Source of the DNA: Escherichia coli | GTDB taxonomy: Bacteria; Pseudomonadota; Gammaproteobacteria; Enterobacterales; Enterobacteriaceae | NCBI RefSeq assembly: GCF_003334785.1 | Contig: NZ_QOWV01000009.1 | Length of the DNA: 64,000 bases | Direction: 5' to 3' (one strand) | Shown here: positions 1 through 64,000 of the stretch, one piece after another | Layout: each line of letters opens with the position of its first letter | How positions within the stretch are numbered: position 1 is the first letter of the stretch | Position numbers and translations under genes: made by a program | Notes under the pieces: generated by a model | What the model saw: the letters and a program-made list of their open reading frames with translations, nothing else | Databases searched by the model: none | Told to the model about the DNA's origin: nothing

Positions 1-2689
1 CCAGCCTGCCCGTGGCGCTGTAGCCGTATTCCCGCGTCTGTCGCGGGCCGCTGATGCGCACCAGGTCGCCGTTGTCACTCCACCCGTAGTCACGGTCATA
101 TACCAGGCTGTTCAGGTGCTGGCTCTGTAACTGGCCTGCGGGGGTGTATGTGCTGGTCAGTTCGTATGCGGCATTACTGCCTGCCATGCTGCCGAAGCTG
201 CGCACCGTCTCACGGTGCAGCCTGTCCCGCGTATACTCGACCAGCGGCGTCCCGCCCAGCTTCATTCCCGCCAGGTAACCGCTGCCATACGTCAGCCACT
301 CCACCGGCGGCAGGCTGTCCGGCGTGACGCGGTTTGCCAGCCCCTGCTCGTTGTATGCGTGTTTCGTCTCATGCTGCCACAGCAGTTCCCCCGTCTCCGG
401 GTTCTCCACCGTCTGGCATTCGCCGGTCAGGCGGCCTTTATCGTCATAGCCATAGTGGACGGCAACACGGTGGCCTTCGCTCAGGTGGCTGATGTCTGTC
501 AGCCAGCCGTGGCCATCATACTGCCACTGCTCTGCCGGTTCGCCGTTCACCGTGCGGTGAGTGATACGGTCCGATTCATCGTAGTACCAGAGGATGACAA
601 GTCCCTCATCCTCACTCTGTGTGAGTTTTCCGGTCAGGTCATAATGATAACGTTGCGTCCGCCCGTCAAAGCCGCCCTGCTGTACCAGCCGGTCCAGCGC
701 ATCGTAACTGAAGACGCTGTGGCTGCCGTTCTCGTTGGTCAGGCTGATGACACGTCCGGCAGCATCGTACTCCATACTGCGCGTCAGCCCGCCCTGCGTG
801 GTGCTGACCGCCTTTCCCCACGCATCGTACTGTGTCTCGCTCCGGTTGCCGTCCGGGGTGATAACGGCAGTCAGGTCGCCTGCGGCGTTGTATTCATACC
901 GCGTTTCACGGCCCTGTGCGTCTTTCACCGAGGTTAACCGGCCACGGTTGTCATAGCGGCGGTAAAGGCTGATGCCTTCCTCGCGGTGGACCGCCGTCAT
1001 CTGGCCGAAGCGGTCGTATTCATAACGGGTCTGGTAGCCCGAGCAGTCGGTGAACGCCAGCAACTGCCCGTAGCGGCTCCAGGTCATCTGCCGGGTGCTG
1101 CCCGTCGCATCCGTTGTCGTCGCCGGTAACTCACTGTGCGCGTCATCGTAGCGGTAGCGTACTGTCTCCCCGCTGCGCGATGTCTCCGATACCAGCCTGC
1201 CCGGTTCATCATATTCCCGGCGGCTCTCCAGCCCGTCCGGGGACACCACCGCCGTCAGCTGGTTCCCGTCGTTATAGTAAAATTTCGTCTCCCGCCCGTC
1301 CGGTGTGGTGATGTCCGTGATATCGCCGGACACCACATTCAGACCGTACTCTGTCCTCCGTCCCGCCGCGTCCGTCTGCGCCGTGAGCCTTCCTGCCGCG
1401 TCATACCCGCTGCGCGTGACGCTGCCGTCCGCCAGTTCTTTTTTCACCACCCGTTTCAGCCCGGCCCCGCCTTCTGTATGCAGCACCTCACGCCGGTTCA
1501 GGCTGTCGGTGACGGTGATGCGGTCCTGCTCATAAAGATAGCGGTAGCTTAACCCTGCCGGGTTCAGTTGCTCCACCACCCGCCCCGTATCGTCGTAGCG
1601 GTAGCGCATCTCCGGCCTTCCCGCGTAACGGTGCGCCACCATCCGGCCCGGGTGCTGCGCGTCATACGTGAAAGCGCGCACCTGCGTATTGCTGCGGTCA
1701 TATACCGCCAGCAGTTCACCGGCTTCCGTATACGTGTACCGCACCAGTGGCGCAGCGGGCAGGCTCTCCGGGTATGCCGGGTCGTGCATCAGCCACACCG
1801 CCGAAAGGCGGATACCCCTGTCGGGGCCGTATTCGGTACCGGGCAGTGTGTCGGGGAACGCTGAGGCTGAGAGAGGGCGGGAACTGTCAGAAGAAGATAG
1901 CGAAGAGGTGCGGGCCTCTTCCGCACGCTGCGCCTGCGTGGTCAGCACCAGACGGAACTCCCGCCCGGCACCGTCCGTCACGCCGGTGATTTCCCCGGCC
2001 AGGTCACCGGCGGCCTCACGCCGGTACGTCAGCGTCCGCCCGAAGCGGTCCGCCATCCCGGTAAGCACCCGGTACGGCGGCAGCGGCGCTGGCAGTACGT
2101 CCTCAGCACCCGGCACCCGCTCAGACCACCCCAGTATCCACCACGGCCCCTGTGCGCTGTTGGTCGCCAGGTAAAGATGCGGGCTTAACCGGATATCCGG
2201 CGGCAGCGCCCCCCACAGCCGCGCCAGCGTATGGCCGTCCGGCTGTGCTGCCTTACCACCGCGCACCAGCCACATTGACTCACTGCGGCTGTACACCGCC
2301 TCCCCCGGCAGCAGCGGCTCAAAGTGAATGCTCCGCCCGCCGTTGTCGTTGAGTATCAGTCCGTCATCACGTAGCTGTAAGCGGATATCAGAAGGCGCTT
2401 TCCAGCCGGGGCCGAAAACGCCCACCGGTGCAGGCGTCTTCGTCCGGTAGCTGCTGTAGGTGCGGGAGAGAATGAACGGCAGCGGGCCGGGCAGCGCAAG
2501 GTCCGTCTCGCCGGGCAGCACCTTCGCCCCCAGCAGCGGATTTACCGGGTTGCCCGAAGTCATCCCGCCCGGACACACCGAGCACGCCACGCCGGTGGGC
2601 GCGCCAATTCTTACACCTGCCGAACCCTGGACAATGGGACCGCCATACTGAGTCATATCTCCCTGACGCGCCGCTGGTTTTCCGCTCAT
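1..2689 (-). CDS. rhsD: Rhs-family polymorphic toxin, N-terminal and core portion (5' end in window, 3' end lies beyond window start)
   Basis: Minus-strand translation from ATG at 2689 reads MSGKPAARQGDMTQYGGPIVQGSAGVRIGAPTGVACSVCPGGMTSGNPVNPLLGAKVLPGETDLALPGPLPF..., the conserved Rhs N-terminus. Absence of any minus-strand ORF in the track implies the frame stays open to position 1. Body is visibly GC-rich. Lies next to ybbP as in K-12. YD repeats not checked residue by residue. Confidence 0.85.
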   Translation of the reverse strand, partial: MSGKPAARQGDMTQYGGPIVQGSAGVRIGAPTGVACSVCPGGMTSGNPVNPLLGAKVLPGETDLALPGPLPFILSRTYSSYRTKTPAPVGVFGPGWKAPSDIRLQLRDDGLILNDNGGRSIHFEPLLPGEAVYSRSESMWLVRGGKAAQPDGHTLARLWGALPPDIRLSPHLYLATNSAQGPWWILGWSERVPGAEDVLPAPLPPYRVLTGMADRFGRTLTYRREAAGDLAGEITGVTDGAGREFRLVLTTQAQRAEEARTSSLSSSDSSRPLSASAFPDTLPGTEYGPDRGIRLSAVWLMHDPAYPESLPAAPLVRYTYTEAGELLAVYDRSNTQVRAFTYDAQHPGRMVAHRYAGRPEMRYRYDDTGRVVEQLNPAGLSYRYLYEQDRITVTDSLNRREVLHTEGGAGLKRVVKKELADGSVTRSGYDAAGRLTAQTDAAGRRTEYGLNVVSGDITDITTPDGRETKFYYNDGNQLTAVVSPDGLESRREYDEPGRLVSETSRSGETVRYRYDDAHSELPATTTDATGSTRQMTWSRYGQLLAFTDCSGYQTRYEYDRFGQMTAVHREEGISLYRRYDNRGRLTSVKDAQGRETRYEYNAAGDLTAVITPDGNRSETQYDAWGKAVSTTQGGLTRSMEYDAAGRVISLTNENGSHSVFSYDALDRLVQQGGFDGRTQRYHYDLTGKLTQSEDEGLVILWYYDESDRITHRTVNGEPAEQWQYDGHGWLTDISHLSEGHRVAVHYGYDDKGRLTGECQTVENPETGELLWQHETKHAYNEQGLANRVTPDSLPPVEWLTYGSGYLAGMKLGGTPLVEYTRDRLHRETVRSFGSMAGSNAAYELTSTYTPAGQLQSQHLNSLVYDRDYGWSDNGDLVRISGPRQTREYGYSATGRL

Positions 2690-3069
2690 ATAAAGTGCCC
2701 TTTTAGTTATTGTTCATATCCCTGTGTTAGCAACAAAAAAAAATAAAATGACACACAAGACCAGCTAATGTATTTATATATTTTTCACATAAACTTATTT
2801 GTTCTCAATCAACAACAACTGTTATTACAGGTCACTTTCAATATTTTATTAAACTAACATTTTTAGCACAGATGAATTCATCATCAACAAATTCACTATA
2901 TGGATAATATCCATTCAACGCATATGATTTATGATTTTATTAGTCTGAGTTATTTTTGTAGGGCTATATTTAAAATCAATAAACTCCACCGATTCAGATT
3001 AATATCAGCAATAGAAAGATAGGAAATCACCAATTCAATAACATCATCAATGAAACATATTGTAGAATT

Positions 3070-3104
3070 AATTTAAACAAGGCGTTCCATTCAACCAGAA
3101 CGCC
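3070..3104 (-). terminator. Intrinsic terminator downstream of ybbA-ybbP
   Basis: Minus-strand hairpin GGCGTTC-N10-GAACGCC followed by TTGTTTAAATTAATT. Confidence 0.5.
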
Positions 3105-3119
3105 CCTTATTTACTCTCA

Positions 3120-5534
3120 TCACCCCGCAAACTGCCTGAACAGCGCCTTACCCTTAACCAGTCGCGCACCCAGCCAGCCGCCGAAAAGCGACAGCAGCAG
3201 CGCTCCGCTGCACGGCAGAACAATCCACAATCGCCAGTCTGGCTCCCACGGAAAATCAAACACTTTCGCCTGCAACACTGCCAGCGCCGTTTCCGCACCA
3301 ATTGCGGCCACCAGGCCGGAAACAAACCCAAGCATGGCGAACTCACACCACAACGTGGTACGCAGCAGTTTTTTCCCCGCACCGAGTGTGCGCCACACCA
3401 CCAGCTCCTGATGACGCTGACGCATTCCCACCTGCACCTGTGCCAGCAACAGCAACATACCGCAGGCGGTGACCAGTACCACCATCACTTCCAGCGCCCG
3501 ACTTACCTGCTCCAGCACCTGACCGACCTGTTTTAAAATCGCGCCAATATCTAACAGGCTAATGGTCGGGAACTGGCGGTTGAGTTGTGTCAACATGCCG
3601 TTGCCATTCTCCCAGCGGAAACTGGTAAGCCAGCTCTGCGGTTGCCCGTCTAATGCCCCTTCAGGGAAAATAAAATAGAAATTAGGCCGCAGACTTTCCC
3701 AGTCCACTTTGCGCAGGCTGGTCACTTTAGCGCGGAACTCCTGGGTATCGCCCATAAAAGTCACGGTATCACCGAGGGCAACGTTTAAGCGTTTCGCCAG
3801 CCCCTCTTCCATCGACACTTCATCGGCTTTTGGCGGCCAGTTACCGGCGACAATCGGATTATGATCGGGCCGCGTATTTTGCCAGGTAAGATTGAGTTCG
3901 CGGTTAAGCGCCTCATCTTCATTACCTTCTGTCGGCTTATCGTTAATCGCCGTCAGCCGCGCCCGCACCACCGGATAAAACGATTCCGGGACTATCTGAT
4001 GTTCCGCGAGGAACGCTTTTAGCGGTGCTACCTGTTCTGTGGCGATGTTAATTAAAAAGTAGTTCGGGCTTTCTGGAGGTAGCTGCTGCTGCCAGCGGTC
4101 GAGCAGATCGCCACGCAACACCAGCAGCAGTGCCAGCAGCATAAAGGAGAGCGAAAATGCCGAAAGCTGACTTAACGTTGACCACGGCTGACGTAACAGG
4201 CGGCTAACCGCCAGGCGCAGAGGCAGCGATTTCAGCGTCATGCGGCGAAGTACATTCAGCAGCATCCAGCCCAGCACACCGCACAGCAAAGCCAGTACTA
4301 CCGCGCCCGCCAGCACCGCCCAAAGCAGCATGCTGCCACCCATTAATCCGGCGAGCAGCAGCACAACCACCACACTGACAATCGGCAGATAAAACTTCAG
4401 CGGCCAGACGTTCGCTACCACATCATTACGTAATACGCGTAAAGGCTGCGTTGCCAGCAACAAGCGATATGGTCGTAGCCCCACCAGCAGCGAGATGACC
4501 GTCATGGTGCCAAGCGCCCACAGCCACGGCCAGAGGCTGGCTGGCGGTAGTGCAGCAGGCAGAACGGGCTTGAGCAGCACCATCAACACGTTTTCGAACA
4601 ACAGGCCTATGGCCCCACCGGTAACGGCTGAAAGCGTCAGCACCATCAACCACTGACCGACGATTAGCTTACGCAGTTGCGCTCGCCCTGCCCCCAGCGT
4701 TTTGAGGATCGCCACCAGATCGTAGCGACTGCGACAGTAATGATTCATCGCTACCGCCACCGCTGCCACTGCCAGCAGCAAGGTCAGAAGCGCCGAAAGC
4801 AGCAGGAACTGTTGCGAGCGTTCCATCGATCGCCCCAGCGCGCCTTCGTCCTGTTCCAGACCGTACCAGCGTTGTTCGGGTTTAAGCTGAGGTAACAACC
4901 ATTTCTCATAGCCGTCGAGCTGGTTCTCGTTGCCGCCGAATTTATAACGCCAGGTGACCCGACTCCCCGGCTGCACGGCTCCGGTTTTATCGACATCCGC
5001 CAGATTCATCATCAGACGCGGAGCCATCTGGAAGGGGTTAAAACCGGAATCCGGTTCCTGAATCACTTCTCCGGCAATCCGCAAGGTGGCATCGCCCACG
5101 TCAATGGTGTCGCCCGTTTTCAGGTTAAGCAGTGCCATCAGGCGTGGGGCCAGCAATACGCTGCCCGCCTGCGGTTTCAGGCCAGGGGGATTAGTTTGCA
5201 GATCGCCATACATCGGGTAGATATCATCCACCGCTTTGACGTTCGCCAGCTGCGGTGTGTCGCCTGCAAAGGTCATTGTGGCGAAAGTCAGCTGCTTGCC
5301 GACTTTCAGGCCGCGCTTTTGCGCTTCCTCCAGCCACGCTTGCGGCACTTCGCGTGAACTGCGCAACGCCCGATCGCCCGCCATAAACTCACGGCTTTGC
5401 TGGCTTAAGCCCTTCTCCATGCGATCGCTGATATTGCCCAGCGCCAGCACGCAGGCCACCGCCAGGCTTAGCGCCAGCCAGACAATTAATAGCGACGGCG
5501 AACGCCATTCGCGCCAGAACCAACGTGCAATCAT
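3120..5534 (-). CDS. ybbP: ABC transporter permease, MacB/FtsX-type with large periplasmic domains (804 aa)
   Basis: ORF track 3120..5534; multiple TM segments and duplicated FtsX-like permease architecture; start ATG overlaps ybbA stop (ATGA). Confidence 0.9.
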   Translation of the reverse strand: MIARWFWREWRSPSLLIVWLALSLAVACVLALGNISDRMEKGLSQQSREFMAGDRALRSSREVPQAWLEEAQKRGLKVGKQLTFATMTFAGDTPQLANVKAVDDIYPMYGDLQTNPPGLKPQAGSVLLAPRLMALLNLKTGDTIDVGDATLRIAGEVIQEPDSGFNPFQMAPRLMMNLADVDKTGAVQPGSRVTWRYKFGGNENQLDGYEKWLLPQLKPEQRWYGLEQDEGALGRSMERSQQFLLLSALLTLLLAVAAVAVAMNHYCRSRYDLVAILKTLGAGRAQLRKLIVGQWLMVLTLSAVTGGAIGLLFENVLMVLLKPVLPAALPPASLWPWLWALGTMTVISLLVGLRPYRLLLATQPLRVLRNDVVANVWPLKFYLPIVSVVVVLLLAGLMGGSMLLWAVLAGAVVLALLCGVLGWMLLNVLRRMTLKSLPLRLAVSRLLRQPWSTLSQLSAFSLSFMLLALLLVLRGDLLDRWQQQLPPESPNYFLINIATEQVAPLKAFLAEHQIVPESFYPVVRARLTAINDKPTEGNEDEALNRELNLTWQNTRPDHNPIVAGNWPPKADEVSMEEGLAKRLNVALGDTVTFMGDTQEFRAKVTSLRKVDWESLRPNFYFIFPEGALDGQPQSWLTSFRWENGNGMLTQLNRQFPTISLLDIGAILKQVGQVLEQVSRALEVMVVLVTACGMLLLLAQVQVGMRQRHQELVVWRTLGAGKKLLRTTLWCEFAMLGFVSGLVAAIGAETALAVLQAKVFDFPWEPDWRLWIVLPCSGALLLSLFGGWLGARLVKGKALFRQFAG

Positions 5535-6217
5535 GCTTCCTCCTGCAACTGCCCGTTCACCAGCCGTAAGCAGCGGTCGCAGCGTGCCGCCAGTTGCAGG
5601 TCGTGGGTCACCATAATCAACGTGGTGCCATGTTCACGGTTGAGGGAAAACAGCAGGTCGGCAATTTTATCGCCCGTCTGGCGGTCAAGGTTGCCGGTGG
5701 GTTCGTCGGCAAACAGCACATCAGGTCGACCATTAAAGGCTCGTGCCAGCGCCACTCGTTGCTGTTCACCGCCGGAAAGCTGTGCCGGAAGATGATCCAG
5801 ACGTTTACCCAGCCCTAACTGTTCGAGCAACGCTTTCGCCCCGTTACGACTTTCCGCGCTACTCTCACCGCGCAGCAGAGCCGGAAGCTCGACGTTTTCC
5901 AGCGCGTTAAGGGTAGGAATTAACATAAATGACTGAAAAACAAAGCCGACGTGCTTCGCGCGCAACTTTGCCCGCGCTTCTTCGTCCATATTATGTAGCG
6001 GTTGTCCCACCAGACTCACTTCGCCACTGCTGCCGTCATCAAGCCCGGCGAGGATCGCCAGCAAGGTTGACTTACCCGATCCCGACTCGCCCACCAGTGC
6101 GATGGTCTCGCCACGTTTGACAACCAGCTCAACTCCGGTGAGGATGGAGAGTTCATGCTCCCCCTGACCGACGGACTTCTTAAGATGATGAACTTCAACA
6201 ATGTTTTCCGCTGGCAT
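5531..6217 (-). CDS. ybbA: ABC transporter ATP-binding protein
   Basis: Walker A GESGSGKST, ABC signature LSGGEQQRVALARA, Walker B LFADEPTGNLD; 4-bp overlap with ybbP. Confidence 0.92.
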   Translation of the reverse strand: MPAENIVEVHHLKKSVGQGEHELSILTGVELVVKRGETIALVGESGSGKSTLLAILAGLDDGSSGEVSLVGQPLHNMDEEARAKLRAKHVGFVFQSFMLIPTLNALENVELPALLRGESSAESRNGAKALLEQLGLGKRLDHLPAQLSGGEQQRVALARAFNGRPDVLFADEPTGNLDRQTGDKIADLLFSLNREHGTTLIMVTHDLQLAARCDRCLRLVNGQLQEEA

Positions 6218-6811
6218 TTGCCCTTCCTGTTCCTGGTCCTGTTAACCTTCCGTGCCGCCGCAGCGGACACGTTATTGATTCTGGGTGATAGCCTGAGCGC
6301 CGGGTATCGAATGTCTGCCAGCGCGGCCTGGCCTGCCTTGTTGAATGATAAGTGGCAGAGTAAAACGTCGGTAGTTAATGCCAGCATCAGCGGCGACACC
6401 TCGCAACAAGGACTGGCGCGCCTTCCGGCTCTGCTGAAACAGCATCAGCCGCGTTGGGTGCTGGTTGAACTGGGCGGCAATGACGGTTTGCGTGGTTTTC
6501 AGCCACAGCAAACCGAGCAAACGCTGCGCCAGATTTTGCAGGATGTCAAAGCCGCCAACGCTGAACCATTGTTAATGCAAATACGTCTGCCTGCAAACTA
6601 TGGTCGCCGTTATAATGAAGCCTTTAGCGCCATTTACCCCAAACTCGCCAAAGAGTTTGATGTTCCGCTGCTGCCCTTTTTTATGGAAGAGGTCTACCTC
6701 AAGCCACAATGGATGCAGGATGACGGTATTCATCCCAACCGCGACGCCCAGCCGTTTATTGCCGACTGGATGGCGAAGCAGTTGCAGCCTTTAGTAAATC
6801 ATGACTCATAA
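6185..6811 (+). CDS. tesA: Thioesterase I / lysophospholipase L1, SGNH hydrolase with signal peptide
   Basis: GDSLSAGY motif after signal peptide MMNFNNVFRWHLPFLFLVLLTFRAAAA; start chosen at ATG 6185 rather than track start 6155; 5' end overlaps ybbA start on the opposite strand by 33 bp. Confidence 0.9.
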   Translation: MMNFNNVFRWHLPFLFLVLLTFRAAAADTLLILGDSLSAGYRMSASAAWPALLNDKWQSKTSVVNASISGDTSQQGLARLPALLKQHQPRWVLVELGGNDGLRGFQPQQTEQTLRQILQDVKAANAEPLLMQIRLPANYGRRYNEAFSAIYPKLAKEFDVPLLPFFMEEVYLKPQWMQDDGIHPNRDAQPFIADWMAKQLQPLVNHDS

Positions 6812-7610
6812 AGCAACGGAGATCCTGACAGGTAAAGTTATGCAAAAATCGGTCTTAATTACCGGATGTTCCAGTGGAATTGGCCTGGAAAGCGCGCTCG
6901 AATTAAAACGCCAGGGTTTTCATGTGCTGGCAGGTTGCCGGAAACCGGATGATGTTGAGCGCATGAACAGCATGGGATTTACCGGCGTGTTGATCGATCT
7001 GGATTCACCAGAAAGTGTTGATCGCGCAGCCGACGAGGTGATCGCCCTGACCGATAATTGTCTGTATGGGATCTTTAACAATGCCGGATTCGGCATGTAT
7101 GGCCCCCTTTCCACCATCAGCCGTGCGCAGATGGAACAGCAGTTTTCCGCCAACTTTTTCGGCGCACACCAGCTCACCATGCGCCTGTTACCCGCGATGT
7201 TACCGCACGGTGAAGGGCGTATTGTGATGACATCATCGGTGATGGGATTAATCTCCACGCCGGGTCGTGGCGCTTACGCGGCCAGTAAATATGCGCTGGA
7301 GGCGTGGTCAGACGCACTGCGCATGGAGCTGCGCCACAGCGGAATTAAAGTCAGCCTGATCGAACCCGGTCCCATTCGTACTCGCTTCACCGACAACGTC
7401 AACCAGACGCAAAGTGATAAACCAGTCGAAAATCCCGGCATCGCCGCCCGCTTTACGTTGGGACCGGAAGCGGTGGTGGACAAAGTACGCCATGCTTTTA
7501 TTAGCGAGAAGCCGAAGATGCGCTATCCGGTGACGCTGGTGACCTGGGCGGTAATGGTGCTTAAGCGCCTGCTGCCGGGGCGCGTGATGGACAAAATATT
7601 GCAGGGGTGA
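6801..7610 (+). CDS. ybbO: Short-chain dehydrogenase/reductase (NAD(P)-dependent oxidoreductase)
   Basis: TGCSSGIGLE Rossmann motif and YAASKYALE catalytic YxxxK; overlaps tesA stop by 11 nt. Confidence 0.9.
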   Translation: MTHKATEILTGKVMQKSVLITGCSSGIGLESALELKRQGFHVLAGCRKPDDVERMNSMGFTGVLIDLDSPESVDRAADEVIALTDNCLYGIFNNAGFGMYGPLSTISRAQMEQQFSANFFGAHQLTMRLLPAMLPHGEGRIVMTSSVMGLISTPGRGAYAASKYALEAWSDALRMELRHSGIKVSLIEPGPIRTRFTDNVNQTQSDKPVENPGIAARFTLGPEAVVDKVRHAFISEKPKMRYPVTLVTWAVMVLKRLLPGRVMDKILQG

Positions 7611-7628
7611 GTTGAAGCGCGCGCTTAA

Positions 7629-8525
<897 letters not shown>

Positions 8526-8555
8526 TATTCCGTTGATCGGCACATGAACCACAAC

Positions 8556-8581
8556 GCCGGATGCGATGCTGCGCATCCGGC
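8556..8581. terminator. REP-like hairpin between convergent cnoX and fetB
   Basis: GCCGGATGCG-atgct-CGCATCCGGC perfect 10-bp stem. Confidence 0.5.
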
Positions 8582-8587
8582 ATCGCA

Positions 8588-9367
8588 TCATTTCTTCTTC
8601 AATTGCGTCACCACCAACTGGTGGCGCGAATTATAAAACTTACGATAGGTTAAATAGCAGGCAATAATGGTCGACAAGCTGGCGGTTGAGAGCAGCATAA
8701 AGGTCACCATAATCTGATATTTAATCGCCTTCACCGGATCAATCCCGGCAAATATCAGCCCGGACATCATTCCTGGTAAACTCACTAAGCCAACCGTTTT
8801 TGCTGAATCGACCGTCGGAATTAAAGCCGCGCGAATACTGTCGCGAATCAATATCGCTGAAGCCTGCTTCGGCGTCGCACCAAGACTCAGTTTCTCCTGA
8901 ATCTGTTGCTGTTCGCTAATGACCCGTTGCCCTAAATTGTTGTAACACAACCCCACCGCTACCATGGCGTTACCGGCAATCATCCCGGCGATAGGGATCA
9001 CCTGCATCGGGATAAATTCAATCGACCCTGAGAGAATCAGCACCGCCAGGGTAATTCCCGCCCCGACCGTAATGGCAATAAACGATGAGATAAAAGCTTT
9101 AGCAATATATTTACTGCGTTTTTGCGCGTTCCACGCCGCATTAAAGCAGATAAATAACACCATCAATAATGTCAGGCTGGCATCATCCACGCTGAAAATA
9201 TACTTCAGCACATAGCCGACAATAATCAGCTGAATTATCGCTCGCCCGACGCTCCAGAGAATATCTTTCTCCAGCGCCAGTTTTTCTTTATGGCTAATTA
9301 AGATTGCCACCACCACCAGCATTAATGCCAGTGCTAATGATTCGTTAGTAATATTATGCGAGTTCAT
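8588..9367 (-). CDS. fetB: Iron-export ABC transporter permease
   Basis: Hydrophobic multi-TM protein; start MNSHNITNESL at 9367 (track start 9394 is an upstream extension); overlaps fetA 3' end by 14 nt. Confidence 0.85.
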   Translation of the reverse strand: MNSHNITNESLALALMLVVVAILISHKEKLALEKDILWSVGRAIIQLIIVGYVLKYIFSVDDASLTLLMVLFICFNAAWNAQKRSKYIAKAFISSFIAITVGAGITLAVLILSGSIEFIPMQVIPIAGMIAGNAMVAVGLCYNNLGQRVISEQQQIQEKLSLGATPKQASAILIRDSIRAALIPTVDSAKTVGLVSLPGMMSGLIFAGIDPVKAIKYQIMVTFMLLSTASLSTIIACYLTYRKFYNSRHQLVVTQLKKK

Positions 9368-10031
9368 AGCGTGCTTCCTGCATTTCTCCGGCATGCGGTT
9401 GCAGTGTAATCACTTTATCCGCATGATTAATTTCGTCTTTATCGTGTGTCACCCACAGCACGGCAATATTTTGCTCGCGCACATAACGATGGATCATCTC
9501 ATTGACGTTATGTTTATTACTTTCATCCAGCGCACTGGTTATTTCATCCAGCAATAAAACCTTCGGCATAAATTGCAGGTTACGAATCAATGAGATGCGT
9601 TGTTTTTCACCACCAGATAGCTCGGCGATATTCTTCGTCAAAATGCTGTCCGGCAAGGCGAAGCGTTCGAGAAAATCGAGAAAAATGGCTGGGTCAGGCT
9701 GCCGGTTACGGATCTGCCAGGGAAAGATCAGATTATCGTATACCGTATCGCCAAACAGCGTCGGTGTCTGGGCGCAGTAAGAGACTTGTTGGCGGTAGAT
9801 TTCTGGCTTTAGTGTGCTGACATCCTCACCTTCAAACAGTAACGTTCCGCTGGTTGGGCTGATCAATGAAGCAACTATTTTTAGCAGCGTACTTTTGCCA
9901 CAACCAGAAGGACCGGTAATTAACTTAAATTCGCCAGCACGCAGCGAAAAATTGATGTTATTAAGAATCTTCGCATCACCCGCCAGATATCCTACGTTTT
10001 GTAGCTGAAGCAAAGGACTATTTTCCTGCAT
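9354..10031 (-). CDS. fetA: Iron-export ABC transporter ATP-binding protein
   Basis: Walker A GPSGCGKST, signature LSGGEKQRISL, Walker B LLLDEITSALD. Confidence 0.9.
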   Translation of the reverse strand: MQENSPLLQLQNVGYLAGDAKILNNINFSLRAGEFKLITGPSGCGKSTLLKIVASLISPTSGTLLFEGEDVSTLKPEIYRQQVSYCAQTPTLFGDTVYDNLIFPWQIRNRQPDPAIFLDFLERFALPDSILTKNIAELSGGEKQRISLIRNLQFMPKVLLLDEITSALDESNKHNVNEMIHRYVREQNIAVLWVTHDKDEINHADKVITLQPHAGEMQEARYELA

Positions 10032-10176
10032 CGCTGTTCCCTTTTTCTGATTTTTACTAAAAACAGTTTATCCTTCGCAGGAATAAGGGGGAACTCTCTT
10101 TCAGTAATCAGGTATAATTTGTTTAATCAAGCAGCAATTTTGCTGATTATGGACGGTACAACAGGAGGTTTTTCCG

Positions 10177-21253: not shown

Positions 21254-22474
21254 ATGGCAATGAGTGAACAACCCCAGCCTGTGGCGGGCGCGGCTGCGTC
21301 AACGACCAAGGCCCGAACATCGTTTGGTATTTTAGGTGCTATCAGCCTCTCACATCTGCTGAACGACATGATCCAATCGCTGATTCTGGCGATTTATCCG
21401 CTGCTTCAGTCAGAATTTTCTCTGACATTTATGCAGATTGGCATGATAACCCTCACCTTCCAGCTCGCCTCTTCGCTACTGCAACCAGTGGTCGGCTACT
21501 GGACCGATAAATATCCGATGCCATGGTCGTTGCCAATTGGCATGTGCTTTACCTTAAGCGGTCTGGTGCTGCTTGCGCTGGCGGGCAGTTTTGGCGCAGT
21601 TCTGCTGGCGGCGGCGCTGGTCGGTACCGGTTCATCGGTCTTTCATCCGGAATCTTCTCGCGTGGCCCGTATGGCTTCCGGCGGGCGGCATGGCCTGGCG
21701 CAATCTATCTTTCAGGTCGGCGGCAACTTTGGCAGTTCCCTGGGACCCTTGCTGGCGGCGGTGATTATCGCGCCTTATGGCAAAGGCAACGTTGCCTGGT
21801 TTGTGCTTGCGGCACTGCTGGCGATCGTGGTGTTGGCGCAAATCAGCCGTTGGTACTCGGCACAGCACCGAATGAATAAAGGAAAACCCAAAGCGACGAT
21901 TATCAATCCACTGCCGCGCAATAAAGTTGTACTGGCGGTCAGCATTCTGTTAATCCTCATTTTCTCGAAATATTTCTATATGGCGAGCATCAGCAGCTAT
22001 TACACCTTTTATCTGATGCAAAAATTCGGATTATCTATCCAGAATGCTCAGCTTCATCTGTTTGCCTTCCTGTTTGCCGTTGCGGCAGGTACGGTGATCG
22101 GCGGGCCTGTAGGGGATAAAATTGGGCGGAAATATGTGATTTGGGGCTCTATCCTCGGCGTTGCGCCGTTTACGCTGATTTTACCCTACGCCAGCCTGCA
22201 CTGGACGGGGGTTTTAACGGTGATTATTGGATTTATCCTCGCTTCGGCATTCTCTGCCATTCTGGTCTACGCTCAGGAGCTGCTTCCAGGACGTATCGGT
22301 ATGGTTTCTGGACTCTTTTTCGGTTTTGCTTTTGGCATGGGAGGTCTGGGAGCGGCAGTTCTGGGGCTTATCGCCGATCACACCAGCATCGAGTTAGTCT
22401 ATAAAATCTGTGCTTTCCTGCCACTATTGGGGATGTTGACCATATTCCTGCCTGATAACCGGCATAAAGACTGA
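21254..22474 (+). CDS. fsr: MFS transporter, fosmidomycin resistance protein
   Basis: 406-aa 12-TM MFS-type protein. Confidence 0.88.
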   Translation: MAMSEQPQPVAGAAASTTKARTSFGILGAISLSHLLNDMIQSLILAIYPLLQSEFSLTFMQIGMITLTFQLASSLLQPVVGYWTDKYPMPWSLPIGMCFTLSGLVLLALAGSFGAVLLAAALVGTGSSVFHPESSRVARMASGGRHGLAQSIFQVGGNFGSSLGPLLAAVIIAPYGKGNVAWFVLAALLAIVVLAQISRWYSAQHRMNKGKPKATIINPLPRNKVVLAVSILLILIFSKYFYMASISSYYTFYLMQKFGLSIQNAQLHLFAFLFAVAAGTVIGGPVGDKIGRKYVIWGSILGVAPFTLILPYASLHWTGVLTVIIGFILASAFSAILVYAQELLPGRIGMVSGLFFGFAFGMGGLGAAVLGLIADHTSIELVYKICAFLPLLGMLTIFLPDNRHKD

Positions 22475-22481
22475 TTTCATT

Positions 22482-22515
22482 GCAGCCAAAGGCAAACTTT
22501 GGCTGCATCGTTTTA
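22482..22515 (+). terminator. Terminator downstream of fsr
   Basis: GCAGCCAAAG-gcaaa-CTTTGGCTGC then ATCGTTTTA. Confidence 0.6.
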
Positions 22516-22711
22516 CAGTCGCCATAAGCCTTTCCTCTGTTAAACCGCCTTCTGTTTTCCGATCCGTGCTTTTTTTGCAGCTAATTCCATTTTTCTGCAA
22601 AATTCAATAATTATTCATGAACATCATCAATGAAATTGTCATAAACTATTACCTGTAATTTTGGTTTTCCCGGCCAAAAATGGACAATAACCACCAGGAA
22701 AAGGAGACGGA

Positions 22712-24388
22712 ATGCATCACGCCACCCCGCTTATCACCACCATTGTTGGCGGCCTTGTGCTCGCCTTTATCCTCGGCATGCTGGCCAATAAACTACGTAT
22801 TTCTCCTCTGGTGGGATATCTGTTAGCGGGTGTGCTGGCAGGACCATTCACTCCGGGCTTTGTTGCCGATACCAAGCTTGCCCCGGAACTGGCTGAACTG
22901 GGCGTCATTCTGTTGATGTTTGGCGTCGGTTTGCACTTTTCGCTGAAGGATTTGATGGCGGTAAAGGCCATCGCCATTCCCGGTGCGATCGCCCAGATAG
23001 CCGTGGCGACGCTGCTGGGTATGGCGCTCTCTGCCGTGCTGGGCTGGTCGTTAATGACCGGTATCGTGTTCGGTTTATGTCTTTCCACCGCCAGTACCGT
23101 GGTGTTACTGCGCGCACTTGAAGAACGGCAATTAATTGACAGTCAGCGTGGGCAAATCGCCATCGGTTGGTTGATTGTGGAAGACCTGGTAATGGTTCTG
23201 ACGCTGGTGTTGCTGCCCGCAGTGGCAGGAATGATGGAACAGGGCGATGTGGGCTTTGCCACTCTTGCAGTCGATATGGGGATCACCATCGGCAAAGTGA
23301 TCGCATTTATCGCCATTATGATGCTGGTAGGTCGCCGTCTGGTGCCGTGGATTATGGCACGCAGCGCGGCAACCGGTTCTCGCGAGCTGTTTACCCTGTC
23401 GGTGCTGGCGCTGGCGTTAGGGGTTGCCTTTGGTGCGGTAGAGCTGTTTGATGTCTCCTTTGCACTCGGTGCGTTCTTTGCCGGGATGGTACTGAACGAG
23501 TCTGAACTGAGTCACCGTGCCGCCCACGATACGCTGCCATTGCGCGACGCGTTTGCGGTGCTGTTTTTTGTCTCCGTCGGGATGTTGTTTGATCCGTTAA
23601 TTCTGATTCAGCAACCGCTGGCAGTGCTGGCGACGCTGGCGATTATTCTGTTTGGTAAGTCGTTAGCCGCATTTTTCCTGGTGCGACTGTTTGGTCACTC
23701 CCAACGTACGGCATTAACCATCGCCGCCAGCCTGGCGCAGATTGGTGAGTTCGCGTTTATCCTGGCGGGACTGGGAATGGCATTGAATTTACTGCCGCAG
23801 GCCGGACAAAACCTGGTACTGGCAGGGGCGATCCTGTCGATTATGCTCAACCCGGTACTGTTCGCACTACTGGAGAAATATCTGGCGAAGACCGAAACGC
23901 TGGAAGAGCAGACGCTGGAAGAGGCAATCGAAGAAGAGAAGCAGATCCCAGTGGATATTTGCAACCATGCGCTACTGGTGGGTTACGGTCGTGTAGGCAG
24001 CCTGCTGGGGGAGAAATTGCTCGCCTCTGATATTCCGCTGGTGGTGATTGAGACGTCACGAACCCGTGTTGATGAGCTGCGAGAGCGCGGGGTCCGCGCA
24101 GTATTGGGCAATGCGGCGAACGAAGAAATTATGCAACTGGCGCATCTGGAATGTGCAAAATGGCTGATCCTGACGATTCCCAACGGTTATGAAGCGGGTG
24201 AGATTGTGGCATCTGCCCGCGCGAAAAATCCGGATATTGAGATTATTGCCCGCGCCCATTATGACGATGAAGTGGCGTATATCACCGAACGTGGTGCGAA
24301 TCAGGTAGTGATGGGCGAGCGTGAAATCGCCCGTACCATGCTGGAACTGCTGGAAACGCCACCGGCGGGTGAGGTGGTGACGGGGTAA
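22712..24388 (+). CDS. ybaL: CPA2-family monovalent cation:proton antiporter with C-terminal TrkA-N (RCK) domain
   Basis: Membrane domain followed by NAD-binding GYGRVGS motif. Confidence 0.9.
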   Translation: MHHATPLITTIVGGLVLAFILGMLANKLRISPLVGYLLAGVLAGPFTPGFVADTKLAPELAELGVILLMFGVGLHFSLKDLMAVKAIAIPGAIAQIAVATLLGMALSAVLGWSLMTGIVFGLCLSTASTVVLLRALEERQLIDSQRGQIAIGWLIVEDLVMVLTLVLLPAVAGMMEQGDVGFATLAVDMGITIGKVIAFIAIMMLVGRRLVPWIMARSAATGSRELFTLSVLALALGVAFGAVELFDVSFALGAFFAGMVLNESELSHRAAHDTLPLRDAFAVLFFVSVGMLFDPLILIQQPLAVLATLAIILFGKSLAAFFLVRLFGHSQRTALTIAASLAQIGEFAFILAGLGMALNLLPQAGQNLVLAGAILSIMLNPVLFALLEKYLAKTETLEEQTLEEAIEEEKQIPVDICNHALLVGYGRVGSLLGEKLLASDIPLVVIETSRTRVDELRERGVRAVLGNAANEEIMQLAHLECAKWLILTIPNGYEAGEIVASARAKNPDIEIIARAHYDDEVAYITERGANQVVMGEREIARTMLELLETPPAGEVVTG

Positions 24389-24421
24389 ACGGTGGTTGCC
24401 GGATGTAAAATATGAAAAATA

Positions 24422-24505
24422 TGTAGGCATGATAAGACGCGCCAGCGTCGCATCAGGCATCGAGAGCCAAATGCCAGATGCGGCGTGAACGCCTTATCTG
24501 GCCTA
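24422..24505. repeat. REP pair (BIME) between ybaL and gsk
   Basis: GTAGGCATGATAAGACGCGCCAGCGTCGCATCAGGCA ... GATGCGGCGTGAACGCCTTATCTGGCCTAC. Confidence 0.85.
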
Positions 24506-24520
24506 CGAACCGACGATAAC

Positions 24521-25825
24521 TTAACGATCCCAGTAAGACTCTTCCAGGCTGTCTTCACGCTCCGGCAAGCCGCGCGTTAAACGAGGTGAATGCTGGTTCA
24601 GTACCTGATAGCTCACACGGTTAGCATATTTACACACCTGCGCTAACGATGAATAAGTTAACCAGGTGAATTTATGTTTGCTGGAGTTTGGTACGTTGCT
24701 ACGATGGTAGCTGTTGGCGGTAATGTCATGCAGCAACGCTGCCAATGCGCCATCCCCCGCTCCATTAGTGTTCATGATTTTTTCCGGCCCGCCCATGTAC
24801 GGCGCAATGTGCGAATATACACGCAGCGGATTCTGGCAATCCTTGTGGCGCATGGCGCGGCTAAACTCATACTGGTTGAATTCCGCTATAGCGCCCGGCA
24901 GCAGCGGATGCTGGGTTTTACGTTTCGCTTCGTCTTCGGTAAAGCCCGCCATATACAAGCCGATTGGCCCGGCGGTGCACAGCACCAGATCTACCCAGTC
25001 CAGCGCCTTGTCAGATGCCAACAACGGATCGCTTTCTCCGGTCAACGCTTCGGCTTCATCTTCGTTCATCGCAAGGATAGAGACGTGATCTTTGAGGAAT
25101 TGCTGCCACCACTGCGGATTCTCGGCAATGACAAACTTGGTGCCCAGCGTCAGCACCACCGGTACGTTATATTTCTTCGCGTACTCAATGGCTTTCATGG
25201 TTGCTTCCGGCATGGGTTCACCCGGCTTGCAACGCACCAGATATGAGGTGAGAACCAGTGCCGAGGCTCCGGCAATCACATCTTCCGGAATGCTTTCAGC
25301 CCGCAGCTGGTTCATGTGGCCTGGACTGATAGCAAAGGTACGTTCCCCGGACTCGCCAATCAGCGTAAAGCAACGACCAATCGGGCCATCCACGCCTTGT
25401 AGATAGTTAAGATCGGTACGGCTGGAAGTGTTACACAGGTAACGATAGGCATAACTGCCAATTTCAATATTGCTGCACATGACGCCCAGCAGCACCGAAC
25501 GGTCGTCCGCGAGCACCGAGTAGTTGTGCATGGTGTTACCAATGGTGCCACCCGCAAACTGATGGGTAATCAGGTTTTTCTGTTTTAGTTCCTGATAAAG
25601 CGCTTCGGCTACATCATCCTCAATCACCAGTGAATGCCCGGCGCTTAATCCATAACGCTCAATAAATTCATCATCCACTTTCGCTTCAATATCGACCAGC
25701 GTTTGATCGATACCCACTACCCAGGCAGCGCTGGTTTCGTTTTCTGGCTGGAATTGCTGAAGCAGCGGATCGCGTGCGTTTACGGGGAAGTAATGTTTGG
25801 ATTTACGTTTACCGGGAAATTTCAT
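24521..25825 (-). CDS. gsk: Inosine-guanosine kinase
   Basis: 434 aa, PfkB/ribokinase-like carbohydrate kinase fold. Confidence 0.9.
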   Translation of the reverse strand: MKFPGKRKSKHYFPVNARDPLLQQFQPENETSAAWVVGIDQTLVDIEAKVDDEFIERYGLSAGHSLVIEDDVAEALYQELKQKNLITHQFAGGTIGNTMHNYSVLADDRSVLLGVMCSNIEIGSYAYRYLCNTSSRTDLNYLQGVDGPIGRCFTLIGESGERTFAISPGHMNQLRAESIPEDVIAGASALVLTSYLVRCKPGEPMPEATMKAIEYAKKYNVPVVLTLGTKFVIAENPQWWQQFLKDHVSILAMNEDEAEALTGESDPLLASDKALDWVDLVLCTAGPIGLYMAGFTEDEAKRKTQHPLLPGAIAEFNQYEFSRAMRHKDCQNPLRVYSHIAPYMGGPEKIMNTNGAGDGALAALLHDITANSYHRSNVPNSSKHKFTWLTYSSLAQVCKYANRVSYQVLNQHSPRLTRGLPEREDSLEESYWDR

Positions 25826-25976
25826 GGTTGTTTTTACGGGTGGTTAACTGAGCGGCGAATGTTAACACAATCTGACGGGAGCGCGCGAGACGCAGCCAGT
25901 TTCAATATCAGCAGGCGGGATCGCATTTTCATGGCAGTGGTTCCTTACAATGACGTAATTTGAAAGGAGTTTTTGT

Positions 25977-26936
25977 ATGAAGCCGGAAAACAAACTACCT
26001 GTTCTGGACCTTATTTCTGCTGAAATGAAGACCGTTGTGAATACTCTTCAGCCGGATTTACCGCCCTGGCCCGCAACGGGAACGATTGCTGAGCAACGAC
26101 AGTATTACACGCTTGAGCGCCGATTCTGGAATGCGGGCGCTCCAGAAATGGCAACCAGAGCTTACATGGTTCCAACAAAATATGGGCAGGTGGAAACACG
26201 TCTCTTTTGTCCGCAGCCAGATAGCCCAGCGACGCTATTTTATTTGCATGGAGGCGGTTTTATTCTCGGCAATCTCGATACCCACGATCGCATCATGCGC
26301 CTGCTGGCAAGCTACAGCCAATGTACGGTGATTGGTATTGATTACACCCTTTCACCTGAAGCGCGTTTTCCGCAAGCGATAGAGGAAATTGTGGCTGCTT
26401 GTTGTTATTTCCACCAGCAGGCGGAGGATTATCAAATCAATATGTCCCGCATTGGCTTTGCCGGTGATTCCGCAGGTGCCATGCTGGCGCTCGCCAGTGC
26501 GTTGTGGTTGCGTGATAAACAGATCGATTGCGGTAAAGTTGCGGGCGTTTTGCTGTGGTATGGGCTTTACGGATTACGGGATTCCGTGACTCGTCGTCTG
26601 TTGGGCGGTGTCTGGGATGGCTTAACGCAACAGGATTTGCAGATGTACGAAGAGGCATATTTAAGCAACGACGCGGACCGCGAGTCGCCGTATTACTGTC
26701 TGTTTAATAATGATCTCACTCGCGAAGTTCCGCCCTGTTTTATTGCCGGGGCGGAGTTCGATCCGCTGCTGGATGACAGCCGTCTGCTTTACCAGACGTT
26801 AGCGGCGCATCAGCAGCCCTGTGAGTTCAAACTCTACCCAGGCACGCTGCACGCCTTTTTGCATTATTCACGGATGATGAAAACCGCCGACGAGGCTCTT
26901 CGCGACGGCGCTCAGTTCTTTACCGCTCAGCTTTAG
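25977..26936 (+). CDS. aes: Acetyl esterase (HSL-family alpha/beta hydrolase)
   Basis: HGGGF oxyanion motif and GDSAGA nucleophile elbow. Confidence 0.93.
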
Positions 26937-27895
26937 CGATACGCGGCAACAAGATTAGCCATCATTTCGATATGTTCCGGCGTGGCATTAAGCGCCGGAA
27001 TATATTCATATTTTTTCCCGCCGGCACCGAGGAAGACCTCACGGTTTTGCTCGGCAATCTCTTCCAGCGTCTCCAGACAATCCGCAGCAAAGCCCGGGCA
27101 CATCACCTGAATATGACCTACGCCTTTTTCTCCGAGCATTTTCAGCGTTTCGTCGGTATAAGGCATCAGCCAGGGTTCCCGACCAAAGCGCGACTGAAAG
27201 GTCATCATCACTTTTTCCGGTGCCATCCCCAATGCGGAAGCCAGTTCACGAGTCGTTGTGCGGCAACGTTGCGGGTAATCATCGCCTTCATCTGCATAAC
27301 GCTGGGGAATGCCATGATAAGAGAGCAGTAGCAGATCCGGTTCGCCATGTTTGGCAAAAGAAGCGCGTACGCTGTTCGCCAGTGCATTAATGTAATCGTG
27401 GTTATCGGCGTAATCACGTATAAACGATATCCCCGGAATGCTACGTTTGCGCGCCAGAATGCGTGCCAGTTCATCCCATACCGCACCGACCGTAGAACAG
27501 GAGAATTGCGGATAAAGCGGCAGCACCACAATATGATCTACATGCTCTGCCAGGAGTTCATCTACGGCGCTTTCCAGTGATGGCGAGCCGTAGCTCATTC
27601 CCAGCGCTACGGGCATCTCCGGTAAACGTTGTGCCAGCGCCTGCTGTTGCTGGCGGCTGTAAACCATCAGCGGCGAGCCACCTTCCATCCAGACAGAGGC
27701 ATACAGCTTCGCCACACGCGGCGAGCGCAGCGGCAAAATCACGCCGCGCAGCAATGGCCACCATAACAACCGTGAGGTATCAACCACGCGTCTGTCGCTT
27801 AAAAATTGTTTCAGATAGCGTTTTACCGCTTCAGGTGTGGGGGCATCGGGCGTACCCAGGTTTGCCAGCAGGATACCGGTTTTAGTCTGACGCAT
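26933..27895 (-). CDS. hemH: Ferrochelatase
   Basis: 320-aa ferrochelatase; 3' end overlaps aes stop convergently. Confidence 0.92.
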
Positions 27896-28130
27896 TACCG
27901 CCTCTTATCGATTCAACTTGTTGATAATTGTAGCGGAAAAGTGAGGAAGAAGAACTAATTGCTGTGAGAGGTCAAATCAGAAAAAGGAATAGCGCAGATT
28001 GAGGTTTTTGTAAAAGGCCGAATGAATATCCGGCCTGAGATTGCTGATAAGTTTGCTTGTGCGGGCCTGTTCCCCTCACCCTAACCCTCTCCCCGAGGGG
28101 GCGAGGGGACTGTCCGTGCGCGCTTTCGAA

Positions 28131-28847
<717 letters not shown>

Positions 28848-28911
28848 TCAAGAAAGGCACCTGGGGCTGAAACGGTTAATGGCGAGATAATTTGCGGAAA
28901 GTGCAGATGAT

Positions 28912-28949
28912 GAAAAGAAAAATGCCGGATGACACGAAGGTCATCCGGC
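28912..28949 (-). terminator. Intrinsic terminator downstream of htpG
   Basis: Minus-strand hairpin GCCGGATGAC-cttcgt-GTCATCCGGC followed by ATTTTTCTTTTC. Confidence 0.7.
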
Positions 28950-28955
28950 ATTACA

Positions 28956-30830
28956 TCAGGAAACCAGCAGCTGGTTCATACGACGAATAAACAGGTTCGG
29001 ATCTTCCAGCGTGCCGCGTTCTGCCAGCAGCGCCTGATCCAGCAGCAGTTCTACCCACTCGCTGAACTTCGCTTCATCTTCAGTATCTGCCGCACGTTTC
29101 ACCAGTACGTGATCCGGGTTCAGTTCGAAGATGTATTTCACTTCTGGCACTTTCTGGCCCGCCGCAGCGAACAGTTTCGCCATCTGAGTGCTCATTTCGT
29201 CCGCGTCGGTCGAAACGATCGCTGGCGTATCGGTCAGACGGTGAGTCAGACGGACATCTTTCACGCGCTCGCCGAGCAGGGCTTTCACACGGTCGATGAA
29301 CGGAGTCAGTGCTTTCTCCGCTTCTTTCGCGCTCTCATCAACTTCGTCAGCCAGTTTTTCAAGCGACTCGTCAACTTTAGACACCGACTGGAACGGTTTA
29401 CCGTCGAACTCAGTCAGATAGTTCATCATCCACTCATCGATGCGGTCGGAAAGCAGCAGAACTTCGATGCCTTTCTTACGCAGCAGTTCCAGGTGCGGGC
29501 TGCTCTTCGCTGCCGCATAGCTGTCTGCGGTGATGTAGTAGATTTTCTCCTGCCCTTCTTTCATGCGGGAAACGTAGTCTTCCAGAGATACGGTCTGCGC
29601 AGAAGAATCGGTATGGGTAGAAGCAAAACGCAGCAGTTTGGCGATCGCTTCCTGGTTAGCGAAATCTTCCGCCGGACCTTCTTTCAGTACCAGGCCAAAC
29701 TGTTGCCAGAAGGTCTGGTATTTTTCCGCGTCGTCTTTCGCCAGTTTTTCCAGCATTTGCAGCACACGCTTGGTCAGCGCATTGCGCAGGTTACGCGTTA
29801 CCGTGCTGTCCTGGAGGATTTCACGGGAAACGTTCAGCGGCAGATCGCTGGAGTCAATCAGACCACGCACGAAGCGCAGATAGTTCGGCATGAACTGTTC
29901 TGCGTCGTCCATGATGAACACACGCTGAACATACAGTTTCAGGCCGTGTTTATGATCGCGGTTCCACATATCCCACGGAGCCTGGGACGGGATGTACAGC
30001 AGGCTGGTGTACTCCTGCTTACCTTCAACACGGTTGTGGCTCCAGGTCAGCGGATCATTAAAGTCGTGGGCGATGTGTTTGTAGAACTCTTTGTACTCTT
30101 CATCGGTGATTTCCGACTTGTTACGAGTCCACAGCGCCTGCGCTTTGTTGATTTTCTCCCAGGAGATAACGGTTTCGCCGTCTTTCTCTTCGCGTTTTTC
30201 GATCTCTACCGGCAGCGCGATATGGTCGGAGTATTTGCTGATGATGGAACGCACGCGCCAGTCATCGAGGAACTCGTCTTCGCCTTCACGCAGATGCAGG
30301 GTGATTTCAGTACCACGATCTTCTTTGGTGATGTCGGCAACGGTGTATTCACCTTCGCCAGCCGATTCCCAGAAGACGCCATTTTCTGGTTTTTCGCCTG
30401 CCGCGCGAGTACGCACGGTCACTTTGTCGGCCACGATAAACGCAGAGTAGAAACCAACACCAAACTGACCGATCAGCTGGCTGTCTTTCGCCTGGTCAGA
30501 ACCCAGGGATTCGAGGAATGATTTGGTACCGGATTTAGCGATAGTCCCCAGATGGTCAATCACTTCGTCGCGGGTCATCCCCACGCCGTTATCGGAGATG
30601 GTCAGCGTACGCTTGTCTTTATCGAAAGAGACACGAACGCGTAGTTCGCCATCACCTTCGTACAGGTCCGGGTTAGAGAGCGCACGGAAACGCAGCTTGT
30701 CCGCCGCATCGGAGGCGTTAGAGATAAGCTCACGCAGGAAGATTTCTTTATTGGAATAGAGAGAATGGATCATCAGGTGCAGAAGCTGTTTCACTTCTGA
30801 CTGAAAACCACGAGTTTCTTGTCCTTTCAT
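28956..30830 (-). CDS. htpG: Hsp90-family molecular chaperone
   Basis: 624 aa; GHKL ATPase N-terminus (ELISNASDA) typical of Hsp90. Confidence 0.95.
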
Positions 30831-30881
30831 GTAGGTCTACCTCAATAATGCCATTTTAAGGTTAAAAACAGGATGTGGGAG

Positions 30882-30910
30882 AGATGGGGACAAGGGAGAA
30901 TAATTTCAAG
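30882..30910 (-). promoter_or_regulatory. sigma32 heat-shock promoter of htpG
   Basis: Minus strand CTTGAAA (-35), 14-nt spacer, CCCCATCT (-10), about 50 nt upstream of the htpG start. Confidence 0.6.
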
Positions 30911-30939
30911 CGAGAGCAGGTGATCCTGCTCTCGTTTGC

Positions 30940-31544
30940 TTAAAAACGAATCTTATGACGCCCGGCAAGGGAGTGTGACAACGTGGTGCCGTCGACCATT
31001 TCCAGCTCGCCGCCAACCGGAACGCCATGAGCGATTCGGCTGGCTTCCACGTCATATTGCGCGCAAAGCTCGGCAATGTAGTTAGCGGTAGCTTCACCTT
31101 CAACCGTGGGGTTGGTGGCGAGGATCACTTCAGTGATTTTTTCCTCTGCCAGACGCTGTTCCAGACGATCAAGCCCGATATCATCCGGACCGATGCCGTC
31201 CAGCGGTGACAGATGCCCCATCAACACAAAATAACGACCTGAAAACTGCCCCGTCTGCTCAATGGCGTAGATGTCCGCCGGACTCTCCACCACGCAGATT
31301 TGACCGTTTTCCTGACGACGCGGATTCGAACAGATGTTACAGACTTCCTGTTCGGTGAAAGTGCGGCAATCGGCGCAGTGGCCGATTTCCGACATCGCCC
31401 GGGTGAGCGCCTGCGCCAGACGCATCCCGCCGCTACGATCGCGCTGAAGCAGCGTGAACGCCATACGCTGCGCCGACTTCGGGCCAACGCCCGGCAGACA
31501 GCGCAGTGCTTCCATAAGCTGTGTTAACAGCGGGCTGGTTTGCA

Positions 31545-31545
<1 letters not shown>
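30940..31545 (-). CDS. recR: Recombination protein RecR
   Basis: 201 aa with C4 zinc finger (CxxC...CxxC) and Toprim domain; 1-nt overlap with ybaB. Confidence 0.93.
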
Positions 31546-31889
<344 letters not shown>

Positions 31890-31926
31890 TCACGTTAAGG
31901 ATGACGAACGTAAGCTGTGCTTACGA

Positions 31927-33858
31927 TCAAATGGGGCGGATACTTTCTTCATCCAGCTCCGCATCGAAGAACCGACGCAGGGTCTGAATATTATTATCCG
32001 CAATAATGGACTCGCGCGCCTGCGCAAGTTTTTCTTCGTATATCGCCTGACGCCACTCCAGCGGCGTACGCACCGCGGGATTATCATCTTCAACGATAGT
32101 CAGTTCAACCGTTGAACCTTTTAACATGCTCAACGCTTCAGCCAGTTTTTGCTGTGCACCGCGGTTGTTCAAATGCCGCTGAGAGGAGCGCAAATGCAGA
32201 CATACTGCGTTGTCGCTCTCCTCTTTCCAGGCATTTAACGCCACCTGTTCGACCAGTTTTGGTAGCGAAAGTTGGCTCACCTGTGCCGCCCACGGGTCGC
32301 GCTCAATGGCTTCTGCCGCTAGCTTCGCCGCCAGTTCCGGCGTTTTTTCATGTTCCAGCGCTTTTTTCAGCGCCTTCGGCGTGGCGACCACTTCTTTTTG
32401 CTGCATCACCGGAGTGGTCGCCTTCCAGCGATACGCTTCTTTTTTGGCTGGCGCTTTTTCCAGCGCCGATGGCACCGGACGCGCCTGAACGCGATCGGTG
32501 ACCGAAGCCAGTCTTTCCAGCGCAGCGTTATTCACCGGCCGCGCGCGGGTAGCGGCTGCCGGTTCACTCTTTTTTGCTTTGGTTGCTCCCTGCACGCGCT
32601 GCAACTGCTGGCGCGCCGCCAGCACCTGGCTGGTGGTTTCCGGGAGCGGTACAGTCGGTGCCTGCTGCGGCGCTGATTGCGGTTGCGGCGGCACCTGGGT
32701 TGGCGTCATTACTGCCGTTGGCGCGACGGGTGCAAAGGACTGTCGTGGCACTTCTGGCTCAGGCAGCGGCATACGCGGATGGAATGCCAGCGCGCGCAGC
32801 AGCGTCATCTCAACGCCCATGCGACGGTCCGGCGCATACGGTAATTCTTTGCGACCAATCAACAGCGTCTGATAGTAAAGCTGAATATCCGTCGGCGGTA
32901 TGGTGCGCGCCAGTTCACGCATCCGCAGCTCGATGGCGGCCATGTCGTTGCCAAGTGCAGCAGGCGAAAGTTGTACCATCGCAATACGATGCAACAGGCC
33001 GAGCATTTCCACCAGCAACGCTTCCCACTCGATACCACGGGCAGCGGCTTCATTAATCAGCGCCATTACGCGCTCGCCGTTGGCCTCGACCATCGCTTCA
33101 ACCAGCGACAGCGCCTGATCGTCGTCAAGCGTACCCAGCATCGCACTGACCGCCTGGGTTGAAACCTGGCCGTCACCGCTGGCAATCGCCTGGTCGGTCA
33201 GACTTAAGGCATCTCGCAGGCTGCCTTCAGCGGCGCGTGCCAGCAATTGCAGCGCCCGCGGCTCGTGAGCGATATGTTCTTCGTTGAGGATGTGCTCAAG
33301 CTGATGGCGAATTTGCTCGACATCCAGCGCCTTGAGATGAAATTGCAGACAGCGTGACAAAATCGTCACCGGCAATTTCTGTGGATCGGTCGTCGCCAGC
33401 AGAAACTTAACGTGCTCCGGCGGCTCTTCAAGGGTTTTTAACAGTGCGTTAAAGCTGTGGCGCGACAGCATATGCACTTCGTCGATCAGATAAACTTTGA
33501 AACGACCACGCGCCGGAGCGTACTGGACGTTATCCAGCAGGTCGCGGGTATCTTCAACTTTGGTGCGCGAGGCGGCGTCGATTTCAATCAGATCGACAAA
33601 GCGCCCCTGCTCGATTTCACGACAGTTATCGCACACGCCGCACGGCGTCGCGGTAATGCCGGTTTCGCAGTTTAGCCCCTTCGCCAGCAGTCGGGCGATA
33701 GAGGTTTTTCCGACGCCACGGGTGCCGGAAAAAAGATAAGCATGATGAATACGCCCTAACGACAAGCCGTTCGCCAGTGCGGTCAGCACATGTTCCTGGC
33801 CGACGACGTCAGCAAAGGTTTGTGGGCGCCATTTTCGGGCTAAGACCTGATAACTCAT
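31927..33858 (-). CDS. dnaX: DNA polymerase III subunits tau (full length) and gamma (via -1 frameshift)
   Basis: AAA+ Walker A GTRGVGKTS; internal A AAA AAG slippery site at codons 428-430. Confidence 0.95.
   Translation of the reverse strand: MSYQVLARKWRPQTFADVVGQEHVLTALANGLSLGRIHHAYLFSGTRGVGKTSIARLLAKGLNCETGITATPCGVCDNCREIEQGRFVDLIEIDAASRTKVEDTRDLLDNVQYAPARGRFKVYLIDEVHMLSRHSFNALLKTLEEPPEHVKFLLATTDPQKLPVTILSRCLQFHLKALDVEQIRHQLEHILNEEHIAHEPRALQLLARAAEGSLRDALSLTDQAIASGDGQVSTQAVSAMLGTLDDDQALSLVEAMVEANGERVMALINEAAARGIEWEALLVEMLGLLHRIAMVQLSPAALGNDMAAIELRMRELARTIPPTDIQLYYQTLLIGRKELPYAPDRRMGVEMTLLRALAFHPRMPLPEPEVPRQSFAPVAPTAVMTPTQVPPQPQSAPQQAPTVPLPETTSQVLAARQQLQRVQGATKAKKSEPAAATRARPVNNAALERLASVTDRVQARPVPSALEKAPAKKEAYRWKATTPVMQQKEVVATPKALKKALEHEKTPELAAKLAAEAIERDPWAAQVSQLSLPKLVEQVALNAWKEESDNAVCLHLRSSQRHLNNRGAQQKLAEALSMLKGSTVELTIVEDDNPAVRTPLEWRQAIYEEKLAQARESIIADNNIQTLRRFFDAELDEESIRPI
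32564..32575 (-). other. dnaX: Programmed -1 ribosomal frameshift site in dnaX (A AAA AAG; -1 frame reads AAA AAA GAG TGA)
   Basis: Minus strand GCA AAA AAG AGT GAA at codons 428-432, followed by the GC-rich stem CCGGCAGCCGCTACCCGCGCGCGGCCGG. Confidence 0.9.
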
Positions 33859-33986
33859 TGGCAGGCTCTGAAACGCTGGAAGGTGGATTCACGAAGGGGT
33901 AATGCTAACACAGCCCCGTCAGAACGGCGAGGCTGAATGCACATCTTGTGCTGTCCGTAGCGTGGGCAGCACAAGACTGGCGATAA

Positions 33987-34538
33987 TTAATGGCCCGGGA
34001 ACGGGACAAGGCTGTAGCTGGTAATGCCCTGTTTTTCGAGACGCTGTTCGCCGCCGAGATCGAACAGGTTGATAATGAACGCAGCGTCAGCCACTTCACC
34101 ACCCAGACGACGGATCAGTTTAACGGTCGCTTCGATAGTGCCGCCGGTTGCCAGCAGGTCGTCCACCACCAGAACTTTGTCGCCCGGTTTGATGGCATCA
34201 ACGTGGATCTCCAGCTGATCGGTGCCGTATTCCAGGTCGTAAGTTTCACTGATGGTTTCACGCGGCAGTTTGCCCGGTTTACGGACCGGTACAAAGCCAA
34301 CGCCCAGACCCAGAGCTACCGGAGCGCCAAACAAGAAGCCACGCGCTTCGGTGCCGACAACTTTGGTAATGCCCGCATTTTTGTAACGCTCAACCAGCAA
34401 GTCGATGCTGAGAGCGTAAGCTTTCGGGTCTTCCAGTAAGCTGGTGACATCGCGGAAAAGAATGCCGGGTTTTGGGTAGTCCTGAATGCTTTTGATGCTA
34501 TTTTTGAGATACTCAAGCTGCTGTGCAGTCGCGGTCAT
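33987..34538 (-). CDS. apt: Adenine phosphoribosyltransferase
   Basis: PRPP-binding motif [13 protein letters not shown]; start at 34538 ([11 protein letters not shown]...). Confidence 0.93.
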
Positions 34539-34690
34539 AAGTGTATGCCTGCTTGTTACGGTGGTACTCACGGCGCGTTTTAAACGTATCAAAAGTAACA
34601 GTTGTTTAACCTTTGACCGCCTGCGCCTGTGCTCGAAAACGCCAGAATGTACTGGCTGTACGCAATAATTGCAACTGCGATTGTTGTGCT

Positions 34691-35068
34691 TCAGTGCTTT
34701 TCTTGCTTTTCATCAATCACCGGAATTCGCCACATATAGAAAAGCAAACAGGCGAGAATTACCAGCAACATGATGCGCACCCATGGCATCTGGACGAACC
34801 ACAGAGAAATGGCAAACGTGAGCAAAATAAGCAAAATCGCCCGCGGTTTGACGCCGCGCGGCATCGCATGATGTTTCTGCCAGAAACGTAGATAGCTGCC
34901 AAACCATGAGCGGTACAGCAACCAGGCGTGAAAGCGCGGGGAAGAACGGGCAAAGCACCAGGCCGCCAGCAGGATAAACGGCGTCGTCGGTAATACCGGT
35001 AATACCACGCCCAGCGTACCCAGCACTACCGCCAGCCAGCCAATGATGATTAAAATGATTCGTTGCAT
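34691..35068 (-). CDS. ybaN: DUF454-family inner membrane protein
   Basis: 125-aa hydrophobic protein, ORF track. Confidence 0.85.
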
Positions 35069-35137
35069 ATTGAGTGTTGTCAGCTTACAGAGTGGCTACT
35101 TTAGCATAACAATTATCATTTTCATTGAGGTCTTATC

Positions 35138-35665
35138 GTGAAAACCGCCCTGCTGCTGGAAAAACTGGAAGGACAGCTCGCTACGCTGCGTCAGCGTTGT
35201 GCCCCGGTGTCACAGTTCGCCACGCTAAGTGCTCGTTTCGACAGGCATCTTTTTCAGACTCGTGCGACAACACTACAGGCTTGTCTCGACGAGGCGGGCG
35301 ATAATCTGGCTGCGCTTCGTCATGCAGTTGAGCAGCAACAGCTGCCGCAAGTGGCCTGGCTGGCGGAACATCTGGCGGCACAACTGGAAGCCATCGCGCG
35401 TGAAGCCTCCGCCTGGTCATTGCGCGAGTGGGACAGTGCACCACCGAAAATTGCCCGCTGGCAGCGTAAACGTATTCAGCATCAGGATTTTGAGCGGCGG
35501 CTACGTGAGATGGTTGCCGAACGCAGAGCCCGTCTGGCGCGGGTGACCGATCTCGTGGAACAGCAAACGCTGCATCGTGAAGTGGAAGCCTATGAAGCGC
35601 GCCTGGCACGCTGCCGCCATGCGCTGGAAAAAATCGAAAACAGGTTAGCGCGTTTAACCCGCTAG
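35138..35665 (+). CDS. priC: Primosomal replication protein N'' (PriC)
   Basis: 175-aa basic helical protein, position and sequence consistent with PriC. Confidence 0.88.
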
Positions 35666-35678
35666 CAATGGAGAGAAT

Positions 35679-35840
35679 ATGTCACTGGAAAATGCCCCTG
35701 ACGATGTCAAACTGGCTGTCGATTTGATTGTGCTGCTGGAGGAAAATCAGATCCCTGCCAGTACCGTGCTGCGCGCGCTGGATATTGTAAAGCGTGATTA
35801 TGAAAAGAAATTAACGCGCGATGATGAGGCGGAAAAGTGA
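35679..35840 (+). CDS. ybaM: Small protein (53 aa), DUF2496 family
   Basis: ATG at 35679 preceded by GGAGAG RBS; reads [53 protein letters not shown]; below the 60-aa cutoff of the ORF track. Confidence 0.75.
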
Positions 35841-35892
35841 GAAATAAATGGGGTCGCTAAATGTCCCCTAAGGTTGCGGGCAAACGCAAAAC

Positions 35893-35982
35893 TGCCTGAT
35901 GCGCTACGCTTATCAGGCCTACACCGCTCCTGCAATATATTGAATTCTTGCGGTTTCGTAGGCCGGATAAGGCGGTCACGCC
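35893..35982. repeat. REP pair (BIME) between ybaM and mscK
   Basis: TGCCTGATGCGCTACGCTTATCAGGCCTAC ... GTAGGCCGGATAAGGCGGTCACGCCGCATCCGGCA. Confidence 0.85.
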
Positions 35983-36051
35983 GCATCCGGCATGAACAAC
36001 GCGCACTTTGTTAGCAATCTCGGGGCAACTAAATGTTGCCCCCTTTCGTTT

Positions 36052-39000
36052 TTACCCTACCGCTGGCGTCGGGTCATCGCCTTTGTAGTCGCGTTTTACT
36101 TCCGTCACCTCATCGCCCTTCTCGTTGTGCAGATGCACTTCAAGCTGGTTAAAGGCAATGTTGATGTCGTTTTCACGGCACAGCTGATCGATAGTACGGT
36201 TCAGCTCATCGACAGTACGACTACGGTCACGCAGTTCACGCACATACAGACGCAGCTCATGATCCAACGTGCTGGCACCAAATGCCGTAAAGAAGACTTC
36301 CGGCATTGGTTCGTGCATCACCCTTGGGTGCTCAGTCGCCGCCTTCAGTAACACTTTACGCACTTTTTCCAGATCGGAGCCATAGGCCACGCCGAGACGG
36401 ATCACCAGACGCGTAGTAGTGTCAGTCAACGACCAGTTGATCAGACGCTCGGTAACAAACGCTTTGTTCGGGATGATCACTTCTTTGCGATCGAAATCGG
36501 TAATCGTTGTCGCACGAATACGGATCTTACTTACCGTCCCCGAGAAGCTACCAATGGTTACCGTATCGCCAATACGCACCGGACGTTCGAATAGAATGAT
36601 CAAACCGGAGACGAAGTTACCGAAAATTTCTTGTAAACCAAAACCAAGACCTACGGATAATGCTGCGGCCAGCCACTGGAGTTTATCCCAAGAGACGCCC
36701 AGCGATCCGAACACCGTCATCGCACCAACAGCAATAATGATGTAGTTAAGGATGGTAGTAATGGCATACGACGCGCCCTGGCGCATATTCAGTCGCGAGA
36801 GCACCAGCACTTCCAGTAAACCAGGCAGGTTGCGAATCAACGCCCAGGCCACCATTGAGGCGATAATCGCAAACAACAGACTGCCCATGGTGACGTTTTT
36901 CACCACCGCAGCGCCAGCTTCAGTGCCGTTGTAATGCCAGAGCGTGATGCTGTCGAGATAGCTGAACACGGTGATCAAATCGGACCAAATTGCCCAGAAC
37001 ATGACACCGAACAGCGCAAACATCAGCAACATGGTAATACGCAGCGTCTGCTGGTTAACTTGCTCCAGTGCAATGGTGGGTTCTTCCGGCGGTTCAGCAC
37101 CTTCTGCGCCCTCTTTCACCAGATTCTGCCGACGCGCCAGCGCACGACGCCAGGCGATACGCCGCGCCGCTACGCTTAAGCCACGCAGTACCGTCTGGTA
37201 CAGCAGGTTCCAGATGATCACCAGATAAACGGTTTCAATCCAGCGTCCTGCCAGACGCAGCGTAGTGTAGAAGTAGCCTGTAGCAGTCAGCACCATCAGC
37301 GCAATCGGGATTATCGACAGCACGGTAATGGTGACCAGTCGCATGGTGTGCGACTCTTTATCACGCCAGCTTTCGCGGCACATCGGCCATACCAGGAAGG
37401 CAATCAGCAGCAGGTTGAAGAAAATCATCGCTTGCCCCAGCACATCATCCATCAGATGCAGCGGGGAAAGTTCTGCCACCACAGACCAGAAATGGATAGG
37501 CAGCAATGCGAGACTGATGCGGACAATTTGCCGACGCCAGTGGCTGGTCTGCTGTTCCGGCATGCCGAAGTGACGTACGGCAACGCCGTTTTTCTCCAGT
37601 ACCTTCCAGCACAGGCCAAACACCAGCCAGAATATCGCCAGTTTTTTGCTGAACGACCATAGCAGTTCGCTGATGTTGAGCTGCATGGTCAACAGAATCA
37701 GGCCAACCGCGAGAATAATCAGGCACACCGGCAGCGCACGGATCAGGTCGATAAGGATCGCTTTTGGTGTGTTGAGCTGGCTGTCGTTACGCAGGGAACC
37801 CACAGCGGAAGCCAGTTTTTGTTGATACGCTTTCAGCCAGCCCAGACGCCAGTGGATCAGCCCGGCAATCAACAGCAGCGGCAAACCAGCGAGGAAAGCG
37901 ATAAAAACGGCGGGCCAGGCTTTTTGCCAGTTCACCGTGATTTTCATCGACTTAAATTCATCTTTCAGGCTTTGCGGGAACGCTTTGATCCAGTCCCAGT
38001 CCATTGGACGGTTACTGTTCACCCAAAAGATTTGCTGAGTCAGGATGGATTTCAGGTTTTTCGACACACTCATTAACTGCTGCTGGTTGATTTGCAGGTT
38101 AATGGCCATCATCAGCTGGTTACCCAACTGTTTGTTGAGTTGATCCAGCAATTCGCGACGCATATCAACCACTTGCAATAACGCATCGTGAACTTCGCTG
38201 TTGACTTCGTTGGTGTGACCTTCTTCCAGTTTGTTGACGAACGCATCGCTCTGGAAGAGTGCATCACGCTGCTGGTTAACTTCAAACTGTTCGAGACGCA
38301 AATCCGCGATGCGGTTGGTCATGTTTTCCAGTTCATCCGCCGAGGGCAGCGTTTGTTGTTGCTGGTAAAGGATACGAGACAACAGCAGGCTGCCCTTCAG
38401 GACGGCAATCTGCTCTTTAATATTGCGTTCCGATTGCAGCGCCCGCTCCAGCCAGTTTTTGACTTTAATGTTTTGCTGCATCAACTGATTACCGTTTTCA
38501 GTCGCGGTAATCAGACGCTGACTTAACTGCTGGTTAATTTCCAGTTCCTGCTTCACCAGCGGATTAGCCTGAATACGCGCGGCTTCATCCGGGGAGACGG
38601 CTTCCTGCGCCGTTTTTTCGGTTAAAGTCAGGCGCTTGCTGTTTACCGCTTCTTGCAACAGTTGTAACTGGTGCTCCAGACGAGCGCTGTTCGCCGTCAC
38701 GTAATCACGTTGCTTTTGCAAGGTATCCTGCAAGACGGTGTTCCCTTCCAGGCTTTTACGCTGCTGGTCAATCTCCGCATTCAGCAACGCCTGCTGGGCC
38801 TGCATTAACACTTTCTGGCTGGGACGTAAGGCTGTCTCGCCGACATCAGTCCCATCCAGACGACTGCGAATTTGTTGCAGCTGCTGCGAAGCGTTATACA
38901 TCGCATTTTGCACGCGTTCGGGCTGCGTCTGTAACGAAACCAGCTGGCTGTTATAAGACGCCAGATCGTTTTGTGCGTTTTGCAAATCGTCCAGCGCCTG

Positions 39001-39414
39001 GGCAACGCGAGTTTCCAGCTGGCGCAACGACAGCGTGCTCAGAATTTTGCGCGTTTCTTCGTCGTTATCGACATCGCTAAGTGCTGTTAACGCCGCGGTC
39101 GCCTGGCGCATTTTTTCCGGCGCTTCAGCGACTTTTTGCCGTAGCTGAACTGTCTCTTCTTTTATGCGATCGATTTTATCGAGGGTGGCTAATGTATCTG
39201 TCAGATCCTGCTGCACCAGTTTGTCCTGAGCAGAAAGATCTTTTTGTTTATTTAGTGAGTCAAGTTGCGCCTGCAGGTCCGCTTTTGTCGGCAGATCACC
39301 ATTCGATGACGCCCGCGCAAACGCCGTGTTCTGGCATAACAAGACAAAAACAAAAGCAATAAATGCTGAAAAAACAAAATGCCGTGATCGTTTGTAATAC
39401 TGGAACATAGTCAT
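36052..39414 (-). CDS. mscK: K+-dependent mechanosensitive channel (MscS family, large periplasmic N-terminal domain)
   Basis: 1120 aa; coiled-coil periplasmic region, multiple TM helices and MscS-like C-terminal domain. Confidence 0.93.
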   Translation of the reverse strand: MTMFQYYKRSRHFVFSAFIAFVFVLLCQNTAFARASSNGDLPTKADLQAQLDSLNKQKDLSAQDKLVQQDLTDTLATLDKIDRIKEETVQLRQKVAEAPEKMRQATAALTALSDVDNDEETRKILSTLSLRQLETRVAQALDDLQNAQNDLASYNSQLVSLQTQPERVQNAMYNASQQLQQIRSRLDGTDVGETALRPSQKVLMQAQQALLNAEIDQQRKSLEGNTVLQDTLQKQRDYVTANSARLEHQLQLLQEAVNSKRLTLTEKTAQEAVSPDEAARIQANPLVKQELEINQQLSQRLITATENGNQLMQQNIKVKNWLERALQSERNIKEQIAVLKGSLLLSRILYQQQQTLPSADELENMTNRIADLRLEQFEVNQQRDALFQSDAFVNKLEEGHTNEVNSEVHDALLQVVDMRRELLDQLNKQLGNQLMMAINLQINQQQLMSVSKNLKSILTQQIFWVNSNRPMDWDWIKAFPQSLKDEFKSMKITVNWQKAWPAVFIAFLAGLPLLLIAGLIHWRLGWLKAYQQKLASAVGSLRNDSQLNTPKAILIDLIRALPVCLIILAVGLILLTMQLNISELLWSFSKKLAIFWLVFGLCWKVLEKNGVAVRHFGMPEQQTSHWRRQIVRISLALLPIHFWSVVAELSPLHLMDDVLGQAMIFFNLLLIAFLVWPMCRESWRDKESHTMRLVTITVLSIIPIALMVLTATGYFYTTLRLAGRWIETVYLVIIWNLLYQTVLRGLSVAARRIAWRRALARRQNLVKEGAEGAEPPEEPTIALEQVNQQTLRITMLLMFALFGVMFWAIWSDLITVFSYLDSITLWHYNGTEAGAAVVKNVTMGSLLFAIIASMVAWALIRNLPGLLEVLVLSRLNMRQGASYAITTILNYIIIAVGAMTVFGSLGVSWDKLQWLAAALSVGLGFGLQEIFGNFVSGLIILFERPVRIGDTVTIGSFSGTVSKIRIRATTITDFDRKEVIIPNKAFVTERLINWSLTDTTTRLVIRLGVAYGSDLEKVRKVLLKAATEHPRVMHEPMPEVFFTAFGASTLDHELRLYVRELRDRSRTVDELNRTIDQLCRENDINIAFNQLEVHLHNEKGDEVTEVKRDYKGDDPTPAVG

Positions 39415-39541
39415 GATGAATGAAGGTTTCTGAACCTGAAGAACGACCTGAAAAAGTCAAACCGCAAGAATATCACGACGCAGTGAACCAGAATAGCAAC
39501 GACGAAAATGTCCAGGAAAAATCCTGGAGTCAGATTCAGGG

Positions 39542-40189
39542 TTATTCGTTAGTGGCAGGATTACGAAGCGTGGGGCACAGGAGATACATCTCCAGTAAGA
39601 TGGCAACGTAATCGCGGGCTTCTTTTTTAAGATCAAAAGATTGCGGGGCAAAGAGCCAGTTTTCCATCAGGCCGGAAATATAGCCGCGCATAATAATTGC
39701 TGCGCGACGCGTCATTAAATCCGCAGGCAACATTTTCGCTTCAATACAATGTTTTAACGTTTGTTCTATACGGTCATAACTTTCCAGACAGAGATTACGT
39801 TGTGCCTGTTGCACAACAGCCATTTCTCCGACAAATTCGCATTTGTGGAATATAATCTCCATCAATAATCGACGCCGTTCTTCTGTCACCGTGGATTCAA
39901 GAACATGAATTAATATCTCTCTTAATACTGAGAGTGGATCGCCAGGGAATTTTGCCTGATACTCAAGCTCTAGTTCACCAATATTGGATTCTGACAGTTC
40001 CCAGATCTCACTGAACAAATCCGACTTGTCTTTAAAATGCCAGTAGATTGCACCGCGCGTAACGCCAGCTGCTTTTGCAATCTCGCCCAGCGAGGTGGAT
40101 GATACCCCCTGCTGTGAGAAAAGACGTAGAGCCACATCGAGGATGTGTTGGCGCGTTTCTTGCGCTTCTTGTTTGGTTTTTCGTGCCAT
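39542..40189 (-). CDS. acrR: TetR-family repressor of acrAB
   Basis: N-terminal TetR HTH; divergent from acrA across an operator palindrome. Confidence 0.93.
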
Positions 40190-40217
40190 ATGTTCGTGAA
40201 TTTACAGGCGTTAGATT

Positions 40218-40241
40218 TACATACATTTGTGAATGTATGTA
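40218..40241. promoter_or_regulatory. AcrR operator, 24-bp inverted repeat in the acrR-acrA divergent region
   Basis: TACATACATT-TGTG-AATGTATGTA, perfect 10-bp arms. Confidence 0.8.
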
Positions 40242-40330
40242 CCATAGCACGACGATAATATAAACGCAGCAATGGGTTTATTAACTTTTGACCATTGACC
40301 AATTTGAAATCGGACACTCGAGGTTTACAT

Positions 40331-41524
40331 ATGAACAAAAACAGAGGGTTTACGCCTCTGGCGGTCGTTCTGATGCTCTCAGGCAGCTTAGCCCTAACAG
40401 GATGTGACGACAAACAGGCCCAACAAGGTGGCCAGCAGATGCCCGCCGTTGGCGTAGTAACAGTCAAAACTGAACCTCTGCAGATCACAACCGAGCTTCC
40501 GGGTCGCACCAGTGCCTACCGGATCGCAGAAGTTCGTCCTCAAGTTAGCGGGATTATCCTGAAGCGTAATTTCAAAGAAGGTAGCGACATCGAAGCAGGT
40601 GTCTCTCTCTATCAGATTGATCCTGCGACCTATCAGGCGACATACGACAGTGCGAAAGGTGATCTGGCGAAAGCCCAGGCTGCAGCCAATATCGCGCAAT
40701 TGACGGTGAATCGTTATCAGAAACTGCTCGGTACTCAGTACATCAGTAAGCAAGAGTACGATCAGGCTCTGGCTGATGCGCAACAGGCGAATGCTGCGGT
40801 AACTGCGGCGAAAGCTGCCGTTGAAACTGCGCGGATCAATCTGGCTTACACCAAAGTCACCTCTCCGATTAGCGGTCGCATTGGTAAGTCGAACGTGACG
40901 GAAGGCGCATTGGTACAGAACGGTCAGGCGACTGCGCTGGCAACCGTGCAGCAACTTGATCCGATCTACGTTGATGTGACCCAGTCCAGCAACGACTTCC
41001 TGCGCCTGAAACAGGAACTGGCGAATGGCACGCTGAAACAAGAGAACGGCAAAGCCAAAGTGTCACTGATCACCAGTGACGGCATTAAGTTCCCGCAGGA
41101 CGGTACGCTGGAATTCTCTGACGTTACCGTTGATCAGACCACTGGGTCTATCACCCTACGCGCTATCTTCCCGAACCCGGATCACACTCTGCTGCCGGGT
41201 ATGTTCGTGCGCGCACGTCTGGAAGAAGGGCTTAATCCAAACGCTATTTTAGTCCCGCAACAGGGCGTAACCCGTACGCCGCGTGGCGATGCCACCGTAC
41301 TGGTAGTTGGCGCGGATGACAAAGTGGAAACCCGTCCGATCGTTGCAAGCCAGGCTATTGGCGATAAGTGGCTGGTGACAGAAGGTCTGAAAGCAGGCGA
41401 TCGCGTAGTAATAAGTGGGCTGCAGAAAGTGCGTCCTGGTGTCCAGGTAAAAGCACAAGAAGTTACCGCTGATAATAACCAGCAAGCCGCAAGCGGTGCT
41501 CAGCCTGAACAGTCCAAGTCTTAA
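40331..41524 (+). CDS. acrA: Multidrug efflux periplasmic adaptor (membrane fusion protein), lipoprotein
   Basis: Lipobox LALTGC; start at ATG 40331 (MNKNRGFTPLAVVL...). Confidence 0.95.
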   Translation: MNKNRGFTPLAVVLMLSGSLALTGCDDKQAQQGGQQMPAVGVVTVKTEPLQITTELPGRTSAYRIAEVRPQVSGIILKRNFKEGSDIEAGVSLYQIDPATYQATYDSAKGDLAKAQAAANIAQLTVNRYQKLLGTQYISKQEYDQALADAQQANAAVTAAKAAVETARINLAYTKVTSPISGRIGKSNVTEGALVQNGQATALATVQQLDPIYVDVTQSSNDFLRLKQELANGTLKQENGKAKVSLITSDGIKFPQDGTLEFSDVTVDQTTGSITLRAIFPNPDHTLLPGMFVRARLEEGLNPNAILVPQQGVTRTPRGDATVLVVGADDKVETRPIVASQAIGDKWLVTEGLKAGDRVVISGLQKVRPGVQVKAQEVTADNNQQAASGAQPEQSKS

Positions 41525-41543
41525 CTTAAACAGGAGCCGTTAA

Positions 41544-44696
<3,153 letters not shown>

Positions 44697-44713
44697 TACA
44701 ACGTGTAATCACT

Positions 44714-44738
44714 AAGGCCGCGTAAGCGGCCTTTTTTA
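44714..44738 (+). terminator. Intrinsic terminator downstream of acrB
   Basis: AGGCCGC-gtaa-GCGGCCT followed by TTTTTT. Confidence 0.8.
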
Positions 44739-45241
44739 TGCATAACCTACGAACATTAAGGAGTAATTGAACCACCAACTCAGGATCTCATACGAAAACC
44801 AGTATTAACCACGGATAAAATTCATAAAAAATACTGATTGTTAGTTAATTTATATTAAGTAGCGCTAATAGATTTAATAATCCATAATCATTTAGAGGCT
44901 ATTCTTAATTATTTGCGGTAATTCTTTATTCATTCCTCGGTTATTACGTCATATTCAGAGCAATCCTGGTATTAGTGTCACCAATTTCATCTGGCGATAA
45001 TCCTGAAATGTTATGAATAGTTCGAGCAAACTGCTTTTACCTGCTGCGGGTTAGTGCTAGTATGAAAAAGTGAGTCCTGTCCCGCTTCCTTCCTAATTGT
45101 AATTTTTCGTAATAATGCGATGAAAACCTGCAAAGAGTGGCTTATAGTTAAGCTAACAAACGAGAGGGCAAGTCCAGGTCAGTAAGTTTTTTCCATCCCG
45201 AAAGGTGTCCGTTAGTTCAACCGCTAAGAAGGGGACGCGTT

Positions 45242-45616
45242 ATGGATGAATACTCACCCAAAAGACATGATATCGCACAGCTTAAGTTTCTCTGTGAAAC
45301 CCTGTATCATGACTGCCTTGCAAACCTTGAAGAAAGCAATCATGGCTGGGTAAACGACCCAACCTCGGCGATCAACCTCCAGTTGAATGAACTGATTGAG
45401 CATATTGCGACCTTCGCACTTAATTACAAAATTAAGTATAATGAAGACAATAAGCTCATTGAGCAGATCGACGAATATCTGGATGACACCTTTATGTTGT
45501 TCAGTAGTTATGGTATTAATATGCAGGATCTTCAGAAATGGCGGAAGTCAGGTAATCGACTATTCCGTTGTTTTGTCAATGCGACGAAAGAGAATCCTGC
45601 GAGTTTATCTTGTTAG
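45242..45616 (+). CDS. tomB: Hha toxicity modulator
   Basis: 124 aa, immediately upstream of hha. Confidence 0.9.
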
Positions 45617-45641
45617 AATTATTACAACCATAGGTAGAAGT

Positions 45642-45860
45642 ATGTCCGAAAAACCTTTAACGAAAACCGATTATTTAATGCGTTTACGTCGTTGCCAGAC
45701 AATTGACACGCTGGAGCGTGTTATCGAGAAAAATAAATACGAATTATCAGATAATGAACTGGCGGTATTTTACTCAGCCGCAGATCACCGCCTCGCCGAA
45801 TTGACCATGAATAAACTGTACGACAAGATCCCTTCCTCAGTATGGAAATTTATTCGCTAA
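45642..45860 (+). CDS. hha: Hha haemolysin-expression-modulating protein (H-NS co-regulator)
   Basis: 72-aa product [72 protein letters not shown]; the track shows it only as the tail of a longer, wrongly extended ORF. Confidence 0.93.
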
Positions 45861-45937
45861 TAAATAATTCGCTTTCGGAGCTATAACCGGCTGTTTATTA
45901 AGAATTTTATACTTTTTCGCCATGAAGACATACCCTA

Positions 45938-45953
45938 TGTGATCTTTATCACA
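45938..45953. promoter_or_regulatory. Candidate CRP binding site upstream of maa
   Basis: TGTGA-TCTTTA-TCACA, perfect match to both consensus half-sites, centred about 86 bp upstream of the maa start. Confidence 0.4.
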
Positions 45954-46031
45954 CAGATGTAATGGGAACGTTCTCTTCACTGACTTTTCGTCTTACTGTG
46001 TTGCCGCATTTTCAGCAACCGGAGGTCAGTA

Positions 46032-46583
46032 ATGAGCACAGAAAAAGAAAAGATGATTGCTGGTGAGTTGTATCGCTCGGCAGATGAGACGTTATCTCGC
46101 GATCGCCTGCGCGCTCGTCAGCTTATTCACCGATACAATCATTCCCTGGCGGAAGAGCACACATTACGCCAGCAAATTCTCGCTGATCTATTCGGTCAGG
46201 TGACAGAGGCTTATATTGAGCCAACGTTTCGCTGTGACTATGGCTATAACATTTTTCTCGGTAATAATTTTTTCGCCAACTTCGATTGCGTGATGCTTGA
46301 TGTCTGCCCTATTCGCATCGGTGATAACTGTATGTTGGCACCAGGCGTTCATATCTACACGGCAACACATCCCATCGACCCTGTAGCACGTAATAGCGGT
46401 GCTGAACTGGGGAAACCCGTCACCATCGGTAATAACGTCTGGATTGGCGGACGCGCGGTCATTAACCCTGGTGTGACCATTGGTGATAACGTCGTGGTAG
46501 CCTCAGGTGCAGTTGTCACAAAAGATGTCCCGGACAACGTTGTCGTGGGCGGTAATCCAGCCAGAATAATTAAAAAATTGTAA
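46032..46583 (+). CDS. maa: Maltose O-acetyltransferase (hexapeptide-repeat acyltransferase)
   Basis: Left-handed beta-helix hexapeptide repeats ([27 protein letters not shown]..). Confidence 0.92.
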
Positions 46584-46698
46584 TCGGTTTTTCGCAACTG
46601 TTATGCAAAATTGTGGTAGATCTGTTACTTCCCCTCTACTATTCCCACGTTAAAATAGGGTGTTCCCTGGAAAGTTGCAGATACCACGAAGGCAAACG

Positions 46699-47169
46699 AT
46701 GACCGAAATACAACGCCTGCTGACCGAAACGATTGAGTCTCTGAATACCCGCGAAAAACGCGACAACAAACCCCGCTTTAGTATCAGTTTTATCCGTAAA
46801 CATCCGGGGCTGTTTATCGGTATGTACGTTGCTTTTTTTGCCACCCTGGCGGTGATGTTGCAGTCCGAAACGCTGTCAGGCTCTGTCTGGCTACTGGTTG
46901 TATTATTTATCCTGCTTAATGGTTTCTTCTTTTTCGATGTCTACCCACGCTACCGCTATGAAGATATCGACGTGCTGGATTTCCGCGTTTGCTATAACGG
47001 CGAATGGTACAACACGCGCTTTGTACCTGCCGCGCTGGTTGAAGCCATCTTGAACTCTCCGCGTGTCGCGGATGTTCATAAGGAACAACTGCAAAAAATG
47101 ATCGTCCGTAAAGGTGAACTGTCTTTTTACGATATTTTTACCCTCGCTCGCGCCGAATCAACATCTTAA
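46699..47169 (+). CDS. ylaC: Inner membrane protein of unknown function
   Basis: 156-aa product from ATG 46699 with two TM helices. Confidence 0.85.
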
Positions 47170-47332
47170 GTTAGGGTTACATACCAGGCGTAAAGCTCTG
47201 CGCCTGGTCAAATGACAATGATCGTTTCCACCCATCACTTCATGAAATACCAGCTCTACCTCCTTATCTCCAGCCAGCCTTTTTCCACAATCAGATATAC
47301 TTTCCCTACACTGTGTTAATAAGGATATGCTG

Positions 47333-48883
47333 GTGAGAACACGACATCTGGTCGGCCTTATTTCGGGAGTACTGATTCTTTCAGTATTGCTGCCTGTCGG
47401 CTTAAGCATCTGGCTGGCCCATCAGCAGGTAGAAACATCGTTTATTGAAGAGCTGGATACCTATTCCTCCCGCGTCGCTATTCGAGCCAATAAGGTGGCG
47501 ACACAAGGGAAAGATGCGCTGCAGGAGCTGGAAAGATGGCAAGGCGCTGCCTGTAGCGAAGCCCATCTCATGGAAATGCGTCGGGTATCTTACAGTTATC
47601 GCTATATTCAGGAAGTGGCTTATATCGATAACAACGTTCCCCAGTGTTCGTCTCTGGAGCATGAAAGTCCGCCCGATACCTTCCCCGAGCCAGGTAAAAT
47701 TTCGAAAGATGGTTATCGTGTCTGGTTAACATCGCATAACGATTTAGGCATTATCCGTTACATGGTCGCCATGGGAACGGCACATTATGTCGTCATGATC
47801 GACCCCGCTTCCTTTATTGATGTCATTCCCTATAGCTCATGGCAAATTGATGCCGCCATTATTGGCAATGCCCATAACGTTGTCATAACCAGCAGCGATG
47901 AAATTGCTCAGGGAATTATTACCAGGCTACAAAAAACACCCGGTGAGCATATCGAAAATAATGGAATCATTTACGATATCCTGCCCTTACCGGAGATGAA
48001 TATTTCGATCATCACATGGGCTTCAACGAAAATGTTGCAGAAAGGCTGGCATCGGCAAGTCTTTATTTGGTTACCGCTCGGGTTGGTGATTGGCCTGCTG
48101 GCAGCGATGTTTGTGCTGCGTATTTTGCGCCGTATTCAGTCACCGCATCATCGGCTGCAGGATGCTATCGAAAATCGTGATATTTGCGTGCACTATCAGC
48201 CGATTGTCTCCTTAGCCAATGGCAAAATTGTCGGTGCTGAGGCACTGGCGCGCTGGCCGCAGACAGACGGTAGTTGGTTGTCACCAGATAGTTTTATTCC
48301 GCTGGCACAGCAAACGGGCCTTTCTGAGCCATTGACGCTACTGATTATAAGAAGCGTCTTTGAAGATATGGGCGACTGGCTGCGTCAGCATCCACAGCAG
48401 CATATTTCGATCAATCTTGAATCCCCCGTGCTCACCTCGGAAAAAATCCCGCAATTGCTGCGTGACATGATCAATCACTATCAGGTTAATCCCAGACAGA
48501 TCGCGCTTGAACTCACTGAACGCGAGTTTGCCGATCCGAAAACCAGCGCCCCGATAATTTCTCGCTACCGGGAGGCGGGCCATGAAATTTATCTTGATGA
48601 TTTTGGTACGGGGTATTCAAGTTTAAGTTATTTACAGGATCTGGATGTCGACATTCTGAAGATCGATAAATCTTTCGTTGATGCGCTGGAATATAAAAAT
48701 GTCACGCCGCATATCATCGAAATGGCAAAAACACTGAAACTGAAAATGGTAGCGGAGGGAATCGAAACCAGTAAACAAGAAGAGTGGTTACGCCAGCATG
48801 GCGTGCACTACGGTCAGGGCTGGCTCTACAGCAAGGCATTACCGAAAGAAGATTTCTTACGCTGGGCCGAGCAACATTTGTGA
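47333..48883 (+). CDS. pdeB: c-di-GMP phosphodiesterase (CSS periplasmic sensor domain plus EAL domain)
   Basis: N-terminal TM and periplasmic domain, second TM, C-terminal EAL domain; GTG 47333 chosen as start, ATG 47327 is an alternative. Confidence 0.88.
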   Translation: MRTRHLVGLISGVLILSVLLPVGLSIWLAHQQVETSFIEELDTYSSRVAIRANKVATQGKDALQELERWQGAACSEAHLMEMRRVSYSYRYIQEVAYIDNNVPQCSSLEHESPPDTFPEPGKISKDGYRVWLTSHNDLGIIRYMVAMGTAHYVVMIDPASFIDVIPYSSWQIDAAIIGNAHNVVITSSDEIAQGIITRLQKTPGEHIENNGIIYDILPLPEMNISIITWASTKMLQKGWHRQVFIWLPLGLVIGLLAAMFVLRILRRIQSPHHRLQDAIENRDICVHYQPIVSLANGKIVGAEALARWPQTDGSWLSPDSFIPLAQQTGLSEPLTLLIIRSVFEDMGDWLRQHPQQHISINLESPVLTSEKIPQLLRDMINHYQVNPRQIALELTEREFADPKTSAPIISRYREAGHEIYLDDFGTGYSSLSYLQDLDVDILKIDKSFVDALEYKNVTPHIIEMAKTLKLKMVAEGIETSKQEEWLRQHGVHYGQGWLYSKALPKEDFLRWAEQHL

Positions 48884-48924
48884 ATTTTTGGGCTGACGGC
48901 ACGCCGCACAGCCCGTCACGCTAC

Positions 48925-49278
48925 CTATTCGTCGATGATTGACTCGAATCCGCCATAGATCATTCGCTTGCCGTCAAACGGCATGGACTCGCCGAACTCT
49001 TTCATCCGTGGGTCCGACATCATCTTTTGATTAGCAGCGTCGCGGACCTCTTTTGAAGGGTATTCAATCCAGCTAAAGACAACCTCTTCATTCTCTTCCG
49101 CTTTCACCGCCATACGAAAATCGGTCACTTTGCCATCCGGTACATCGCTGGCCCAGCATTCGACAATACGAAGCGCGCCAAACTCTTTAAACAATGGCGC
49201 AGCCTTAGCGGCCATTTCCCGATAGGCATCCTTTTTATCGGCAGGAACGGCAACCACAAAACCATCAACATACTTCAT
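48925..49278 (-). CDS. ybaA: DUF1428-family protein
   Basis: 117-aa ORF in track. Confidence 0.85.
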   Translation of the reverse strand: MKYVDGFVVAVPADKKDAYREMAAKAAPLFKEFGALRIVECWASDVPDGKVTDFRMAVKAEENEEVVFSWIEYPSKEVRDAANQKMMSDPRMKEFGESMPFDGKRMIYGGFESIIDE

Positions 49279-49388
49279 CAGACATACCTCCGAAGCGTAC
49301 TGCGCAGCCAGACAATTCTTGCGACGTCAGTTGTGGTTAAAGTTTAGCCATGTTGGGATTTTTTGACGAAACGGTGGGAGGCAGAAAT

Positions 49389-49502
49389 GGGTGGGGGCCC
49401 TGCCAGCTACATCCCGGCACACGCGTCATCTGCCTTGGCTGCTTCCTTCCGGACCTGACCTGGTAAACAGAGTAGCGTTGCGGGAGAACCAACAGAGCCC
49501 CC
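49389..49502 (-). ncRNA. ffs: 4.5S RNA (signal recognition particle RNA)
   Basis: Minus strand reads GGGGGCTCTGTTGGTTCTCCCGCAACGCTACTCTGTTTACCAGGTCAGGTCCGGAAGGAAGCAGCCAAGGCAGATGACGCGTGTGCCGGGATGTAGCTGGCAGGGCCCCCACCC, 114 nt, matching the 4.5S RNA sequence as I recall it. Confidence 0.93.
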
Positions 49503-49578
49503 ATTGAGAGCGTTGAGAACCAACGCGCAGGCGCATTATCACTGCTGCCCCGGCTAATTGCAACCCATCGCGTGCCAG

Positions 49579-49968
49579 ATGCTGGTTTCTTGCGCAATGC
49601 GACTTCACTCGGGCGTTTTTCCAGATTATGCTGAAAAATTACCTCAGGAAGAAAAGATGGAAAAAGAAGATTCATTTCCCCAACGCGTCTGGCAAATCGT
49701 CGCCGCTATTCCCGAAGGCTATGTCACCACTTACGGTGATGTGGCGAAACTGGCGGGATCGCCCCGCGCCGCGCGCCAGGTGGGCGGTGTGTTAAAGCGT
49801 CTCCCTGAAGGCAGCACCTTACCCTGGCACCGGGTGGTTAATCGCCACGGCACAATTTCGCTAACCGGACCGGATTTACAGCGTCAGCGACAGGCATTAC
49901 TGGCAGAAGGTGTGATGGTATCGGGAAGCGGGCAAATCGACTTGCAGCGTTATCGCTGGAACTACTAA
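49579..49968 (+). CDS. atl: Alkyltransferase-like protein (MGMT-like DNA-binding domain without the active-site Cys)
   Basis: 129-aa product with PWHRVV in place of the PCHRV motif of O6-alkylguanine alkyltransferases; start at 49579. Confidence 0.9.
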   Translation: MLVSCAMRLHSGVFPDYAEKLPQEEKMEKEDSFPQRVWQIVAAIPEGYVTTYGDVAKLAGSPRAARQVGGVLKRLPEGSTLPWHRVVNRHGTISLTGPDLQRQRQALLAEGVMVSGSGQIDLQRYRWNY

Positions 49969-49990
49969 CCCTCTCCGGGCGGAGAGGGTT
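49967..49990. terminator. Hairpin between convergent atl and ybaY (no T-run, terminator function uncertain)
   Basis: AACCCTCTCC-gggc-GGAGAGGGTT, perfect 10-bp stem. Confidence 0.45.
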
Positions 49991-49998
49991 AACGTCGC

Positions 49999-50571
49999 TT
50001 AATATTGCGTAGGAGCTGGAACTGCCGAAGACGGATTCACCTGAGTTGGTGAAGTCGAAGGTACGGTAGTCGTTGCGCCACCGCTGGCCTGAACCGGCAC
50101 GGCGGTTTGCTGTACCGGCACCAATGTCAGGTCGGCTTTAGTTCCGCCCTGGTTGATCACCGGCTGAACGGTATCGGTGATAAATACCTGTTTGTCATTC
50201 ACGGTAATCGCCGCACTCAACAGAATACGCGCGTTCGGCTGAACATCTGCCGGGTTAAATGGCAGAACAAAGCTGAATGGTGACTGTTTACCTTCAGTAC
50301 GCACCGCTTTCTGCGCCAGCACTTTTGACGGTGCATCGGCTAACGACGCGTCAGAAAGTGTCACGGTCAGCACAGCATCAGGCGGCAGTGCGACTTTCTG
50401 ACGGATCCAGACGGTACCGGAGACATTCGGTTGCTGGATAGCTGGTTGTTGTGTTGCTGAAATAGACGTATTTGCAGCCGGTGCTGGCGTCTGAATATCC
50501 GCGCTTTTATCTGCGCAAGCCGCCAACGCAATCGCAACCGCTAAACCACTGGCCATGTGCACGAGTTTCAT
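49999..50571 (-). CDS. ybaY: Lipoprotein of unknown function
   Basis: Signal peptide with lipobox LAAC; Pro/Thr/Ala-rich C-terminus. Confidence 0.88.
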   Translation of the reverse strand: MKLVHMASGLAVAIALAACADKSADIQTPAPAANTSISATQQPAIQQPNVSGTVWIRQKVALPPDAVLTVTLSDASLADAPSKVLAQKAVRTEGKQSPFSFVLPFNPADVQPNARILLSAAITVNDKQVFITDTVQPVINQGGTKADLTLVPVQQTAVPVQASGGATTTVPSTSPTQVNPSSAVPAPTQY

Positions 50572-50788
50572 TCATTTCTCCTTATTATCAATGCACCAGC
50601 GGGCTAACTTTCCTCGCCGGAAGAGTGGTTAACAAAATAGTAACGTCAACAAGTGTGGCACACATCACGCATTTCTGCCTGTAATTAGCCCGTAATTCAG
50701 ACCATTGCACCCATCGGACCAGTAGCAAATTTGCGTTATACTCAACTCACTTTGGCTTGCTGCGGCAGCTTTGTTACTGGAGAGTTAT

Positions 50789-51649
50789 ATGAGTCAGGCG
50801 CTAAAAAATTTACTGACATTGTTAAATCTGGAAAAAATTGAGGAAGGACTCTTTCGCGGCCAGAGTGAAGATTTAGGTTTACGCCAGGTGTTTGGCGGCC
50901 AGGTCGTGGGTCAGGCCTTGTATGCTGCAAAAGAGACCGTCCCTGAAGAGCGGCTGGTACATTCGTTTCACAGCTACTTTCTTCGCCCTGGCGATAGTAA
51001 GAAGCCGATTATTTATGATGTCGAAACGCTGCGTGACGGTAACAGCTTCAGCGCCCGCCGGGTTGCTGCTATTCAAAACGGCAAACCGATTTTTTATATG
51101 ACTGCCTCTTTCCAGGCACCAGAAGCGGGTTTCGAACATCAAAAAACAATGCCGTCCGCGCCAGCGCCTGATGGCCTACCTTCGGAAACGCAAATCGCCC
51201 AATCGCTGGCGCACCTGCTGCCGCCAGTGCTGAAAGATAAATTCATCTGCGATCGTCCGCTGGAAGTCCGTCCGGTGGAGTTTCATAACCCACTGAAAGG
51301 TCACGTCGCAGAACCACATCGTCAGGTGTGGATCCGCGCAAATGGTAGCGTGCCGGATGACCTGCGCGTTCATCAGTATCTGCTCGGTTACGCTTCTGAT
51401 CTTAACTTCCTGCCGGTAGCTCTACAGCCGCACGGCATCGGTTTTCTCGAACCGGGGATTCAGATTGCCACCATTGACCATTCCATGTGGTTCCATCGCC
51501 CGTTTAATTTGAATGAATGGCTGCTGTATAGCGTGGAGAGCACCTCGGCGTCCAGCGCACGTGGCTTTGTGCGCGGTGAGTTTTATACCCAAGACGGCGT
51601 ACTGGTTGCCTCGACCGTTCAGGAAGGGGTGATGCGTAATCACAATTAA
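50789..51649 (+). CDS. tesB: Acyl-CoA thioesterase II (double hotdog fold)
   Basis: 286-aa product from ATG 50789 ([20 protein letters not shown]...). Confidence 0.93.
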
Positions 51650-51688
51650 AAAAATAGCCGGAGGTGAAAACCGTCCGGCTGTTTTTTG
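51650..51688. terminator. Bidirectional intrinsic terminator between convergent tesB and amtB
   Basis: AAAAAT-AGCCGGA-ggtgaaaaccg-TCCGGCT-GTTTTTTG, stem flanked by A-run and T-run. Confidence 0.75.
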
Positions 51689-51697
51689 CAGTGCTTG

Positions 51698-52984
51698 TTA
51701 CGCGTTATAGGCATTCTCGCCGTGGCTGTTGACATCCAGCCCTTCTCGCTCCTGCTCTTCCGGTACACGCAGACCAACCGTCAGATCCGCCAATTTGTAG
51801 CCGATAAATGCCACAACACCGGACCAGACGATCGTAATGGCGATGCTTTCCAGCTGTACCAGCAACTGATGGCCCATCGTCACACCTTCAGCGAAGCCCA
51901 CGCCGCCCAGCGAGCTGGCGGCAAAAATCCCGGTCATGATACAGCCGACAATGCCACAAACGCCGTGCACACCGAAGACATCGCAGGGATCATCCACCCG
52001 CAGCAAGCGTTTGAGCATGGTAACGCCCCACAAGCCCGCCAGACCAGCTACCACGCCGATAATCAACGCGCCGCCAACCCCAATGTAGCCGCAGGCTGGC
52101 GTCACGCCGACCAGACCGGCAATCGCGCCAGAACACGCCCCCAGCAGTGAAGGCTTACCACGCAGCGCCCATTCACCGAAGATCCAGCCAAGAATTGCCG
52201 CCGCCGTTGCGACCACAGTATTCACAAATGCCAGTGCCGCGATTTCATTCGCCGTGCCCGCTGACCCGGCGTTAAAGCCAAACCAACCGATATAGAGAAT
52301 GGCAGTCCCGGTGAAGACCATCGGCAGGTTGTGCGGTTTAAACGCCTCTTTACCGAAGCCCACGCGTTTTCCTATCAGATACGCGCCCACCAGACCGGCG
52401 ATTGCGGCGTTAATGTGCACCACGGTGCCACCCGCGAAATCCAGCGCACCGTGAGAAGCCAGCAAACCACCGCCCCACACCATATGCGCAATCGGAATGT
52501 AAGAGAGCGTCAGCCATACCACCACGAAAATCAACACAGCTGAGAAGCGGATTCGTTCCGCCAGCGCCCCAACTATCAAGCCGACGGTAATGCAGGCAAA
52601 CGATCCCTGAAACGCCACGTGGATATACTGATAAATGCTGCCCATCACCGCCGTCAGTTCGATGTTTTTCAGCATCAACCAGTTAATGTTGCCGAAGAAG
52701 TTGTTGCCCTCACCAAACGCCAGCGAGTAACCGTAAACCACCCAGAGAATACAGACCAGTGCAAATGTCACCGTCACCTGCGTCAGCATCGACAGCACGT
52801 TTTTGCCGCGAATCAACCCACCGTAAAACAGGGCAATCCCCGGAATAGTCATAAACAGCACCAGCGCAGTACAAATCATCATAAACGCATTGTCGGCTTT
52901 ATCGGCCACCGCAGGTGCAGCCATTACCAGTCCCGGAAGCATCGCCAGTGAAGCAAGCCCAGTTTTTATCGTCGCTATCTTCAT
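51698..52984 (-). CDS. amtB: Ammonium channel (Amt family)
   Basis: 428 aa with signal peptide and 11 TM helices; immediately downstream of glnK. Confidence 0.95.
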   Translation of the reverse strand: MKIATIKTGLASLAMLPGLVMAAPAVADKADNAFMMICTALVLFMTIPGIALFYGGLIRGKNVLSMLTQVTVTFALVCILWVVYGYSLAFGEGNNFFGNINWLMLKNIELTAVMGSIYQYIHVAFQGSFACITVGLIVGALAERIRFSAVLIFVVVWLTLSYIPIAHMVWGGGLLASHGALDFAGGTVVHINAAIAGLVGAYLIGKRVGFGKEAFKPHNLPMVFTGTAILYIGWFGFNAGSAGTANEIAALAFVNTVVATAAAILGWIFGEWALRGKPSLLGACSGAIAGLVGVTPACGYIGVGGALIIGVVAGLAGLWGVTMLKRLLRVDDPCDVFGVHGVCGIVGCIMTGIFAASSLGGVGFAEGVTMGHQLLVQLESIAITIVWSGVVAFIGYKLADLTVGLRVPEEQEREGLDVNSHGENAYNA

Positions 52985-53013
52985 TTTTCGTTCCTGTTGC
53001 TGTGTGCCAGAGA

Positions 53014-53352
53014 TTACAGCGCCGCTTCGTCGGCTTCGCCGGTACGAATACGAATGACGCGTTGCAATTCAGCGACGAAGATTTTGCCGTCGCCAATTTT
53101 TCCGGTGTAAGCCGCCTTACTGACGATATCGATCACTTCATCGAGTTGGTCATCAGCAATCGCCACATCAATTTTTACTTTTGGCAGGAAATTGACGCTG
53201 TATTCCGCCCCCCGGTACAGCTCGGCATGCCCTTTCTGACGCCCGAAACCTTTCACTTCGGTGACGGTCAGGCCCTGAATACCAATGGAAGATAACGCTT
53301 CACGAACGTCTTCCAGCTTGAATGGTTTGATTATCACGGTCACCAGCTTCAT
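53014..53352 (-). CDS. glnK: Nitrogen regulatory protein PII-2
   Basis: 112-aa PII protein MKLVTVIIKPFKLEDVREAL... with T-loop RGAEY (uridylylation Tyr51); start at 53352. Confidence 0.95.
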   Translation of the reverse strand: MKLVTVIIKPFKLEDVREALSSIGIQGLTVTEVKGFGRQKGHAELYRGAEYSVNFLPKVKIDVAIADDQLDEVIDIVSKAAYTGKIGDGKIFVAELQRVIRIRTGEADEAAL

Positions 53353-53403
53353 AGATCCCCTCCGGTCAGAATTCGGTAATGGTTCTGCTACACGAAGAAG
53401 GTA

Positions 53404-53420
53404 TTGCAAGCGGTGTGCCA
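53404..53420 (-). promoter_or_regulatory. sigma54 (-24/-12) promoter of glnK-amtB
   Basis: Minus strand TGGCAC-ACCGC-TTGCAA, a perfect match to TGGCAC-N5-TTGCA, about 50 nt upstream of the glnK start. Confidence 0.8.
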
Positions 53421-53473
53421 GAAATGAAAAACGAGAAAGAGAGCAGGAAGTTAAGAAGTTTGAAAATGAAAAC

Positions 53474-53488
53474 GCACTATGACAGTGC
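53474..53488. promoter_or_regulatory. Candidate NtrC enhancer site upstream of the glnK sigma54 promoter
   Basis: Palindrome GCACT-ATGAC-AGTGC resembling the NtrC consensus TGCACCA-N3-TGGTGCA, about 60 bp upstream of the -24 element. Confidence 0.55.
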
Positions 53489-53532
53489 ACAGTGCGTTAC
53501 ATTTTTGCACCAACGATGAAATATTGCGCTAT

Positions 53533-57079
<3,547 letters not shown>

Positions 57080-57108
57080 GCGTTGTGTCCTGACCTGATT
57101 CTGGATAT

Positions 57109-57567
57109 TTATTCGATGGGTAAAGAAGTGGTGTATTTAATCTGTTCCATCGCGAAGCTGGAAGTGACGTCCGACAGCCCCGGCACGCTGTTTACCAGAC
57201 GCTTATAAAACTCGTCGTAGCGTTTCATGTCGGCAACCTGGACGCGCATCAGATAATCGTATTCACCAGCCATGCGCCAGAACCCCAGCACTTCTGGCAT
57301 TTCGGTAACCACCGTGACAAAGCGGCAATACCATTCGCTGCTGTGATGTTGCGTTTTTATCAGCACAAAAGCGGTCAGGCCGAGGCCTATTTTTTCCGGA
57401 TCCAGCAGGGCGACTTTGCCGATAAGGATACCGTCGTCCTCCAGCCGTTTCAGGCGCTTCCAGCAAGGGGGGGTTGTCAGATTAACGGCTTCAGCCAGTG
57501 CCTGCAAAGAGAGGGTGCAATCCTGCTGCAGTAAGGCCAGCAGCTTACGGTCAATTTTATCTAACAT
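57109..57567 (-). CDS. decR: Lrp/AsnC-family transcriptional regulator
   Basis: 152-aa product from 57567 ([16 protein letters not shown]...), HTH plus RAM domain. Confidence 0.88.
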
Positions 57568-57719
57568 AGCCCTTCCACAGAGAATTTTTTTCTCTTTTAA
57601 TTTTATTTTAAAGGTGAAATCACGACAATTTATTCTGTGCGGTTTAAACACCACGGCACAAAATGACAAATTCAACGCAAAAAAAACCGGGCAATTGCCC
57701 GGTGCTGGAAGGGATCTCG

Positions 57720-58538
57720 TTATTCGGGGGAATAAGGTAGATGTGGATAGTCCAGCCAGTGCGTCAAATAGTGAGAGACAGCCTGATTTCGGCAATGTCC
57801 AATCACCGGTAAATGCGGGAGCTCCGCGCGCAGTTGCGGCATCGCATTGCCCATAATAAATCCGCTACCGACGCTGACTAACATTTCGCGATCGTTCATC
57901 GCATCACCAAAGGCCATGCAATCGCGCAACGATAAACCTAAATGTTGGGTCAGCACCGTCAATGCAGCGCCTTTATTGCAGCCCACCGGCAGCACTTCGA
58001 GGCAATCCGTGGCGGAAAAACACAAATGTGCACGCTCGCCTAATGCTTCGTATAGCTGGATCTGCAAGCGTGTAAGATCGTCGTGATCGCCACAGAAGCA
58101 GATCTTGGTGACGCTGCCGAGTGGCATTTTTTTGACATCGATTATCTGATAACGAAAACCGCTATAGACAAATGCCTGCAACAACGCAGGGATCTCTTTC
58201 CCGGTAAACCAACCGTCGTCATTGAAGATATGCATGCTGGCTCGGGTATCCCATTGCTGATACAGCACCAGCTCCGCGACATCCGCAGGTAAATCATCAC
58301 GATGTAAAAGTTCACCTTCCAGAGAATGCACGCGCGTTCCGTTGCCGGTAATCAAATACGCATCCAGCGATAGCGCCCCGAGAATATGCTGCATCTCCAG
58401 CGCATGACGCCCCGTGGCAAAAGTGAGGGTAATGTCGCGTTCACGCAGTCGCGCCAAAGTAGAGAGGGTTTTCTCACCTAAATGATGGTCAGGCATCAAT
58501 AAAGTGCCATCCATATCAAATGCTGCCAGACGAGCCAT
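57720..58538 (-). CDS. cof: HAD-superfamily phosphatase (HMP-PP phosphatase, Cof subfamily)
   Basis: HAD motif I FDMDGTLL; start at 58538. Confidence 0.9.
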
Positions 58539-58637
58539 TTCTTTCTCCACTCTGTGACACGGTTAATGGTGATTGAGTATCACCTGATATATACGGAAGT
58601 AATAGTGAATAGTTAAATAATATTGTTCCGGGTTTAT

Positions 58638-64000: not shown

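Follow-up and report, generated by a model that had tools for sequence, protein, structure and literature searches.

The left end of the analysed window, a 64,000-nucleotide stretch of an Escherichia coli contig, contains the start of rhsD, a polymorphic-toxin gene of E. coli K-12 that has long been known. Positions 2689 to 1 of the minus strand form a single frame of 896 codons that begins in translation with MSGKPAARQGDMTQYGG and contains no stop, and the remaining two minus-strand frames over the same interval are closed by 34 and 40 stops; by base composition alone, 896 open codons would occur with a probability of about 6e-12. An earlier note made from the letters alone had described this GC-rich frame (GC 0.642) as uninterrupted, and indeed neither a stop codon nor a frameshift is present; its explanation for the omission of the frame from the list of open reading frames, namely that it leaves the window edge without a stop, was also borne out. 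The interval 1-3200 matches E. coli K-12 MG1655 with 100% identity, and in that genome the gene is annotated as 'rhs element protein RhsD' (b0497, WP_000014739.1). Based on the open frame, this identity and the NCBIfam RHS_core model, positions 1..2689 (minus strand) represent codons 1-896 of the 1426 codons of rhsD, i.e. 63% of the gene. The rest of rhsD is situated beyond window position 1. The sequence does not differ from that of the K-12 RhsD element known from the work of the Hill laboratory on Rhs elements, and both share the neighbours ybbP, ybbA and tesA, the downstream ybbC with an orphan fragment, and the classic mosaic of AT-rich DNA flanking a GC-rich core. Four intact rhs genes are present in K-12. 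The observation is thus correct and already described, since the literature and the RefSeq annotation cover rhsD with its composition mosaic, the families of its tip and immunity protein, and the leader bound by H-NS; its use is that of a calibration, showing that raw sequence alone sufficed to recognise correctly both an Rhs gene and the break in composition.

The identity of the protein as an Rhs polymorphic toxin is confirmed by the NCBIfam equivalog RHS_core (NF041261), which aligns model positions 1-1261 with residues 1-1258 of RhsD at 2787.7 bits (cut-off 2000 bits). The N-terminal piece (residues 1-47, positions 2549..2689, minus strand), which ends before P48, can be called PAAR-like on the basis of weak PAAR matches and the alignment with Tse5: the Pfam PAAR model (PF05488) matches over its positions 52-69/70 with E 0.2, and residues 2-29 weakly resemble the last repeat of the stand-alone PAAR proteins 4jiv_D and 9rce_c (E 0.04-0.1). 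According to Pfam and the structure-sequence alignment, a complete PAAR domain of three repeats is absent from the RhsD N-terminus, which holds one repeat-like segment. It is followed by DUF6531 (residues 46-123, positions 2321..2554, minus strand; Pfam E 4e-18), which in the structure of Tse5 closes the Rhs cage as its N-terminal plug (PMC10684867). The shell of YD/RHS repeats extends from about residue 320 to residue 896 (positions 1..1732, minus strand) and continues outside the window; its assignment relies on Pfam, on the TIGR01643 YD repeat (E 1.8e-47) and on homology to the cages of Tse5, RhsA, Tse15 and Salmonella Rhs proteins. Together with DUF6531, the in-window fragment contains at least nine significant RHS/YD repeats (nine Pfam RHS_repeat matches with E<=0.001, weaker ones besides), and hence the repeats expected of an Rhs core are present. 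The dN/dS ratio of codons 1-896 compared with O157:H7 is 0.18, and 0.15 for the core, which indicates at the sequence level that the rhsD core is under purifying selection. Moreover, the intact reading frame is 100% identical in many strains.

The extension past position 1 that the earlier note had proposed can be taken from the K-12 record, and both the variable tips and the immunity genes, which it had placed outside the window, are found there. The RhsD sequence shows a DPxG-x18-DPxG autoprotease motif at residues 1232-1257, with PLQQIDPMGL at 1249-1258, and the RHS-associated core model TIGR03696 is matched with E 3.3e-23. The following tip of 168 aa, residues 1259-1426, belongs to DUF4329 (Tox-JAB-2, E 7.5e-38) and has the H-T-H...S..D residues, with the H-T-H at 1356-1358; in the literature it has been predicted to be a nuclease or RNase. 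A sequence search with the DUF4329 tip against solved structures gave no match. Downstream of rhsD lie ybbC, an orphan tip, which has a small ORF of its own, and ybbD. YbbC is an Imm-NTF2-2 protein (E 6.8e-26), and the pairing of Tox-JAB-2 with Imm-NTF2-2 has been described (PMC3482391); from the sequences, YbbC is predicted to neutralise the RhsD tip. PADLOC anti-phage models did not match RhsD, YbbC, the orphan tip or YbbD. The leader in front of rhsD occurs in 2907 of 5426 E. coli genomes and the K-12 tip in 1895. O157:H7 has the common leader and core with a different tip, and its main tip matches the orphan of K-12 with 98% identity. The sequence comparison therefore indicates that tips are swapped between strains and that displaced tips persist as downstream orphans.

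The closest solved homologue of RhsD is Tse5 (PA2684) of Pseudomonas aeruginosa (E 7e-122), and P48 of RhsD aligns with residue 1 of the shell chain 8cp6_B. Residues 1-47 of Tse5 (PDB 8cp6) are a cleaved 'PAAR-like' fragment required for secretion (PMC10684867), and both proteins start with such a 47-residue piece followed by P48-V-N-P, then the DUF6531 plug, the YD cage and a DPxG...DPxG autoprotease ahead of the toxin. Differences exist in the spacing of the DPxG motif (x18 in RhsD, x19 in Tse5) and in the toxin itself, since Tse5-CT is a pore former whereas RhsD carries DUF4329/Tox-JAB-2. Furthermore, Tse5 acts with a cognate VgrG and an active H1-T6SS, both of which are missing in K-12. 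A further related system is the SPI-6 rhs locus of Salmonella Typhimurium (PMC7043789; Koskiniemi 2014). In both loci an orphan tip and the immunity gene belonging to it lie downstream of a full-length rhs gene; the silencing of the delivery part by H-NS and the displacement of tips by recombination are also shared. However, the Salmonella rhs gene lies inside a T6SS island beside vgrG, whereas rhsD stands alone, with housekeeping genes on either side, and its genome has no T6SS.

Upstream of rhsD the base composition changes abruptly. The GC content drops from 0.642 (1-2689) to 0.270 (2690-3060) or 0.284 (2690-3119) and returns to 0.576 in ybbP. Among the 370-bp windows over the 64 kb (mean 0.527, sd 0.053), the lowest value of 0.262, approximately 5 sd under the mean, begins at 2701, such that the AT-rich stretch is the minimum of the entire window, and the highest value of 0.711 begins at 1901 within the rhsD reading frame. 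The sharp break at the 5' end of the gene, as it had been proposed from the letters alone, is thus verified; the AT-rich stretch itself is, however, a part of the insert and not host flank. The RhsD element is a 7.3-kb insert, gained by horizontal transfer, between mnmH (ybbB) and ybbP, and the homology of rhsD-less genomes stops 3-6 bases after the ybbP stop codon, at approximately window position 3114. The BLAST breakpoints fall on query positions 211-218 of window 2900-3500 in about 2500 genomes, and the alignment of K-12 with UPEC_U013, which served as empty-site reference, stops at L001 12114, corresponding to window position 3114. The last bases common to element-less genomes (3114..3119) abut the ybbP stop codon (3120-3122). 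Because homology ends at about 3114 in genomes lacking rhsD, the whole AT-rich leader belongs to the element, and this clarification from the 5,426-genome comparison defines a leader of 424 bp (2690..3113, minus strand; GC ~0.28) at the proximal end of the element, which is single copy and missing from the empty site. The same comparison showed that T6SS effector cassettes land repeatedly at the mnmH-ybbP junction, which is occupied either by the Rhs element or by an Hcp-toxin cassette. A terminator-like hairpin was found by consensus scan just past ybbP inside the insert (3079..3106, minus strand); empty-site genomes are devoid of it and have a REP-like sequence after ybbP. Repeats or inverted repeats at the insert end did not exceed short matches at chance level, and at its distal end the element contains vestigial pieces of rhs and part of an IS. 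AL.H8 was ruled out as an empty site, since it represents an IS1-associated deletion of the whole element.

The comparison of the AT-rich flank with H-NS binding data, which had also been suggested, is already available in published work and is positive. The ybbP/rhsD spacer (304 bp) is one of 78 'promoter islands' and carries the H-NS grade 'A', meaning all compiled studies (PMC3661553 Table 1, Panyukov and Ozoline 2013), and it is listed as an RpoD SELEX site with an HNS flag (PMC3946193, Shimada 2014). The putative promoter published there consists of the hexamers TTAATA-17-TGTAAT (2824..2852, minus strand), of which the -10 hexamer spans 2829-2824, a pattern that occurs a single time in the window, and a candidate Shine-Dalgarno-like AAAAGGG (2698..2704, minus strand) was read from the sequence 8 nt before the rhsD ATG (2689-2687). 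As in the published promoter islands (PMC3661553, PMC3946193), an AT-rich tract is located beside a horizontally acquired gene. A simple and stricter consensus scan of the rhsD leader detected 2 sigma-70 hexamer sites versus 1.7 expected from composition-matched shuffles and hence no excess of promoter-like sites, whereby the published call uses a different algorithm, PlatProm. The H-NS consensus was likewise not clearly enriched in the leader by a consensus scan. Given the weak signals of our own promoter and H-NS scans, the assumption of silencing leans on PMC3661553 and PMC3946193.

Collectively, window positions 1-3113 are best explained as the promoter-proximal part of an acquired RhsD element encoding a Tse5-like, T6SS-type toxin that is silenced by H-NS and undeliverable in K-12, a reading to which we assign a probability of roughly 0.88. 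RhsD is built in this order from the 47-residue PAAR-like piece, the DUF6531 plug, the YD cage, an aspartyl autoprotease plug and the DUF4329 toxin. By analogy to the solved homologues, the cage may enclose the toxin and RhsD may cut itself twice, ahead of P48 and behind L1258; its N-terminal piece might seat it on a VgrG spike, from which it would be delivered into rival cells upon contact. The 424-bp leader arrived with the element and would carry the promoter, and H-NS, according to the published ChIP and SELEX data, covers it and would keep rhsD silent. Expression, cleavage, toxicity, immunity and delivery of RhsD we infer from the related systems. K-12 harbours no T6SS (PMC6730261), and therefore rhsD is there most likely a silenced, undeliverable effector accompanied by its immunity gene. 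A vgrG, hcp, eag or chaperone gene was found neither in the 7.3-kb element nor in its flanks.

The missing T6SS could also mean that the K-12 locus is a decaying, functionless relic, with the leader being foreign low-GC DNA that is coated non-specifically by H-NS and carries no evolved regulation. Promoter islands have been reported to be transcriptionally silent, other strains have IS1 insertions in the leader or have lost the whole element through an IS1-associated deletion, and the vestigial rhs and IS fragments at the distal end would fit decay as well. However, the identity of the intact frame in many strains and the purifying selection on the core argue against it, as does the finding that the same leader precedes an intact rhsD in T6SS-positive lineages such as O157:H7, making this explanation unlikely. 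The assumption that rhsD is kept in K-12 for a T6SS-independent job is suggested by the intact gene and the selected core despite the lack of a T6SS. The locus might then act as an internally transcribed toxin-immunity addiction module, as in Salmonella, or the AT-rich leader might be a self-silencing cassette that moves along with the element and is switched on in some natural condition; we regard this as quite unlikely. Its more specific version, in which the element works in T6SS-less K-12 as an intracellular toxin-antitoxin or addiction-like module, would need tip and immunity gene to be expressed from promoters inside rhsD, while leader and delivery part would be irrelevant. In Salmonella Typhimurium, such internal promoters are situated ~89 nt upstream of the PxxxxDPxGL-coding sequence and raise rhs-CT and rhsI ~100-fold above the delivery part (PMC7043789), and the maintenance of an intact 1426-codon frame in K-12 without a T6SS is in line with this possibility. 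Nevertheless, a simple scan of the rhsD strand from the core end to ybbC revealed no sigma-70-like site, and the intact frame and the dN/dS of 0.15 would reflect the history in T6SS-bearing lineages, so that an addiction module in K-12 appears very unlikely.

Finally, the AT-rich stretch could hide a gene of its own, for a small RNA or a small protein, that has no relation to rhsD, because its 430 bp are very well conserved. Their pairwise divergence is 0.2-1.4%, whereas synonymous sites diverge by 3.5-8.6% in ybbP and by 1-10.6% in codons 1-240 of rhsD, a difference for which AT mutation bias offers no explanation. This explanation is largely refuted and has to be considered extremely improbable, since an Rfam scan of positions 1-6000 gave no match at E<=1, stops abound in each of the six frames of the leader (the longest ORF encodes a low-complexity 40 aa on the opposite strand), and the low divergence is unspecific. 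It is common to all unique DNA of the element: the distal ~2 kb, which reach from the orphan tip into the final 119 bases of mnmH, are 99.70% identical between K-12 and O157, and of 1896 records with tip plus ybbC, 1892 show an identity of at least 99%. Hence, an exceptional constraint specific for the leader was ruled out, and the low divergence across all unique element DNA points to a young element. The rhsD dS climbs from ~0.1 to ~0.3 toward the 3' end, and these sequence data suggest that the higher divergence of the rhs core may result from exchange between paralogues.

The minus strand from 2689 to position 1 forms one reading frame of 896 codons without a stop, whose translation begins with MSGKPAARQGDMTQYGG. 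The remaining two minus-strand frames contain 34 and 40 stops, and by base composition alone 896 open codons have a chance of about 6e-12. It escapes the mechanical ORF list solely because it continues past the window edge. Windowed GC content was 0.642 for 1-2689 against 0.270 for 2690-3060 (0.284 for 2690-3119), with 0.576 in the adjoining gene ybbP. Among 370-bp windows over all 64 kb (mean 0.527, sd 0.053), the lowest GC (0.262) starts at 2701 and the highest (0.711) at 1901, within the rhsD ORF. In the translated fragment, residues 46-123 match DUF6531 (E 4e-18), and at least nine RHS repeats reach significance. The composition and frame observation is real at these coordinates and far beyond chance, and the claims of the earlier note, i.e., an uninterrupted GC-rich Rhs frame that escapes the ORF track for want of an in-window stop and is preceded by strikingly AT-rich DNA, were all borne out; neither a stop nor a frameshift was found in the frame. 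Elsewhere in the window, the acrB-tomB spacer (44641-45190, minimum 0.335) is the sole further stretch with GC below 0.36, and another GC-rich stretch lies within dnaX (32261-33270, maximum 0.665); both are ordinary annotated K-12 features.

The feature is already known: it is the previously annotated and published rhsD with its H-NS-bound leader, and the first reading was correct. Over window 1-3200 the sequence agrees at every position (100% identity) with E. coli K-12 MG1655 and many further strains, in which the annotation gives rhsD followed by ybbP, and a single mismatch separates the fetched MG1655 record (L001) from the window across their 12.2-kb overlap. In this record rhsD has 4281 nt and encodes 1426 aa, therefore the window contains codons 1-896. 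Beyond rhsD, the window carries the usual core genes of K-12 (ybbP, ybbA, tesA ... acrAB, dnaX, ppiD). Full-length RhsD scored 2787.7 bits against the NCBI curated "RHS element core protein" equivalog (cut-off 2000 bits), with residues 1-1258 spanning the entire model. Its serine-rich low-complexity segment at residues ~261-275 (TSSLSSSDSSRPLSAS; window 1865-1909) is the most variable spot of the otherwise conserved N-terminal third; here the O157:H7 protein shows several substitutions and an indel of 3 residues.

Among solved structures, Tse5, a T6SS effector of P. aeruginosa (8cp6_B, E 7e-122), is closest, followed by P. protegens RhsA, Acinetobacter Tse15 and the Salmonella Rhs cages. In Tse5, a PAAR-like fragment of 5 kDa (residues 1-47) is cleaved off and required for secretion, the DUF6531 region plugs the cage at its N-terminal end, and the toxin is released by a DPxG...DPxG aspartyl protease (PMC10684867). 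RhsD P48 falls opposite the first residue of the Tse5 shell chain (PVNPLLGAK versus PVNPMLGSK), and beyond the window the K-12 record shows DPMG-x18-DPMG at residues 1232-1257, with PLQQIDPMGL at 1249-1258. By homology we infer that RhsD shares the three-piece architecture of Tse5, with probable cleavage before P48 and after L1258. Residues 2-29 weakly resemble the last of three stand-alone PAAR repeats only (E 0.04-0.1), and the Pfam PAAR model was matched at positions 52-69 of 70 (E 0.2); the N-terminus is therefore PAAR-like but no complete PAAR domain.

The variable C-terminal tip and the immunity gene, which the earlier note had placed outside the window, the tip after a PxxxxDPxGL motif, were both recovered from the K-12 record. 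The tip comprises the 168 residues following DPMGL; it is a DUF4329 domain (E 7.5e-38) and shows the signature H-T-H ... S..D. This domain was named Tox-JAB-2 by Zhang et al., who predicted it to be a nuclease and assigned "Imm-NTF2 family 2" immunity proteins as its partner (PMC3482391); later papers call it an RNase domain. The next gene, ybbC, encodes an Imm-NTF2-2 protein (E 6.8e-26). It is followed by an orphan fragment of 236 aa consisting of a core end and tip, an overlapping YbbD-family ORF of 86 aa, a vestigial Rhs N-terminus without start codon (ISGKPAARQGDMPQYGGPIVQGSAGV..., L001 5358-5453, minus strand) and, adjoining the latter, the IS481-like transposase fragment ylbG. The vestigial N-terminus has 79% DNA identity to rhsD codons 1-32; the alignment breaks off precisely at the start codon, and the AT-rich leader is therefore not duplicated there. 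PADLOC defence models gave no match to RhsD, YbbC, the orphan tip or YbbD.

Comparison with the empty site of strain UPEC_U013, in which mnmH and ybbP are ~140 bp apart with REP-like sequence between them, defined the insert. The match to K-12 ends at L001 4825 and resumes at L001 12114 (window 3114), therefore the insert covers L001 4826-12113, i.e., 7288 bp. Likewise, in ~2500 genomes with ybbP but without the 430-bp AT-rich spacer, homology ends at window 3110-3117; this single-copy spacer occurs in 2907 of 5426 complete E. coli genomes. The ybbP-side end lies 3-6 bases past the ybbP stop codon. Judged from these alignments, the entire AT-rich leader (2690-3113) belongs to the insert, including a terminator-like hairpin following ybbP (3106-3079, minus strand), so that transcripts of ybbP in K-12 may depend on inserted sequence to terminate. 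In empty-site strains the REP-like sequence takes the place of the hairpin. The order of AT-rich leader, GC-rich core and AT-rich tip/immunity/orphan region corresponds to the classic Rhs-element mosaic.

The K-12 tip with ybbC was found in 1895 genomes, ~1000 fewer than the leader. In O157:H7 the leader is identical to that of K-12 at 425 of 429 positions and the core is 94% identical up to DPxGL; its main tip, followed by the YbbD-family ORF, has 98% identity to the K-12 orphan. So the K-12 DUF4329-ybbC module stands in front of that tip, an arrangement that reads as textbook tip displacement.

Across six diverse genomes the leader diverges by 0.2-1.4%, compared with synonymous divergence of 3.5-8.6% for ybbP and 1-10.6% over rhsD codons 1-240. 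AT-biased mutation does not account for this: in ybbP 14% of four-fold A/T sites and 4.5% of four-fold G/C sites differ, compared with 0.66% of A/T and 1.4% of G/C sites in the leader. Exceptional constraint specific to the leader was also rejected, because the ~2 kb at the distal end, which start with the final 119 bases of mnmH and reach the orphan tip (99.70% identity, K-12 versus O157), and the tip with ybbC (at least 99% identical in 1892 of 1896 records) are equally little diverged. Low divergence is therefore a property of all unique, non-core element DNA (window 2690-3113 and L001 4700-6687; ~0.3-1% between lineages, against ~7% at ybbP synonymous sites), which suggests that the insert was recently acquired and is younger than the surrounding core genome, or was spread across it by recombination. 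The dS of the core between K-12 and O157:H7 is higher and rises from ~0.09-0.11 (codons 1-600) to 0.27-0.33 (codons 601-1258), which may reflect exchange among rhs paralogues.

The proposed comparison of the 5' flank with H-NS data is answered by published work. The ybbP/rhsD spacer (304 bp) is among the 78 "promoter islands" of Panyukov and Ozoline, who list it as bound by H-NS in every study they compiled (PMC3661553). It also contains an RpoD-holoenzyme SELEX site flagged HNS, with the promoter TTAATA-17-TGTAAT (Shimada et al., PMC3946193), a pattern whose sole occurrence in the window lies on the rhsD strand at 2852-2824. In our scans of the leader, sigma-70-like sites were no more numerous than in shuffles of matched composition, the H-NS consensus was not clearly enriched, and no meaningful repeats turned up. 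That the leader conceals a gene is improbable, given that it has neither an Rfam match nor a credible ORF.

Identity, domain architecture, insert boundaries, tip polymorphism and composition are established here. RhsD is probably a T6SS-type toxin enclosed in a cage, whose short N-terminal piece would mount on the VgrG spike; it would cleave itself and deliver the DUF4329 toxin, which YbbC would neutralise. T6SS is absent from K-12 (PMC6730261), and K-12 rhsD is likely silenced by H-NS and lacks a delivery machine. A functionless relic at the K-12 locus has a low probability; the rhsD core has a dN/dS of 0.15, which indicates purifying selection. We give similarly little weight to a T6SS-independent toxin-immunity module transcribed internally, as in Salmonella (PMC7043789); no promoter-like site for it was found on the rhsD strand.

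In strain Z0117EC0013 (L004 9189-11841), the Rhs element is replaced by a 667-aa Hcp-toxin fusion (annotated tssD) and a DUF2931 gene. Counted anywhere in the genome, this cassette is carried by 574 of the 5426 genomes, frequently in multiple copies. The mnmH-ybbP junction thus seems to be a place at which T6SS effector cassettes insert repeatedly. In AL.H8 (L002 8249-8946), an IS1 stands at the point where the entire Rhs element and the greater part of the leader are lost; EC590, C1 and E54 have an IS1 copy somewhere in their match to window 1-3200 or 2900-3500. An O169:H41 strain (L003 11403-12006) has ~600 bp of unannotated filler between mnmH and ybbP, with no match to the K-12 element or to the short empty site.

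Follow-up and report, generated by a model that had tools for sequence, protein, structure and literature searches.

The closest described system to the locus analyzed here is the YbbAP-TesA complex of Escherichia coli (McAndrew et al., PLoS Biol 2025, PMC12646458). An AlphaFold in-silico pulldown, co-purification of YbbA2-YbbP-TesA, and cryo-EM (PDB 9GE6, 9GE7, and 9GE8) have established it as a 2:1:1 complex in which the TesA active site faces the periplasmic domains of YbbP. YbbP has 10 transmembrane helices (TMH), the 4-TMH FtsX unit being internally duplicated, and two periplasmic Porter/Sabre domains, both of which are visible in the solved structure, and a hydrophobic pocket on its periplasmic side opens and closes in an ATP-dependent manner, as captured in apo and AMP-PNP structures (PMC12646458). 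The esterase/thioesterase activity and the catalytic residues of the complex have also been demonstrated experimentally. In the model put forward by its authors, mechanotransmission powered by ATP pulls hydrophobic or lysophospholipid substrates out of the inner membrane for TesA to act on; the lipid extraction step of this model is based solely on structures and simulations. The authors also remarked that the two operons partially overlap (PMC12646458).

Two further systems are informative for comparison. Like YbbP, the permease of LolCDE-LolA has a MacB fold, but it is assembled from two separate proteins of 4 TMH each, LolC and LolE, in place of the one fused 10-TMH chain of YbbP. The partner proteins differ in fold and in how they dock: LolA is a chaperone, and TesA a hydrolase by which the substrate is destroyed. 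The bacitracin-sensing Type VII system BceAB-BceS shares with YbbP the fused 10-TMH chain and a lipid-binding site placed similarly to the YbbP pocket. However, BceB lacks the first periplasmic domain, and where YbbP binds a periplasmic esterase, BceB is partnered by a membrane histidine kinase. YbbAP-TesA is the first such transporter coupled to a hydrolase, a coupling that suggests how lysophospholipids or other esters might be cleared from the inner membrane. The significance of this coupling belongs to the 2025 publication, where the idea of a transporter-esterase functional unit already appeared.

The locus examined here lies in a 64-kb window, by which we mean the whole stretch of E. coli DNA that was analyzed (64,000 nucleotides) and which differs from E. 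coli K-12 MG1655 by 9 mismatches. On the minus strand it encodes ybbP (positions 3120-5534), a Type VII (MacB/FtsX-fold) ABC permease, and ybbA (5531-6217), the ATP-binding cassette subunit that is present in two copies per complex; the open reading frames specify 804 and 228 aa, respectively. On the plus strand it encodes tesA (6185-6811), a periplasmic SGNH/GDSL enzyme known as thioesterase I, protease I, or lysophospholipase L1. The first-pass annotation, made from the sequence alone, described YbbP as an 804-aa permease of the FtsX/MacB type, and this is confirmed by two Pfam FtsX domains (PF02687; residues 247-363, E = 4.5e-13, and 683-793, E = 2.6e-10) and by a match to NCBIfam NF041854 (1458 bits; cutoff 999). 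Residues 1-804 are identical to chain A of PDB 9GE6, 9GE7, and 9GE8. The Pfam MacB_PCD domain was undetected in E. coli YbbP and was weak or faint in two homologs. YbbA matched NF007879 (479 bits; cutoff 336) and is identical over residues 1-228 to chain B of 9GE6. Its next-best NCBIfam families were LolD, MacB, DevA, and FtsE, with LolD being the closest family other than YbbA itself (254 bits; PDB E ~1e-54), and its PDB neighbors were LolD and MacB. Domain and family matches thus reveal two of the features that characterize Type VII transporters, namely a 4-TMH FtsX-type permease unit and an ATPase of the LolD/MacB/FtsE clade.

TesA was likewise correctly recognized as a periplasmic SGNH thioesterase/lysophospholipase, as it matched NF007819 above the cutoff (413 bits; cutoff 270), its residues 27-208 match PDB 1IVN and chain T of 9GE8, and the catalytic residues are in place, with G34-D35-S36 as the GDS nucleophile motif, N99 as the oxyanion Asn, and D180 and H183 as the D-x-x-H dyad. 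These catalytic residues were invariant among 86 homologs, save for H183, which was conserved in 85 of them. The start of tesA is ambiguous in that tandem ATG codons occur at 6185 and 6188 and a longer ORF begins at 6155. Translation from 6185 yields a precursor of 208 aa and translation from the RefSeq start at 6188 yields one of 207 aa; the 2025 structure paper numbers TesA by the 208-aa precursor, in which the serine of the GDS motif is Ser36 (PMC12646458). Residues 1-26, MMNFNNVFRWHLPFLFLVLLTFRAAA, have the basic, hydrophobic, and AxA layout of a signal peptide, and the crystal chains begin at residue 27. These features suggest that residues 1-26 are a cleavable N-terminal signal peptide that directs TesA to the periplasm. 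Taken together, the residue-for-residue identity of the encoded proteins to the chains of 9GE6, 9GE7, and 9GE8 shows that the E. coli ybbP-ybbA/tesA-ybbO locus is the YbbAP-TesA system. The published work (PMC12646458) did not include an analysis of start-overlap conservation, of dual-coding constraint, or of how ybbO linkage is limited to Enterobacterales, all of which are documented below.

Genomes were searched for the locus with an alignment of 12 YbbP sequences, and the sample of 85 loci comprised 79 genomes (51 from Enterobacterales and 28 from other taxa) and six metagenome contigs. Two cluster representatives could be assigned a name, Ferrimonas and Candidatus Nitrosacidococcus. All sampled homologs with known taxon belonged to the Gammaproteobacteria. 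In 79/79 informative species genomes tesA was divergent from and adjacent to ybbA-ybbP, and the same linkage was observed in 6/6 metagenome contigs with YbbP homologs of 30-54% identity. Over all of these loci, YbbP identity reached down to 30%. Genomes with the linkage were affiliated with the Enterobacterales, Aeromonas, Shewanella, Ferrimonas, Methylophaga, Endozoicomonas, Thiogranum, Chromatiales, and Spongiibacteraceae, and linkage in P. aeruginosa has been reported (PMC12646458). The first-pass annotation had held that its proposal of a functional unit would fail if the tesA-ybbAP linkage were not conserved outside E. coli; the linkage was universal in the 85 loci sampled. The additions to the published system are modest: a tesA linkage that is universal in a broad gammaproteobacterial sample, an ATGA junction and a start overlap that are fixed across the Enterobacterales, and the restricted linkage of ybbO.

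The interface between TesA and YbbP was also compared among homologs. All residues named in the structure paper are present in the proteins encoded here (TesA D35, S36, N99, N138, R141, R142, Y143, D180, and H183; YbbP D145, D148, R235, R239, L403, and L754). N138, Y139, and G140 of TesA were invariant, Y143 was conserved in 85/86 homologs, and R142 in 81/86. In raw counts, uncorrected for phylogeny and with 51 of the 86 sequences from Enterobacterales, TesA R142 co-occurred with an acidic residue (D/E) at YbbP position 145 in 78 of 81 cases, and all five variants that lacked this arginine were paired with non-acidic residues. Similarly, a basic residue at TesA position 141 was accompanied by an acidic residue at YbbP position 148 in 57/57 cases, while an acidic residue at this position was found with only 5/29 of the non-basic variants. 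The residues that form the interface salt bridges are therefore both conserved and covarying.

Collectively, these observations are best explained by a coupled transporter-hydrolase that delivers substrate by mechanotransmission and is encoded by divergent genes with antisense overlap, a reading to which we assign a probability of roughly 85%. Two YbbA ATPases sit beneath one YbbP permease, forming the fourth Type VII (MacB-fold) ABC machine of E. coli. Binding of ATP would shut the pocket and the four-helix stalk, and this closure would push the substrate up to TesA, which would cleave the ester bond. Hydrolysis of ATP would then reset the machine, with nothing traversing the membrane. The first-pass annotation had suggested that the tight linkage marks a functional unit handling lipidic substrates of the envelope. 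The complex has since been demonstrated, a lipid role has been proposed for it (PMC12646458), and synteny was found in 85/85 loci. The remark in the first-pass annotation that the physiological role is under-characterized stands insofar as neither the natural substrate nor the coupling of ATP to hydrolysis is proven and deletion mutants have no known phenotype, but no longer applies to the complex, which has been solved (PMC12646458).

The delivery step is where a different function for YbbAP might be sought. By analogy to FtsEX-EnvC with its amidases, a purely regulatory Type VII example, YbbAP might act as an ATP-driven allosteric regulator or membrane anchor of TesA that delivers no substrate and instead switches the hydrolase or holds it in position on the inner-membrane surface. 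This would be compatible with the formation of a stable complex whatever the nucleotide, and with the results obtained with soluble substrates, where ATP did not stimulate esterase activity and where free TesA and the complex exhibited the same substrate profile, such that delivery is unproven (PMC12646458). However, TesA alone is fully active and no activation step is evident; moreover, its active site opens into a cavity that is continuous with the periplasmic domains of YbbP, the hydrophobic pocket is open to the outer leaflet in the apo state only, and molecular dynamics show lysoPG entering and partially leaving the bilayer (PMC12646458). We thus consider a regulator or anchor quite unlikely. 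Far less probable still is that YbbAP pumps a substrate of its own in efflux or secretion, in the manner of MacB, and that the adjacency of tesA is incidental. The MacB-type fold of YbbP and the affinity of YbbA to the LolD and MacB ATPases would be expected of such a pump, but tesA is linked in every one of the 85 informative loci, and neither overexpression of the complex nor knockout of ybbP/tesA changed beta-lactam resistance (PMC12646458). A tripartite pump of the MacAB-TolC type was rejected, since no gene for an adaptor (MFP) or outer-membrane factor was found beside ybbAP in the window or in the six gene-called contigs. In effect, the pump was refuted once the YbbAP-TesA complex had been co-purified and its structure solved (PMC12646458).

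The arrangement of the coupled transporter-hydrolase genes is compact at each junction. On the minus strand, the ybbA-ybbP junction reads ...GGAGGAAGC-ATGA-TTGCA, in which the TGA of ybbA and the ATG of ybbP share 4 nt (5531-5534), and a Shine-Dalgarno motif, AGGAGG, lies at 5544-5539 within the 3' end of ybbA. A literal ATGA was present at this junction in 51/51 Enterobacterales loci, bearing out the ATGA overlap noted previously. The overlap and the strong Shine-Dalgarno motif indicate that translation of ybbA and ybbP is coupled. Downstream of ybbP, a consensus scan identified a terminator-like hairpin of 11 pairs (3079-3106, minus strand) that lies 14 nt past the stop codon and is the likely end of the ybbAP transcript. 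No known RNA family was matched in an Rfam scan of positions 2500-8000 (E <= 0.1).

At the opposite end of ybbA, its start and that of tesA overlap head to head on opposite strands. The 33-bp overlap claimed from the sequence alone (6185-6217, both strands) holds when tesA is read from the ATG at 6185, and the RefSeq start at 6188 gives 30 nt. Residues 1-11 of YbbA on the minus strand are antisense to residues 1-11 of TesA on the plus strand, and each start codon lies inside the other coding sequence. Approximately 11 divergent gene pairs are annotated in the window, among which ybbA/tesA is the sole pair with overlapping coding sequences, the others being 69-261 bp apart. The starts overlapped in all 51 Enterobacterales loci, by 33 nt in 43, 30 nt in seven, and 48 nt in one. 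An annotation or chance artifact was rejected, as both ATGs and both reading frames were kept in each of these loci. Conservation of third codon positions in Enterobacterales was 0.92 (ybbA frame) and 0.90 (tesA frame) inside the overlap versus 0.63 and 0.59, respectively, outside of it. Because third positions are more conserved inside the overlap than outside, this indicates real dual coding. Elsewhere in the Enterobacterales alignment, inspection revealed no conservation clearly exceeding coding constraint.

Because the coding sequences overlap, the 5' UTR and promoter of each gene must sit within the other gene, and because the starts overlap by 30-33 nt the two transcripts are antisense at their 5' ends. 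The intertwining of the ybbA and tesA promoters that was predicted in the first-pass annotation is thus logically forced, and it agrees with the results of ExcludonFinder (NAR 2025, PMC12288877), an RNA-seq-based study that listed tesA-ybbA among 16 core divergent excludons in E. coli MG1655. A sigma-70 consensus scan of both strands of positions 5900-6600 yielded no promoter-like site, and nothing useful was found in the literature on native tesA/ybbO promoters or on the neighbors of P. aeruginosa PA2856/PA2857. Overlapping 5' transcripts are common to divergent excludons and tesA-ybbA, where they are forced by the overlap of coding sequences; however, mutually exclusive expression is implicit in the excludon concept, whereas ybbA and tesA encode partners of one stoichiometric complex.

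Partners of such a complex are expected to be co-expressed rather than mutually exclusive, which favors the view that the overlap arose through neutral genome compaction, became locked in by dual-coding constraint, and serves no regulatory function. Overlapping start regions, once formed, are difficult to reverse. Outside the Enterobacterales, where annotated starts were unreliable (gene callers and extrapolation disagreed, e.g., in L004-L008), we used the start-independent distance between the TesA GDS motif and the YbbA Walker A motif, which ranged from 193 to 468 nt. The genes remain divergent and adjacent in these loci, and since the spacing varies and is at least 225 nt in 19/34 loci, the complex works without the overlap, which is not required. 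Arguing against neutrality, the remaining 15/34 loci have spacings of <225 nt, suggesting that very tight or overlapping starts recur; the overlap has persisted across the order at YbbP identities down to 56%; and, of 58 RNA-seq samples, at least 50% show overlap between the tesA and ybbA transcripts (PMC12288877). On balance, we consider neutral compaction somewhat probable. That the overlap is regulatory, with the ybbAP and tesA-ybbO mRNAs setting the ratio of transporter to hydrolase through their antisense 5' ends, appears rather unlikely to us. If true, such regulation would govern the balance of free periplasmic TesA and YbbAP-docked TesA, for example by transcriptional interference or by cleavage with RNase III, and would represent an excludon acting between partners of one stoichiometric complex.

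The plus strand also carries ybbO (6801-7610), which encodes an NADP+-dependent aldehyde reductase (SDR), lies 3' of tesA in the same orientation, and has an annotated start that overlaps the 3' end of tesA by 11 nt. This gene was not beside tesA in any of the 28 genome loci from outside the Enterobacterales (28/28), but was the next gene after tesA in each of the 51 Enterobacterales loci and in one further locus (L004). Among the sampled genomes, the linkage of ybbO to tesA is therefore confined to the Enterobacterales.

The proteins encoded by ybbP (3120-5534, minus strand), ybbA (5531-6217, minus strand), and tesA (6188-6811 from the RefSeq start, plus strand) are identical in sequence to chains in PDB entries 9GE6, 9GE7, and 9GE8. 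The gene set at the locus, which also includes ybbO (6801-7610, plus strand), was taken from the ORF list and RefSeq annotation. YbbP carries two Pfam FtsX domains and scores 1458 bits against the NCBIfam YbbP equivalog (cutoff of 999). YbbA matches its own NCBIfam equivalog first, followed by LolD, MacB, DevA, and FtsE, and TesA matches the equivalog for thioesterase I/protease I/lysophospholipase L1. TesA crystal-structure chains start at residue 27, as would be expected if the signal peptide spans 26 residues. Until 2025, the literature presented YbbP as a fused double MacB unit whose function was not known (PMC5985334).

The first-pass annotation had proposed that YbbAP and TesA form a lipid-handling unit of the envelope. 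This was correct; the feature is real and its biology is already known from the literature, with structures (McAndrew et al., PLoS Biol 2025, PMC12646458; bioRxiv May 2025). In that study, YbbP was co-folded with each of the 534 proteins predicted to be periplasmic, which singled out TesA; residue coevolution between YbbP and TesA was detected, and YbbA, YbbP, and TesA were co-purified. Apo YbbAP, AMP-PNP YbbAP, and AMP-PNP YbbAP-TesA were solved at 3.7-4.6 Å. The complex has a stoichiometry of 2 YbbA : 1 YbbP : 1 TesA; in it, TesA rests against the two periplasmic domains and its active site is turned toward YbbP. With the ATP analog bound, the nucleotide-binding domains are closed, the four stalk helices are bundled, and a hydrophobic periplasmic-side pocket of YbbP is shut; no transmembrane pore was seen. 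The complex hydrolyzes p-nitrophenyl esters, acetyl-CoA, and nitrocefin, with the same substrate profile as free TesA, and activity in vivo requires TesA D35, S36, N99, D180, and H183. The absence of a distinctive deletion phenotype delayed characterization (all PMC12646458).

A full HMMER search for YbbP homologs (E ≤ 1e-30) recovered 2604 clusters at 50% identity, and the encoding contigs of six representatives (30-54% identity to YbbP) were examined. In all six, a GDSL lipase gene divergently adjoins an ABC_tran gene followed by an FtsX permease. A one-genome-per-species scan yielded 80 loci, which were searched for the four E. coli proteins by tblastn. In 79 of these, TesA lies directly upstream of YbbA and is encoded on the other strand; the 80th (L030) is uninformative as it begins inside ybbP. 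The informative loci comprised 51 from Enterobacterales, ranging from Escherichia to Yersinia, Dickeya, Pantoea, Hafnia, Photorhabdus, Providencia, Morganella, and Moellerella, and 28 from Aeromonas, Shewanella, Parashewanella, Ferrimonas, Methylophaga, Endozoicomonas, Thiogranum, Zhongshania, Dasania, Chromatiales, and Spongiibacteraceae. Thus, the linkage, whose absence outside E. coli would have counted against a functional unit, was present at 79/79 informative loci and on 6/6 contigs.

Residues at the YbbP-TesA interface were compared in 86 linked homolog pairs as raw counts that ignore kinship. TesA N138, Y139, and G140 were invariant, and Y143 and R142 were kept in 85 and 81 pairs, respectively. 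R142 was paired with YbbP D/E145 in 78 of 81 cases, and the five non-Arg variants all lay opposite non-acidic residues. Likewise, basic TesA141 was always paired with acidic YbbP148 (57/57), and among the 29 pairs with non-basic TesA141, YbbP148 was non-acidic in 24 and acidic in 5. These raw counts agree with the published coevolution analysis.

McAndrew et al. propose that ATP drives the extraction of hydrophobic molecules, which TesA then hydrolyzes, although by their own account extraction is unconfirmed (PMC12646458). This account, in which YbbAP would act as a mechanotransmission extractor supplying its attached hydrolase, is the best-supported, and lysophospholipids are the most plausible substrate; in simulations, lysoPG enters the apo pocket and partly leaves the bilayer (PMC12646458). 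The main rival is that YbbAP merely anchors or allosterically controls TesA, as in FtsEX-EnvC. Consistent with this, ATP has no effect on the hydrolysis of soluble substrates, the lack of stimulation being a limit that the authors state (PMC12646458), but the geometry of pocket, cavity, and active site argues against it. A MacB-type efflux role was excluded because no adaptor gene adjoins ybbAP in the window or on the six contigs and because the complex has been solved.

What remains of interest beyond the published work is the restricted linkage of ybbO and the order-wide dual-coding overlap of the tesA and ybbA starts. By tblastn, ybbO lies 3' of tesA in 51/51 Enterobacterales loci and in 0/28 others (L010-L060 and L075 with ybbO versus L061-L089 without); Aeromonas, Shewanella, and other genera have tesA-ybbAP without it. 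In one locus (L004), cnoX-like and qmcA-like neighbors also accompany tesA, beside ybbO. Because its linkage is confined to Enterobacterales, YbbO is unlikely to be a core component of the system. The ybbO start codon is itself ambiguous. The annotated start at 6801 runs 11 nt into the tesA 3' end, but alignment to the NCBIfam SDR model PRK08017 begins only at residue 14 (Met at 6840) and tesA-to-ybbO spacing differs between genera (tblastn of the surveyed loci), suggesting that the real start may be 6840, which would abolish the overlap.

At the ybbA/ybbP junction, the minus strand reads CAGGAGGAAGC-ATGA-TTG. This bears out the 4-nt stop/start overlap noted in the first-pass annotation and, with an AGGAGG Shine-Dalgarno upstream, constitutes the classic arrangement for translational coupling. 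The literal ATGA is retained in 51/51 Enterobacterales loci. At the other end of ybbA, the tesA start is ambiguous owing to tandem ATG codons at 6185 and 6188 (6185-6190). Translation from 6185 gives a 208-aa precursor and the 33-nt overlap with ybbA (6185-6217) originally reported; the RefSeq start gives 207 aa and 30 nt. UniProt and the structure paper number TesA from 6185, which places the GDS serine at Ser36 (McAndrew et al.). Seven Enterobacterales species have the second ATG only and Pantoea stewartii the first only (ATG ATC), indicating that neither is universally conserved.

The overlap spans 33 nt in 43 of the 51 Enterobacterales loci (including two with disrupted ybbA), 30 nt in the seven lacking the first ATG, and 48 nt in Brenneria, whose ybbA is extended by five codons at the N-terminal end. 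In one disrupted locus, Pantoea stewartii subsp. stewartii CCUG 26359 (L039, 5136-5998), extra sequence breaks ybbA into two pieces that are out of frame with each other (residues 1-76 and 69-227) and displaces the upstream part, including tesA, by 182 nt. Duplication of codons 69-76 suggests an insertion with target-site duplication; the 33-nt overlap is kept. In the other, Phytobacter massiliensis JC163 (L021, 5317-6001), two tblastn segments in different frames indicate an apparent frameshift near codons 91-101, perhaps marking a pseudogene or a sequencing error. By a measure independent of start calls, 192 or 195 nt separate the TesA GDS codons from the YbbA Walker-A codons in 48/51 Enterobacterales loci. 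Elsewhere this distance ranges from 193 to 468 nt; 19 of 34 loci reach 225 nt or more, a spacing at which overlap is unnecessary. An alignment of 49 sequences gave conservation values at third-codon positions of 0.92 (ybbA frame) and 0.90 (tesA frame) within the overlap versus 0.63 and 0.59 outside, which is the mark of two real opposite-strand reading frames and rules out a start-calling artifact.

In the ExcludonFinder list, tesA-ybbA is one of 16 divergent transcript overlaps detected in 50% or more of 58 MG1655 RNA-seq samples (NAR 2025, PMC12288877), which raises the possibility of a regulatory excludon. More likely, the overlap is neutral, frozen compaction, since many lineages have the complex without any overlap and complex partners should be co-expressed. 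A consensus promoter search around the two starts located none. A second of the 16 listed pairs, acrR/acrA (39542-41524), also lies in the window; here 141 bp separate the two coding sequences, whereas those of tesA-ybbA overlap, the only such pair among approximately 11 divergent gene pairs in the window.

The window belongs to the E. coli K-12 chromosome. Positions 3000-7000 match MG1655 at 100% identity, and 5419 of 5426 complete E. coli genomes carry this segment. Relative to the MG1655 record NZ_CP032667.1, the 64-kb window has nine single-base substitutions (7313, 28521, 50189, 50262, 51178, 54717, 57471, 58491, and 61068), with that at 7313 in ybbO and none in ybbP, ybbA, or tesA. An Rfam scan of the locus region returned no family matches; a terminator-like hairpin is predicted after the ybbP stop (3106-3079, minus strand). 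From this terminator to rhsD, the spacer at 2700-3119 is very AT-rich (27% GC at 2700-2999; rhsD core, 64-69%), and genomic SELEX placed an H-NS site and a constitutive rhsD promoter in it (PMC3946193). RefSeq annotates a short, frameshifted, incomplete pseudogene remnant directly after cueR (11954-12051). Three further esterase or acyl-CoA thioesterase genes share the window with tesA, namely aes (acetyl esterase Aes, 25977-26936), tesB (thioesterase II TesB, 50789-51649), and fadM (long-chain thioesterase FadM, 61150-61548).

Follow-up and report, generated by a model that had tools for sequence, protein, structure and literature searches.

The dnaX programmed −1 frameshift cassette of Escherichia coli, intact in a 64-kb genomic window

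Does the single long open reading frame that spans positions 32564..32575 of this stretch of E. coli DNA specify one protein or two? (By 'the window' we mean throughout the whole 64-kb stretch that was analysed.) The original prediction, made from the letters of the sequence, was that this short segment is the textbook dnaX site at which both tau and gamma are produced, and that an annotation track with a single open reading frame conceals the second product. Our analysis points the same way, none of its results speaks against this reading, and we assign a probability of about 97% to the site being the E. coli dnaX cassette for programmed −1 ribosomal frameshifting, giving tau and gamma. The cassette is intact, and it is already known and annotated in public genomes; it adds nothing new to biology. 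Its value here lies in annotation only, in that a track consisting of one 643-codon open reading frame hides the 431-amino-acid gamma, an abundant and real part of DNA polymerase III's clamp loader.

The identity of the host gene was established from its protein product and by comparison with reference genomes. The only long open reading frame across 32564..32575 is that at 33858..31927 on the minus strand. Its product belongs to the NCBIfam equivalog PRK07994 ('DNA polymerase III subunit gamma/tau'), with a score of 981.9 bits against a cutoff of 613, and carries Pfam matches to DNA_pol3_delta2, gamma3, tau_4 and tau_5. Alignment with annotated dnaX, which had been proposed as a check, gave 100% identity with the gene of E. 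coli K-12 MG1655; many other strains likewise have a 2-kb dnaX region that is 100% identical. On the strength of the PRK07994 assignment, the Pfam domains and the identity with K-12, the gene is dnaX, which codes for the clamp loader's subunits tau and gamma. The gene, its products and the parts of the cassette are as follows.

33858..31927, minus strand: dnaX zero-frame open reading frame, 643 codons, encoding tau (643 aa, 71.1 kDa)
32564..33858, minus strand: coding range of gamma (431 aa, 47.5 kDa), consisting of codons 1-430 in frame 0, the −1 slip, GAG (Glu) and TGA
tau residues 20-358: AAA+ clamp-loader module (Pfam)
tau residues 417-498: tau domain IV, DnaB-binding (Pfam)
tau residues 500-640: tau domain V, alpha-binding (Pfam)
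32594..32530, minus strand: Rfam RF00382, matched along its full length (model positions 1-65 of 65), with a RefSeq sequence_feature over the same span
32591..32586, minus strand: Shine-Dalgarno-like AGGGAG, the 5′ stimulator, with a 10-nt spacer to the heptamer; role from the literature (PMC5009743)
32575..32569, minus strand: slippery heptamer A_AAA_AAG, comprising the third base of codon 428 and then codons 429 and 430
32569..32564, minus strand: GAG TGA in the −1 frame, where gamma has its last codon and, at 32566..32564, its stop
32568..32564, minus strand: AGUGA, the 5-nt spacer from heptamer to hairpin, which carries the −1 frame stop
32563..32534, minus strand: 3′ stimulatory hairpin of 30 nt and 11 bp (6 + 2 + 3)

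Read on the minus strand, positions 32564..32575 are 5′-AAAAAAGAGTGA-3′. The heptamer starts at nucleotide 1284 of the mRNA, the third base of codon 428 (GCA), and continues through AAA (codon 429) and AAG (codon 430); its phase in the dnaX zero frame is X_XXY_YYZ, as is required for tandem −1 slippage. The prediction had correctly placed A AAA AAG at codons 428-430, with the count beginning at that third base, and was also right that GAG TGA follows in the −1 frame (32569..32564), the G at 32569 being read twice on the slip. The predicted length of 431 residues for gamma was borne out as well: gamma shares 430 residues with tau and then adds Glu, giving the C-terminus ...KAKKE. Because translation of gamma stops after residue 431, essentially all of Pfam tau domains IV and V are lost from it. 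Neither the minus strand nor the Shine-Dalgarno-like stimulator upstream of the heptamer had been mentioned. Going by what is established about the 16S rRNA sequence, AGGGAG would pair with its 3′ end.

Downstream of the heptamer, the predicted G+C-rich stem is present as an 11-bp hairpin with a folding energy of −18.0 kcal/mol; its loop has 5 nt, its stem a bulged C and an A/G apposition. It is conserved with covariation among related bacteria. The original prediction had proposed folding the 30 nt that follow the heptamer. A hairpin does exist there, as anticipated, but it ends 35 nt past the heptamer, and a 30-nt segment cuts its 3′ arm.

The whole arrangement corresponds to a catalogued element, as the description of it as a textbook site implied. 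Rfam RF00382, the DnaX ribosomal frameshifting element, matches end to end and untruncated with 96.8 bits (gathering score 35, E 5.8e-20), and the structure line of the family includes the hairpin. RefSeq annotates one CDS, 'DNA polymerase III subunit gamma/tau', together with a sequence_feature, 'DnaX frameshifting element', on the same 65 nt (32530..32594). Such is RefSeq practice, and the remark that the single open reading frame hides a second product is a fair one. The window is colinear with the MG1655 record NZ_CP032667.1, from which it differs by nine single bases in 64 kb, none of them in dnaX. Compared with the cassette of E. coli K-12 dnaX (RF00382), the present one shows no difference: the 65 positions, the gene, the phase, the spacings, the hairpin and the products are the same.

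We considered how much of this pattern could be expected by chance. The bare heptamer AAAAAAG is unremarkable, being about as common as chance predicts, with 17 copies in the 64-kb window and 12.3 ± 3.8 expected. The absence of the heptamer from the dnaX frame had been named as the observation that would count against the prediction; the heptamer is indeed present in that frame, but with a motif of near-chance frequency this is a weak test. Only two of the 17 copies lie in the slippery phase of an annotated gene in the window, one in dnaX and the other in ybaQ. The ybaQ copy sits three codons before the stop of that gene. Unlike the heptamer alone, the composite signal is unusual: AGGGAG-N10-AAAAAAG-NN-TGA occurs once, with no mismatches, and 0.06 occurrences are expected even when two mismatches are allowed.

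Folding energies were compared with those of shuffled sequences. The isolated hairpin has a z-score of about −2.1 to −2.3, and eight of 200 shuffles fold equally well. An 86-nt segment containing it folds no better than its shuffles (z = −0.29), because the surrounding region is G+C-rich and the shuffles fold alike. The argument from energy is consequently weak when taken alone, and the case for the hairpin rests on the isolated element together with the comparative data described below. Two further copies of AAAAAAG within dnaX, at 32445..32439 and 32367..32361, were considered as additional shift sites and rejected, their phase being AAA_AAA_G; the −1 frames that follow them are open for 170 and 144 codons, respectively.

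Of 5426 complete E. coli genomes, 5425 contain the 2-kb dnaX region, and in only 2180 of these 5425 is it at least 99% identical. The 65-nt element occurs without internal mismatch in 5373 of 5424 complete genomes, as judged from a band of at least 99% identity that also takes in end-trimmed alignments such as that of H22 (62 of 65 nt).

To extend the comparison, 100,044 species genomes were scanned with the pattern AGGGAG-N(9-11)-AAAAAAGAGTGA, which leaves the hairpin unconstrained. At least 53 of the 120 matches listed lie in loci with a DnaX homologue, with protein identities of 66-99% to DnaX of the window. The genera represented among these loci are Escherichia, Citrobacter, Enterobacter, Kluyvera, Kosakonia, Pluralibacter, Siccibacter, Phytobacter, Pseudescherichia, Serratia, Pantoea, Erwinia and Mixta. 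Matches outside dnaX were also seen. At least about 45 of those listed come from Collinsella, and we rejected a second frameshift family in this genus as a coincidence multiplied by a finely split genus: the match lies at the start of the sigma-factor gene downstream of dnaG, and AGGGAG occupies the position of that gene's own ribosome binding site. The remaining non-dnaX matches listed are scattered singles (in Prevotella, Paenibacillus, Flavobacterium and others) whose surroundings have nothing in common.

Forty-six distinct 71-nt dnaX sequences from Enterobacterales were aligned with MAFFT. This sample was selected for the Shine-Dalgarno-like box, the heptamer and AGTGA, so that conservation of those parts within it is circular; the hairpin is the informative part. 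When the Rfam structure is laid on the alignment, 88% of the cells hold a standard pair in register, compared with 29-52% when the 3′ partners are slid by one to three columns. The closing pair of the hairpin is A-U in 31 of the 46 sequences and G-C in 12, and the change from A-U to G-C couples a synonymous GAA>GAG substitution to a Val>Ala replacement on the opposite arm. In Mixta one outer stem pair is A-U in place of G-C, and in one further sequence (L070) the same exchange is found in an apical pair. These covariation events are few and clade-linked, and the region also encodes tau residues, so part of its conservation is at the level of the protein. Codons 439-441, which form the 3′ arm, provide a measure unforced by either the search pattern or the filter: their third positions are invariant, against a gene-wide mean of 0.68. 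The peak of third-position conservation at codons 423-434 is largely forced by pattern and filter, and we place weight on codons 439-441 only.

The apical part of the stem takes two forms. In sequences of the E. coli type it is GCCGC/GCG-C-GC, with pairs 41-51, 42-50 and 43-49 and the bulged C; in the Enterobacter/Pantoea/Serratia type it is GCGC/GCGC, with pairs 41-52 and 42-51 and loops of 5 or 8 nt. In both, the 6-bp base below and the spacing are the same. Because the apical stem occurs in two registers, RNAalifold applied to the MAFFT alignment recovers no more than one inner pair besides the outer 6-bp stem; we therefore counted both registers explicitly and folded each sequence alone. 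All 46 sequences yield a hairpin of 9-11 bp at the same position, and in 45 of them the energy falls between −16.6 and −22.1 kcal/mol, the exception being 'Candidatus Pantoea persica' at −13.6 kcal/mol. Since two non-homologous apical stems have similar predicted energies in 45 of 46 sequences, we tentatively suggest, at somewhat less than even odds, that what stabilizing selection maintains in the hairpin may be a set stability, and with it a set ratio of tau to gamma, and not a set sequence. If measurements bore this out, it would refine a known system in a small, quantitative way, and the point may already have been described.

Among −1 frameshift sites, that of dnaX is a standard model of how the process works. 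The original work on it is reportedly that of Tsuchihashi and Kornberg, Flower and McHenry, and Blinkowa and Walker, all in 1990, and the Shine-Dalgarno box and the stem-loop are said to have been treated by Larsen and colleagues in 1994 and 1997. At A_AAA_AAG in dnaX, 50% of ribosomes move into frame −1 and end translation one codon further on, and a major stimulus comes from the 5′ Shine-Dalgarno sequence (PMC5009743). The site is highly shift-prone because the sole tRNA-Lys, with mnm5s2U34, reads both AAA and AAG but pairs more strongly with AAA than with AAG, so that re-pairing on AAA is favoured (PMC5009743). The published stem has 11 bp, a bulged C and an A:G apposition, a description with which the hairpin found here agrees (PMC5009743). 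With purified components, frameshifting is about 60%, falling to about 25% without the hairpin, and values of 50-80% are quoted; the hairpin makes translocation slower and impedes the binding of tRNA in the A site (PMC7282821).

Taken together, these observations suggest how the cassette in the window would operate. Ribosomes translating dnaX would arrive at codons 429-430 (AAA AAG) with tRNA-Lys occupying both the P and the A site, held upstream by pairing of the AGGGAG box with the anti-Shine-Dalgarno end of 16S rRNA and downstream by the 11-bp hairpin, which at the mRNA entrance would hinder translocation and A-site tRNA binding. About half of them would then slip back by one base, from A AAA AAG to AAA AAA G, where re-pairing of tRNA-Lys is expected to be at least as good. 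The slipped ribosomes would read GAG and then the UGA stop, releasing the 431-aa gamma, and the unslipped half would stay in frame and complete the 643-aa tau. Gamma would thus retain the AAA+ clamp-loader module and lack the domains with which tau binds DnaB helicase and the alpha subunit of the polymerase. The genes for E. coli tRNA-Lys presumably lie elsewhere in the genome than in the window. What our analysis itself showed in this account is that each element of the sequence is there, with its phase, its spacing, its fold and its conservation; the efficiency of about 50-80%, the roles of the Shine-Dalgarno box and the hairpin, and the function of gamma are taken from the literature. The published efficiencies can safely be transferred because the sequence is identical to the K-12 allele that was studied.

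Other routes to a short DnaX product are known, and the best surviving of them, which we nevertheless regard as very improbable, is that gamma arises from slippage of RNA polymerase on the A-run, with normal translation of mRNAs that have gained or lost an A. Such a mechanism has been described for dnaX of Thermus thermophilus and for runs of nine A or T (PMC5009743), and the site does contain a homopolymeric run. This run is of six A residues, however, below the approximately nine quoted for efficient slippage (PMC5009743), and a conserved, covarying hairpin and a Shine-Dalgarno box at fixed spacing are features directed at the ribosome. Moreover, a defined mRNA translated by purified ribosomes yields about 60% frameshifting (PMC7282821).

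Still less probable is proteolytic cleavage of tau as the source of the short product, with the heptamer and the stop codon incidental. In Caulobacter crescentus gamma does derive from proteolysis of tau, but gamma of E. coli is stated to be the product of −1 frameshifting with 50% efficiency (PMC5009743). Cleavage of the protein would require neither a cassette that is far more conserved than its surroundings nor invariant third positions within an otherwise variable linker.

The least probable alternative is that a common heptamer and a G+C-rich stretch happen to lie together without any function, for which speak the chance-level frequency of AAAAAAG (17 copies against 12.3 expected) and the ordinary fold of the 86-nt segment, and against which stand the exact composite pattern (0.06 expected), the Rfam E value of 5.8e-20, the conservation and covariation across Enterobacterales, and a refutation already provided by comparative data and published mutagenesis (PMC5009743, PMC7282821).

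Programmed −1 ribosomal frameshifting at the dnaX cassette, the reading that we prefer, can be set beside other systems in which one gene or element yields more than one product. Among E. coli genes that are not mobile, the well-characterized programmed frameshifts are those of dnaX, copA and prfB (PMC10861913). The copA site lies in the same window.

14771..14777, plus strand: copA −1 frameshift heptamer C_CCA_AAG, which yields the CopA(Z) chaperone

Like dnaX, copA is a chromosomal gene in which a −1 shift leads to a near-immediate stop and a truncated, N-terminal product. It differs from dnaX in its heptamer, C_CCA_AAG, and in the early location of the shift, at codons 67-69 of 834. The downstream stimulator of copA is probably also different from that of dnaX, and the efficiency probably lower.

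Among mobile elements, the −1 frameshift sites of bacterial IS elements (IS3, IS911 and IS1 type) are comparable. A 5′ Shine-Dalgarno stimulator also takes part in the −1 frameshifting of an estimated 56% of IS elements (PMC5009743). IS911 has a 3′ stimulatory structure, which is a three-way junction where that of dnaX is a simple hairpin (PMC5009743). The outcomes differ: the shift in IS elements fuses two open reading frames into a longer transposase, whereas that in dnaX leads to a stop one codon later and hence to a shorter product. Many IS frameshift sites use heptamers of the A_AAA_AAG type.

Finally, the dnaX genes of T. thermophilus and C. crescentus achieve the same outcome as that of E. 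coli, tau and gamma from one gene, although neither does so by a ribosomal −1 shift: T. thermophilus relies on RNA polymerase slippage at a longer A-run, and C. crescentus on proteolysis (PMC5009743).

The window matches the E. coli K-12 MG1655 record NZ_CP032667.1 colinearly throughout its 64 kb except for nine single-base differences (positions 7313, 28521, 50189, 50262, 51178, 54717, 57471, 58491 and 61068), none of which falls in dnaX. When all copies of AAAAAAG in the window were placed in their reading frames, one copy besides that of the dnaX frameshift site was found to lie in the A_AAA_AAG phase inside an annotated gene, and two further runs were present in the part of dnaX that is translated only in tau.

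17400..17406, minus strand: AAAAAAG in A_AAA_AAG phase, end of ybaQ (17391..17732)
32439..32445, minus strand: AAAAAAG in the tau-only part of dnaX
32361..32367, minus strand: AAAAAAG in the tau-only part of dnaX

The two dnaX runs were rejected as frameshift sites, as they are read as AAA_AAA_G (Lys-Lys), which is not the slippery phase; the -1 frame contains no stop for 170 codons at the first and 144 at the second. The ybaQ copy is located three codons ahead of the stop of this gene, which encodes a HigA-family antitoxin, and a -1 slip there is predicted from the sequence to exchange the final two residues (VA) for 11 others. A search upstream of this heptamer for a Shine-Dalgarno (SD)-like box found none, and the downstream fold is weak (-5.8 kcal/mol). 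The ybaQ site is probably insignificant.

Among the dnaX sequences of other Enterobacterales, the element of 'Candidatus Pantoea persica' stands apart.

L014 2966..3036, minus strand: 'Candidatus Pantoea persica' dnaX element, from pattern scan and alignment

The element retains an intact SD box, heptamer and -1 stop. Among the matches listed, however, the sequence 3′ of the signal is unlike that of all 45 other distinct dnaX sequences, and the predicted hairpin differs from theirs in its 3′ arm and is weaker (-13.6 versus -16.6 to -22.1 kcal/mol). On this folding comparison, the stimulator may be degraded or remodelled in a symbiont-like lineage.

Further copies of the exact string AGGGAG-N10-AAAAAAGAGTGA come from the genus Collinsella: dozens of its species genomes carry one where the primary sigma-factor gene begins, directly downstream of dnaG. 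The set comprises the locus given here and about 45 others among the matches listed (e.g. L002, L003 and L015-L017).

L042 9769..9796, minus strand: Collinsella AGGGAG-N10-AAAAAAGAGTGA match, from pattern scan

If the gene starts at GTG, AGGGAG occupies the position of its ribosome binding site; if it starts at the upstream ATG, AGGGAG forms codons 2-4, codons 7-9 hold the heptamer in slippery phase, and the -1 frame reads GAG TGA. No obvious hairpin is present 3′ of the heptamer at these loci. The most likely explanation is a coincidental dnaX-like string, counted many times over in a genus that is finely divided into species.

Other features of the window include Rfam matches above the gathering score and a RefSeq pseudogene.

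17187..17365 and 24426..24503: naRNA4, three sites, two of which also score on the opposite strand
18663..18746: sRNA sroB
49398..49494: ffs (4.5S SRP RNA), annotated in the MG1655 record as well
11954..12051, minus strand: small pseudogene fragment, frameshifted and incomplete, between cueR and ybaT

Another known site of programmed -1 frameshifting in the window, beside that of dnaX, is found in copA.

14771..14777, plus strand: copA -1 frameshift heptamer C_CCA_AAG, inside copA (14571..17075)

A reading-frame check places C_CCA_AAG in slippery phase at codons 67-69, followed in the -1 frame by GGC TAA, and the downstream 80 nt have a predicted folding energy of -30.1 kcal/mol. Judged from the sequence, a -1 shift here would yield CopA(Z), a metal-binding product of 70 amino acids. 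Both copA and dnaX are listed as well-characterized -1 cases (PMC10861913).

Follow-up and report, generated by a model that had tools for sequence, protein, structure and literature searches.

The gene for the repressor AcrR and the genes for the AcrAB pump are transcribed divergently, and the short region between their start codons holds a perfect palindrome. The locus raises the question of whether this palindrome is the operator of AcrR, how it is placed with respect to the promoters on either side, and what its intact state can tell about the strain. An earlier note on this DNA had described a 24-bp palindrome with perfect 10-bp arms around TGTG, lying between the divergent acrR and acrA starts within 40190-40330, and had interpreted it as the AcrR operator. 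The chief intrinsic multidrug efflux pump of E. coli is AcrAB-TolC, whose expression rises when repression by AcrR is lost. All positions below are those of the window, by which we mean the whole stretch of 64,000 nt that was analysed. The genes and the palindrome were located as follows:

39542-40189, minus strand: acrR, a 215-residue TetR-family repressor, open reading frame without internal stop, annotated WP_000101737.1
40187-40189, minus strand: start codon of acrR
40190-40330: acrR-acrA intergenic region, 141 bp from start codon to start codon
40218-40227: left arm of the operator, TACATACATT, from the repeat finder
40232-40241: right arm of the operator, AATGTATGTA, from the repeat finder
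40331-41524, plus strand: acrA, the 397-residue periplasmic adaptor of an RND pump, with its ATG at 40331
41547-44696, plus strand: acrB, the 1049-residue RND permease, following acrA

The palindrome between acrR and acrA is the published AcrR operator

Open reading frames, annotation and NCBIfam models agree in placing the palindrome between divergently transcribed acrR and acrAB, and the interval given for it in the earlier note proved to be exactly the 141-bp intergenic region. AcrR scored 419 bits against the AcrR equivalog model NF007949 (cutoff 271), and AcrA scored 885 bits against its equivalog model NF011604 (cutoff 765). Pfam assigned TetR_N to residues 16-62 of AcrR and TetR_C_2 to residues 84-202, and the protein matched crystallised E. 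coli AcrR (2QOP and 3BCG) over its full length, residues 1-215, with E = 1.6e-141 for 2QOP. The cognate repressor is present and intact, a member of the TetR family with an N-terminal helix-turn-helix.

Reading of the sequence, a pattern search and a repeat finder all placed the 24-mer TACATACATT-TGTG-AATGTATGTA at 40218-40241, and by the repeat finder its two arms are 10 nt each and 100% complementary, separated by the 4-nt spacer TGTG. For the search, the operator was defined as the 24-bp inverted repeat 5'-TACATACATTTGTGAATGTATGTA-3' as printed in PMC10597343. This full word was exact and unique at 40218-40241 in the 64-kb window, letter for letter the published AcrR binding site (PMC10597343). 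The pattern gave one match in the window at up to three mismatches, compared with none in 100 dinucleotide-preserving shuffles, and no second AcrR site was found within the 64-kb window at that tolerance. The identification in the earlier note is supported. We found no evidence that contradicts it, and we regard it as almost certain that the palindrome is the AcrR operator, embedded in the bidirectional PacrA/acrR promoter described below.

A search for perfect inverted repeats (arms of 10 nt or more, loops of at most 10 nt) gave 15 matches in the window, corresponding to about nine separate sites once overlapping registers are considered, against a simulated background with a mean of 1.15 (20 first-order Markov simulations). 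The AcrR operator is A+T-rich and lies within a divergent promoter, whereas several of the other inverted repeats are G+C-rich hairpins similar to REP elements or terminators. Further perfect repeats with arms of this length are at 8556-8589, 19353-19376, 22481-22507, 28922-28951, 30911-30934, 49966-49991 and 61582-61606; most are G+C-rich, with GCCGGATG in several, and lie near the ends of annotated genes, and they have the look of REP elements or terminators.

The operator, the repressor gene and the pump genes are in the K-12 state

The 901 bases around the operator matched many E. coli chromosomes at 100% identity, among them K-12 MG1655, C600 and J53, in which the matching bases are annotated acrR and acrA. 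A base-for-base alignment of the window to the MG1655 record NZ_CP032667.1 showed nine differences in 64,000 positions and none between 28522 and 50188, such that acrR, acrA, acrB and the intergenic region do not differ from those of E. coli K-12 MG1655. This is the comparison of the acrR coding sequence and operator with a wild-type reference that had been proposed earlier, and the statement that no disrupting substitution or IS insertion is present in acrR or the operator was borne out: in the alignment to NZ_CP032667.1, acrR, the operator, acrA and acrB carry neither a substitution nor an IS element. The operator is real and was correctly interpreted; it is a textbook element, already known, and here it has its wild-type form. 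Nothing separates it from the AcrR operator of E. coli K-12, the 24 bp, the flanking genes and the promoter context being identical; that operator is attributed to Su, Rutherford and Yu (2007) in the quotations given by PMC10597343 and PMC12825309.

The nine differences from NZ_CP032667.1 are at 7313, 28521, 50189, 50262, 51178, 54717, 57471, 58491 and 61068. Seven of the nine fall within 50000-61500, a stretch that is essentially identical (shown as 100.0%) to non-K-12 strains such as UMNF18 and EH09-18-41. The window therefore probably stems from a strain closely related to K-12, not MG1655 itself.

The operator overlaps the elements of a bidirectional promoter

PacrA/acrR has been described as a bidirectional promoter with a shared -10 element (PMC12825309, 2026), bidirectional promoters being defined as those whose divergent starts lie 10-23 bp apart, flanking or within a shared -10. 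The 54-nt promoter sequence in Table S2 of that paper matched the window exactly at 40216-40269. A consensus promoter scan, independent of the paper, returned TTTACA-18 bp-TACCAT at 40216-40245. Together with the literature on MarA, SoxS and Rob, the following regulatory elements were placed:

40169-40189, minus strand: marbox (MarA/SoxS/Rob), encoded by the first 21 nt of the acrR coding sequence (PMC11642870)
40216-40221, plus strand: acrAB -35, TTTACA, from the promoter scan; the hexamer mutated in the 'acrA down' construct (PMC12825309 Table S2)
40240-40245, plus strand: acrAB -10, TACCAT, from the promoter scan and PMC12825309 Table S2
40241-40249, minus strand: acrR extended -10, TGCTATGGT, from the text and Table S2 of PMC12825309
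40264-40269, minus strand: acrR -35, CTGCGT, a weak consensus match, replaced by TTGACA in the 'acrR up' construct (PMC12825309)

By both the promoter scan and the Table S2 match, the operator overlaps the -35 and -10 core elements of the acrAB promoter. Its first four bases are the last four of the -35 and its last two are the first two of the -10, the arms contributing TACA and TA, respectively, and promoter and operator may be regarded as one object. The acrA -10 TACCAT (plus strand) and the acrR hexamer TATGGT (minus strand) share 5 bp at 40241-40245. From the marking of Table S2, transcription of acrA would start near 40251 and that of acrR near 40234, inside the right arm of the operator, each to within 1-2 nt. 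With these starts the operator would cover about -33 to -10 with respect to acrAB, including all of the spacer between the -35 and the -10, and about -7 to +17 with respect to acrR. The marbox, located by sequence, lies upstream of the acrAB -35 and inside acrR, and is conserved across Enterobacterales; in the MarA paper we found no acrAB marbox sequence in print.

Just downstream of the operator is a block, 40242-40278 (CCATAGCAcGac.ATAaTaTaAACGCAGCAATGGGTTT), which includes the shared -10 and the acrR -35 and is strongly conserved across 85 loci whose AcrR is at least 55% identical, mostly from Enterobacterales. The acrA leader also holds an imperfect inverted repeat, 40260-40268 and 40273-40281, with a GCAA loop. 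The fold of the leader (40251-40345) was no better than that of shuffled sequences (z = -0.54) and had no Rfam match, and the GCAA-loop hairpin at 40260-40281 was dropped as unsupported.

The operator arms recur at distant acrR-acrA loci

One genome per species (GTDB r220, 298 Gb) was scanned with the pattern ACATACATT-N4-AATGTATGT, which gave at least 120 loci, and linkage was checked by tblastn with AcrR, AcrA and AcrB of the window. Among the 120 matches listed, 111 (92%) sit between divergently transcribed AcrR and AcrA homologues. Eighteen of the 20 arm positions are thus exact, by construction, in at least 111 species. As the set was selected by exact identity at 18 of 24 positions, it shows the reach of the site and not its frequency among acrR-acrA regions. 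Eighteen fixed bases would be expected to give about four matches by chance in 298 Gb, by our estimate.

Among the matches listed, the two outer bases of the arms, which the pattern left free, were T and A at 105 of the 111 acr-linked loci, compared with two of the nine unlinked ones. At the 25 loci whose AcrR is less than 50% identical to that of E. coli (33-45%), the flanks (60 bp on the left of the site, 110 bp on the right) were essentially without information. Unlike the exactness of the 18 searched positions, the outer bases, the uninformative flanks and the 92% linkage do not follow from the choice of pattern, and they point to selection on the arms. The bases following the right arm at distant loci favour TA-TAnT, and the -10 seems to abut the operator there too.

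Within Enterobacterales, AcrR was 55-98% identical among the matches listed, and the distance from the dyad to the acrR start was constant at 39-42 bp. The sites found farther afield were the following:

Aeromonas: arm-bearing loci with AcrR 37-42% identical
Betaproteobacteria: exact arms in Acidovorax, Ottowia, Comamonas, Polaromonas, Ramlibacter, Rivibacter, Aquabacterium, Herminiimonas, Silvimonas and an Oxalobacteraceae strain, with AcrR 33-45% identical
Alphaproteobacteria: exact arms in Inquilinus, with AcrR 38% identical
Glaciimonas: a locus with the arms that ends before any acrR
Distant acr-linked loci taken together: exact arms with AcrR 33-45% identical, including L009, L013, L014, L024, L039, L050, L067, L073, L080, L087, L096, L100, L104, L121 and others

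The four-base spacer (40228-40231 in the window) showed an orientation. Its fourth base, on the acrA side, was G in 107 of the 111 acr-linked loci among the matches listed, mostly following a pyrimidine. On the acrR side, the first base was the mirror C in 41 of the 111 and T in 69, including E. coli. Where a species has CATG or CGCG as its spacer, the palindrome is perfect over all 24 bp.

Nine of the 120 matches listed were unlinked (L020, L030, L041, L044, L052, L056, L058, L074 and L082). Eight of these have no TetR gene nearby and lie in DNA of low or moderate G+C content (26-48%). We set these eight aside as AcrR-type operators, as they look like chance palindromes or hairpins.

The breadth of the exact arm conservation and the oriented spacer asymmetry are the only mildly new material here. 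Among the open-access papers searched we found no earlier description of either, those that print both arms and concern AcrR being about E. coli.

AcrR is the regulator that best accounts for the site

The palindrome might be used mainly by a regulator other than AcrR, such as the paralogue EnvR/AcrS or another factor, with AcrR in a secondary role. EnvR/AcrS is reported to repress acrAB. AcrR itself scores 179 bits on the acrEF/envCD regulator model NF007430, meaning that a paralogue with a similar DNA-reading head exists, and AcrR-type reading heads and operators are widely shared. However, the site adjoins the acrR homologue itself in at least 111 species, and purified AcrR binds and represses at it (PMC10597343, PMC12825309, PMC9769551). 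We thus judge it very improbable that AcrR is the secondary user. Use by EnvR/AcrS is possible as an addition to AcrR, not as a substitute for it.

A perfect 10-bp stem with a 4-nt loop could also form in RNA, and the palindrome would then act as a hairpin, terminator or attenuator of the acrR or acrA transcript. The positions of the starts argue against this, as acrA transcription would begin downstream of the palindrome, and that of acrR within its right arm, so that neither transcript would hold both arms. Moreover, no T-run follows the palindrome and the terminator scan reported nothing there, and no Rfam family was found in 39000-41500 even at E up to 1. Across species the arms keep their sequence without compensatory changes while the loop varies, a pattern of base-specific readout by protein. 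A role in RNA has next to no probability in our estimation. That the palindrome arose by chance, or as a by-product of the pseudo-symmetrical DNA that PMC12825309 ascribes to bidirectional promoters, and has no operator function, is hardly credible, given that no shuffle produced a match, that the axis of the shared -10 lies near 40243 and the dyad of the palindrome at 40229/40230, and that the arms are exact in taxa with unrelated flanking promoter sequence.

Repression and derepression at the AcrR operator

For the AcrR operator reading, our analysis covers sequence, position, gene identities, reference identity and conservation, and binding, repression in both directions and release by ligands are taken from publications. 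Purified AcrR shifts acrAB promoter DNA in EMSA (PMC10597343; PMC9769551). At PacrA/acrR, transcription in both directions is repressed by AcrR in vitro (PMC12825309). In the presence of ethidium, putrescine, cadaverine or spermidine, AcrR is kept from binding the promoter and acrAB is induced (PMC9769551). These reports fit a mechanism in which AcrR would bind both 10-bp arms, possibly as a dimer of dimers, an arrangement that has been 'suggested' in the literature (PMC10597343). Bound AcrR would keep RNA polymerase off both promoters, such that the pump genes and its own gene would be repressed; because the operator spans elements of both promoters, repression in both directions could be achieved by steric exclusion. 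Ethidium and the three polyamine ligands would bind the C-terminal domain of AcrR, causing it to leave the DNA and derepressing acrAB. Independently of AcrR, acrAB would be activated by MarA, SoxS or Rob through the marbox at 40169-40189, which lies immediately upstream of the -35. Activation of acrA by SoxS is reported to lower acrR transcription through competition for RNA polymerase (PMC12825309). In one study, deletion of acrR alone had little or no effect on the MICs of chloramphenicol, tetracycline and novobiocin (PMC12825309 Table 1), suggesting that the operator tunes expression and is not a strong switch.

The wild-type operator is the ordinary state among E. coli genomes

The intact operator had been held to be worth recording, as mutations in it or in acrR were considered a common route to multidrug resistance. 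For acrR this is well founded, lesions in the gene being documented as a route to efflux-mediated resistance (literature including PMC11642870). For operator mutations we found nothing comparable in the literature. We determined how common the intact state is in 5426 complete E. coli genomes, with the following result:

141-bp intergenic region: present in 5424 of the 5426 genomes, at least 99% identical in 5420
44-bp core, 40208-40251: without mismatch in 5364 genomes, with one mismatch in 30, without a megablast match in 32
901 bp (acrR and the intergenic region): 43 genomes without a single place covering at least 80%

Matches to the 44-bp core had to cover at least 80% of the query, so the mismatch-free matches contain the whole 24-mer, which makes the operator exact in no fewer than 98.9% of the genomes. 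At most 62 of the 5426 have a promoter/operator core that deviates or finds no match. With the 24-mer exact in at least 5364 of the 5426 complete genomes, the intact state adds little as a record; the wild-type operator is the ordinary condition, common to about 99% of sequenced E. coli. An acrR interrupted by IS1 or IS481 elements is found in a minority, about 1% of genomes, and among the genomes listed the disruptions affect acrR or its junction, not the arms. For the present strain, a wild-type operator, repressor and pump genes mean only that there is no efflux-derepressing lesion at this locus; they are silent on marR, soxR and rob.

IS1 splits acrR in W409, WP5-S17-ESBL-10, TA8571 and XD35, whose loci are otherwise identical; these natural acrR knock-outs were still counted as contiguous. 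In E. coli Z1323CEC0008 (NZ_CP148461.1, locus L124, 1463-2548) a gene for an IS481-family transposase lies between the acrR start and the operator, and the intergenic match begins at query base 22, which is window position 40211. This insertion parts the marbox from the acrAB promoter, and the transposase coding sequence extends 48 bp into the acr promoter region.

The AcrR operator compared with those of related repressors

TtgR of Pseudomonas putida and SmeT of Stenotrophomonas belong to the same subfamily as AcrR (Pfam PF08361), with E of about 1e-44 for TtgR against AcrR, and share its layout, in which repressor gene and pump operon are transcribed away from each other and a pseudo-palindromic operator covers the promoter. 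The TtgR and SmeT operators contain AATGTA-type half-sites. Their published operators are imperfect palindromes and appear to differ from the AcrR arms. QacR IR1 of Staphylococcus aureus is unrelated in sequence, yet the 'dimer of dimers' proposed for AcrR is modelled on it. IR1 is a long inverted repeat of 28 bp over the pump promoter that is bound by two dimers of a TetR-family protein; the pump is of the MFS and not the RND type, and QacR is not known to be autoregulatory.

The closest structural guide to how AcrR might read its operator is MtrR of Neisseria gonorrhoeae, a member of the same TtgR/AcrR subfamily, AcrR scoring 167 bits on the MtrR model and E = 2.4e-32 against an MtrR PDB chain. 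The PDB entries found for AcrR were 2QOP and 3BCG from E. coli, and 3LHQ, with no AcrR-DNA complex named among them. MtrR is a global regulator, whereas AcrR acts mostly locally. In crystal structures of MtrR with DNA, contacts come from T11, R44, G45, Y48, W49 and H50, and the consensus is MCRTRCR-N4-YGYAYGK (PMC8053128). At an alignment offset of 1 these residues correspond to T12, R45, G46, Y49, W50 and H51 of AcrR, and bases of the AcrR operator would be contacted by R45, G46, Y49, W50 and H51. In 23 distant AcrR homologues the N-terminal 66 residues were 62% identical to E. coli AcrR and the rest 28%, and the recognition helix T44-R45-G46-A47-I48-Y49-W50-H51-F52 was at least 90% conserved, with I48 at about 70%. 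Since operator word and recognition helix alike hardly vary among distant Proteobacteria, DNA-binding modules and operators of the AcrR family should be largely interchangeable. This is relevant to the design of AcrR/TtgR biosensors (PMC12693512) and to the prediction of acrAB-type regulation in unstudied species.

The MtrR half-site MCRTRCR fits ACATACA in each AcrR arm. The half-sites are spaced by 4 bp for MtrR, whereas ACATACA and TGTATGT are 8 bp apart in the AcrR operator. By analogy with MtrR, the AcrR 24-mer could be seen as a pair of MtrR-type 18-mers that overlap with a shift of 4 bp, which would fit two dimers. The first of these, at 40219-40236, has one mismatch, and its mirror at 40223-40240 has two, the latter as read by eye. 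Searched by itself, MCRTRCR-N4-YGYAYGK gave four matches in the window compared with 2.56 expected, which is not significant alone, and we dropped it as standalone evidence and kept it as a homology-based hint. The G at the fourth spacer base, mostly following a pyrimidine, forms with it the YpG step that is read by R44 of MtrR, and thus fits a reading as two MtrR-type sites. We put forward, tentatively and as a proposal that may well be wrong, that the operator is an unusually frozen regulatory word across distant acrR loci whose spacer asymmetry fits two overlapping MtrR-type dimer sites of unequal strength, possibly repressing acrAB and acrR unequally.

Other repeats and an unlinked palindrome

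A direct repeat of 78% identity links 40187-40204 with 40220-40237, CATATGTTCGTGAATTTA across the acrR start codon resembling CATACATTTGTGAATGTA in the central part of the operator. In addition, AGGTTTACATA, comprising the ribosome-binding site and start of acrA (40321-40331), resembles AGATTTACATA at the left edge of the operator (40213-40223). Both likenesses may be due to chance.

Of the unlinked matches listed, only that of a Desulfovibrio sp. (L058) has an adjoining TetR gene. At about 5993-6045 this locus holds a perfect palindrome of about 52 bp, gttccttcacctta-AACATACATTCACGAATGTATGTT-taaggtgaaggaaca, which lies between a TetR-family gene (5121-5720, plus strand) and a gene for a putative 414-residue membrane transporter (6055-7299, plus strand) with many hydrophobic segments, MFS-like by eye. 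An operator core like that of AcrR may be used there by another pair of TetR regulator and transporter.

Follow-up and report, generated by a model that had tools for sequence, protein, structure and literature searches.

The long, AT-rich stretch of DNA between acrB and tomB in Escherichia coli raises a simple question: is it transcribed as a leader of the tomB-hha operon, does it conceal a gene of its own, or does it act as DNA upstream of a promoter? Because it is Hha that determines how strongly H-NS silences virulence genes and horizontally acquired genes, the control of tomB-hha matters. We consider it very likely that the spacer of 545 bp is made up of the acrAB terminator followed by the upstream regulatory region, the promoter, and the short leader of the tomB-hha operon, and that it is not a long leader.

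The acrB-tomB spacer

In the window (the whole 64-kb stretch of DNA analyzed here), the genes acrA, acrB, tomB, hha, maa, and ylaC follow one another in this order on the + strand. The acrB open reading frame (ORF) ends at 44696 and the ATG of tomB lies at 45242, which bears out the previously reported distance of 545 bp (44697-45241). The products of tomB (45242-45616, + strand) and hha (45642-45860, + strand; ATG at 45642) comprise 124 and 72 amino acids (aa), respectively. The earlier note on this DNA described the two genes as a toxin-antitoxin-like pair that includes a co-regulator of H-NS, and published abstracts agree, as they describe a TomB/Hha module in which Hha is the partner of H-NS. 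The adjacency of the genes on one strand, with hha beginning 25 bp past tomB, fits the layout of a type II toxin-antitoxin operon, and an RNA covering both genes served as an RNase E substrate in a published study.

The spacer is identical, base for base, to positions 480,709-481,253 of K-12 MG1655, and the annotation of that genome places no feature inside it. Among 5426 complete E. coli genomes, 5424 contain the spacer at 90% identity or more (at least 95% in all but 19). As its earlier description as unusually long would suggest, no other of the 41 gaps annotated across the 50-kb K-12 neighborhood is as long; the median is 127 bp, and the runner-up measures 315 bp. Of the gaps there that reach 100 bp or more, just one has a lower GC content than the spacer (0.378). 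Given these ranks, "long and AT-rich" exceeds chance. Locally, GC content falls to a minimum of 0.19 per 100 nt, compared with 0.52 for the neighborhood, and the stretch at 44752-44974, with no more than 30% GC, ranks among just five such troughs in the window. Positions 44760-45060 had been called very AT-rich. This is true of 44750-44999 (GC of 0.25 to 0.34 in 100-nt windows) and not of 45000-45100, which is only moderately AT-rich (approximately 0.38 to 0.43).

At the upstream end of the spacer, a terminator scan identified the intrinsic terminator of acrB (44714-44739, + strand), which consists of the GC-rich hairpin AAGGCCGCGTAAGCGGCCTT (44714-44733) and a T-run. Across 16 genera the hairpin is retained, and both arms show changes that preserve pairing (for example, GGTCGC/GCGACC and GGGCCGC/GCGGCCC). 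The scan found no other + strand terminator in the spacer.

Transcription start and core promoter

Two published datasets of 5' ends place the start of tomB transcription at A45155, which defines a 5' untranslated region (UTR) of 87 nt (45155-45241, + strand). In the supplement of PMC4488433, the start is given as 480795(-) in NC_000913.3, 87 nt before the ATG, and the accompanying flanking sequence fits window positions 45115-45158, so that the start corresponds to A45155. The supplement of PMC3415461 (Kim et al. 2012) maps the start independently to the same base (480019(-) in version 2 coordinates; UTR of 87 nt). In both datasets, which span few growth conditions, this is the sole start in the spacer. 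The list of Kim et al. contains no second start there on either strand in E. coli, and the next entries beyond that of tomB are a start before hha and then acrA. For Klebsiella pneumoniae, the same list contains one orthologous ybaJ start with the same promoter sequence and a UTR of 97 nt, and no further start between this one and acrB. The tomB/hha substrate RNA of the RNase E study begins at -89, in agreement with the mapped start. In Salmonella, three promoters were predicted within 1000 bp upstream of tomB, and GFP was produced only from the proximal one, p922; fragments p201 and p622 drove none (PMC5133643).

A start at 45155 leaves approximately 460 of the 545 bp upstream of the transcript, with 16% of the spacer transcribed. 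The earlier note had taken the spacer for an unusually long leader, a reading that does not survive UTR lengths of 87 nt (E. coli) and 97 nt (Klebsiella). Under other growth conditions, a distal promoter that H-NS silences or that requires Rcs may also be active.

The core promoter, ptomB (45120-45148, + strand), was found by a promoter scan as a -35 hexamer ATGAAA and a -10 hexamer TATAGT separated by 17 bp. The same hexamers were assigned to tomB-hha on the basis of RpoD-holoenzyme SELEX, in which a peak occurs in the spacer and purified holoenzyme alone binds in vitro (PMC3946193). The -10 hexamer is invariant in the 16-genus alignment. A sigma-S ChIP-seq peak also covers the tomB promoter (PMC4447067), at window positions 45059-45254 by our own coordinate conversion. 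In addition, ptomB has served in published work as the model for primer-dependent initiation in stationary phase, and initiation of this kind reportedly increases tomB expression. Autoregulation by the antitoxin has been claimed from a gel shift in Salmonella (PMC5133643). Around the E. coli tomB start, the sequence GTTAAGCTAAC amounts to no more than a near-palindrome, and it lacks conservation.

A CpxR-type box upstream of the promoter

Operators of CpxR are tandem direct repeats that resemble GTAAA-N5-GTAAA and lie upstream of the -35 hexamer. A putative operator of this type, TTGTAATTTTTCGTAAT (45097-45113, + strand), was recognized by sequence pattern at -58 to -42 from the tomB start. 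It contains GTAAT-TTTTC-GTAAT at 45099-45113, and this GTAAT-N5-GTAAT arrangement fits the repeat pattern of the Cpx regulon. The box is invariant in 16 genera and present in 75 of the 78 loci with enough upstream sequence. Its distance to the end of the -10 hexamer is 52 bp in 74 of these 75 loci, and UTR length varies. Erwinia amylovora keeps the box and the adjacent promoter at a different location, where tomB-hha is preceded not by acrB but by an ABC-transporter gene and an unannotated ORF of 117 aa.

A motif located 56 bp before TSS2 lets CpxR~P bind the ymoBA promoter of Yersinia and activate it (PMC13353760). The ymoBA operon of Y. pseudotuberculosis is orthologous to tomB-hha, with the CpxR motif at -56 from the proximal start, compared with -58 to -42 in E. 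coli. It differs in that ymoB has a second start 82 bp further upstream, with no listed counterpart in E. coli or Klebsiella; the Yersinia operon is described here as in the publication. For E. coli itself, ybaJ appears among the EcoCyc response-regulator targets, within a run of Cpx genes (PMC3118216), and a machine-learning inference of a Cpx link is cited in PMC13353760. The putative CpxR input at E. coli ptomB draws on this secondary listing.

Sequence drift and in vitro H-NS binding in the distal spacer

A TomB-based scan of species-representative genomes yielded 80 Enterobacteriaceae loci. The spacer measures approximately 435 to 559 bp, with a GC content of 0.35 to 0.40, in 76 species; that of Mangrovibacter measures 846 bp. 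The proximal 160 bp (45082-45241) are well conserved across genera (identity, 0.59 to 0.76). The AT-rich distal upstream region (44822-45081, unstranded; GC of 0.25 to 0.43), which carries a published in vitro H-NS site, is weakly conserved. The distal part of the E. coli spacer shares an identity of 0.37 to 0.52 with those of other genera, and the values for four-fold degenerate sites of tomB are 0.25 to 0.65. The distal sequence therefore drifts near-neutrally while length and GC content are kept, and retention of length and AT content despite this drift argues for a function that depends on bulk properties and against an encoded RNA or protein. The earlier note had set against its own proposal a transcriptionally silent, unconserved spacer with a single promoter near tomB. 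Our findings come close to this description, except that the spacer is not wholly unconserved.

Between the terminator and the distal region lies a segment of approximately 80 nt (44742-44820, unstranded) that occurs only in Escherichia. It is gapped in the 16-genus alignment, and its identity to non-Escherichia genera is 0.01 to 0.17. The segment adjoins the 3' side of the acrB terminator, and its origin is unexplained. A 12-nt inverted repeat (44732-44743 and 44820-44831) flanks it, as would be seen in a MITE, but the segment is single copy per genome in 5424 E. coli genomes and is therefore not a repeated mobile element.

That H-NS is likely to bind this DNA, as previously suggested, agrees with the in vitro genomic SELEX map of 987 H-NS sites, which includes the acrB-tomB spacer (PMC3946193). 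The GC content of the spacer relative to that of its neighborhood (0.378 versus 0.52) is as AT-rich as an H-NS-bound region is expected to be. The high-affinity nucleation motif of H-NS resembles TCGATAAATT. A scan for this motif returned one match with two mismatches, overlapping the CpxR-type box, and window-wide counts barely above chance; there was no informative match in the spacer. Low GC content, a long spacer, and sites for both RNA polymerase and H-NS are features shared with other H-NS-bound core promoter regions in SELEX maps. Unlike H-NS-bound islands, the tomB-hha spacer is core, vertically inherited DNA beside a housekeeping efflux operon and was not horizontally acquired, and its occupancy by H-NS is an in vitro result.

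Since Hha works with H-NS, and an H-NS site lies upstream of its own operon, feedback by Hha through H-NS on the tomB-hha spacer is plausible. We infer that H-NS at the spacer would damp ptomB. In Salmonella, expression from p922-GFP fell in hha and tomB single mutants; the p922 fragment comprises approximately 250 bp, without the distal region (PMC5133643).

Alternative functions of the distal spacer

The RcsB homodimer box has the consensus TN(G/A)GAN4TC(T/C)NA (PMC7913699). The pseudopalindrome TCAGAGCAATCCTG in the distal spacer (44955-44968, unstranded) matches it at seven of the eight specified positions and may be an RcsB site. Two further candidate elements nearby, also unstranded, are a weaker box-like sequence, AGAGGCTATTCTTA (44894-44907), and a possible half-site, ATTCTTTA (44921-44928), for which the alignment consensus is TAnAGGCTnnTCTTA...AATTCTTAATT. 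The GA-N4-TC core of the palindrome is invariant in 16 genera amid near-neutral flanks, and many species have a perfect version (TAAGAATATTCCTA, TAGGAATATTCCTA, or TAAGAATATTCTTA). A single perfect box within the 480 bp upstream of tomB, at the orthologous place, was found in 41 of 77 loci. The remaining sequence of these loci, approximately 375 kb, holds one perfect site, and such a box arises in 3.5% of spacers simulated with matched composition, although the species are phylogenetically related, so that the locus counts are not independent and are inflated by shared ancestry.

These observations bring up a reading in which a distal cluster of operators for RcsB, or for another regulator of the FixJ/NarL type, either counteracts silencing by H-NS or activates a distal promoter under certain conditions, providing a second envelope-stress input. 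We regard this as possible, if on balance unlikely. The pattern is shared with the RcsB and RcsAB boxes of rprA, flhDC, cps, and osmC, but the box in the distal spacer differs from these in lying far upstream, at a variable distance, and in being imperfect in E. coli. E. coli, Salmonella, and some Citrobacter have only the seven-of-eight match, and the protein that would bind there is guessed from the consensus. As a rule, RcsB homodimers bind next to the -35 hexamer. At tomB, the distance from box to ATG varies from 237 to 373 bp, the box lies approximately 190 to 230 bp upstream of the start, and there is no -10 element at a fixed offset from it. A literature search turned up no link of RcsB to tomB or ybaJ.

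It is also conceivable, but rather improbable, that the distal spacer is nonfunctional filler that was simply never deleted. Its identity across genera is about that of four-fold degenerate sites, and rare strains tolerate insertion of, or replacement by, IS1. Yet a length of approximately 435 to 559 bp and a low GC content are retained in 76 species from many genera despite sequence turnover, conserved islands persist within the spacer, and in only 15 of 5424 E. coli genomes is 80% or more of it missing.

We find it very hard to credit that the spacer hides an independent gene for a small RNA or a small protein, both of which had been suggested. It does offer 545 bp of unannotated DNA, AT-rich DNA is rich in promoter-like hexamers, and several genera have an A-run 5' of the acrB terminator, which could then terminate transcription in both directions. 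Against this, an Rfam search (E ≤ 10) found no family, only sub-threshold terminator look-alikes on the acrB terminator (Trp leader, isrD/isrK, and Aggregatibacter sRNA82), all far below their gathering scores. K-12 has no annotated feature there, Kim et al. list no second start on either strand, and the distal sequence is approximately neutral. We rejected a - strand small RNA ending at a bidirectional acrB terminator, as just two T residues come after the E. coli hairpin on that strand, the A-run does not hold from genus to genus, and there is no listed start.

The search for a small protein gave a similar outcome. The ORFs of at least 20 aa in the spacer number one of 21 aa on the + strand (45120-45185), the longest on that strand, and two of 24 aa and 40 aa on the - strand, consistent with the earlier statement that no ORF there can be supported. 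None of the 10 ORFs of at least 10 codons is intact in seven relatives (three Escherichia, two Salmonella, and two Citrobacter), and all 10 are disrupted even within Escherichia. The ATG of the 21-aa ORF belongs to the -35 hexamer, ahead of the transcription start, and this start codon is therefore missing from the tomB mRNA; the ORF is not intact in any relative. Neither is a 14-codon upstream ORF with a GTG start (45205-45249). A 13-codon ORF with a TTG start, following AAGGAG at 44767, lies in the Escherichia-only segment and is broken in the other Escherichia examined.

Within the 5' UTR, two blocks are conserved, CCATCCC (45193-45199) and the Shine-Dalgarno (SD) sequence AAGGGGA (45229-45235). 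The former is near-invariant across genera and complementary to the SD region, which reads GGGGAT in most species. The sole UTR structure in the alignment fold is an invariant UCCC/GGGA pairing of the CCATCCC block with the SD sequence. We nevertheless rejected an SD-sequestering hairpin despite the conservation of both blocks. The single-sequence fold of the UTR is no better than that of shuffled sequence (z = 0.02), and the alignment fold shows no covariation in the UTR, where the anti-SD:SD pairs never vary on both sides; the only pair with changes on both sides sits in a coding-region helix. Moreover, a T-to-C change in Escherichia breaks one pair of the putative helix. The complementarity could still serve as an element of translational control. 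That transcription of tomB-hha covers the whole spacer as a long leader with a riboregulatory element is the least credible reading of all, since, for all the length of the spacer and the conserved SD-complementary block in the UTR, transcription starts 87 nt (E. coli) or 97 nt (Klebsiella) from the ATG, Rfam matches are confined to the terminator look-alikes, and the UTR has neither excess stability nor covariation, with one anti-SD pair broken in Escherichia.

Discussion

The locus is that of the K-12 ptomB (ybaJ-hha) promoter, and the window adds no new sequence. The published K-12 promoter sequence, start, and 87-nt UTR match window positions 45115-45158, and the promoter, the start, the short leader, the CpxR-type site, and the H-NS call have all been published already for the identical K-12 sequence. 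As the spacer is a characterized promoter region of a model organism, novelty is low. The main value of the analysis is negative, in that it finds neither a long leader nor a hidden RNA or protein. The conserved RcsB-box-like palindrome in the distal spacer is possibly a new detail, suggested by comparison of sequences, and makes a second envelope-stress input a hypothesis that is cheap to test.

The reading that we prefer is a regulatory region upstream of a short leader. Transcription proceeds from the single proximal promoter, ATGAAA-17-TATAGT, starting at 45155 and giving the 87-nt 5' UTR. The CpxR-type direct repeat, phase-locked at -58 to -42, would tie ptomB to envelope stress. The approximately 350 bp between the acrB terminator and the promoter module, AT-rich DNA that maintains its length and composition as its sequence drifts near-neutrally, are most likely a platform for H-NS and a few distal regulators that tunes or insulates ptomB. 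Because the platform would bind H-NS, H-NS/Hha would be the complex concerned.

A more elaborate version joins this H-NS/Hha platform to an RcsB-type cluster (44894-44968), at which Rcs envelope-stress signaling would displace or remodel H-NS and, together with CpxR at -58 to -42, set the level of Hha, the co-repressor that acts with H-NS. We consider this combination doubtful. If true, it would constitute an undescribed feedback node joining two envelope-stress systems to genome-wide H-NS silencing.

Additional features of the operon and its promoter

A further start, proximal to hha, lies inside tomB at window position 45527 (479647(-) in version 2 coordinates), 115 nt 5' of hha (PMC3415461). 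It is weaker than the tomB start and was found in both E. coli and K. pneumoniae. With a start in this position, the "toxin" gene can be transcribed without the "antitoxin" gene. Our scan also identified a consensus-like promoter, TTCGCA-18-TATAAT, at 45413-45442, which has no listed start site.

Rare natural IS1 events strike the tomB promoter. In E. coli FAM21845, IS1 has split ptomB at 45134-45142, between the -35 and -10 hexamers, and the target duplication measures 9 bp. In E. coli TUM13773, IS1 replaces 44802-45184 (383 bp), so that the AT-rich region, CpxR-type box, and promoter are lost along with the first 30 nt of the UTR.

Follow-up and report, generated by a model that had tools for sequence, protein, structure and literature searches.

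A documented cAMP-CRP site as the probable class I activator element of the Escherichia coli maa promoter, with a candidate TreR operator over the -35 region

The window, which is the whole 64-kb stretch of DNA that was analysed, carries the acrB-tomB-hha-maa-ylaC region of Escherichia coli together with pdeB, and all of the named genes lie on the plus strand. Following acrB (41547-44696) and tomB (45242-45616), the hha gene (45642-45860) encodes a protein of 72 amino acids according to the sequence, the list of open reading frames and the annotation, and it is the upstream neighbour of maa on the same strand. The maa gene (46032-46583, open reading frame and RefSeq annotation), which lies downstream of the promoter discussed here, encodes the maltose O-acetyltransferase, a protein of 183 amino acids. 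Maa is a hexapeptide-repeat sugar O-acetyltransferase (Pfam Mac/Hexapep) of the same enzyme type as LacA, and counts as a minor enzyme whose role in physiology is uncertain. A 501-bp query that covers the hha-maa segment is matched in 5,425 of 5,426 complete E. coli genomes, in which the two genes are annotated as hha and maa. Beyond the Enterobacteriaceae, the genome scan places the nearest relatives of Maa in the Bacillota (Paenibacillus, Bacillus and others, 61-72% identity), and no other Proteobacteria are found among the best 80 Maa relatives listed in that scan (loci L014-L080). The sequences suggest that Maa may have moved horizontally between the Enterobacteriaceae and the Bacillota.

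The spacer between hha and maa measures 171 bp (hha stop 45860, maa start 46032) and contains, 3' of the hha stop codon, the 16-mer TGTGATCTTTATCACA at exactly 45938-45953. This motif, its position, the length of the spacer and a distance of about 86 bp to the maa start had all been given by the first-pass annotation and are read in the same way here, with the centre of the 16-mer at 45945.5, 86.5 bp 5' of the maa ATG. The site, which has no strand of its own, consists of the half-sites TGTGA and TCACA around the central hexamer TCTTTA and agrees with the CRP core at 10/10 positions; a T and an A flank the core within the central hexamer (TGTGAT...ATCACA), and a hand count against the 22-bp consensus AAATGTGATCTAGATCACATTT gives 15/22. 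It is the sole match to TGTGANNNNNNTCACA (TGTGA-N6-TCACA) in the 64-kb window at either 0 or 1 mismatch. A perfect core is expected 0.05 times by chance in the window, and at least one was present in 5 of 100 shuffles of it. The 'perfect 16-bp match' of the first-pass annotation has to be corrected to a perfect 10-position core, as only 10 of the 16 positions are specified by the motif. Since approximately four perfect cores are expected by chance in a 4.6-Mb genome (hand arithmetic, uniform composition), the motif taken alone, apart from conservation and binding data, is suggestive and not decisive.

Binding of CRP to this sequence has been published both in vitro and in vivo. Genomic SELEX placed maa among 119 newly identified cAMP-CRP targets, and the supplementary table of that study gives TGTGATAAAGATCACA in the maa/hha spacer, which is the reverse complement of TGTGATCTTTATCACA (Shimada 2011, PLoS One, PMC3105977). 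For the same maa/hha peak the table also gives a weaker second motif, AGCGATACAACTCACC, which corresponds to positions 46062-46077 of the window within maa, where it appears as GGTGAGTTGTATCGCT and constitutes a weak CRP-like sequence (7/10 of the core); the coordinates of the two maa/hha sites in the table appear to be swapped. This intragenic GGTGAGTTGTATCGCT is unlikely to be an activating site because it lies downstream of the maa start site. ChIP-seq in ETEC H10407 identified a peak at 540805 that contains the exact TGTGATCTTTATCACA, is assigned to ETEC_0511/maa and belongs to 111 high-confidence in vivo CRP sites; this in vivo support was obtained in ETEC H10407 and not in K-12, the sequence of the site being identical (Haycocks 2015, PLoS Pathog, PMC4287617). 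The look-up of CRP ChIP data that the first-pass annotation had proposed is therefore positive, whereas its idea that the site represents an unrecorded regulatory input has to be abandoned at the level of binding, which had been reported in 2011 (PMC3105977) and again in 2015 (PMC4287617). By our own count, 8 of the 111 ChIP-seq targets in the table contain a perfect core, and maa is among them (Haycocks 2015, PMC4287617). The in vivo-bound TGTGA-N6-TCACA core is a property that maa shares with caiT, mtlA, galP, ycfQ/bhsA, ygcW/yqcE, yibI and fdhD/fdoG. For mtlA and galP there is classical genetic evidence of CRP control, whereas the literature search for maa turned up binding data only.

CRP almost certainly binds the site at 45938-45953. 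The maa CRP site is thus known at the level of binding, to which its class I geometry and its conservation across genera are added here. A literature search turned up no study in which the dependence of maa expression on CRP or glucose was tested directly (crp or cya mutants, presence or absence of glucose), and maa is absent from the 12 newly predicted promoters that were assayed as lacZ fusions in a crp mutant (Shimada 2011, PMC3105977). The accessible parts of the supplementary data of a Crp ChIP-exo study and of a 2026 carbon-source atlas have no entry for maa. The maa/hha spacer (45861-46031) was also recovered by genomic SELEX with FlhDC, with a peak at 479234 that lies about 6 bp from the centre of the CRP site, as were the treB/treR spacer and other CRP-type sugar promoters (PMC9962212); this overlap may reflect coincidence, shared DNA features or a co-purifying protein.

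The transcription start site of maa has been mapped from 3 reads to position 479168 (minus strand), with a 5' UTR of 26 nt (Kim 2012, PLoS Genet, PMC3415461, supplementary file 2). The promoter sequence given there, GATGTAATGGGAACGTTCTCTTCACTGACTTTTCGTCTTACTGTGTTGCCG, is identical to positions 45956-46006 of the window, which places the start at G46006 on the plus strand. A start at about 46006 with its -10 element, -35 element and 17-bp spacer had been predicted from the sequence ahead of the start site data, with which the prediction agrees. The -10 hexamer TACTGT (TAnnnT) at 45994-45999, assigned from the alignment and the published start, occupies -12 to -7, and a weak -35-like hexamer TTCTCT (3/6) is found 17 bp upstream of it at 45971-45976 when the sequence is compared with that start. 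The Shine-Dalgarno sequence GGAGG at 46021-46025, whose GG is nearly invariant in the promoter alignment, is likewise on the plus strand. Weak -35 elements are typical of activator-dependent promoters, and class I CRP sites, which share the helical face of RNA polymerase, are centred near -61.5, -71.5, -82.5 or -92.5. Measured from the published start, the CRP site of maa spans -68 to -53 and is centred at -60.5, a class I position 1 bp from the canonical -61.5, although with 3 reads for the start this value could be off by about 1 base. The accessible part of the Cappable-seq supplementary data lists no start at these coordinates. In the passage of the RpoD-only 'constitutive promoter' SELEX table that covers the region, the neighbouring spacers are present and the hha-maa spacer has no peak, which is weakly consistent with activator dependence of the maa promoter.

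A second start assigned to maa, at 479377, has 7 reads and a 235-nt leader (Kim 2012, PMC3415461). It corresponds to window position 45797, inside the hha coding region. A convincing terminator was not found after hha, the 3' region of which has a fold z-score of +1.05 and folds no better than shuffled sequences. The start inside hha and the lack of a convincing hha terminator suggest that some transcription enters maa from upstream and crosses the CRP site. The terminator scan flagged only the CRP palindrome, on the minus strand, and this palindrome was rejected as the terminator of hha. A search for structured RNAs or sRNAs in the spacer gave no Rfam match at E<=1 across 44600-46700.

The site was compared across 20 maa loci, comprising the window, 13 enterobacterial maa loci from the genome scan and 6 obtained by exact-protein look-ups, all of which are syntenic (tomB-hha-maa-ylaC). 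A CRP-like site with at least 8/10 of the core is present in 18 of the 20, centred 79.5-92.5 bp 5' of the ATG, the exceptions being Siccibacter and Klebsiella. The half-sites are kept in Escherichia, Salmonella, Citrobacter, Enterobacter, Kluyvera, Pluralibacter and Cedecea, whereas N6 and the flanks differ in almost every lineage. Across 14 genera or lineages the aligned -10 elements (TACTGT, TACCGT, TAACGT, TAAAGT, TAGGGT and TACCTT) all keep T45999 and nearly all keep T45994, and the distance from the CRP centre to the start of the -10 element is 48.5 bp in 9 of the 14 aligned maa promoters. Within E. coli, both half-sites are invariant in 10 sampled lineages and N6 reads either TCTTTA or TCTTCA, most of the other variation among these lineages being located upstream of the CRP site. 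This polymorphism, seen as T or C at window position 45951 (N6), splits the complete E. coli genomes roughly half and half by identity, with 2,647 genomes on one side and 2,607 on the other. The pattern of conservation indicates that selection has probably acted on a functional activator site that serves maa, and it is stronger evidence for the site than the motif by itself. The first-pass view of the 16-mer as a CRP site for maa is in this way backed by SELEX, ChIP-seq, class I geometry and cross-genus conservation.

The documented cAMP-CRP site is probably the upstream element through which a sigma-70 promoter of maa is activated in a class I, CRP-dependent manner, with a candidate TreR layer in second place, and activation of maa transcription by CRP is regarded as probable. 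At some sites strong binding of CRP goes along with little effect on transcription, and it is conceivable, if unlikely, that CRP is bound at maa and the site is transcriptionally inert. Such a reading would draw on the literature search, in which no maa expression data for crp mutants were found, on the 34% of CRP peaks that lie inside genes and illustrate that binding is not always promoter control (Haycocks 2015, PMC4287617), and on the weak use of the maa start with its 3 reads (PMC3415461). It does not sit well, however, with a position of -60.5 that differs from the canonical class I position by no more than 1 bp, nor with a spacing of 48.5 bp to a conserved -10 element in 9 of 14 promoters and a core of at least 8/10 in 18 of 20 loci despite near-random flanks, as such conservation would scarcely be expected unless promoter function were under selection. 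A further reading, which is very improbable, holds that the site acts mainly on read-through from hha/tomB or on a minus-strand antisense transcript into hha and not on maa. The site is symmetric and lies just 3' of hha, which is followed by no convincing intrinsic terminator, transcripts from the start at 479377 (window 45797) inside hha may cross it, and an AT-rich TAAAAT-like hexamer is present on the minus strand at 45909-45904. As the sequence is read, however, CRP would stand near -48.5 relative to a start set by this hexamer and could not activate from there; the promoter scan detected nothing on the minus strand of the spacer, and the conserved -10 element, the palindrome described below and the Shine-Dalgarno sequence all face maa. 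That the motif is a chance occurrence to which CRP does not bind is practically inconceivable: only 10 positions are specified, perfect cores did appear in shuffled windows (5/100) and a few are expected genome-wide, but SELEX and ChIP-seq both report binding at exactly this sequence (PMC3105977, PMC4287617) and the site is conserved across genera, and the published occupancy together with the conservation refutes a chance match.

The class I reading of the maa promoter leaves a second element to be accounted for. A palindrome, GGGAACGTTCTC, at 45964-45975 (no strand assigned) matches GGGAACGTTCCC at 11/12 positions by sequence comparison and is a candidate operator for the LacI-family repressor TreR. 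It spans -42 to -31 with its centre at -36.5, 24 bp downstream of the CRP centre, and lies over the -35 region, overlapping the hexamer at 45971-45976, which is a placement where a bound repressor would block the core promoter. GGGAACGTTCTC is the sole match to GGGAACGTTCCC in the 64 kb at no more than 1 mismatch, with 0.11 expected. Among the 20 maa promoters, 10 contain the perfect GGGAACGTTCCC (12/12), namely those of four Citrobacter and three Enterobacter lineages, of Kluyvera, and of S. enterica and S. bongori; E. coli, E. ruysiae and Pluralibacter match at 11/12 positions, Cedecea and Enterobacter Ag1 at 10/12, and E. albertii and locus L002 at 9/12, and the palindrome is absent from Escherichia sp. 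ESNIH1, Siccibacter and Klebsiella. The distance from the CRP centre to the palindrome is 18 bp in Cedecea, Enterobacter Ag1 and Enterobacter R1 and 24-25 bp in the remaining maa promoters.

The same palindrome is found at treB. The E. coli treB promoter reads TGTGATCTTCGCTGCGTTTCGGGAACGTTCCCG, and in the treR-treB intergenic regions of 7 genera TGTGATC..CG and TTT-GGGAACGTTCCC-TTT are invariant while the flanks have diverged. In approximately 350 kb of compared loci, in which the six later maa loci were scanned upstream only, the perfect 12-mer GGGAACGTTCCC occurs in every treB promoter and otherwise in maa promoters only. A search with TreR by tblastn across 13 maa loci revealed no LacI-family gene beside maa, and a local LacI-family regulator was accordingly rejected as the owner of the GGGAACGTTCCC palindrome. 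The Klebsiella maa promoter (L099:470-600), which has neither the CRP site nor the GGGAACGTTCCC palindrome, contains a LacI-type palindrome of another sequence, GAAACCGGTTTC, shortly before a -10 element TATACT, and this arrangement resembles an exchange of regulators between orthologous promoters. In the literature, the only printed instance of GGGAACGTTCCC that was found is the Streptomyces CebR2 operator TGGGAACGTTCCCA, which supports the assignment of the palindrome to the LacI-family type of site and is silent on TreR.

TreR is said, following Horlacher and Boos in 1997, to repress treBC at the treB promoter, and the GGGAACGTTCCC palindrome of this promoter is taken here to be the TreR operator. 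Operators of the LacI family have the form of an inverted repeat with a CG centre. On the sequence comparison, an action of TreR at the maa promoter in E. coli is possible but on balance doubtful, whereas the perfect palindrome of Salmonella, Citrobacter and Enterobacter tips the balance slightly in its favour there. There is about an even chance that the GGGAACGTTC(C/T)C palindrome instead belongs to a different regulator of similar specificity or is a conserved promoter element of the -35 or UP type. Neither the literature search nor RegPrecise points to a link between TreR and maa: no experiment that connects the two was found, and the 8 TreR regulons listed for the Enterobacteriales comprise 8 sites in total, which would be one each and presumably at treB, so that maa is not included. 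TreR SELEX binding has been reported inside sdhCDAB, and maa is not mentioned (Ishihama 2016). The different spacing between the CRP centre and the palindrome, which is 24 bp at maa and 18 bp at treB, would also favour a regulator other than TreR, and the GAAACCGGTTTC palindrome of Klebsiella shows that the maa promoter can be wired to other repressors. Against this stand the 10 lineages in which the maa palindrome agrees with that of treB at 12/12 positions, the restriction of the GGGAACGTTCCC 12-mer to treB and maa promoters in the compared DNA, and the treB-type spacing of 18 bp in the three maa promoters of Cedecea, Enterobacter Ag1 and R1. Moreover, an inverted repeat that is perfect over 12 bp and centred on CG has the form of a LacI-family operator and not that of a -35 element.

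It is proposed tentatively, with somewhat less than an even chance, that maa is an unrecognised second member of the TreR regulon and that its ancestral enterobacterial promoter had both a class I CRP site and, over the -35 region, a perfect TreR operator. As part of this TreR-regulon reading, the operator would be decaying in Escherichia, where a C to T change is fixed in E. coli and E. ruysiae and further decay would have taken place in E. albertii, and in Klebsiella it would have been replaced by a different LacI-type operator. Co-control of maa by TreR is possibly a new point, as no record of it was found.

It is proposed that the maa promoter is laid out as a CRP site at -60.5, the weak -35 element TTCTCT, a 17-bp spacer, the -10 element TACTGT, a start at G46006, a 26-nt leader, GGAGG and the ATG. 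When glucose is scarce, cAMP-CRP would bind at -60.5 and contact the C-terminal domain of the alpha subunit of RNA polymerase, and the polymerase would in this way be recruited to a poor promoter by the mechanism that operates at lac P1. In a second layer, TreR bound to GGGAACGTTCTC would block the -35 region until it is released by trehalose-6-phosphate, and maa would thus be governed by CRP and a specific repressor according to the same logic as treBC and lacZYA.

The lac P1 promoter combines a class I CRP site at -61.5 with a LacI-family repressor, and the lacZYA operon includes the acetyltransferase LacA. The maa promoter is reminiscent of it in the distance of about 61 bp between CRP site and start (-60.5 compared to -61.5), in its weak core promoter and in a palindrome of the LacI-family type, which at maa is a candidate operator. 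Unlike the lac genes, however, maa is monocistronic and unlinked to a sugar transporter or hydrolase, the lac operator is located at +11 whereas the candidate operator of maa lies between the CRP site and the -10 element over the -35 region, and at maa the dependence of expression on CRP is a prediction. Another parallel is provided by treBC, a CRP target listed in RegulonDB that is repressed by TreR and induced by trehalose-6-phosphate. The elements of the treB promoter are arranged in the same order as at maa, with a TGTGATCTT... CRP site followed by GGGAACGTTCCC, and the distance from the CRP centre to the -10 element is 48.5 bp in both, the treB -10 element (TATTCT) being deduced from the alignment; treB was already among the known CRP targets in the genomic SELEX study (Shimada 2011, PMC3105977). 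The two promoters differ in that CRP centre and palindrome are 18 bp apart at treB (palindrome at about -42.5) and 24 bp apart at maa of E. coli (palindrome at -36.5), in that the right half of the treB CRP site is poor (CTGCG) whereas the maa site is perfect, and in that the palindrome of E. coli is perfect at treB and has one mismatch at maa. Finally, treB adjoins treR and maa does not.

The finding of the CRP site adds little by itself, because binding at maa had already been published. The gain is a tidier record, in which the site stands as a class I element centred at -60.5 relative to a mapped start and kept throughout the history of the tomB-hha-maa-ylaC locus. The side observation on TreR is of more consequence than the CRP site. 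The TreR regulon is usually treated as one operon, and control of maa by TreR, if true, would extend it beyond that operon and place Maa in trehalose catabolism. In that case maa would be induced together with treBC when trehalose-6-phosphate accumulates, in parallel to lacA within lacZYA, and Maa could possibly dispose of free glucose that is released by TreC. The maa promoters of the Enterobacteriaceae would then also be a clear case, found in nature, of an orthologous promoter whose operator decays in some lineages and is swapped for another elsewhere.

Follow-up and report, generated by a model that had tools for sequence, protein, structure and literature searches.

The spacer between ybaA and atl raises the question of whether the DNA between two annotated genes encodes small proteins, a structured RNA, or both. 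In the window, by which we mean the whole 64,000-nucleotide stretch of Escherichia coli DNA analysed here (contig NZ_QOWV01000009.1 of assembly GCF_003334785.1), two open reading frames of 112 and 60 amino acids lie on the minus strand in this region. [quoted passage not shown] Our analysis leads to the same answer, and we put at about 98% the probability that positions 49389 to 49502 of the minus strand are the ordinary ffs gene for 4.5S SRP RNA and that both open reading frames are chance frames giving rise to no protein. ffs is an essential textbook gene.

Read on the minus strand, the 114 nt begin and end as GGGGGCUCUGUUGG...GGGCCCCCACCC, and the complete sequence is GGGGGCUCUGUUGGUUCUCCCGCAACGCUACUCUGUUUACCAGGUCAGGUCCGGAAGGAAGCAGCCAAGGCAGAUGACGCGUGUGCCGGGAUGUAGCUGGCAGGGCCCCCACCC. 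When the whole window was searched against Rfam 15 with cmscan at gathering thresholds, the family RF00169 (Bacteria_small_SRP) was found at 49398..49494 on the minus strand, scoring 68.1 bits (gathering score 40), with an E-value of 5.5e-13 for the whole window and 3.9e-15 in a local search. The match spans model positions 1 to 97 of 97 and is not truncated. A search with the covariance model of the bacterial small SRP RNA was the check that the earlier note had proposed, and this full-length match well above the threshold, together with identity to the ffs gene of E. coli K-12, bears out its claim of a complete 114-nt 4.5S RNA on this strand. The published length of 4.5S RNA is likewise 114 nt (PMC9099147), and the exact ends of the RNA in the window are predicted from that length and from sharp boundaries of sequence conservation. 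The equivalent RefSeq feature, 49398..49494, takes in 97 of the 114 nt because it is derived from the Rfam model, and the mature-RNA coordinates given in the earlier note are the more complete of the two. A permissive Rfam search of 49250..49700 also returned a match to SNORD20, which at 19.8 bits against a threshold of 43 (E = 0.85) is a chance match. The features of the locus are collected in Table 1.

Table 1. Features in and around ffs, in window coordinates; RNA nt are counted from the mature 5' end
Feature	Position	Strand	Details
Mature 4.5S RNA (ffs)	49389..49502	-	One long hairpin with an unpaired 4-nt 3' tail, ACCC
ffs promoter	49535..49563	-	Predicted sigma-70 site: -35 TTGCAA (49563..49558); 17-nt spacer; -10 GATAAT (49540..49535); then a G+C-rich GCGCC discriminator
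Putative 24-nt 5' precursor leader, GCGUUGGUUCUCAACGCUCUCAAU	49503..49526	-	Predicted small hairpin GCGUUG/CAACGC
Domain IV / helix 8 core, RNA nt 43-66, GGUCAGGUCCGGAAGGAAGCAGCC	49437..49460	-	Ffh M-domain binding region according to the literature; placed by the Rfam consensus alignment
GGAA tetraloop	49447..49450	-	Inside the domain IV core
Distal-end region, RNA nt 81-90, GUGUGCCGGG	49413..49422	-	Includes G83, C86 and C87; partner strand around G13-U15
U-rich 3' flank, AUUUCU	49383..49388	-	Directly after the mature 3' end; probable transcript release site
112-aa ORF, ATG start	49337..49675	-	Covers the atl start (antisense), the ffs promoter, the leader, the RNA and 52 nt beyond; judged spurious
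60-aa ORF, GTG start	49426..49608	-	Overlaps the 5' 77 nt of ffs and the promoter; judged spurious

Folded alone, the 114-mer forms one extended hairpin, leaving a tail of 4 nt at the 3' end, and has a minimum free energy of -57 kcal/mol (z = -3.15 relative to dinucleotide shuffles). Two alignments were built for comparison with related RNAs. The larger, of 108 SRP RNAs of unequal length from alpha-, beta- and gammaproteobacteria, Gram-positive bacteria and archaea, was too heterogeneous for the counting of base pairs, and for this reason a nearly gap-free alignment of 15 gammaproteobacterial sequences was used instead. RNAalifold predicted 38 pairs for this smaller alignment, 20 of them with compensatory double changes, and 96.3% of the cells in the predicted pairs hold standard pairs, compared with 83.5% in column shuffles. 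When the pairing partners were slid by one to three columns, only 34 to 51% of cells were paired, and none of 500 shuffles reached the observed value in any of five measures. Even the nearest relatives show clean double changes: Citrobacter werkmanii has G27A with C80U, and an Enterobacter species has U38C with A68G.

The apical part of the hairpin carries domain IV, with its GGAA tetraloop of the GNRA type, a short closing helix and the conserved internal-loop flanks GGUCAGG...AGCAGCC. The domain IV motif, scanned as the pattern GGTCAGGNCCGGAAGGNAGCAGCC in one genome per species, was found at 120 or more loci among the matches listed. These matches, to a 24-mer with two free positions, come from at least 120 bacterial and archaeal genomes, and include Proteobacteria, Firmicutes, Actinobacteria, Cyanobacteria and DPANN archaea. 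The core of domain IV is invariant in both alignments by construction, as this stretch served as the search pattern. Conservation at the other end of the hairpin lies outside the pattern: G83, G85, C86, C87, G88, G90 and G13 are invariant in the 15 gammaproteobacteria, and G14 and U15 are conserved in at least 90% of them. This conservation agrees with the part that the distal end is known to play. We take the nucleotides around G83, C86 and C87 to have individual roles in GTPase activation and to form the site of the Ffh-FtsY dimer.

A predicted promoter precedes the gene; no other sigma-70-like site was found in 49200..49750, an interval in which 0.3 such sites are expected by chance. In flanks aligned among E. 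coli, Citrobacter, Enterobacter and Providencia, both promoter hexamers and the GCGCC discriminator are conserved in the first three genera, and Providencia has the near variants TTGCTA, CATAAT and GCCACC. The leader is conserved in E. coli, Citrobacter and Enterobacter as well, and the RNA hardly varies among the four genera. A leader of 24 nt was reportedly described in the original papers of 1976-84. Among enterics, conservation extends from the -35 hexamer through the ATTT next to the mature 3' end (ACCC ATTT), and sequence similarity is gone within about 10 nt downstream of it. The sequence ACCCATTT is kept in enterics, and runs resembling CCATTT occur in Vibrio and Pseudomonas. Neither a terminator scan nor a fold of 49279..49526 revealed a canonical intrinsic terminator between ffs and ybaA, and we can therefore only infer how the 3' end of the transcript is formed. 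The scan did return a terminator-like match at 49511..49497 on the minus strand, which lies across the junction of the leader with the mature RNA and was set aside as a chance match. As a separate observation, ybaA lies on the same strand 110 nt downstream of ffs, and the stretch between them (49279..49388, minus strand) has no terminator-like structure.

The surroundings of the gene are those of the characterised locus. The flanking genes are ybaA (117 aa, 48925..49278, minus strand) and atl (plus strand), and the gene order in the window, pdeB (+), ybaA (-), ffs (-), the MGMT-family gene that is atl (+), ybaY (-), tesB (+) and amtB (-), is that of K-12. The 300-bp spacer at 49279..49578 is 100% identical to that of E. 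coli K-12 MG1655, C600, ATCC 8739 and many other strains, and several E. coli chromosomes match a 24-kb stretch around ffs at 100% identity; the window is therefore E. coli chromosomal DNA. Annotation of the spacer in the matching genomes consists of a single feature, "ffs: signal recognition particle sRNA small type". The earlier note had given the gap between ybaA and atl as 300 bp, a figure that holds with the older, 129-aa form of atl, starting at 49579, but that becomes 378 bp with the RefSeq/PGAP start at 49657.

The two rival starts of atl (49579..49968, plus strand) deserve a remark of their own. The ATG at 49657 gives the 103-aa protein of RefSeq/PGAP and the start at 49579 the older form, and the latter start is only 15 bp from the -35 hexamer of ffs. 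Between the two starts there is a 4-nt indel in Enterobacter and conservation is poor, and in the long form the match to the NCBIfam ogt domain begins at residue 32; these three observations favour the short form.

Of 5426 complete E. coli genomes, 5425 contain exactly one copy of the 114-nt sequence, at an identity of 99% or more in 5421 of them. Among the matches listed for the 114 nt (30 records spread over the ranking), all 30 are annotated as ffs, and among the 42 E. coli records listed, ffs is the only feature annotated under the match. A few assemblies are odd. One of the 5426 assemblies labelled complete has no megablast match to ffs, two carry ffs on a record typed as a plasmid, and in 64 genomes the match extends over less than 80% of the 300-bp spacer, with the full RNA retained. 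Errors of assembly or labelling, or insertions in the spacer, are the likely causes.

Taken together, the sequence at 49389..49502 has the model score, the domain IV motif, the covarying hairpin, the identity and synteny with a characterised locus, and the distal site of its family. It is not merely a 4.5S-like sequence: it is the ffs gene, which is already known, and we found nothing of substance that speaks against this reading.

What, then, of the two open reading frames? Both are present in the mechanical list of open reading frames, and the longer spans the whole of the RNA, as the earlier note had said of the pair; the shorter covers only 49426..49502. No match to NCBIfam was found for either at E <= 0.1, and none to Pfam for the 112-aa ORF even at E <= 10. 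The exact sequence of the 60-aa ORF is absent from a collection of 15 billion proteins, and in Citrobacter and Enterobacter its frame is 29 codons long and has no start codon. RefSeq/PGAP calls no coding sequence over ffs in E. coli K-12. With neither family matches, nor conservation as open reading frames, nor a RefSeq coding sequence, we agree that the two should not be annotated as proteins.

The 112-aa ORF has nevertheless been treated as a gene before, and one might suppose that it is a real protein gene overlapping ffs, so that the locus would have a dual function. It has an ATG start, and an exact-sequence look-up found that the E. coli P12b genome was submitted with it as a "hypothetical protein" (AFG39350.1). 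At 90% identity it clusters with nearly identical entries, also of 112 aa, from E. coli S88 (CAR01799.1, UniRef B7MDX7), E. coli O25b:H4 (ANK05803.1) and Shigella dysenteriae (ESU77918.1). This cluster, however, has only nine members, of which four full-length and one truncated come from Escherichia or Shigella; the other four comprise two small contigs, one labelled S. aureus and one K. pneumoniae, and a pair of ENA entries. In E. albertii the ORF is cut short, ending after 51 aa, before the RNA is reached. Nor do the genome annotations speak for a protein, as no call is made in K-12 and the 42 E. coli records mentioned above show nothing but ffs under the match.

Of the remaining cluster members, the contig labelled Staphylococcus aureus is 551 bp long and that labelled Klebsiella pneumoniae 373 bp, and both are probably E. 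coli contamination. One of the ENA entries is a 217-aa sequence in which an N-terminus resembling methionyl-tRNA synthetase is fused to the ORF, with a variant form of the RNA-encoded stretch, which suggests a chimeric contig.

More weight might be given to the fact that the same frame is open over 117 aa in Citrobacter and 119 aa in Enterobacter. When reading frames were compared across genera, anchored on the RNA motif, the starts and the N- and C-terminal sequences of these frames proved unrelated to those of the E. coli ORF, and the only shared part was that read from the promoter, leader and RNA of ffs, …DNAPARW…LSMGALLVLPQ.YSV.QVRSGRKQP.QMT.VPGCSWQGPHPF. The frame is open in these two genera because the near-invariant DNA of the RNA and its promoter happens to have no stops there, and constraint on the RNA gene and its promoter fully explains the apparent conservation of a protein. 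In Providencia and more distant relatives the frame no longer stays open, being closed either upstream of the RNA or inside it; the stop codons of Pseudoalteromonas and Aliidiomarina fall inside the RNA gene. Moreover, where the RNA has changed it has done so by compensatory substitutions in pairs, which is the mark of RNA structure and not of codon usage. To produce an mRNA for the ORF, transcription would have to begin antisense to atl, at a point upstream of the ffs promoter. Both frames are chance open frames in a stop-poor sequence of 60% G+C, and on this evidence we regard a protein gene overlapping ffs as very improbable. We would say the same of a weaker version, in which the 112-aa frame or a shorter part of it would occasionally be translated from a longer transcript begun antisense to atl, making ffs a dual-function locus in Escherichia and Shigella only. 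Less probable still is that 49389..49502 is a non-functional or redundant copy of the SRP RNA gene, with the working gene elsewhere: we found nothing in support of this, each matching E. coli genome has exactly one copy and it is annotated as ffs, the copy in the window is 100% identical to the K-12 copy between ybaA and atl, and a full-length model match is accompanied by an intact, conserved promoter and leader.

The importance of the locus here is one of annotation hygiene only, and the window adds nothing new on the biology of the SRP. Tracks made of open reading frames alone, like some older genome submissions, place a "hypothetical protein" over ffs, and the false 112-aa protein has made its way into GenBank, into UniRef and into protein collections from metagenomes. 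Since the ORF has been deposited in a few GenBank genomes, the warning about annotation in the earlier note was apt. Masking structured RNAs ahead of the calling of open reading frames removes such false entries.

From established knowledge of 4.5S RNA, a pathway can be proposed for the product of this gene. Transcription would start some 24 nt upstream of where the mature RNA begins, and the long hairpin together with the conserved AUUU run may release the transcript. RNase P would then cut off the leader, and 3' exonucleases would trim the transcript to ...ACCC. Processing of the 4.5S precursor by RNase P has been described (PMC7049720, PMC12016569). The apical domain IV, with its internal loops and GGAA tetraloop, would bind the M domain of Ffh to form the SRP, which would capture ribosomes displaying hydrophobic signal-anchor sequences. 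The end of the hairpin with the tetraloop would promote docking of the receptor, FtsY, and the Ffh-FtsY GTPase dimer would then move to the distal end, around G83, C86 and C87, for GTP hydrolysis and handover of the cargo to SecYEG. [quoted passage not shown] Judged by its sequence, the window holds all of the RNA elements for SRP function, namely domain IV with its tetraloop and the distal site; ffh and ftsY lie outside the window.

The Rfam search of the window also returned RNA elements away from this locus. A perfect full-length match to the DnaX programmed -1 ribosomal frameshifting element (RF00382; 96.8 bits) at 32530..32594 on the minus strand is the known tau/gamma site of dnaX. The small RNA sroB (RF00368), which we take to be the RNA also named ChiX or MicM, is matched over its full length at 18663..18746 on the minus strand (82.1 bits), with a terminator hairpin and U-run. 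Three matches to naRNA4 (RF02564), at 17187..17264, 17288..17365 and 24426..24503, include two that are adjacent and score on both strands; the three look like palindromic repeat units of the REP/BIME type, not dedicated genes.

Three known systems place the RNA. The closest is the ffs gene of E. coli K-12 (4.5S RNA, b0455), which has the same spacer sequence, neighbours, gene order and strand relation; the only difference is one of map orientation, the window being the reverse of the standard K-12 map. With the family RF00169 (clan CL00003) the RNA shares the hairpin with conserved domain IV and the GGAA tetraloop, and differs from the 97-position model in extending 8 nt further at the 5' end and 9 nt further at the 3' end, parts of the 114-nt mature RNA that the model omits. 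More distantly, the domain IV motif GGUCAGGNCCGGAAGGNAGCAGCC is shared with the large bacterial SRP RNA of the Bacillus type and with eukaryotic and archaeal 7S RNA, and the domain IV pattern scan matched Bacillus, Paenibacillus and DPANN archaeal contigs. The Bacillus-type scRNA is about 270 nt long, whereas the E. coli RNA does without the Alu domain and the extra helices and consists of the helix 5/8 hairpin only.

Follow-up and report, generated by a model that had tools for sequence, protein, structure and literature searches.

The Alkyltransferase-like Gene ybaZ of Escherichia coli: Tryptophan at the Alkyl-acceptor Site and a Probable Over-extension of the Annotated Start

Introduction

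The alkyltransferase-like (ATL) proteins matter because they connect the direct recognition of base damage with NER. The ATL of Escherichia coli shows neither alkyltransferase nor glycosylase nor endonuclease activity, and the conversion of its PWHRV motif to PCHRV, by the replacement of the tryptophan with a cysteine, creates no activity either (PMC10779285). The protein retains the helix-turn-helix, the arginine finger, and the tyrosine for binding and base flipping, binds O6-alkylguanines, the bulky ones in particular, at nanomolar affinity or better, and bends the DNA by about 45 degrees (PMC10779285). It also binds UvrC, as well as UvrA, with which it co-translocates and for which the KD is about 100 nM (PMC10779285), with the interaction with UvrA and UvrC being described in PMC7835731 as well. 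The Atl1 protein of Schizosaccharomyces pombe, in turn, binds the UvrA and UvrC of E. coli in vitro (PMC10779285).

The biological role of the E. coli gene has been approached from several directions. The work of Mazon in 2009, as cited in PMC10779285, PMC7835731, and PMC6449902, is credited with the finding that ybaZ enhances the NER of O6-alkylguanine adducts, and the work of Mazon in 2010, as cited in PMC6449902, with the finding that eATL prevents MMR-mediated toxicity, while the title of the founding paper refers to the inhibition of O6-methylguanine-DNA methyltransferase by the protein. The alkylation phenotype of ybaZ, which the first-pass annotation had named as a check, is already on record.

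The link between ATL and NER has been settled for ybaZ since 2005–2010, and nothing new is added to it here. Both the gene and its function are already known and experimentally characterised, and the present analysis adds only that the start annotated in K-12 probably lies too far upstream. The functional statements on YbaZ are taken from reviews, and the sequence analysis covers the identity of the gene, its domain, the change from cysteine to tryptophan, the lack of cysteine, the flipping residues, and the conservation of the gene in the Enterobacterales.

The ybaZ Locus

The window, that is, the whole stretch of 64,000 nucleotides analysed here (contig NZ_QOWV01000009.1 of assembly GCF_003334785.1), is the reverse complement of the region near 476 kb of E. 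coli K-12 MG1655. The segment 49389–50001, ybaZ included, does not differ from K-12 at any base (100% identity), and the wider segment 49300–50700 is matched in 5425 of the 5426 complete E. coli genomes at an identity of at least 95%. The three genes that define the locus are the following:

49389–49502, − strand: ffs, 4.5S SRP RNA, divergent neighbour (Rfam RF00169, 68 bits)
49657–49968, + strand: ybaZ (atl/eATL) coding sequence from its most probable start, 103 aa plus stop, with a single DNA-binding domain of the AGT C-terminal type (PGAP start, PF01035, onset of conservation, Shine-Dalgarno motif)
49999–50571, − strand: ybaY, YbaY-family lipoprotein, convergent neighbour (from annotation), given for context and outside the ATL function

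The mature 4.5S sequence matches exactly at 49389–49502, which is the 114-nt ffs annotated in K-12. The genes ffs, ybaA, and pdeB lie on one side of ybaZ, and ybaY, tesB, amtB, and glnK on the other, as they do in K-12. The convergent arrangement with ybaY, which had been noted in the first-pass annotation, is borne out, with 30 nt separating the stop codon of ybaZ from ybaY.

The ybaZ frame stops at 49968 on the + strand, and is read from ATG 49579 as 129 aa (390 nt, as in K-12), with a longer, TTG-initiated version beginning at 49558. The K-12 annotation of this ORF, ybaZ (b0454, “DNA base-flipping protein”, 390 nt), has exactly the limits of 49579 and 49968 that the first-pass annotation had given. 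The RefSeq PGAP annotation names the product “MGMT family protein” (WP_000409911.1), and begins it 78 nt further in, at 49657, for a length of 103 aa, so that this copy of the gene and the eATL/YbaZ of K-12 are the same in sequence and differ in the annotated start. The gene is almost certainly the E. coli alkyltransferase-like protein, a stand-alone AGT C-terminal DNA-binding domain that binds O6-alkylguanine and passes the lesion to NER.

The Domain and its Active Site

The MGMT-type DNA-binding fold that had been proposed for the ORF is present in the form of PF01035 (6-O-methylguanine-DNA methyltransferase DNA-binding domain), which Pfam recovers at E = 5.1e-27 over residues 33–112, corresponding to positions 2–81 of the 81 positions of the model. 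The search of solved structures returned ATLs as the best relatives, that is, the Atl of Vibrio parahaemolyticus (vpAtl; 2kif/2kim, E = 1.8e-28) and S. pombe Atl1 (3gva, E = 1.7e-17), with weaker matches to the true AGTs (M. tuberculosis OGT, human MGMT, and Ada-C, 1sfe), the best of which reached 6.2e-10. The homology with the AGTs begins at residues 28–31 of YbaZ, and maps to AGT residues from approximately 74–95 onward, which leaves YbaZ with no AGT N-terminal domain.

The YbaZ ORF was aligned with four other sequences, the Ogt and Ada of E. coli (K-12 record), vpAtl, and S. pombe Atl1 (residues numbered here from ATG 49579). Two segments of the domain are central to the argument:

49732–49776, + strand: helix-turn-helix region, with Tyr52 (49732–49734) and the arginine finger, Arg66 (49774–49776), from the alignments
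49822–49836, + strand: PWHRV motif, with Trp83 at the site of the alkyl-acceptor cysteine, from the alignment with the PCHRV of Ogt and Ada

The motif occupies residues 82–86, and Trp83 (codon TGG, 49825–49827) shares its column with the catalytic cysteines of Ogt (Cys139) and Ada (Cys321), which confirms that tryptophan replaces the catalytic cysteine, as the initial reading had it. Tyr52, Arg66, Pro82, Arg85, Val86, and Glu110 are invariant in all five sequences, and Tyr52 and Arg66 are also invariant among 22 enterobacterial homologues. The alignment with Ada, Ogt, and the ATLs had been put forward as the check on the assignment, and it places no cysteine from elsewhere in the protein at the catalytic position, so that the one result named in advance as refuting the assignment is excluded. 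The possibility of another cysteine standing in for the catalytic one was considered, and rejected, given that the AGT-type domain of YbaZ contains none, and that the single cysteine of the 129-aa ORF, Cys5, belongs to the N-terminal extension and not to the domain.

Among the solved structures, the closest resemblance is to vpAtl, which is 52% identical over the whole domain, belongs to the same class of approximately 100 aa, and has tryptophan at the position of the cysteine, and both proteins are extended at the C-terminus by a segment that finishes with Y-[RK]-W. The motif of vpAtl, however, is PWFRV rather than PWHRV, with the histidine not conserved. The Atl1 of S. pombe (3gva and others) shares 43% identity, the PWHRV motif, the arginine finger, the tyrosine, and the single domain, but comes from a eukaryote and carries small insertions in its C-terminal part. 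The similarity to Ogt and to the C-terminal domain of Ada includes PF01035, the helix-turn-helix, the arginine finger, the tyrosine, and the P-x-H-R-V scaffold, at 33–36% identity over the aligned domain, although these enzymes have the catalytic cysteine (PCHRV), an N-terminal domain, and an asparagine hinge, where YbaZ has Leu75, eight residues before Trp83.

The family models point in the same direction. The only NCBIfam model passed by YbaZ is that of the TIGR00589 superfamily domain (54 bits, against a cut-off of 46.4 bits). The protein fails both equivalog models, that of Ogt (NF007626) with 44.9 bits against a cut-off of 192, where the Ogt of E. coli, run as a control, reaches 386 bits, and that of Ada (NF011964) with 37.7 bits against 345. 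The sequence characters of an ATL, that is, homology with PF01035, tryptophan in the place of cysteine, a single domain in a protein of some 100–130 aa, the retention of the flipping residues, and a closer relationship with the ATLs than with the AGTs, were all found in YbaZ, and those of an O6-alkylguanine-DNA alkyltransferase (Ogt/Ada/MGMT, EC 2.1.1.63), namely, the acceptor cysteine and the equivalog scores, were not.

The tryptophan is conserved among the close relatives. A search of a large protein collection recovered 1281 relatives at E ≤ 1e-5, and the motif was counted in the 120 closest, where it reads PWHRV in 100, PWYRV in 10, PWFRV in seven, and PRHRV in two, with one disrupted motif. 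Tryptophan therefore occupies the catalytic position in 117 of these 120 sequences, and cysteine in none. The two PRHRV sequences may be either sequencing errors or rare variants.

Damage Recognition and Alternative Roles

The mechanism that can be proposed for YbaZ draws on the alignments and on the published biochemistry. The protein would contact the minor groove of the DNA through its helix-turn-helix, and the Arg66 finger and Tyr52 would flip the O6-alkylguanine into the pocket, where Trp83 is predicted to occupy the site of the alkyl-acceptor cysteine. With tryptophan at this site, instead of the acceptor, the lesion would be held tightly rather than repaired. The resulting complex, bent and long-lived, may then be recognised by UvrA and UvrC, which would route the O6-alkylguanines into NER, especially the larger adducts that are handled poorly by Ada and Ogt, and may also shield them from futile mismatch repair. 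The view that the protein senses damage without repairing it, which was part of the first-pass annotation, agrees with the published function of the identical protein (PMC10779285). No evidence contradicting the ATL explanation of ybaZ was found in these analyses.

A different emphasis would make the masking of the lesion the main role of the protein, instead of the recruitment of NER, either by blocking the access of Ogt and Ada or by shielding O6-alkylguanine:T mispairs from MMR. The inhibition of O6-methylguanine-DNA methyltransferase announced in the title of the founding paper is in line with this idea, as is the prevention of MMR-mediated toxicity by eATL attributed to Mazon 2010 in PMC6449902, but the binding of UvrA and UvrC, the co-translocation with UvrA, and the enhancement of NER have all been reported (PMC10779285, PMC7835731), and masking as the main role is very unlikely. 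The two roles are, in any case, compatible, and the sequence is equally consistent with either.

The probability is smaller still that YbaZ is not an ATL but a true suicide alkyltransferase, with some other residue acting as the alkyl acceptor. The protein shares its domain superfamily with Ogt and Ada, and E. coli YbaZ has His84 and Glu110, the counterparts of the Glu-His catalytic network of the AGTs. The histidine next to the tryptophan, however, drifts to tyrosine or phenylalanine in the close relatives, which argues that it is not catalytic, and which would be expected once the chemistry had been lost. In addition, the only cysteine, Cys5, is found in the doubtful N-terminal extension and is missing from the 103-aa form, the scores come nowhere near the cut-offs of the two equivalog models, those of Ogt and Ada, and transferase activity is absent in the literature, even after the exchange of tryptophan for cysteine (PMC10779285).

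The absence of both the AGT N-terminal domain and the catalytic cysteine might also recall a truncated, functionless remnant of an ogt paralogue in decay, but the core is highly conserved, and the frame intact, in at least nine enterobacterial genera, the 64 columns that are invariant across the 22 enterobacterial homologues exclude a decaying pseudogene, tryptophan is maintained in the close homologues counted above, practically every E. coli genome carries the gene, the solved structures of homologues are those of folded DNA-binding proteins, and phenotypes have been published (PMC10779285, PMC6449902), so this explanation retains a negligible probability.

The Start of the Coding Sequence

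The point on which the annotations diverge is the start codon. While the ORF proposed initially is real and matches K-12, its start at 49579 fared less well, with PGAP, the Shine-Dalgarno motif, and the comparison among genera all favouring 49657. The segments concerned are:

49579–49656, + strand: 26-codon N-terminal extension (K-12), weakly conserved, with indels and without a Shine-Dalgarno motif
49646–49651, + strand: Shine-Dalgarno AGGAAG, 5 nt before ATG 49657, read from the sequence (anti-Shine-Dalgarno duplex, −4.3 kcal/mol)

Pairing with the anti-Shine-Dalgarno amounts to −4.3 kcal/mol before 49657, against +0.6 kcal/mol before 49579, and nothing comparable to a Shine-Dalgarno pairing was found upstream of the latter ATG. 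Among the 22 homologues, residues 1–26 are poorly conserved and contain indels, and conservation switches on sharply at Met27, encoded by ATG 49657, which is invariant in all 22 sequences and which all 64 of the invariant columns either coincide with or follow. None of the solved homologues aligns before residue 28.

The locus was compared in E. coli and eight other genera. No in-frame ATG, GTG, or TTG is found upstream of the core methionine in Klebsiella, Raoultella, Enterobacter hormaechei, or Intestinirhabdus, while Enterobacter has a stop six codons upstream of this methionine, and Kluyvera has CTG at the position of the E. coli ATG 49579. An AGGA or GGAG motif precedes the core ATG by 6–10 nt in all nine genera. 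On the balance of this evidence, it is more likely than not that the 103-aa form from 49657 is the real protein, with the 129-aa model of YbaZ in K-12 and UniProt being 26 codons too long, and the segment 49579–49656 is probably not coding, but untranslated leader or promoter DNA. In Escherichia, Salmonella, and Citrobacter, no stop interrupts the frame as far as the upstream ATG, and a more exotic variant would have this clade making two isoforms, or a longer one.

If the start at 49657 is the true one, experiments and structural models built on the 129-aa K-12 ORF may include 26 N-terminal residues that are not native, the sole cysteine of the protein among them. This would nevertheless be the correction of an annotation, rather than a discovery.

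The Hairpin between ybaZ and ybaY

The convergent ends of ybaZ and ybaY are spanned by an inverted repeat:

49966–49991, unstranded: perfect palindrome with 12-nt arms (49966–49977 and 49980–49991) and a 2-nt centre, from the inverted-repeat search

The first-pass annotation had described a perfect hairpin of 10 bp at this point, and the hairpin is indeed there, although this length was not upheld, with the arms measuring 12 nt and the folded RNA forming a stem of 11 bp capped by four unpaired nucleotides. The TAA stop codon of ybaZ makes up the start of the first arm. Within a context of 56 nt, the structure folds at −22.8 kcal/mol on the + strand (z = −3.9) and −23.2 kcal/mol on the − strand, with a stability that none of 200 shuffled sequences equals.

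A canonical intrinsic terminator was considered and rejected, given that the terminator scan made no call and that the stem is not followed by a U-tract on either strand, in E. coli or in Salmonella. These two observations fit the overlapping ybaY-ybaZ transcripts of MG1655, where RNA-seq lists both ybaY-ybaZ and ybaA-pdeB as convergent pairs with transcript overlap (PMC12288877). The E. coli hairpin is explained most simply as a weak bidirectional terminator or a stabiliser of the 3' end, either of which would be ordinary. Most of the eight other genera that were compared also have a stem-loop at this position, and in several its sequence is not that of E. coli. The + strand of Klebsiella, Raoultella, and Kluyvera has an A-run before the stem, which provides a U-tract on the ybaY transcript and gives the hairpin of these three genera the look of an intrinsic terminator for ybaY.

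The Region Upstream of ybaZ

A sigma-70-like promoter sequence lies upstream of ffs, at 49535–49563 on the − strand (TTGCAA, 17-nt spacer, GATAAT), where it is conserved in five genera. This promoter-like site is located where the promoter of a 5'-extended 4.5S RNA precursor would be expected. No more than 16 nt separate ATG 49579 from the −35-like hexamer of this divergent promoter, which leaves little room for a promoter of ybaZ and is a further point in favour of the start at 49657. A consensus scan of the + strand found no sigma-70 promoter for ybaZ, while inspection by eye provided a candidate, TTCACT (49604–49609) and TATGCT (49627–49632), with a spacer of 17 nt and eight of the 12 consensus positions. 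If this candidate is real, transcription would start downstream of ATG 49579.

The block (A)TGCTGGnTTCTTGCGCAA, of 19 nt (49579–49597), is situated between the ffs promoter and ybaZ. Its nucleotide sequence is conserved across five genera (Escherichia, Salmonella, Citrobacter, Kluyvera, and Enterobacter), in the last two of which it is not coding. The block may serve in the regulation of ffs or of ybaZ, or be a regulatory site that is shared with the divergent ffs promoter.

In Salmonella, a MarA/RamA/SoxS ChIP peak with the motif GCCCTGCCAGCTACA has been labelled ‘ybaZ’ (PMC10268841). This peak was not accepted here as the regulation of ybaZ, given that the motif sits inside ffs, at 49397–49411, and it may reflect the highly transcribed ffs locus instead.

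The gene content upstream also varies by genus. Two small unannotated ORFs (71 and approximately 85 aa) are found in Klebsiella, Raoultella, Kluyvera, and Enterobacter, while a GntR-aminotransferase fusion gene takes the place of the E. coli ybaA and pdeB in Raoultella, Kluyvera, Enterobacter, Citrobacter, and Buttiauxella. The distance between ffs and ybaZ is 261 nt in Raoultella, as against about 155 nt.

What the first reader, a model, noticed from the sequence alone, without database searches (positions are those of the whole stretch)
53353..53532. glnK-amtB control region with perfect sigma54 promoter and palindromic enhancer
TGGCAC-N5-TTGCA is an exact -24/-12 match, about 50 nt upstream of glnK. 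A GCACT-N5-AGTGC palindrome lies about 60 bp further upstream at NtrC-like enhancer distance. This is the classical architecture, recoverable from sequence alone.
Basis: partly seen in the sequence, partly recalled or inferred. Interest (0 to 1): 0.25.

Follow-up and report, generated by a model that had tools for sequence, protein, structure and literature searches.

The report
E. coli glnK-amtB sigma-54 promoter

Summary
Both motifs are in the sequence, on the minus strand. The window is E. coli K-12, and 53353-53532 is exactly the mdlB-glnK spacer. TGGCAC-N5-TTGCA lies at 53420-53405, with a predicted +1 near 53394, 42 nt before the glnK ATG. The GCACT-N5-AGTGC dyad lies at 53474-53488, centred at about -87. 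Each occurs once in the window (0.06 and 0.13 expected by chance).

Published sigma-54 ChIP-seq and gSELEX report this exact 17-mer. NtrC ChIP-seq and gSELEX place NtrC in this spacer, and glnK mRNA depends on glnG.

My footprint of 15 Enterobacterales shows the dyad and the -24/-12 core invariant, while the spacer between them varies in length. A second, weaker NtrC-like site adjoins the dyad, which fits the published "weak enhancer".

Two additions:
- The dyad forms the 3' arm of a strong hairpin followed by a T-run, 35 nt after the co-oriented mdlB stop. This is a candidate terminator conserved in nine species, but no Term-seq 3' end is reported there.
- The CT-rich stretch at the start site pairs with the glnK Shine-Dalgarno only in read-through RNA, as in the published "insulator" model.

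The parts
53405..53420 (-). Sigma-54 core promoter glnKp: TGGCAC (53420-53415), N5 = ACCGC, TTGCA (53409-53405). The -24 GG is at 53419-53418 and the -12 GC at 53407-53406.
   Evidence: Only exact match in the window. Identical to the published sigma-54 ChIP-seq and gSELEX motif. TGGCA and TTGC are invariant in 15 Enterobacterales.
53394..53394 (-). Predicted transcription start (+1, give or take 1-2 nt), which gives a 42-nt 5' UTR. This is inferred, not mapped.
   Evidence: It lies 12 nt downstream of the C of the -12 GC and 19 nt downstream of the motif centre, the same rule Bonocora et al. used to obtain their distance of 42.
53473..53489 (-). NtrC site 1, TGCACTGTCATAGTGCG, centred at 53481, about -87.
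   Evidence: Matches TGCACCAnnnTGGTGCA at 10 of 14 positions and is the best-scoring 17-mer in the spacer (consensus). GCAC...T.GTGCG is invariant in 15 species. NtrC binding is shown at region level only.
53493..53522 (-). Second conserved enhancer block with two overlapping candidate weak NtrC sites: TGCAAAAATGTAACGCA (53509-53493, centre -107, 9/14) and ATTTCATCGTTGGTGCA (53522-53506, centre -120, perfect right half TGGTGCA).
   Evidence: Scores. The block TGGTGCAAAAATGTAACGCA is conserved across Escherichia, Citrobacter and Enterobacter, and a GCA-N10-GC frame is kept in 13 of 15 species. Which frame is actually bound is not resolved.
53461..53498 (-). Intrinsic-terminator-like element on the transcribed strand: stem AACGCACTGTG / CATAGTGCGTT (11 bp), loop CACTGT, then TTTTCATTTTCA. 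It starts 35 nt after the mdlB stop codon, and its 3' arm is the right half of NtrC site 1.
   Evidence: Found by the pattern scan. The hairpin alone folds at -14.4 kcal/mol (z -3.9); with the flanking A- and U-tracts it folds at -18.2 (z -4.55). Stem and T-run are kept in 9 species, with 92% of cells paired and one compensatory pair. No experimental 3' end was found.
53421..53472 (-). T- and CT-rich spacer of 52 bp between the enhancer and the -24 element. It includes the distal CT-rich run CTTCCTGCTCTCTTTCTC (53450-53433).
   Evidence: Length and sequence vary among 15 species, and E. coli and E. albertii have the shortest version. Levy et al. define the distal CT-rich region of glnKp.
53394..53401 (-). 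Proximal CT-rich element CCTTCTTC (-7 to +1), a candidate anti-Shine-Dalgarno that is present only in transcripts reading through from upstream.
   Evidence: In a read-through RNA it pairs with the glnK SD. In the RNA that starts at +1 the SD sits in a loop. Levy et al. found that mutating the 7-nt CT-rich region centred at -4 relieved silencing.
53353..53393 (-). glnK 5' UTR, with the Shine-Dalgarno GGAGGGG at 53363-53357.
   Evidence: Read directly from the sequence. GGAG..G and the ATG are conserved.
53014..53352 (-). glnK coding sequence (112 aa, PII-family nitrogen regulator).
   Evidence: ORF and translation; RefSeq annotation of identical DNA.
51698..52984 (-). amtB coding sequence (428 aa, ammonium transporter), the second gene of the operon.
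   Evidence: amtB lies downstream of glnK in most of the 79 loci examined.
53533..55428 (-). mdlB (ABC exporter), the upstream gene in the same orientation. Its stop codon TGA is at 53535-53533. The listed ORF start is upstream of the true start.
   Evidence: The order mdlB->glnK->amtB is kept in all 14 Enterobacterales loci.

Best explanation
The 180-bp spacer is the nitrogen-regulated control region of the E. coli glnK-amtB operon, on the minus strand.

How it works. RNA polymerase carrying sigma-54 binds TGGCAC-N5-TTGCA (53420-53405) as a closed complex that cannot open DNA by itself. When glutamine is low, NtrB phosphorylates NtrC. NtrC~P dimers bind the dyad TGCACTGTCATAGTGCG (centre about -87) and the adjoining weaker site or sites (centres about -107 and -120). 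There they assemble into the active ATPase oligomer, contact the polymerase by looping out the roughly 50-bp T-rich spacer, and drive open-complex formation. Transcription should start near 53394 and yield a 42-nt leader, then glnK, then amtB. Because the sites match the consensus only moderately, the enhancer is weak and the operon turns on late, only at high NtrC~P.

What is shown:
- the motifs themselves, their uniqueness in the window and their conservation;
- published sigma-54 and NtrC occupancy of this spacer;
- published dependence of glnK mRNA on glnG.

What is inferred:
- the exact start site;
- which bases NtrC contacts;
- the looping geometry.

Secondary layer, inferred. The same spacer also shields glnK from mdlAB read-through in two ways: a terminator-like hairpin that shares bases with NtrC site 1, and a CT-rich anti-SD element at -7 to +1.
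For: - The window is E. coli K-12 at mdlB-glnK-amtB.
- Both motifs are exact, single occurrences, with 0.06 and 0.13 expected by chance.
- Sigma-54 ChIP-seq peak OS03 carries the identical 17-mer with FAT 18. RpoN gSELEX reports the same 17-mer.
- An NtrC ChIP-seq peak lies at glnK-amtB, and glnK mRNA is lost in a glnG deletion and restored by complementation. NtrC gSELEX also gives a peak in this spacer.
- glnKp transcription 'depends exclusively' on NtrC activation and rises about 400-fold on ammonium starvation.
- Site 1 matches the NtrC box TGCACCAnnnTGGTGCA at 10 of 14 positions.
- In 15 Enterobacterales the dyad and the -24/-12 core are the invariant blocks, while the spacer between them varies in length, as expected for an enhancer.
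- Across 79 proteobacterial glnK loci, a sigma-54-like motif is on the sense strand in 59 and on the antisense control in 0. An exact GCAC-N7-GTGC dyad lies upstream in 35, against 0 of 78 control windows, and it is upstream of the promoter in 30 of 32 loci that have both.
- No sigma-70-like promoter is found in the spacer.
- The literature calls the glnK enhancer weaker than that of glnAp2.
Against: - I could not read a base-resolution NtrC footprint or a mapped start site. The primary papers (van Heeswijk 1996, Atkinson 2002, Zimmer 2000) are not held. Bonocora et al. record the promoter as only 'Predicted' in EcoCyc.
- The published NtrC ChIP-seq interval corresponds to window 53353-53433. 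It covers the core promoter rather than the dyad. The same offset appears at glnH and gltI, so it probably reflects resolution or a looping cross-link.
- Site 1 scores only 10/14, and 17-mers scoring that well occur about once per kb in the window. On sequence alone it would be weak evidence.
- The second site is ambiguous: there are two overlapping frames.
Confidence: 0.95

Rival explanations
1. Dual-use element. The palindrome is both NtrC site 1 at the DNA level and the 3' arm of the Rho-independent terminator of the upstream mdlAB operon at the RNA level. A single element of about 40 bp would then end one transcription unit and enhance the next. This adds to the main explanation rather than replacing it.
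For: - The terminator-pattern scan hits 53498-53471 on the minus strand, with the tail TTCATTTTCA.
- The hairpin folds at -14.4 kcal/mol alone and -18.2 with the flanking A- and U-tracts (z -3.9 and -4.55; no shuffle of 200 folds as well). The NtrC dyad folded on itself reaches only -6.4.
- It begins 35 nt after the stop codon of the co-oriented mdlB, and this synteny holds in all 14 Enterobacterales loci.
- The extended stem and T-run are conserved in 9 species while the sequence just downstream is not. 92% of cells are paired, and one pair switches U-A to C-G at a position outside any NtrC 17-mer on its 5' side.
- The Klebsiella sp. orthologue is a textbook terminator: a 13-bp stem followed by eight U's.
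Against: - There is no 3' end at the predicted position (MG1655 about 471703-471712) and no mdlB or glnK entry in the complete curated Term-seq tables of Adams et al. 2021 or in the TERMITe supplements. mdlAB may simply be too weakly expressed to register.
- The simple terminator pattern is expected 0.9 times by chance in this 900-bp scan.
- Only one compensatory pair is seen, probably a single evolutionary event; my rough estimate is a chance probability of about 0.17.
- The left arm ACGCA could be conserved as the half-site of NtrC site 2, and the T-run as a DNA-bending tract.
- Yersinia, Rahnella, Photorhabdus and Acerihabitans keep the dyad but have no T-run.
Confidence: 0.4
2. Terminator only. 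The palindrome is just the mdlB terminator, and NtrC actually binds elsewhere, for example the TGGTGCA block at 53512-53506.
For: The same hairpin and T-run evidence as above. TGGTGCA at 53512-53506 is a perfect right half of the NtrC consensus.
Against: - A terminator constrains pairing, not sequence. Here GCAC...T.GTGCG is invariant in all 15 species, including six with no T-run and no extended stem.
- It is the best NtrC-box match in the spacer.
- GCAC-N7-GTGC dyads lie upstream of the sigma-54 promoter of glnK in 30 loci from many families that lack mdlB upstream.
Confidence: 0.03
3. Chance or non-productive site. The motifs co-occur by chance, or sigma-54 merely sits here without transcribing, as at many intragenic sites, and glnK is expressed from another promoter.
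For: With one mismatch allowed the motifs are no rarer than chance. Bonocora et al. show many sigma-54 sites with no transcriptional output, including one in this window, in ybaT.
Against: - Both motifs are exact, correctly oriented, correctly spaced from the gene and conserved.
- No sigma-70-like promoter is found in the spacer.
- glnK mRNA requires glnG and is induced by nitrogen starvation.
Confidence: 0.01

Closest known systems
E. coli glnKp, the sigma-54/NtrC-dependent promoter of glnK-amtB (van Heeswijk et al. 1996; Atkinson et al. 2002; Bonocora et al. 2015, site OS03)
   Same: It is the same locus. The DNA is 100% identical to MG1655, and the promoter 17-mer is identical to the published ChIP-seq and gSELEX motif.
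   Different: Nothing differs. The window simply shows the region on the opposite strand to the MG1655 numbering (MG1655 coordinate = 525174 minus window coordinate).
glnAp2, the textbook NtrC enhancer-dependent promoter of E. coli glnA
   Same: A sigma-54 -24/-12 core, with upstream NtrC dyads that activate by DNA looping.
   Different: glnAp2 has two high-affinity sites centred at -108 and -140, which make a 'potent enhancer'. glnK has one moderate site (10/14) at about -87 and one or more weak sites (9/14) at about -107 and -120. These lie closer to the promoter and form a weaker enhancer that fires later.
CT-rich anti-Shine-Dalgarno 'insulator' in sigma-54 promoters (Levy et al., bioRxiv 10.1101/086108)
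   Same: glnKp was their founding example. The CCTTCTTC element at -7 to +1 pairs with the SD in my fold of the native read-through RNA, matching their mutational hotspot centred at -4.
   Different: Their assays used synthetic constructs with a reporter RBS. Here the pairing is with the native glnK SD and is only predicted, and the overall fold is no more stable than shuffled sequence (z +0.38).
Rho-independent (intrinsic) terminators
   Same: A stable stem-loop followed by a U-rich tract, preceded by an A-tract, and placed shortly after a stop codon.
   Different: The stem is only moderately GC-rich (5 of 11 pairs), a CA interrupts the U-tract, no 3' end has been mapped, and half of the stem is also a transcription-factor binding site.

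Membership tests
Sigma-54 (RpoN)-dependent promoter | GG and GC doublets exactly 10 bp apart within TGGCAC-N5-TTGCW, oriented toward the gene | tested here: met
   TGGCACACCGCTTGCA at 53420-53405 (-) is an exact, unique match in the window.
Sigma-54 (RpoN)-dependent promoter | Conservation of the -24/-12 elements at the orthologous position | tested here: met
   TGGCA and TTGC are invariant in 15 Enterobacterales, 43-88 nt from the ATG. Across 79 loci a match with at most 2 mismatches is on the sense strand in 59 and on the antisense strand in 0.
Sigma-54 (RpoN)-dependent promoter | Occupancy by sigma-54 holoenzyme | not testable with these tools
   From the literature only: ChIP-seq peak OS03 with FAT 18 and an RpoN-holoenzyme gSELEX peak with the same motif.
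Sigma-54 (RpoN)-dependent promoter | Transcription starts about 12 nt downstream of the GC element and requires rpoN | not testable with these tools
   +1 is predicted at about 53394. No mapped 5' end was found in the papers I could read, and EcoCyc status was 'Predicted' according to Bonocora et al..
NtrC (NRI)-dependent enhancer / UAS | 17-bp dyad resembling TGCACCAnnnTGGTGCA | tested here: met
   TGCACTGTCATAGTGCG matches at 10 of 14 positions, with GCAC-N7-GTGC intact, and is the top score in the spacer. It is invariant in 15 species.
NtrC (NRI)-dependent enhancer / UAS | At least two sites, so that NtrC~P dimers can oligomerise | tested here: inconclusive
   A conserved adjacent block holds two overlapping weak candidates, 9/14 at -107 and a perfect half-site at -120. 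Which one is used cannot be decided without a footprint.
NtrC (NRI)-dependent enhancer / UAS | Located upstream of the sigma-54 promoter at a distance that can vary | tested here: met
   The centre is at about -87 in E. coli. The dyad-to-ATG distance ranges from -129 to -219 in other Enterobacterales while both elements stay conserved.
NtrC (NRI)-dependent enhancer / UAS | NtrC binding, and glnG-dependent, nitrogen-regulated expression | not testable with these tools
   From the literature: NtrC ChIP-seq and gSELEX at region level, and glnK mRNA absent in a glnG deletion and about 400-fold regulated.
Intrinsic (Rho-independent) terminator, of mdlAB | Stable stem-loop immediately followed by a U-rich tract, downstream of a co-oriented stop codon | tested here: met
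   An 11-bp stem at -14.4 kcal/mol followed by UUUUCAUUUUC, 35 nt after the mdlB TGA.
Intrinsic (Rho-independent) terminator, of mdlAB | Pairing maintained in evolution through compensatory changes | tested here: inconclusive
   92% of cells are paired in 9 species, but only one pair changes on both sides (U-A in 4, C-G in 5), probably a single event. The feature is absent in 6 more distant species.
Intrinsic (Rho-independent) terminator, of mdlAB | Mapped RNA 3' end in the U-tract | tested here: not met
   There is no entry at MG1655 4717(0|1)x and none for mdlB or glnK in two Term-seq resources. Low mdlAB expression could explain the absence, so this is weak negative evidence.
Anti-SD 'insulator' of sigma-54 promoters (Levy et al.) | CT-rich 3-5-mers within 25 bp upstream of the start site that can pair with the downstream SD | tested here: met
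   CCUUCUUC (53401-53394) pairs with CCGGAGGGG in the read-through RNA. The SD is unpaired in the RNA that starts at +1.

The most novel reading that the evidence does not exclude
In E. coli and its close relatives, one element of about 40 bp (53461-53498) may do two jobs. As RNA it would be the intrinsic terminator of the upstream mdlAB operon. As DNA its 3' arm is the main NtrC enhancer site of glnK-amtB. Together with the anti-SD element at the start site, this would give a two-layer shield that keeps glnK silent unless sigma-54 and NtrC fire. The tandem GCACTGT repeat and the conserved T-run would be the marks of that dual constraint.
Probability: 0.35. Interest if true: 0.3.

Novelty: already known. 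Interest (0 to 1): 0.08.

Why it matters
glnKp is a standard reporter of NtrC activity and a standard synthetic-biology part, so confirming it adds nothing new. The finding does show that a reader working from sequence alone can correctly recover a sigma-54/NtrC architecture.

The only point with some value is the possible overlap of a terminator with an enhancer site. If real, it would be a neat example of two signals, one read as RNA and one as DNA, packed into a 180-bp spacer. It would also matter to anyone who takes the 'glnK UAS' out of context as a genetic part, because the part would carry a terminator on one strand.

Tried and rejected
- Primary mapping papers. I tried to read Atkinson et al. 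2002 (PMC135341 and by DOI), Reitzer & Schneider 2001 (PMC99035), van Heeswijk et al. 2013 (PMC3973380) and Zimmer et al. 2000. None is held, so I could not compare my sites with a published footprint.
- Supplements. Those of Levy et al. and of the NtrC ChIP-exo paper are not held.
- Experimental 3' end for the candidate terminator. I looked in Adams 2021, Dar & Sorek 2018, Choe 2022 and TERMITe 2025. Two have no supplements held, and two have complete tables with no entry.
- Separate mdlB terminators in distant species. None was found in Yersinia or Rahnella. Photorhabdus has one candidate just downstream of its NtrC site.
- Rfam at gathering threshold finds no RNA family in the spacer.
- Sigma-70 promoter scan: none in 52900-53800.
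- Considered and rejected: a chance co-occurrence of motifs; a non-productive sigma-54 site; a CRP-like or other dyad, since no match was seen by eye. I do not claim an IHF site in the spacer, because TTTCAAACTTCTTA is only a partial resemblance.
- I did not extend species sampling with a metagenome scan or protein searches. The cost was not justified for a locus that is already known.

Full report
**1. What the window is**

The region around the finding is 100% identical to E. coli K-12 MG1655 and occurs once in 5,424 of 5,426 complete E. coli genomes. RefSeq annotates the genes there as mdlB, glnK and amtB. All three are on the minus strand of the window:
- mdlB ends with TGA at 53535-53533;
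- glnK runs 53352->53014;
- amtB runs 52984->51698.

The finding's coordinates, 53353-53532, are exactly the 180-bp mdlB-glnK spacer. MG1655 coordinate = 525174 minus window coordinate. I checked this mapping against two published sigma-54 motif centres.

**2. The observation**

Read on the minus strand, the spacer contains TGGCAC-ACCGC-TTGCA at 53420-53405. It is the only exact match to TGGCAC-N5-TTGCA in the 64 kb, with 0.06 expected.

The palindrome GCACT-ATGAC-AGTGC lies at 53474-53488 and is also a unique exact match, with 0.13 expected. With one mismatch allowed, neither pattern is unusual across the window. The weight therefore comes from exactness, placement and conservation.

- 52 nt from the promoter edge to the ATG;
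- a 53-bp gap between the palindrome and the -24 element.

**3. Published evidence for this very sequence**

- Bonocora et al. list sigma-54 ChIP-seq peak OS03 with motif CTGGCACACCGCTTGCA, FAT 18. Their predicted start is 42 nt from glnK, which is window 53394.
- Shimada et al. recover the same 17-mer by gSELEX with RpoN holoenzyme. They also find an NtrC gSELEX peak in the mdlB/glnK spacer.
- Brown et al. report an NtrC ChIP-seq peak at glnK-amtB. They show that glnK mRNA is not readily detected in a glnG deletion and is restored by complementation.
- Schumacher et al. use glnKp as the 'simpler' promoter that depends exclusively on NtrC activation, with about 400-fold regulation.
- A later paper, citing Atkinson et al. 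[quoted passage not shown]

There are two caveats. Bonocora et al. flag the promoter as only 'Predicted' in EcoCyc. And I could not read any paper that gives a mapped start site or a base-resolution NtrC footprint.

**4. My own evidence: a phylogenetic footprint**

A scan of one genome per species with the GlnK protein returned 79 loci. Fourteen are Enterobacterales, and all of them keep the order mdlB->glnK->amtB.

I aligned their upstream regions with the window, 15 sequences in all. Two blocks are invariant:
- GCAC...T.GTGCG, the palindrome extended to the 17-mer TGCACTGTCATAGTGCG (53489-53473);
- TGGCA...TTGC.

The DNA between these blocks varies freely in sequence and in length. E. coli and E. 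albertii have the shortest spacer, 52 bp. This is the expected signature of an enhancer plus a promoter.

The 17-mer matches the NtrC box TGCACCAnnnTGGTGCA at 10 of 14 positions and is the best match in the spacer.

A second conserved block lies immediately upstream: TGGTGCAAAAATGTAACGCA. It holds two overlapping weaker candidates:
- TGCAAAAATGTAACGCA, 9/14, centred at -107, two helical turns from site 1;
- ATTTCATCGTTGGTGCA, centred at -120, with a perfect right half.

One moderate site plus weak sites fits the published 'weak enhancer'.

The arrangement is widespread. Across all 79 loci, a sigma-54-like motif lies on the sense strand upstream of glnK in 59, against 0 on the antisense control. 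An exact GCAC-N7-GTGC dyad is present in 35, against 0 of 78 control windows. The dyad lies upstream of the promoter in 30 of the 32 loci that have both.

Within E. coli, the few SNPs in the sampled strains fall outside the core motifs.

**5. Mechanism**

This section rests on established knowledge of sigma-54 and NtrC systems, applied to this locus.
- Sigma-54 holoenzyme sits at -24/-12 as a closed complex.
- NtrC~P is formed by NtrB when PII is uridylylated at low glutamine.
- NtrC~P binds the dyads and oligomerises.
- It loops to the polymerase and uses ATP to open the promoter.
- The result is a 42-nt leader followed by glnK-amtB.

The motifs, their conservation, the occupancy and the genetic dependence are shown. 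The exact +1, the contacted bases and the loop are inferred. No sigma-70-like promoter is present in the spacer.

**6.

On the transcribed strand the palindrome is part of a larger hairpin:
- stem AACGCACTGTG / CATAGTGCGTT;
- loop CACTGT;
- followed by TTTTCATTTTCA;
- starting 35 nt after the mdlB stop.

The terminator-pattern scan flags it. It folds at -14.4 kcal/mol alone and at -18.2 with the flanking A- and U-tracts (z -3.9 and -4.55). The NtrC dyad folded on itself reaches only -6.4.

The extended stem and the T-run are kept in nine species of the Escherichia-Citrobacter-Enterobacter-Klebsiella group. In those species 92% of cells are paired. One pair is U-A in four species and C-G in five, and its 5' partner lies in the 3-bp linker outside either NtrC 17-mer. 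In Klebsiella sp. BIGb0407 the orthologue is a 13-bp stem followed by eight U's.

Evidence against a working terminator:
- The simple pattern is expected about 0.9 times by chance in the scanned 900 bp.
- The covariation is probably a single event.
- The 5' arm overlaps candidate NtrC site 2.
- The six more distant species keep the dyad but have no T-run.
- Two Term-seq resources list no 3' end here.

I rate a functional mdlAB terminator at about 0.35-0.4. The 'terminator only' alternative is very unlikely, because the sequence of the dyad, and not just its pairing, is invariant, including in species with no hairpin extension.

**7. The CT-rich elements**

Levy et al. showed in synthetic constructs that the 50-bp glnKp silences translation of a downstream gene on read-through transcripts. 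They traced this mainly to a 7-nt CT-rich stretch centred at -4.

I folded two versions of the native RNA:
- In an RNA that starts upstream, CCUUCUUC (53401-53394) pairs with the glnK SD, CCGGAGGGG.
- In the RNA that starts at the predicted +1, this element is missing and the SD sits in a loop.

The whole fold is no more stable than shuffled sequence, so this is a local pairing that is consistent with their model and does not prove it.

**8. Verdict**

The finding is real and correctly interpreted, and it describes a textbook, experimentally studied promoter. Novelty is 'already known' and interest is low. The possible terminator/enhancer overlap is the only loose end worth a bench test.

Noticed in passing
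window 12629-12644 (-): A second near-consensus sigma-54 motif, TGGCACTGGTTTTGCT, which matches TGGCAC-N5-TTGCW exactly. It is the known intragenic sigma-54 binding site IS02 inside ybaT (Bonocora et al. 2015; motif centre 512537, PSSM 12.1, higher than glnK's).
   Followed up: yes
L082 (E. coli isolate 30859_5#287, NZ_OZ040756.1), locus 226-286: An IS1 element is inserted in the glnK 5' UTR right after ...GAATTCTG, between glnKp and the Shine-Dalgarno. In this isolate that should uncouple glnK-amtB from its sigma-54 promoter.
   Followed up: partly
window 53482-53495 (-): A tandem direct repeat, GCACTGT GCACTGT, spans the junction between the candidate second NtrC site and site 1. It gives the right half-site AGTGC two alternative pairing partners.
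   Followed up: partly
L003, L004, L005, L008, L009 (about 62 bp upstream of the site-1 orthologue): A third NtrC-like site, GCACCAnAATCAGGCA, is conserved in Enterobacter, Yersinia, Rahnella and Acerihabitans. It is absent in Escherichia and Citrobacter, where the 3' end of mdlB occupies that position. The E. coli lineage seems to have a trimmed enhancer.
   Followed up: partly
window 53421-53472 versus A1 columns 120-235: E. coli and E. albertii have the shortest enhancer-to-promoter spacer (52 bp) of the 15 Enterobacterales; the others carry about 10-60 extra bp. This puts the E. coli NtrC site unusually close, at about -87.
   Followed up: no
MG1655 471741-471821 = window 53353-53433: The NtrC ChIP-seq 'peak' intervals of Brown et al. 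2014 at glnK, glnH and gltI coincide with the sigma-54 core-promoter coordinates of Bonocora et al., not with the upstream NtrC sites. This may reflect limited resolution or cross-linking through the DNA loop.
   Followed up: no
window 17187-17365, 24426-24503, 18663-18746, 32530-32594, 49398-49494: Rfam gathering-level hits elsewhere in the window: naRNA4/REP-type repeats (three copies), sroB (ChiX) sRNA, the dnaX frameshift element, and 4.5S RNA (ffs). All are expected for this part of the E. coli K-12 chromosome.
   Followed up: no
L015-L043 (Pseudomonas and Stutzerimonas loci), about 160-240 nt upstream of glnK: A conserved sigma-54-like motif, TGGCAAGCTTTCTGCT, lies about 200 nt upstream of glnK in many Pseudomonas species. 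This is a much longer leader than in enterics, and most of these loci have no NtrC-box match with 4 or fewer mismatches in the 300 bp scanned.
   Followed up: no
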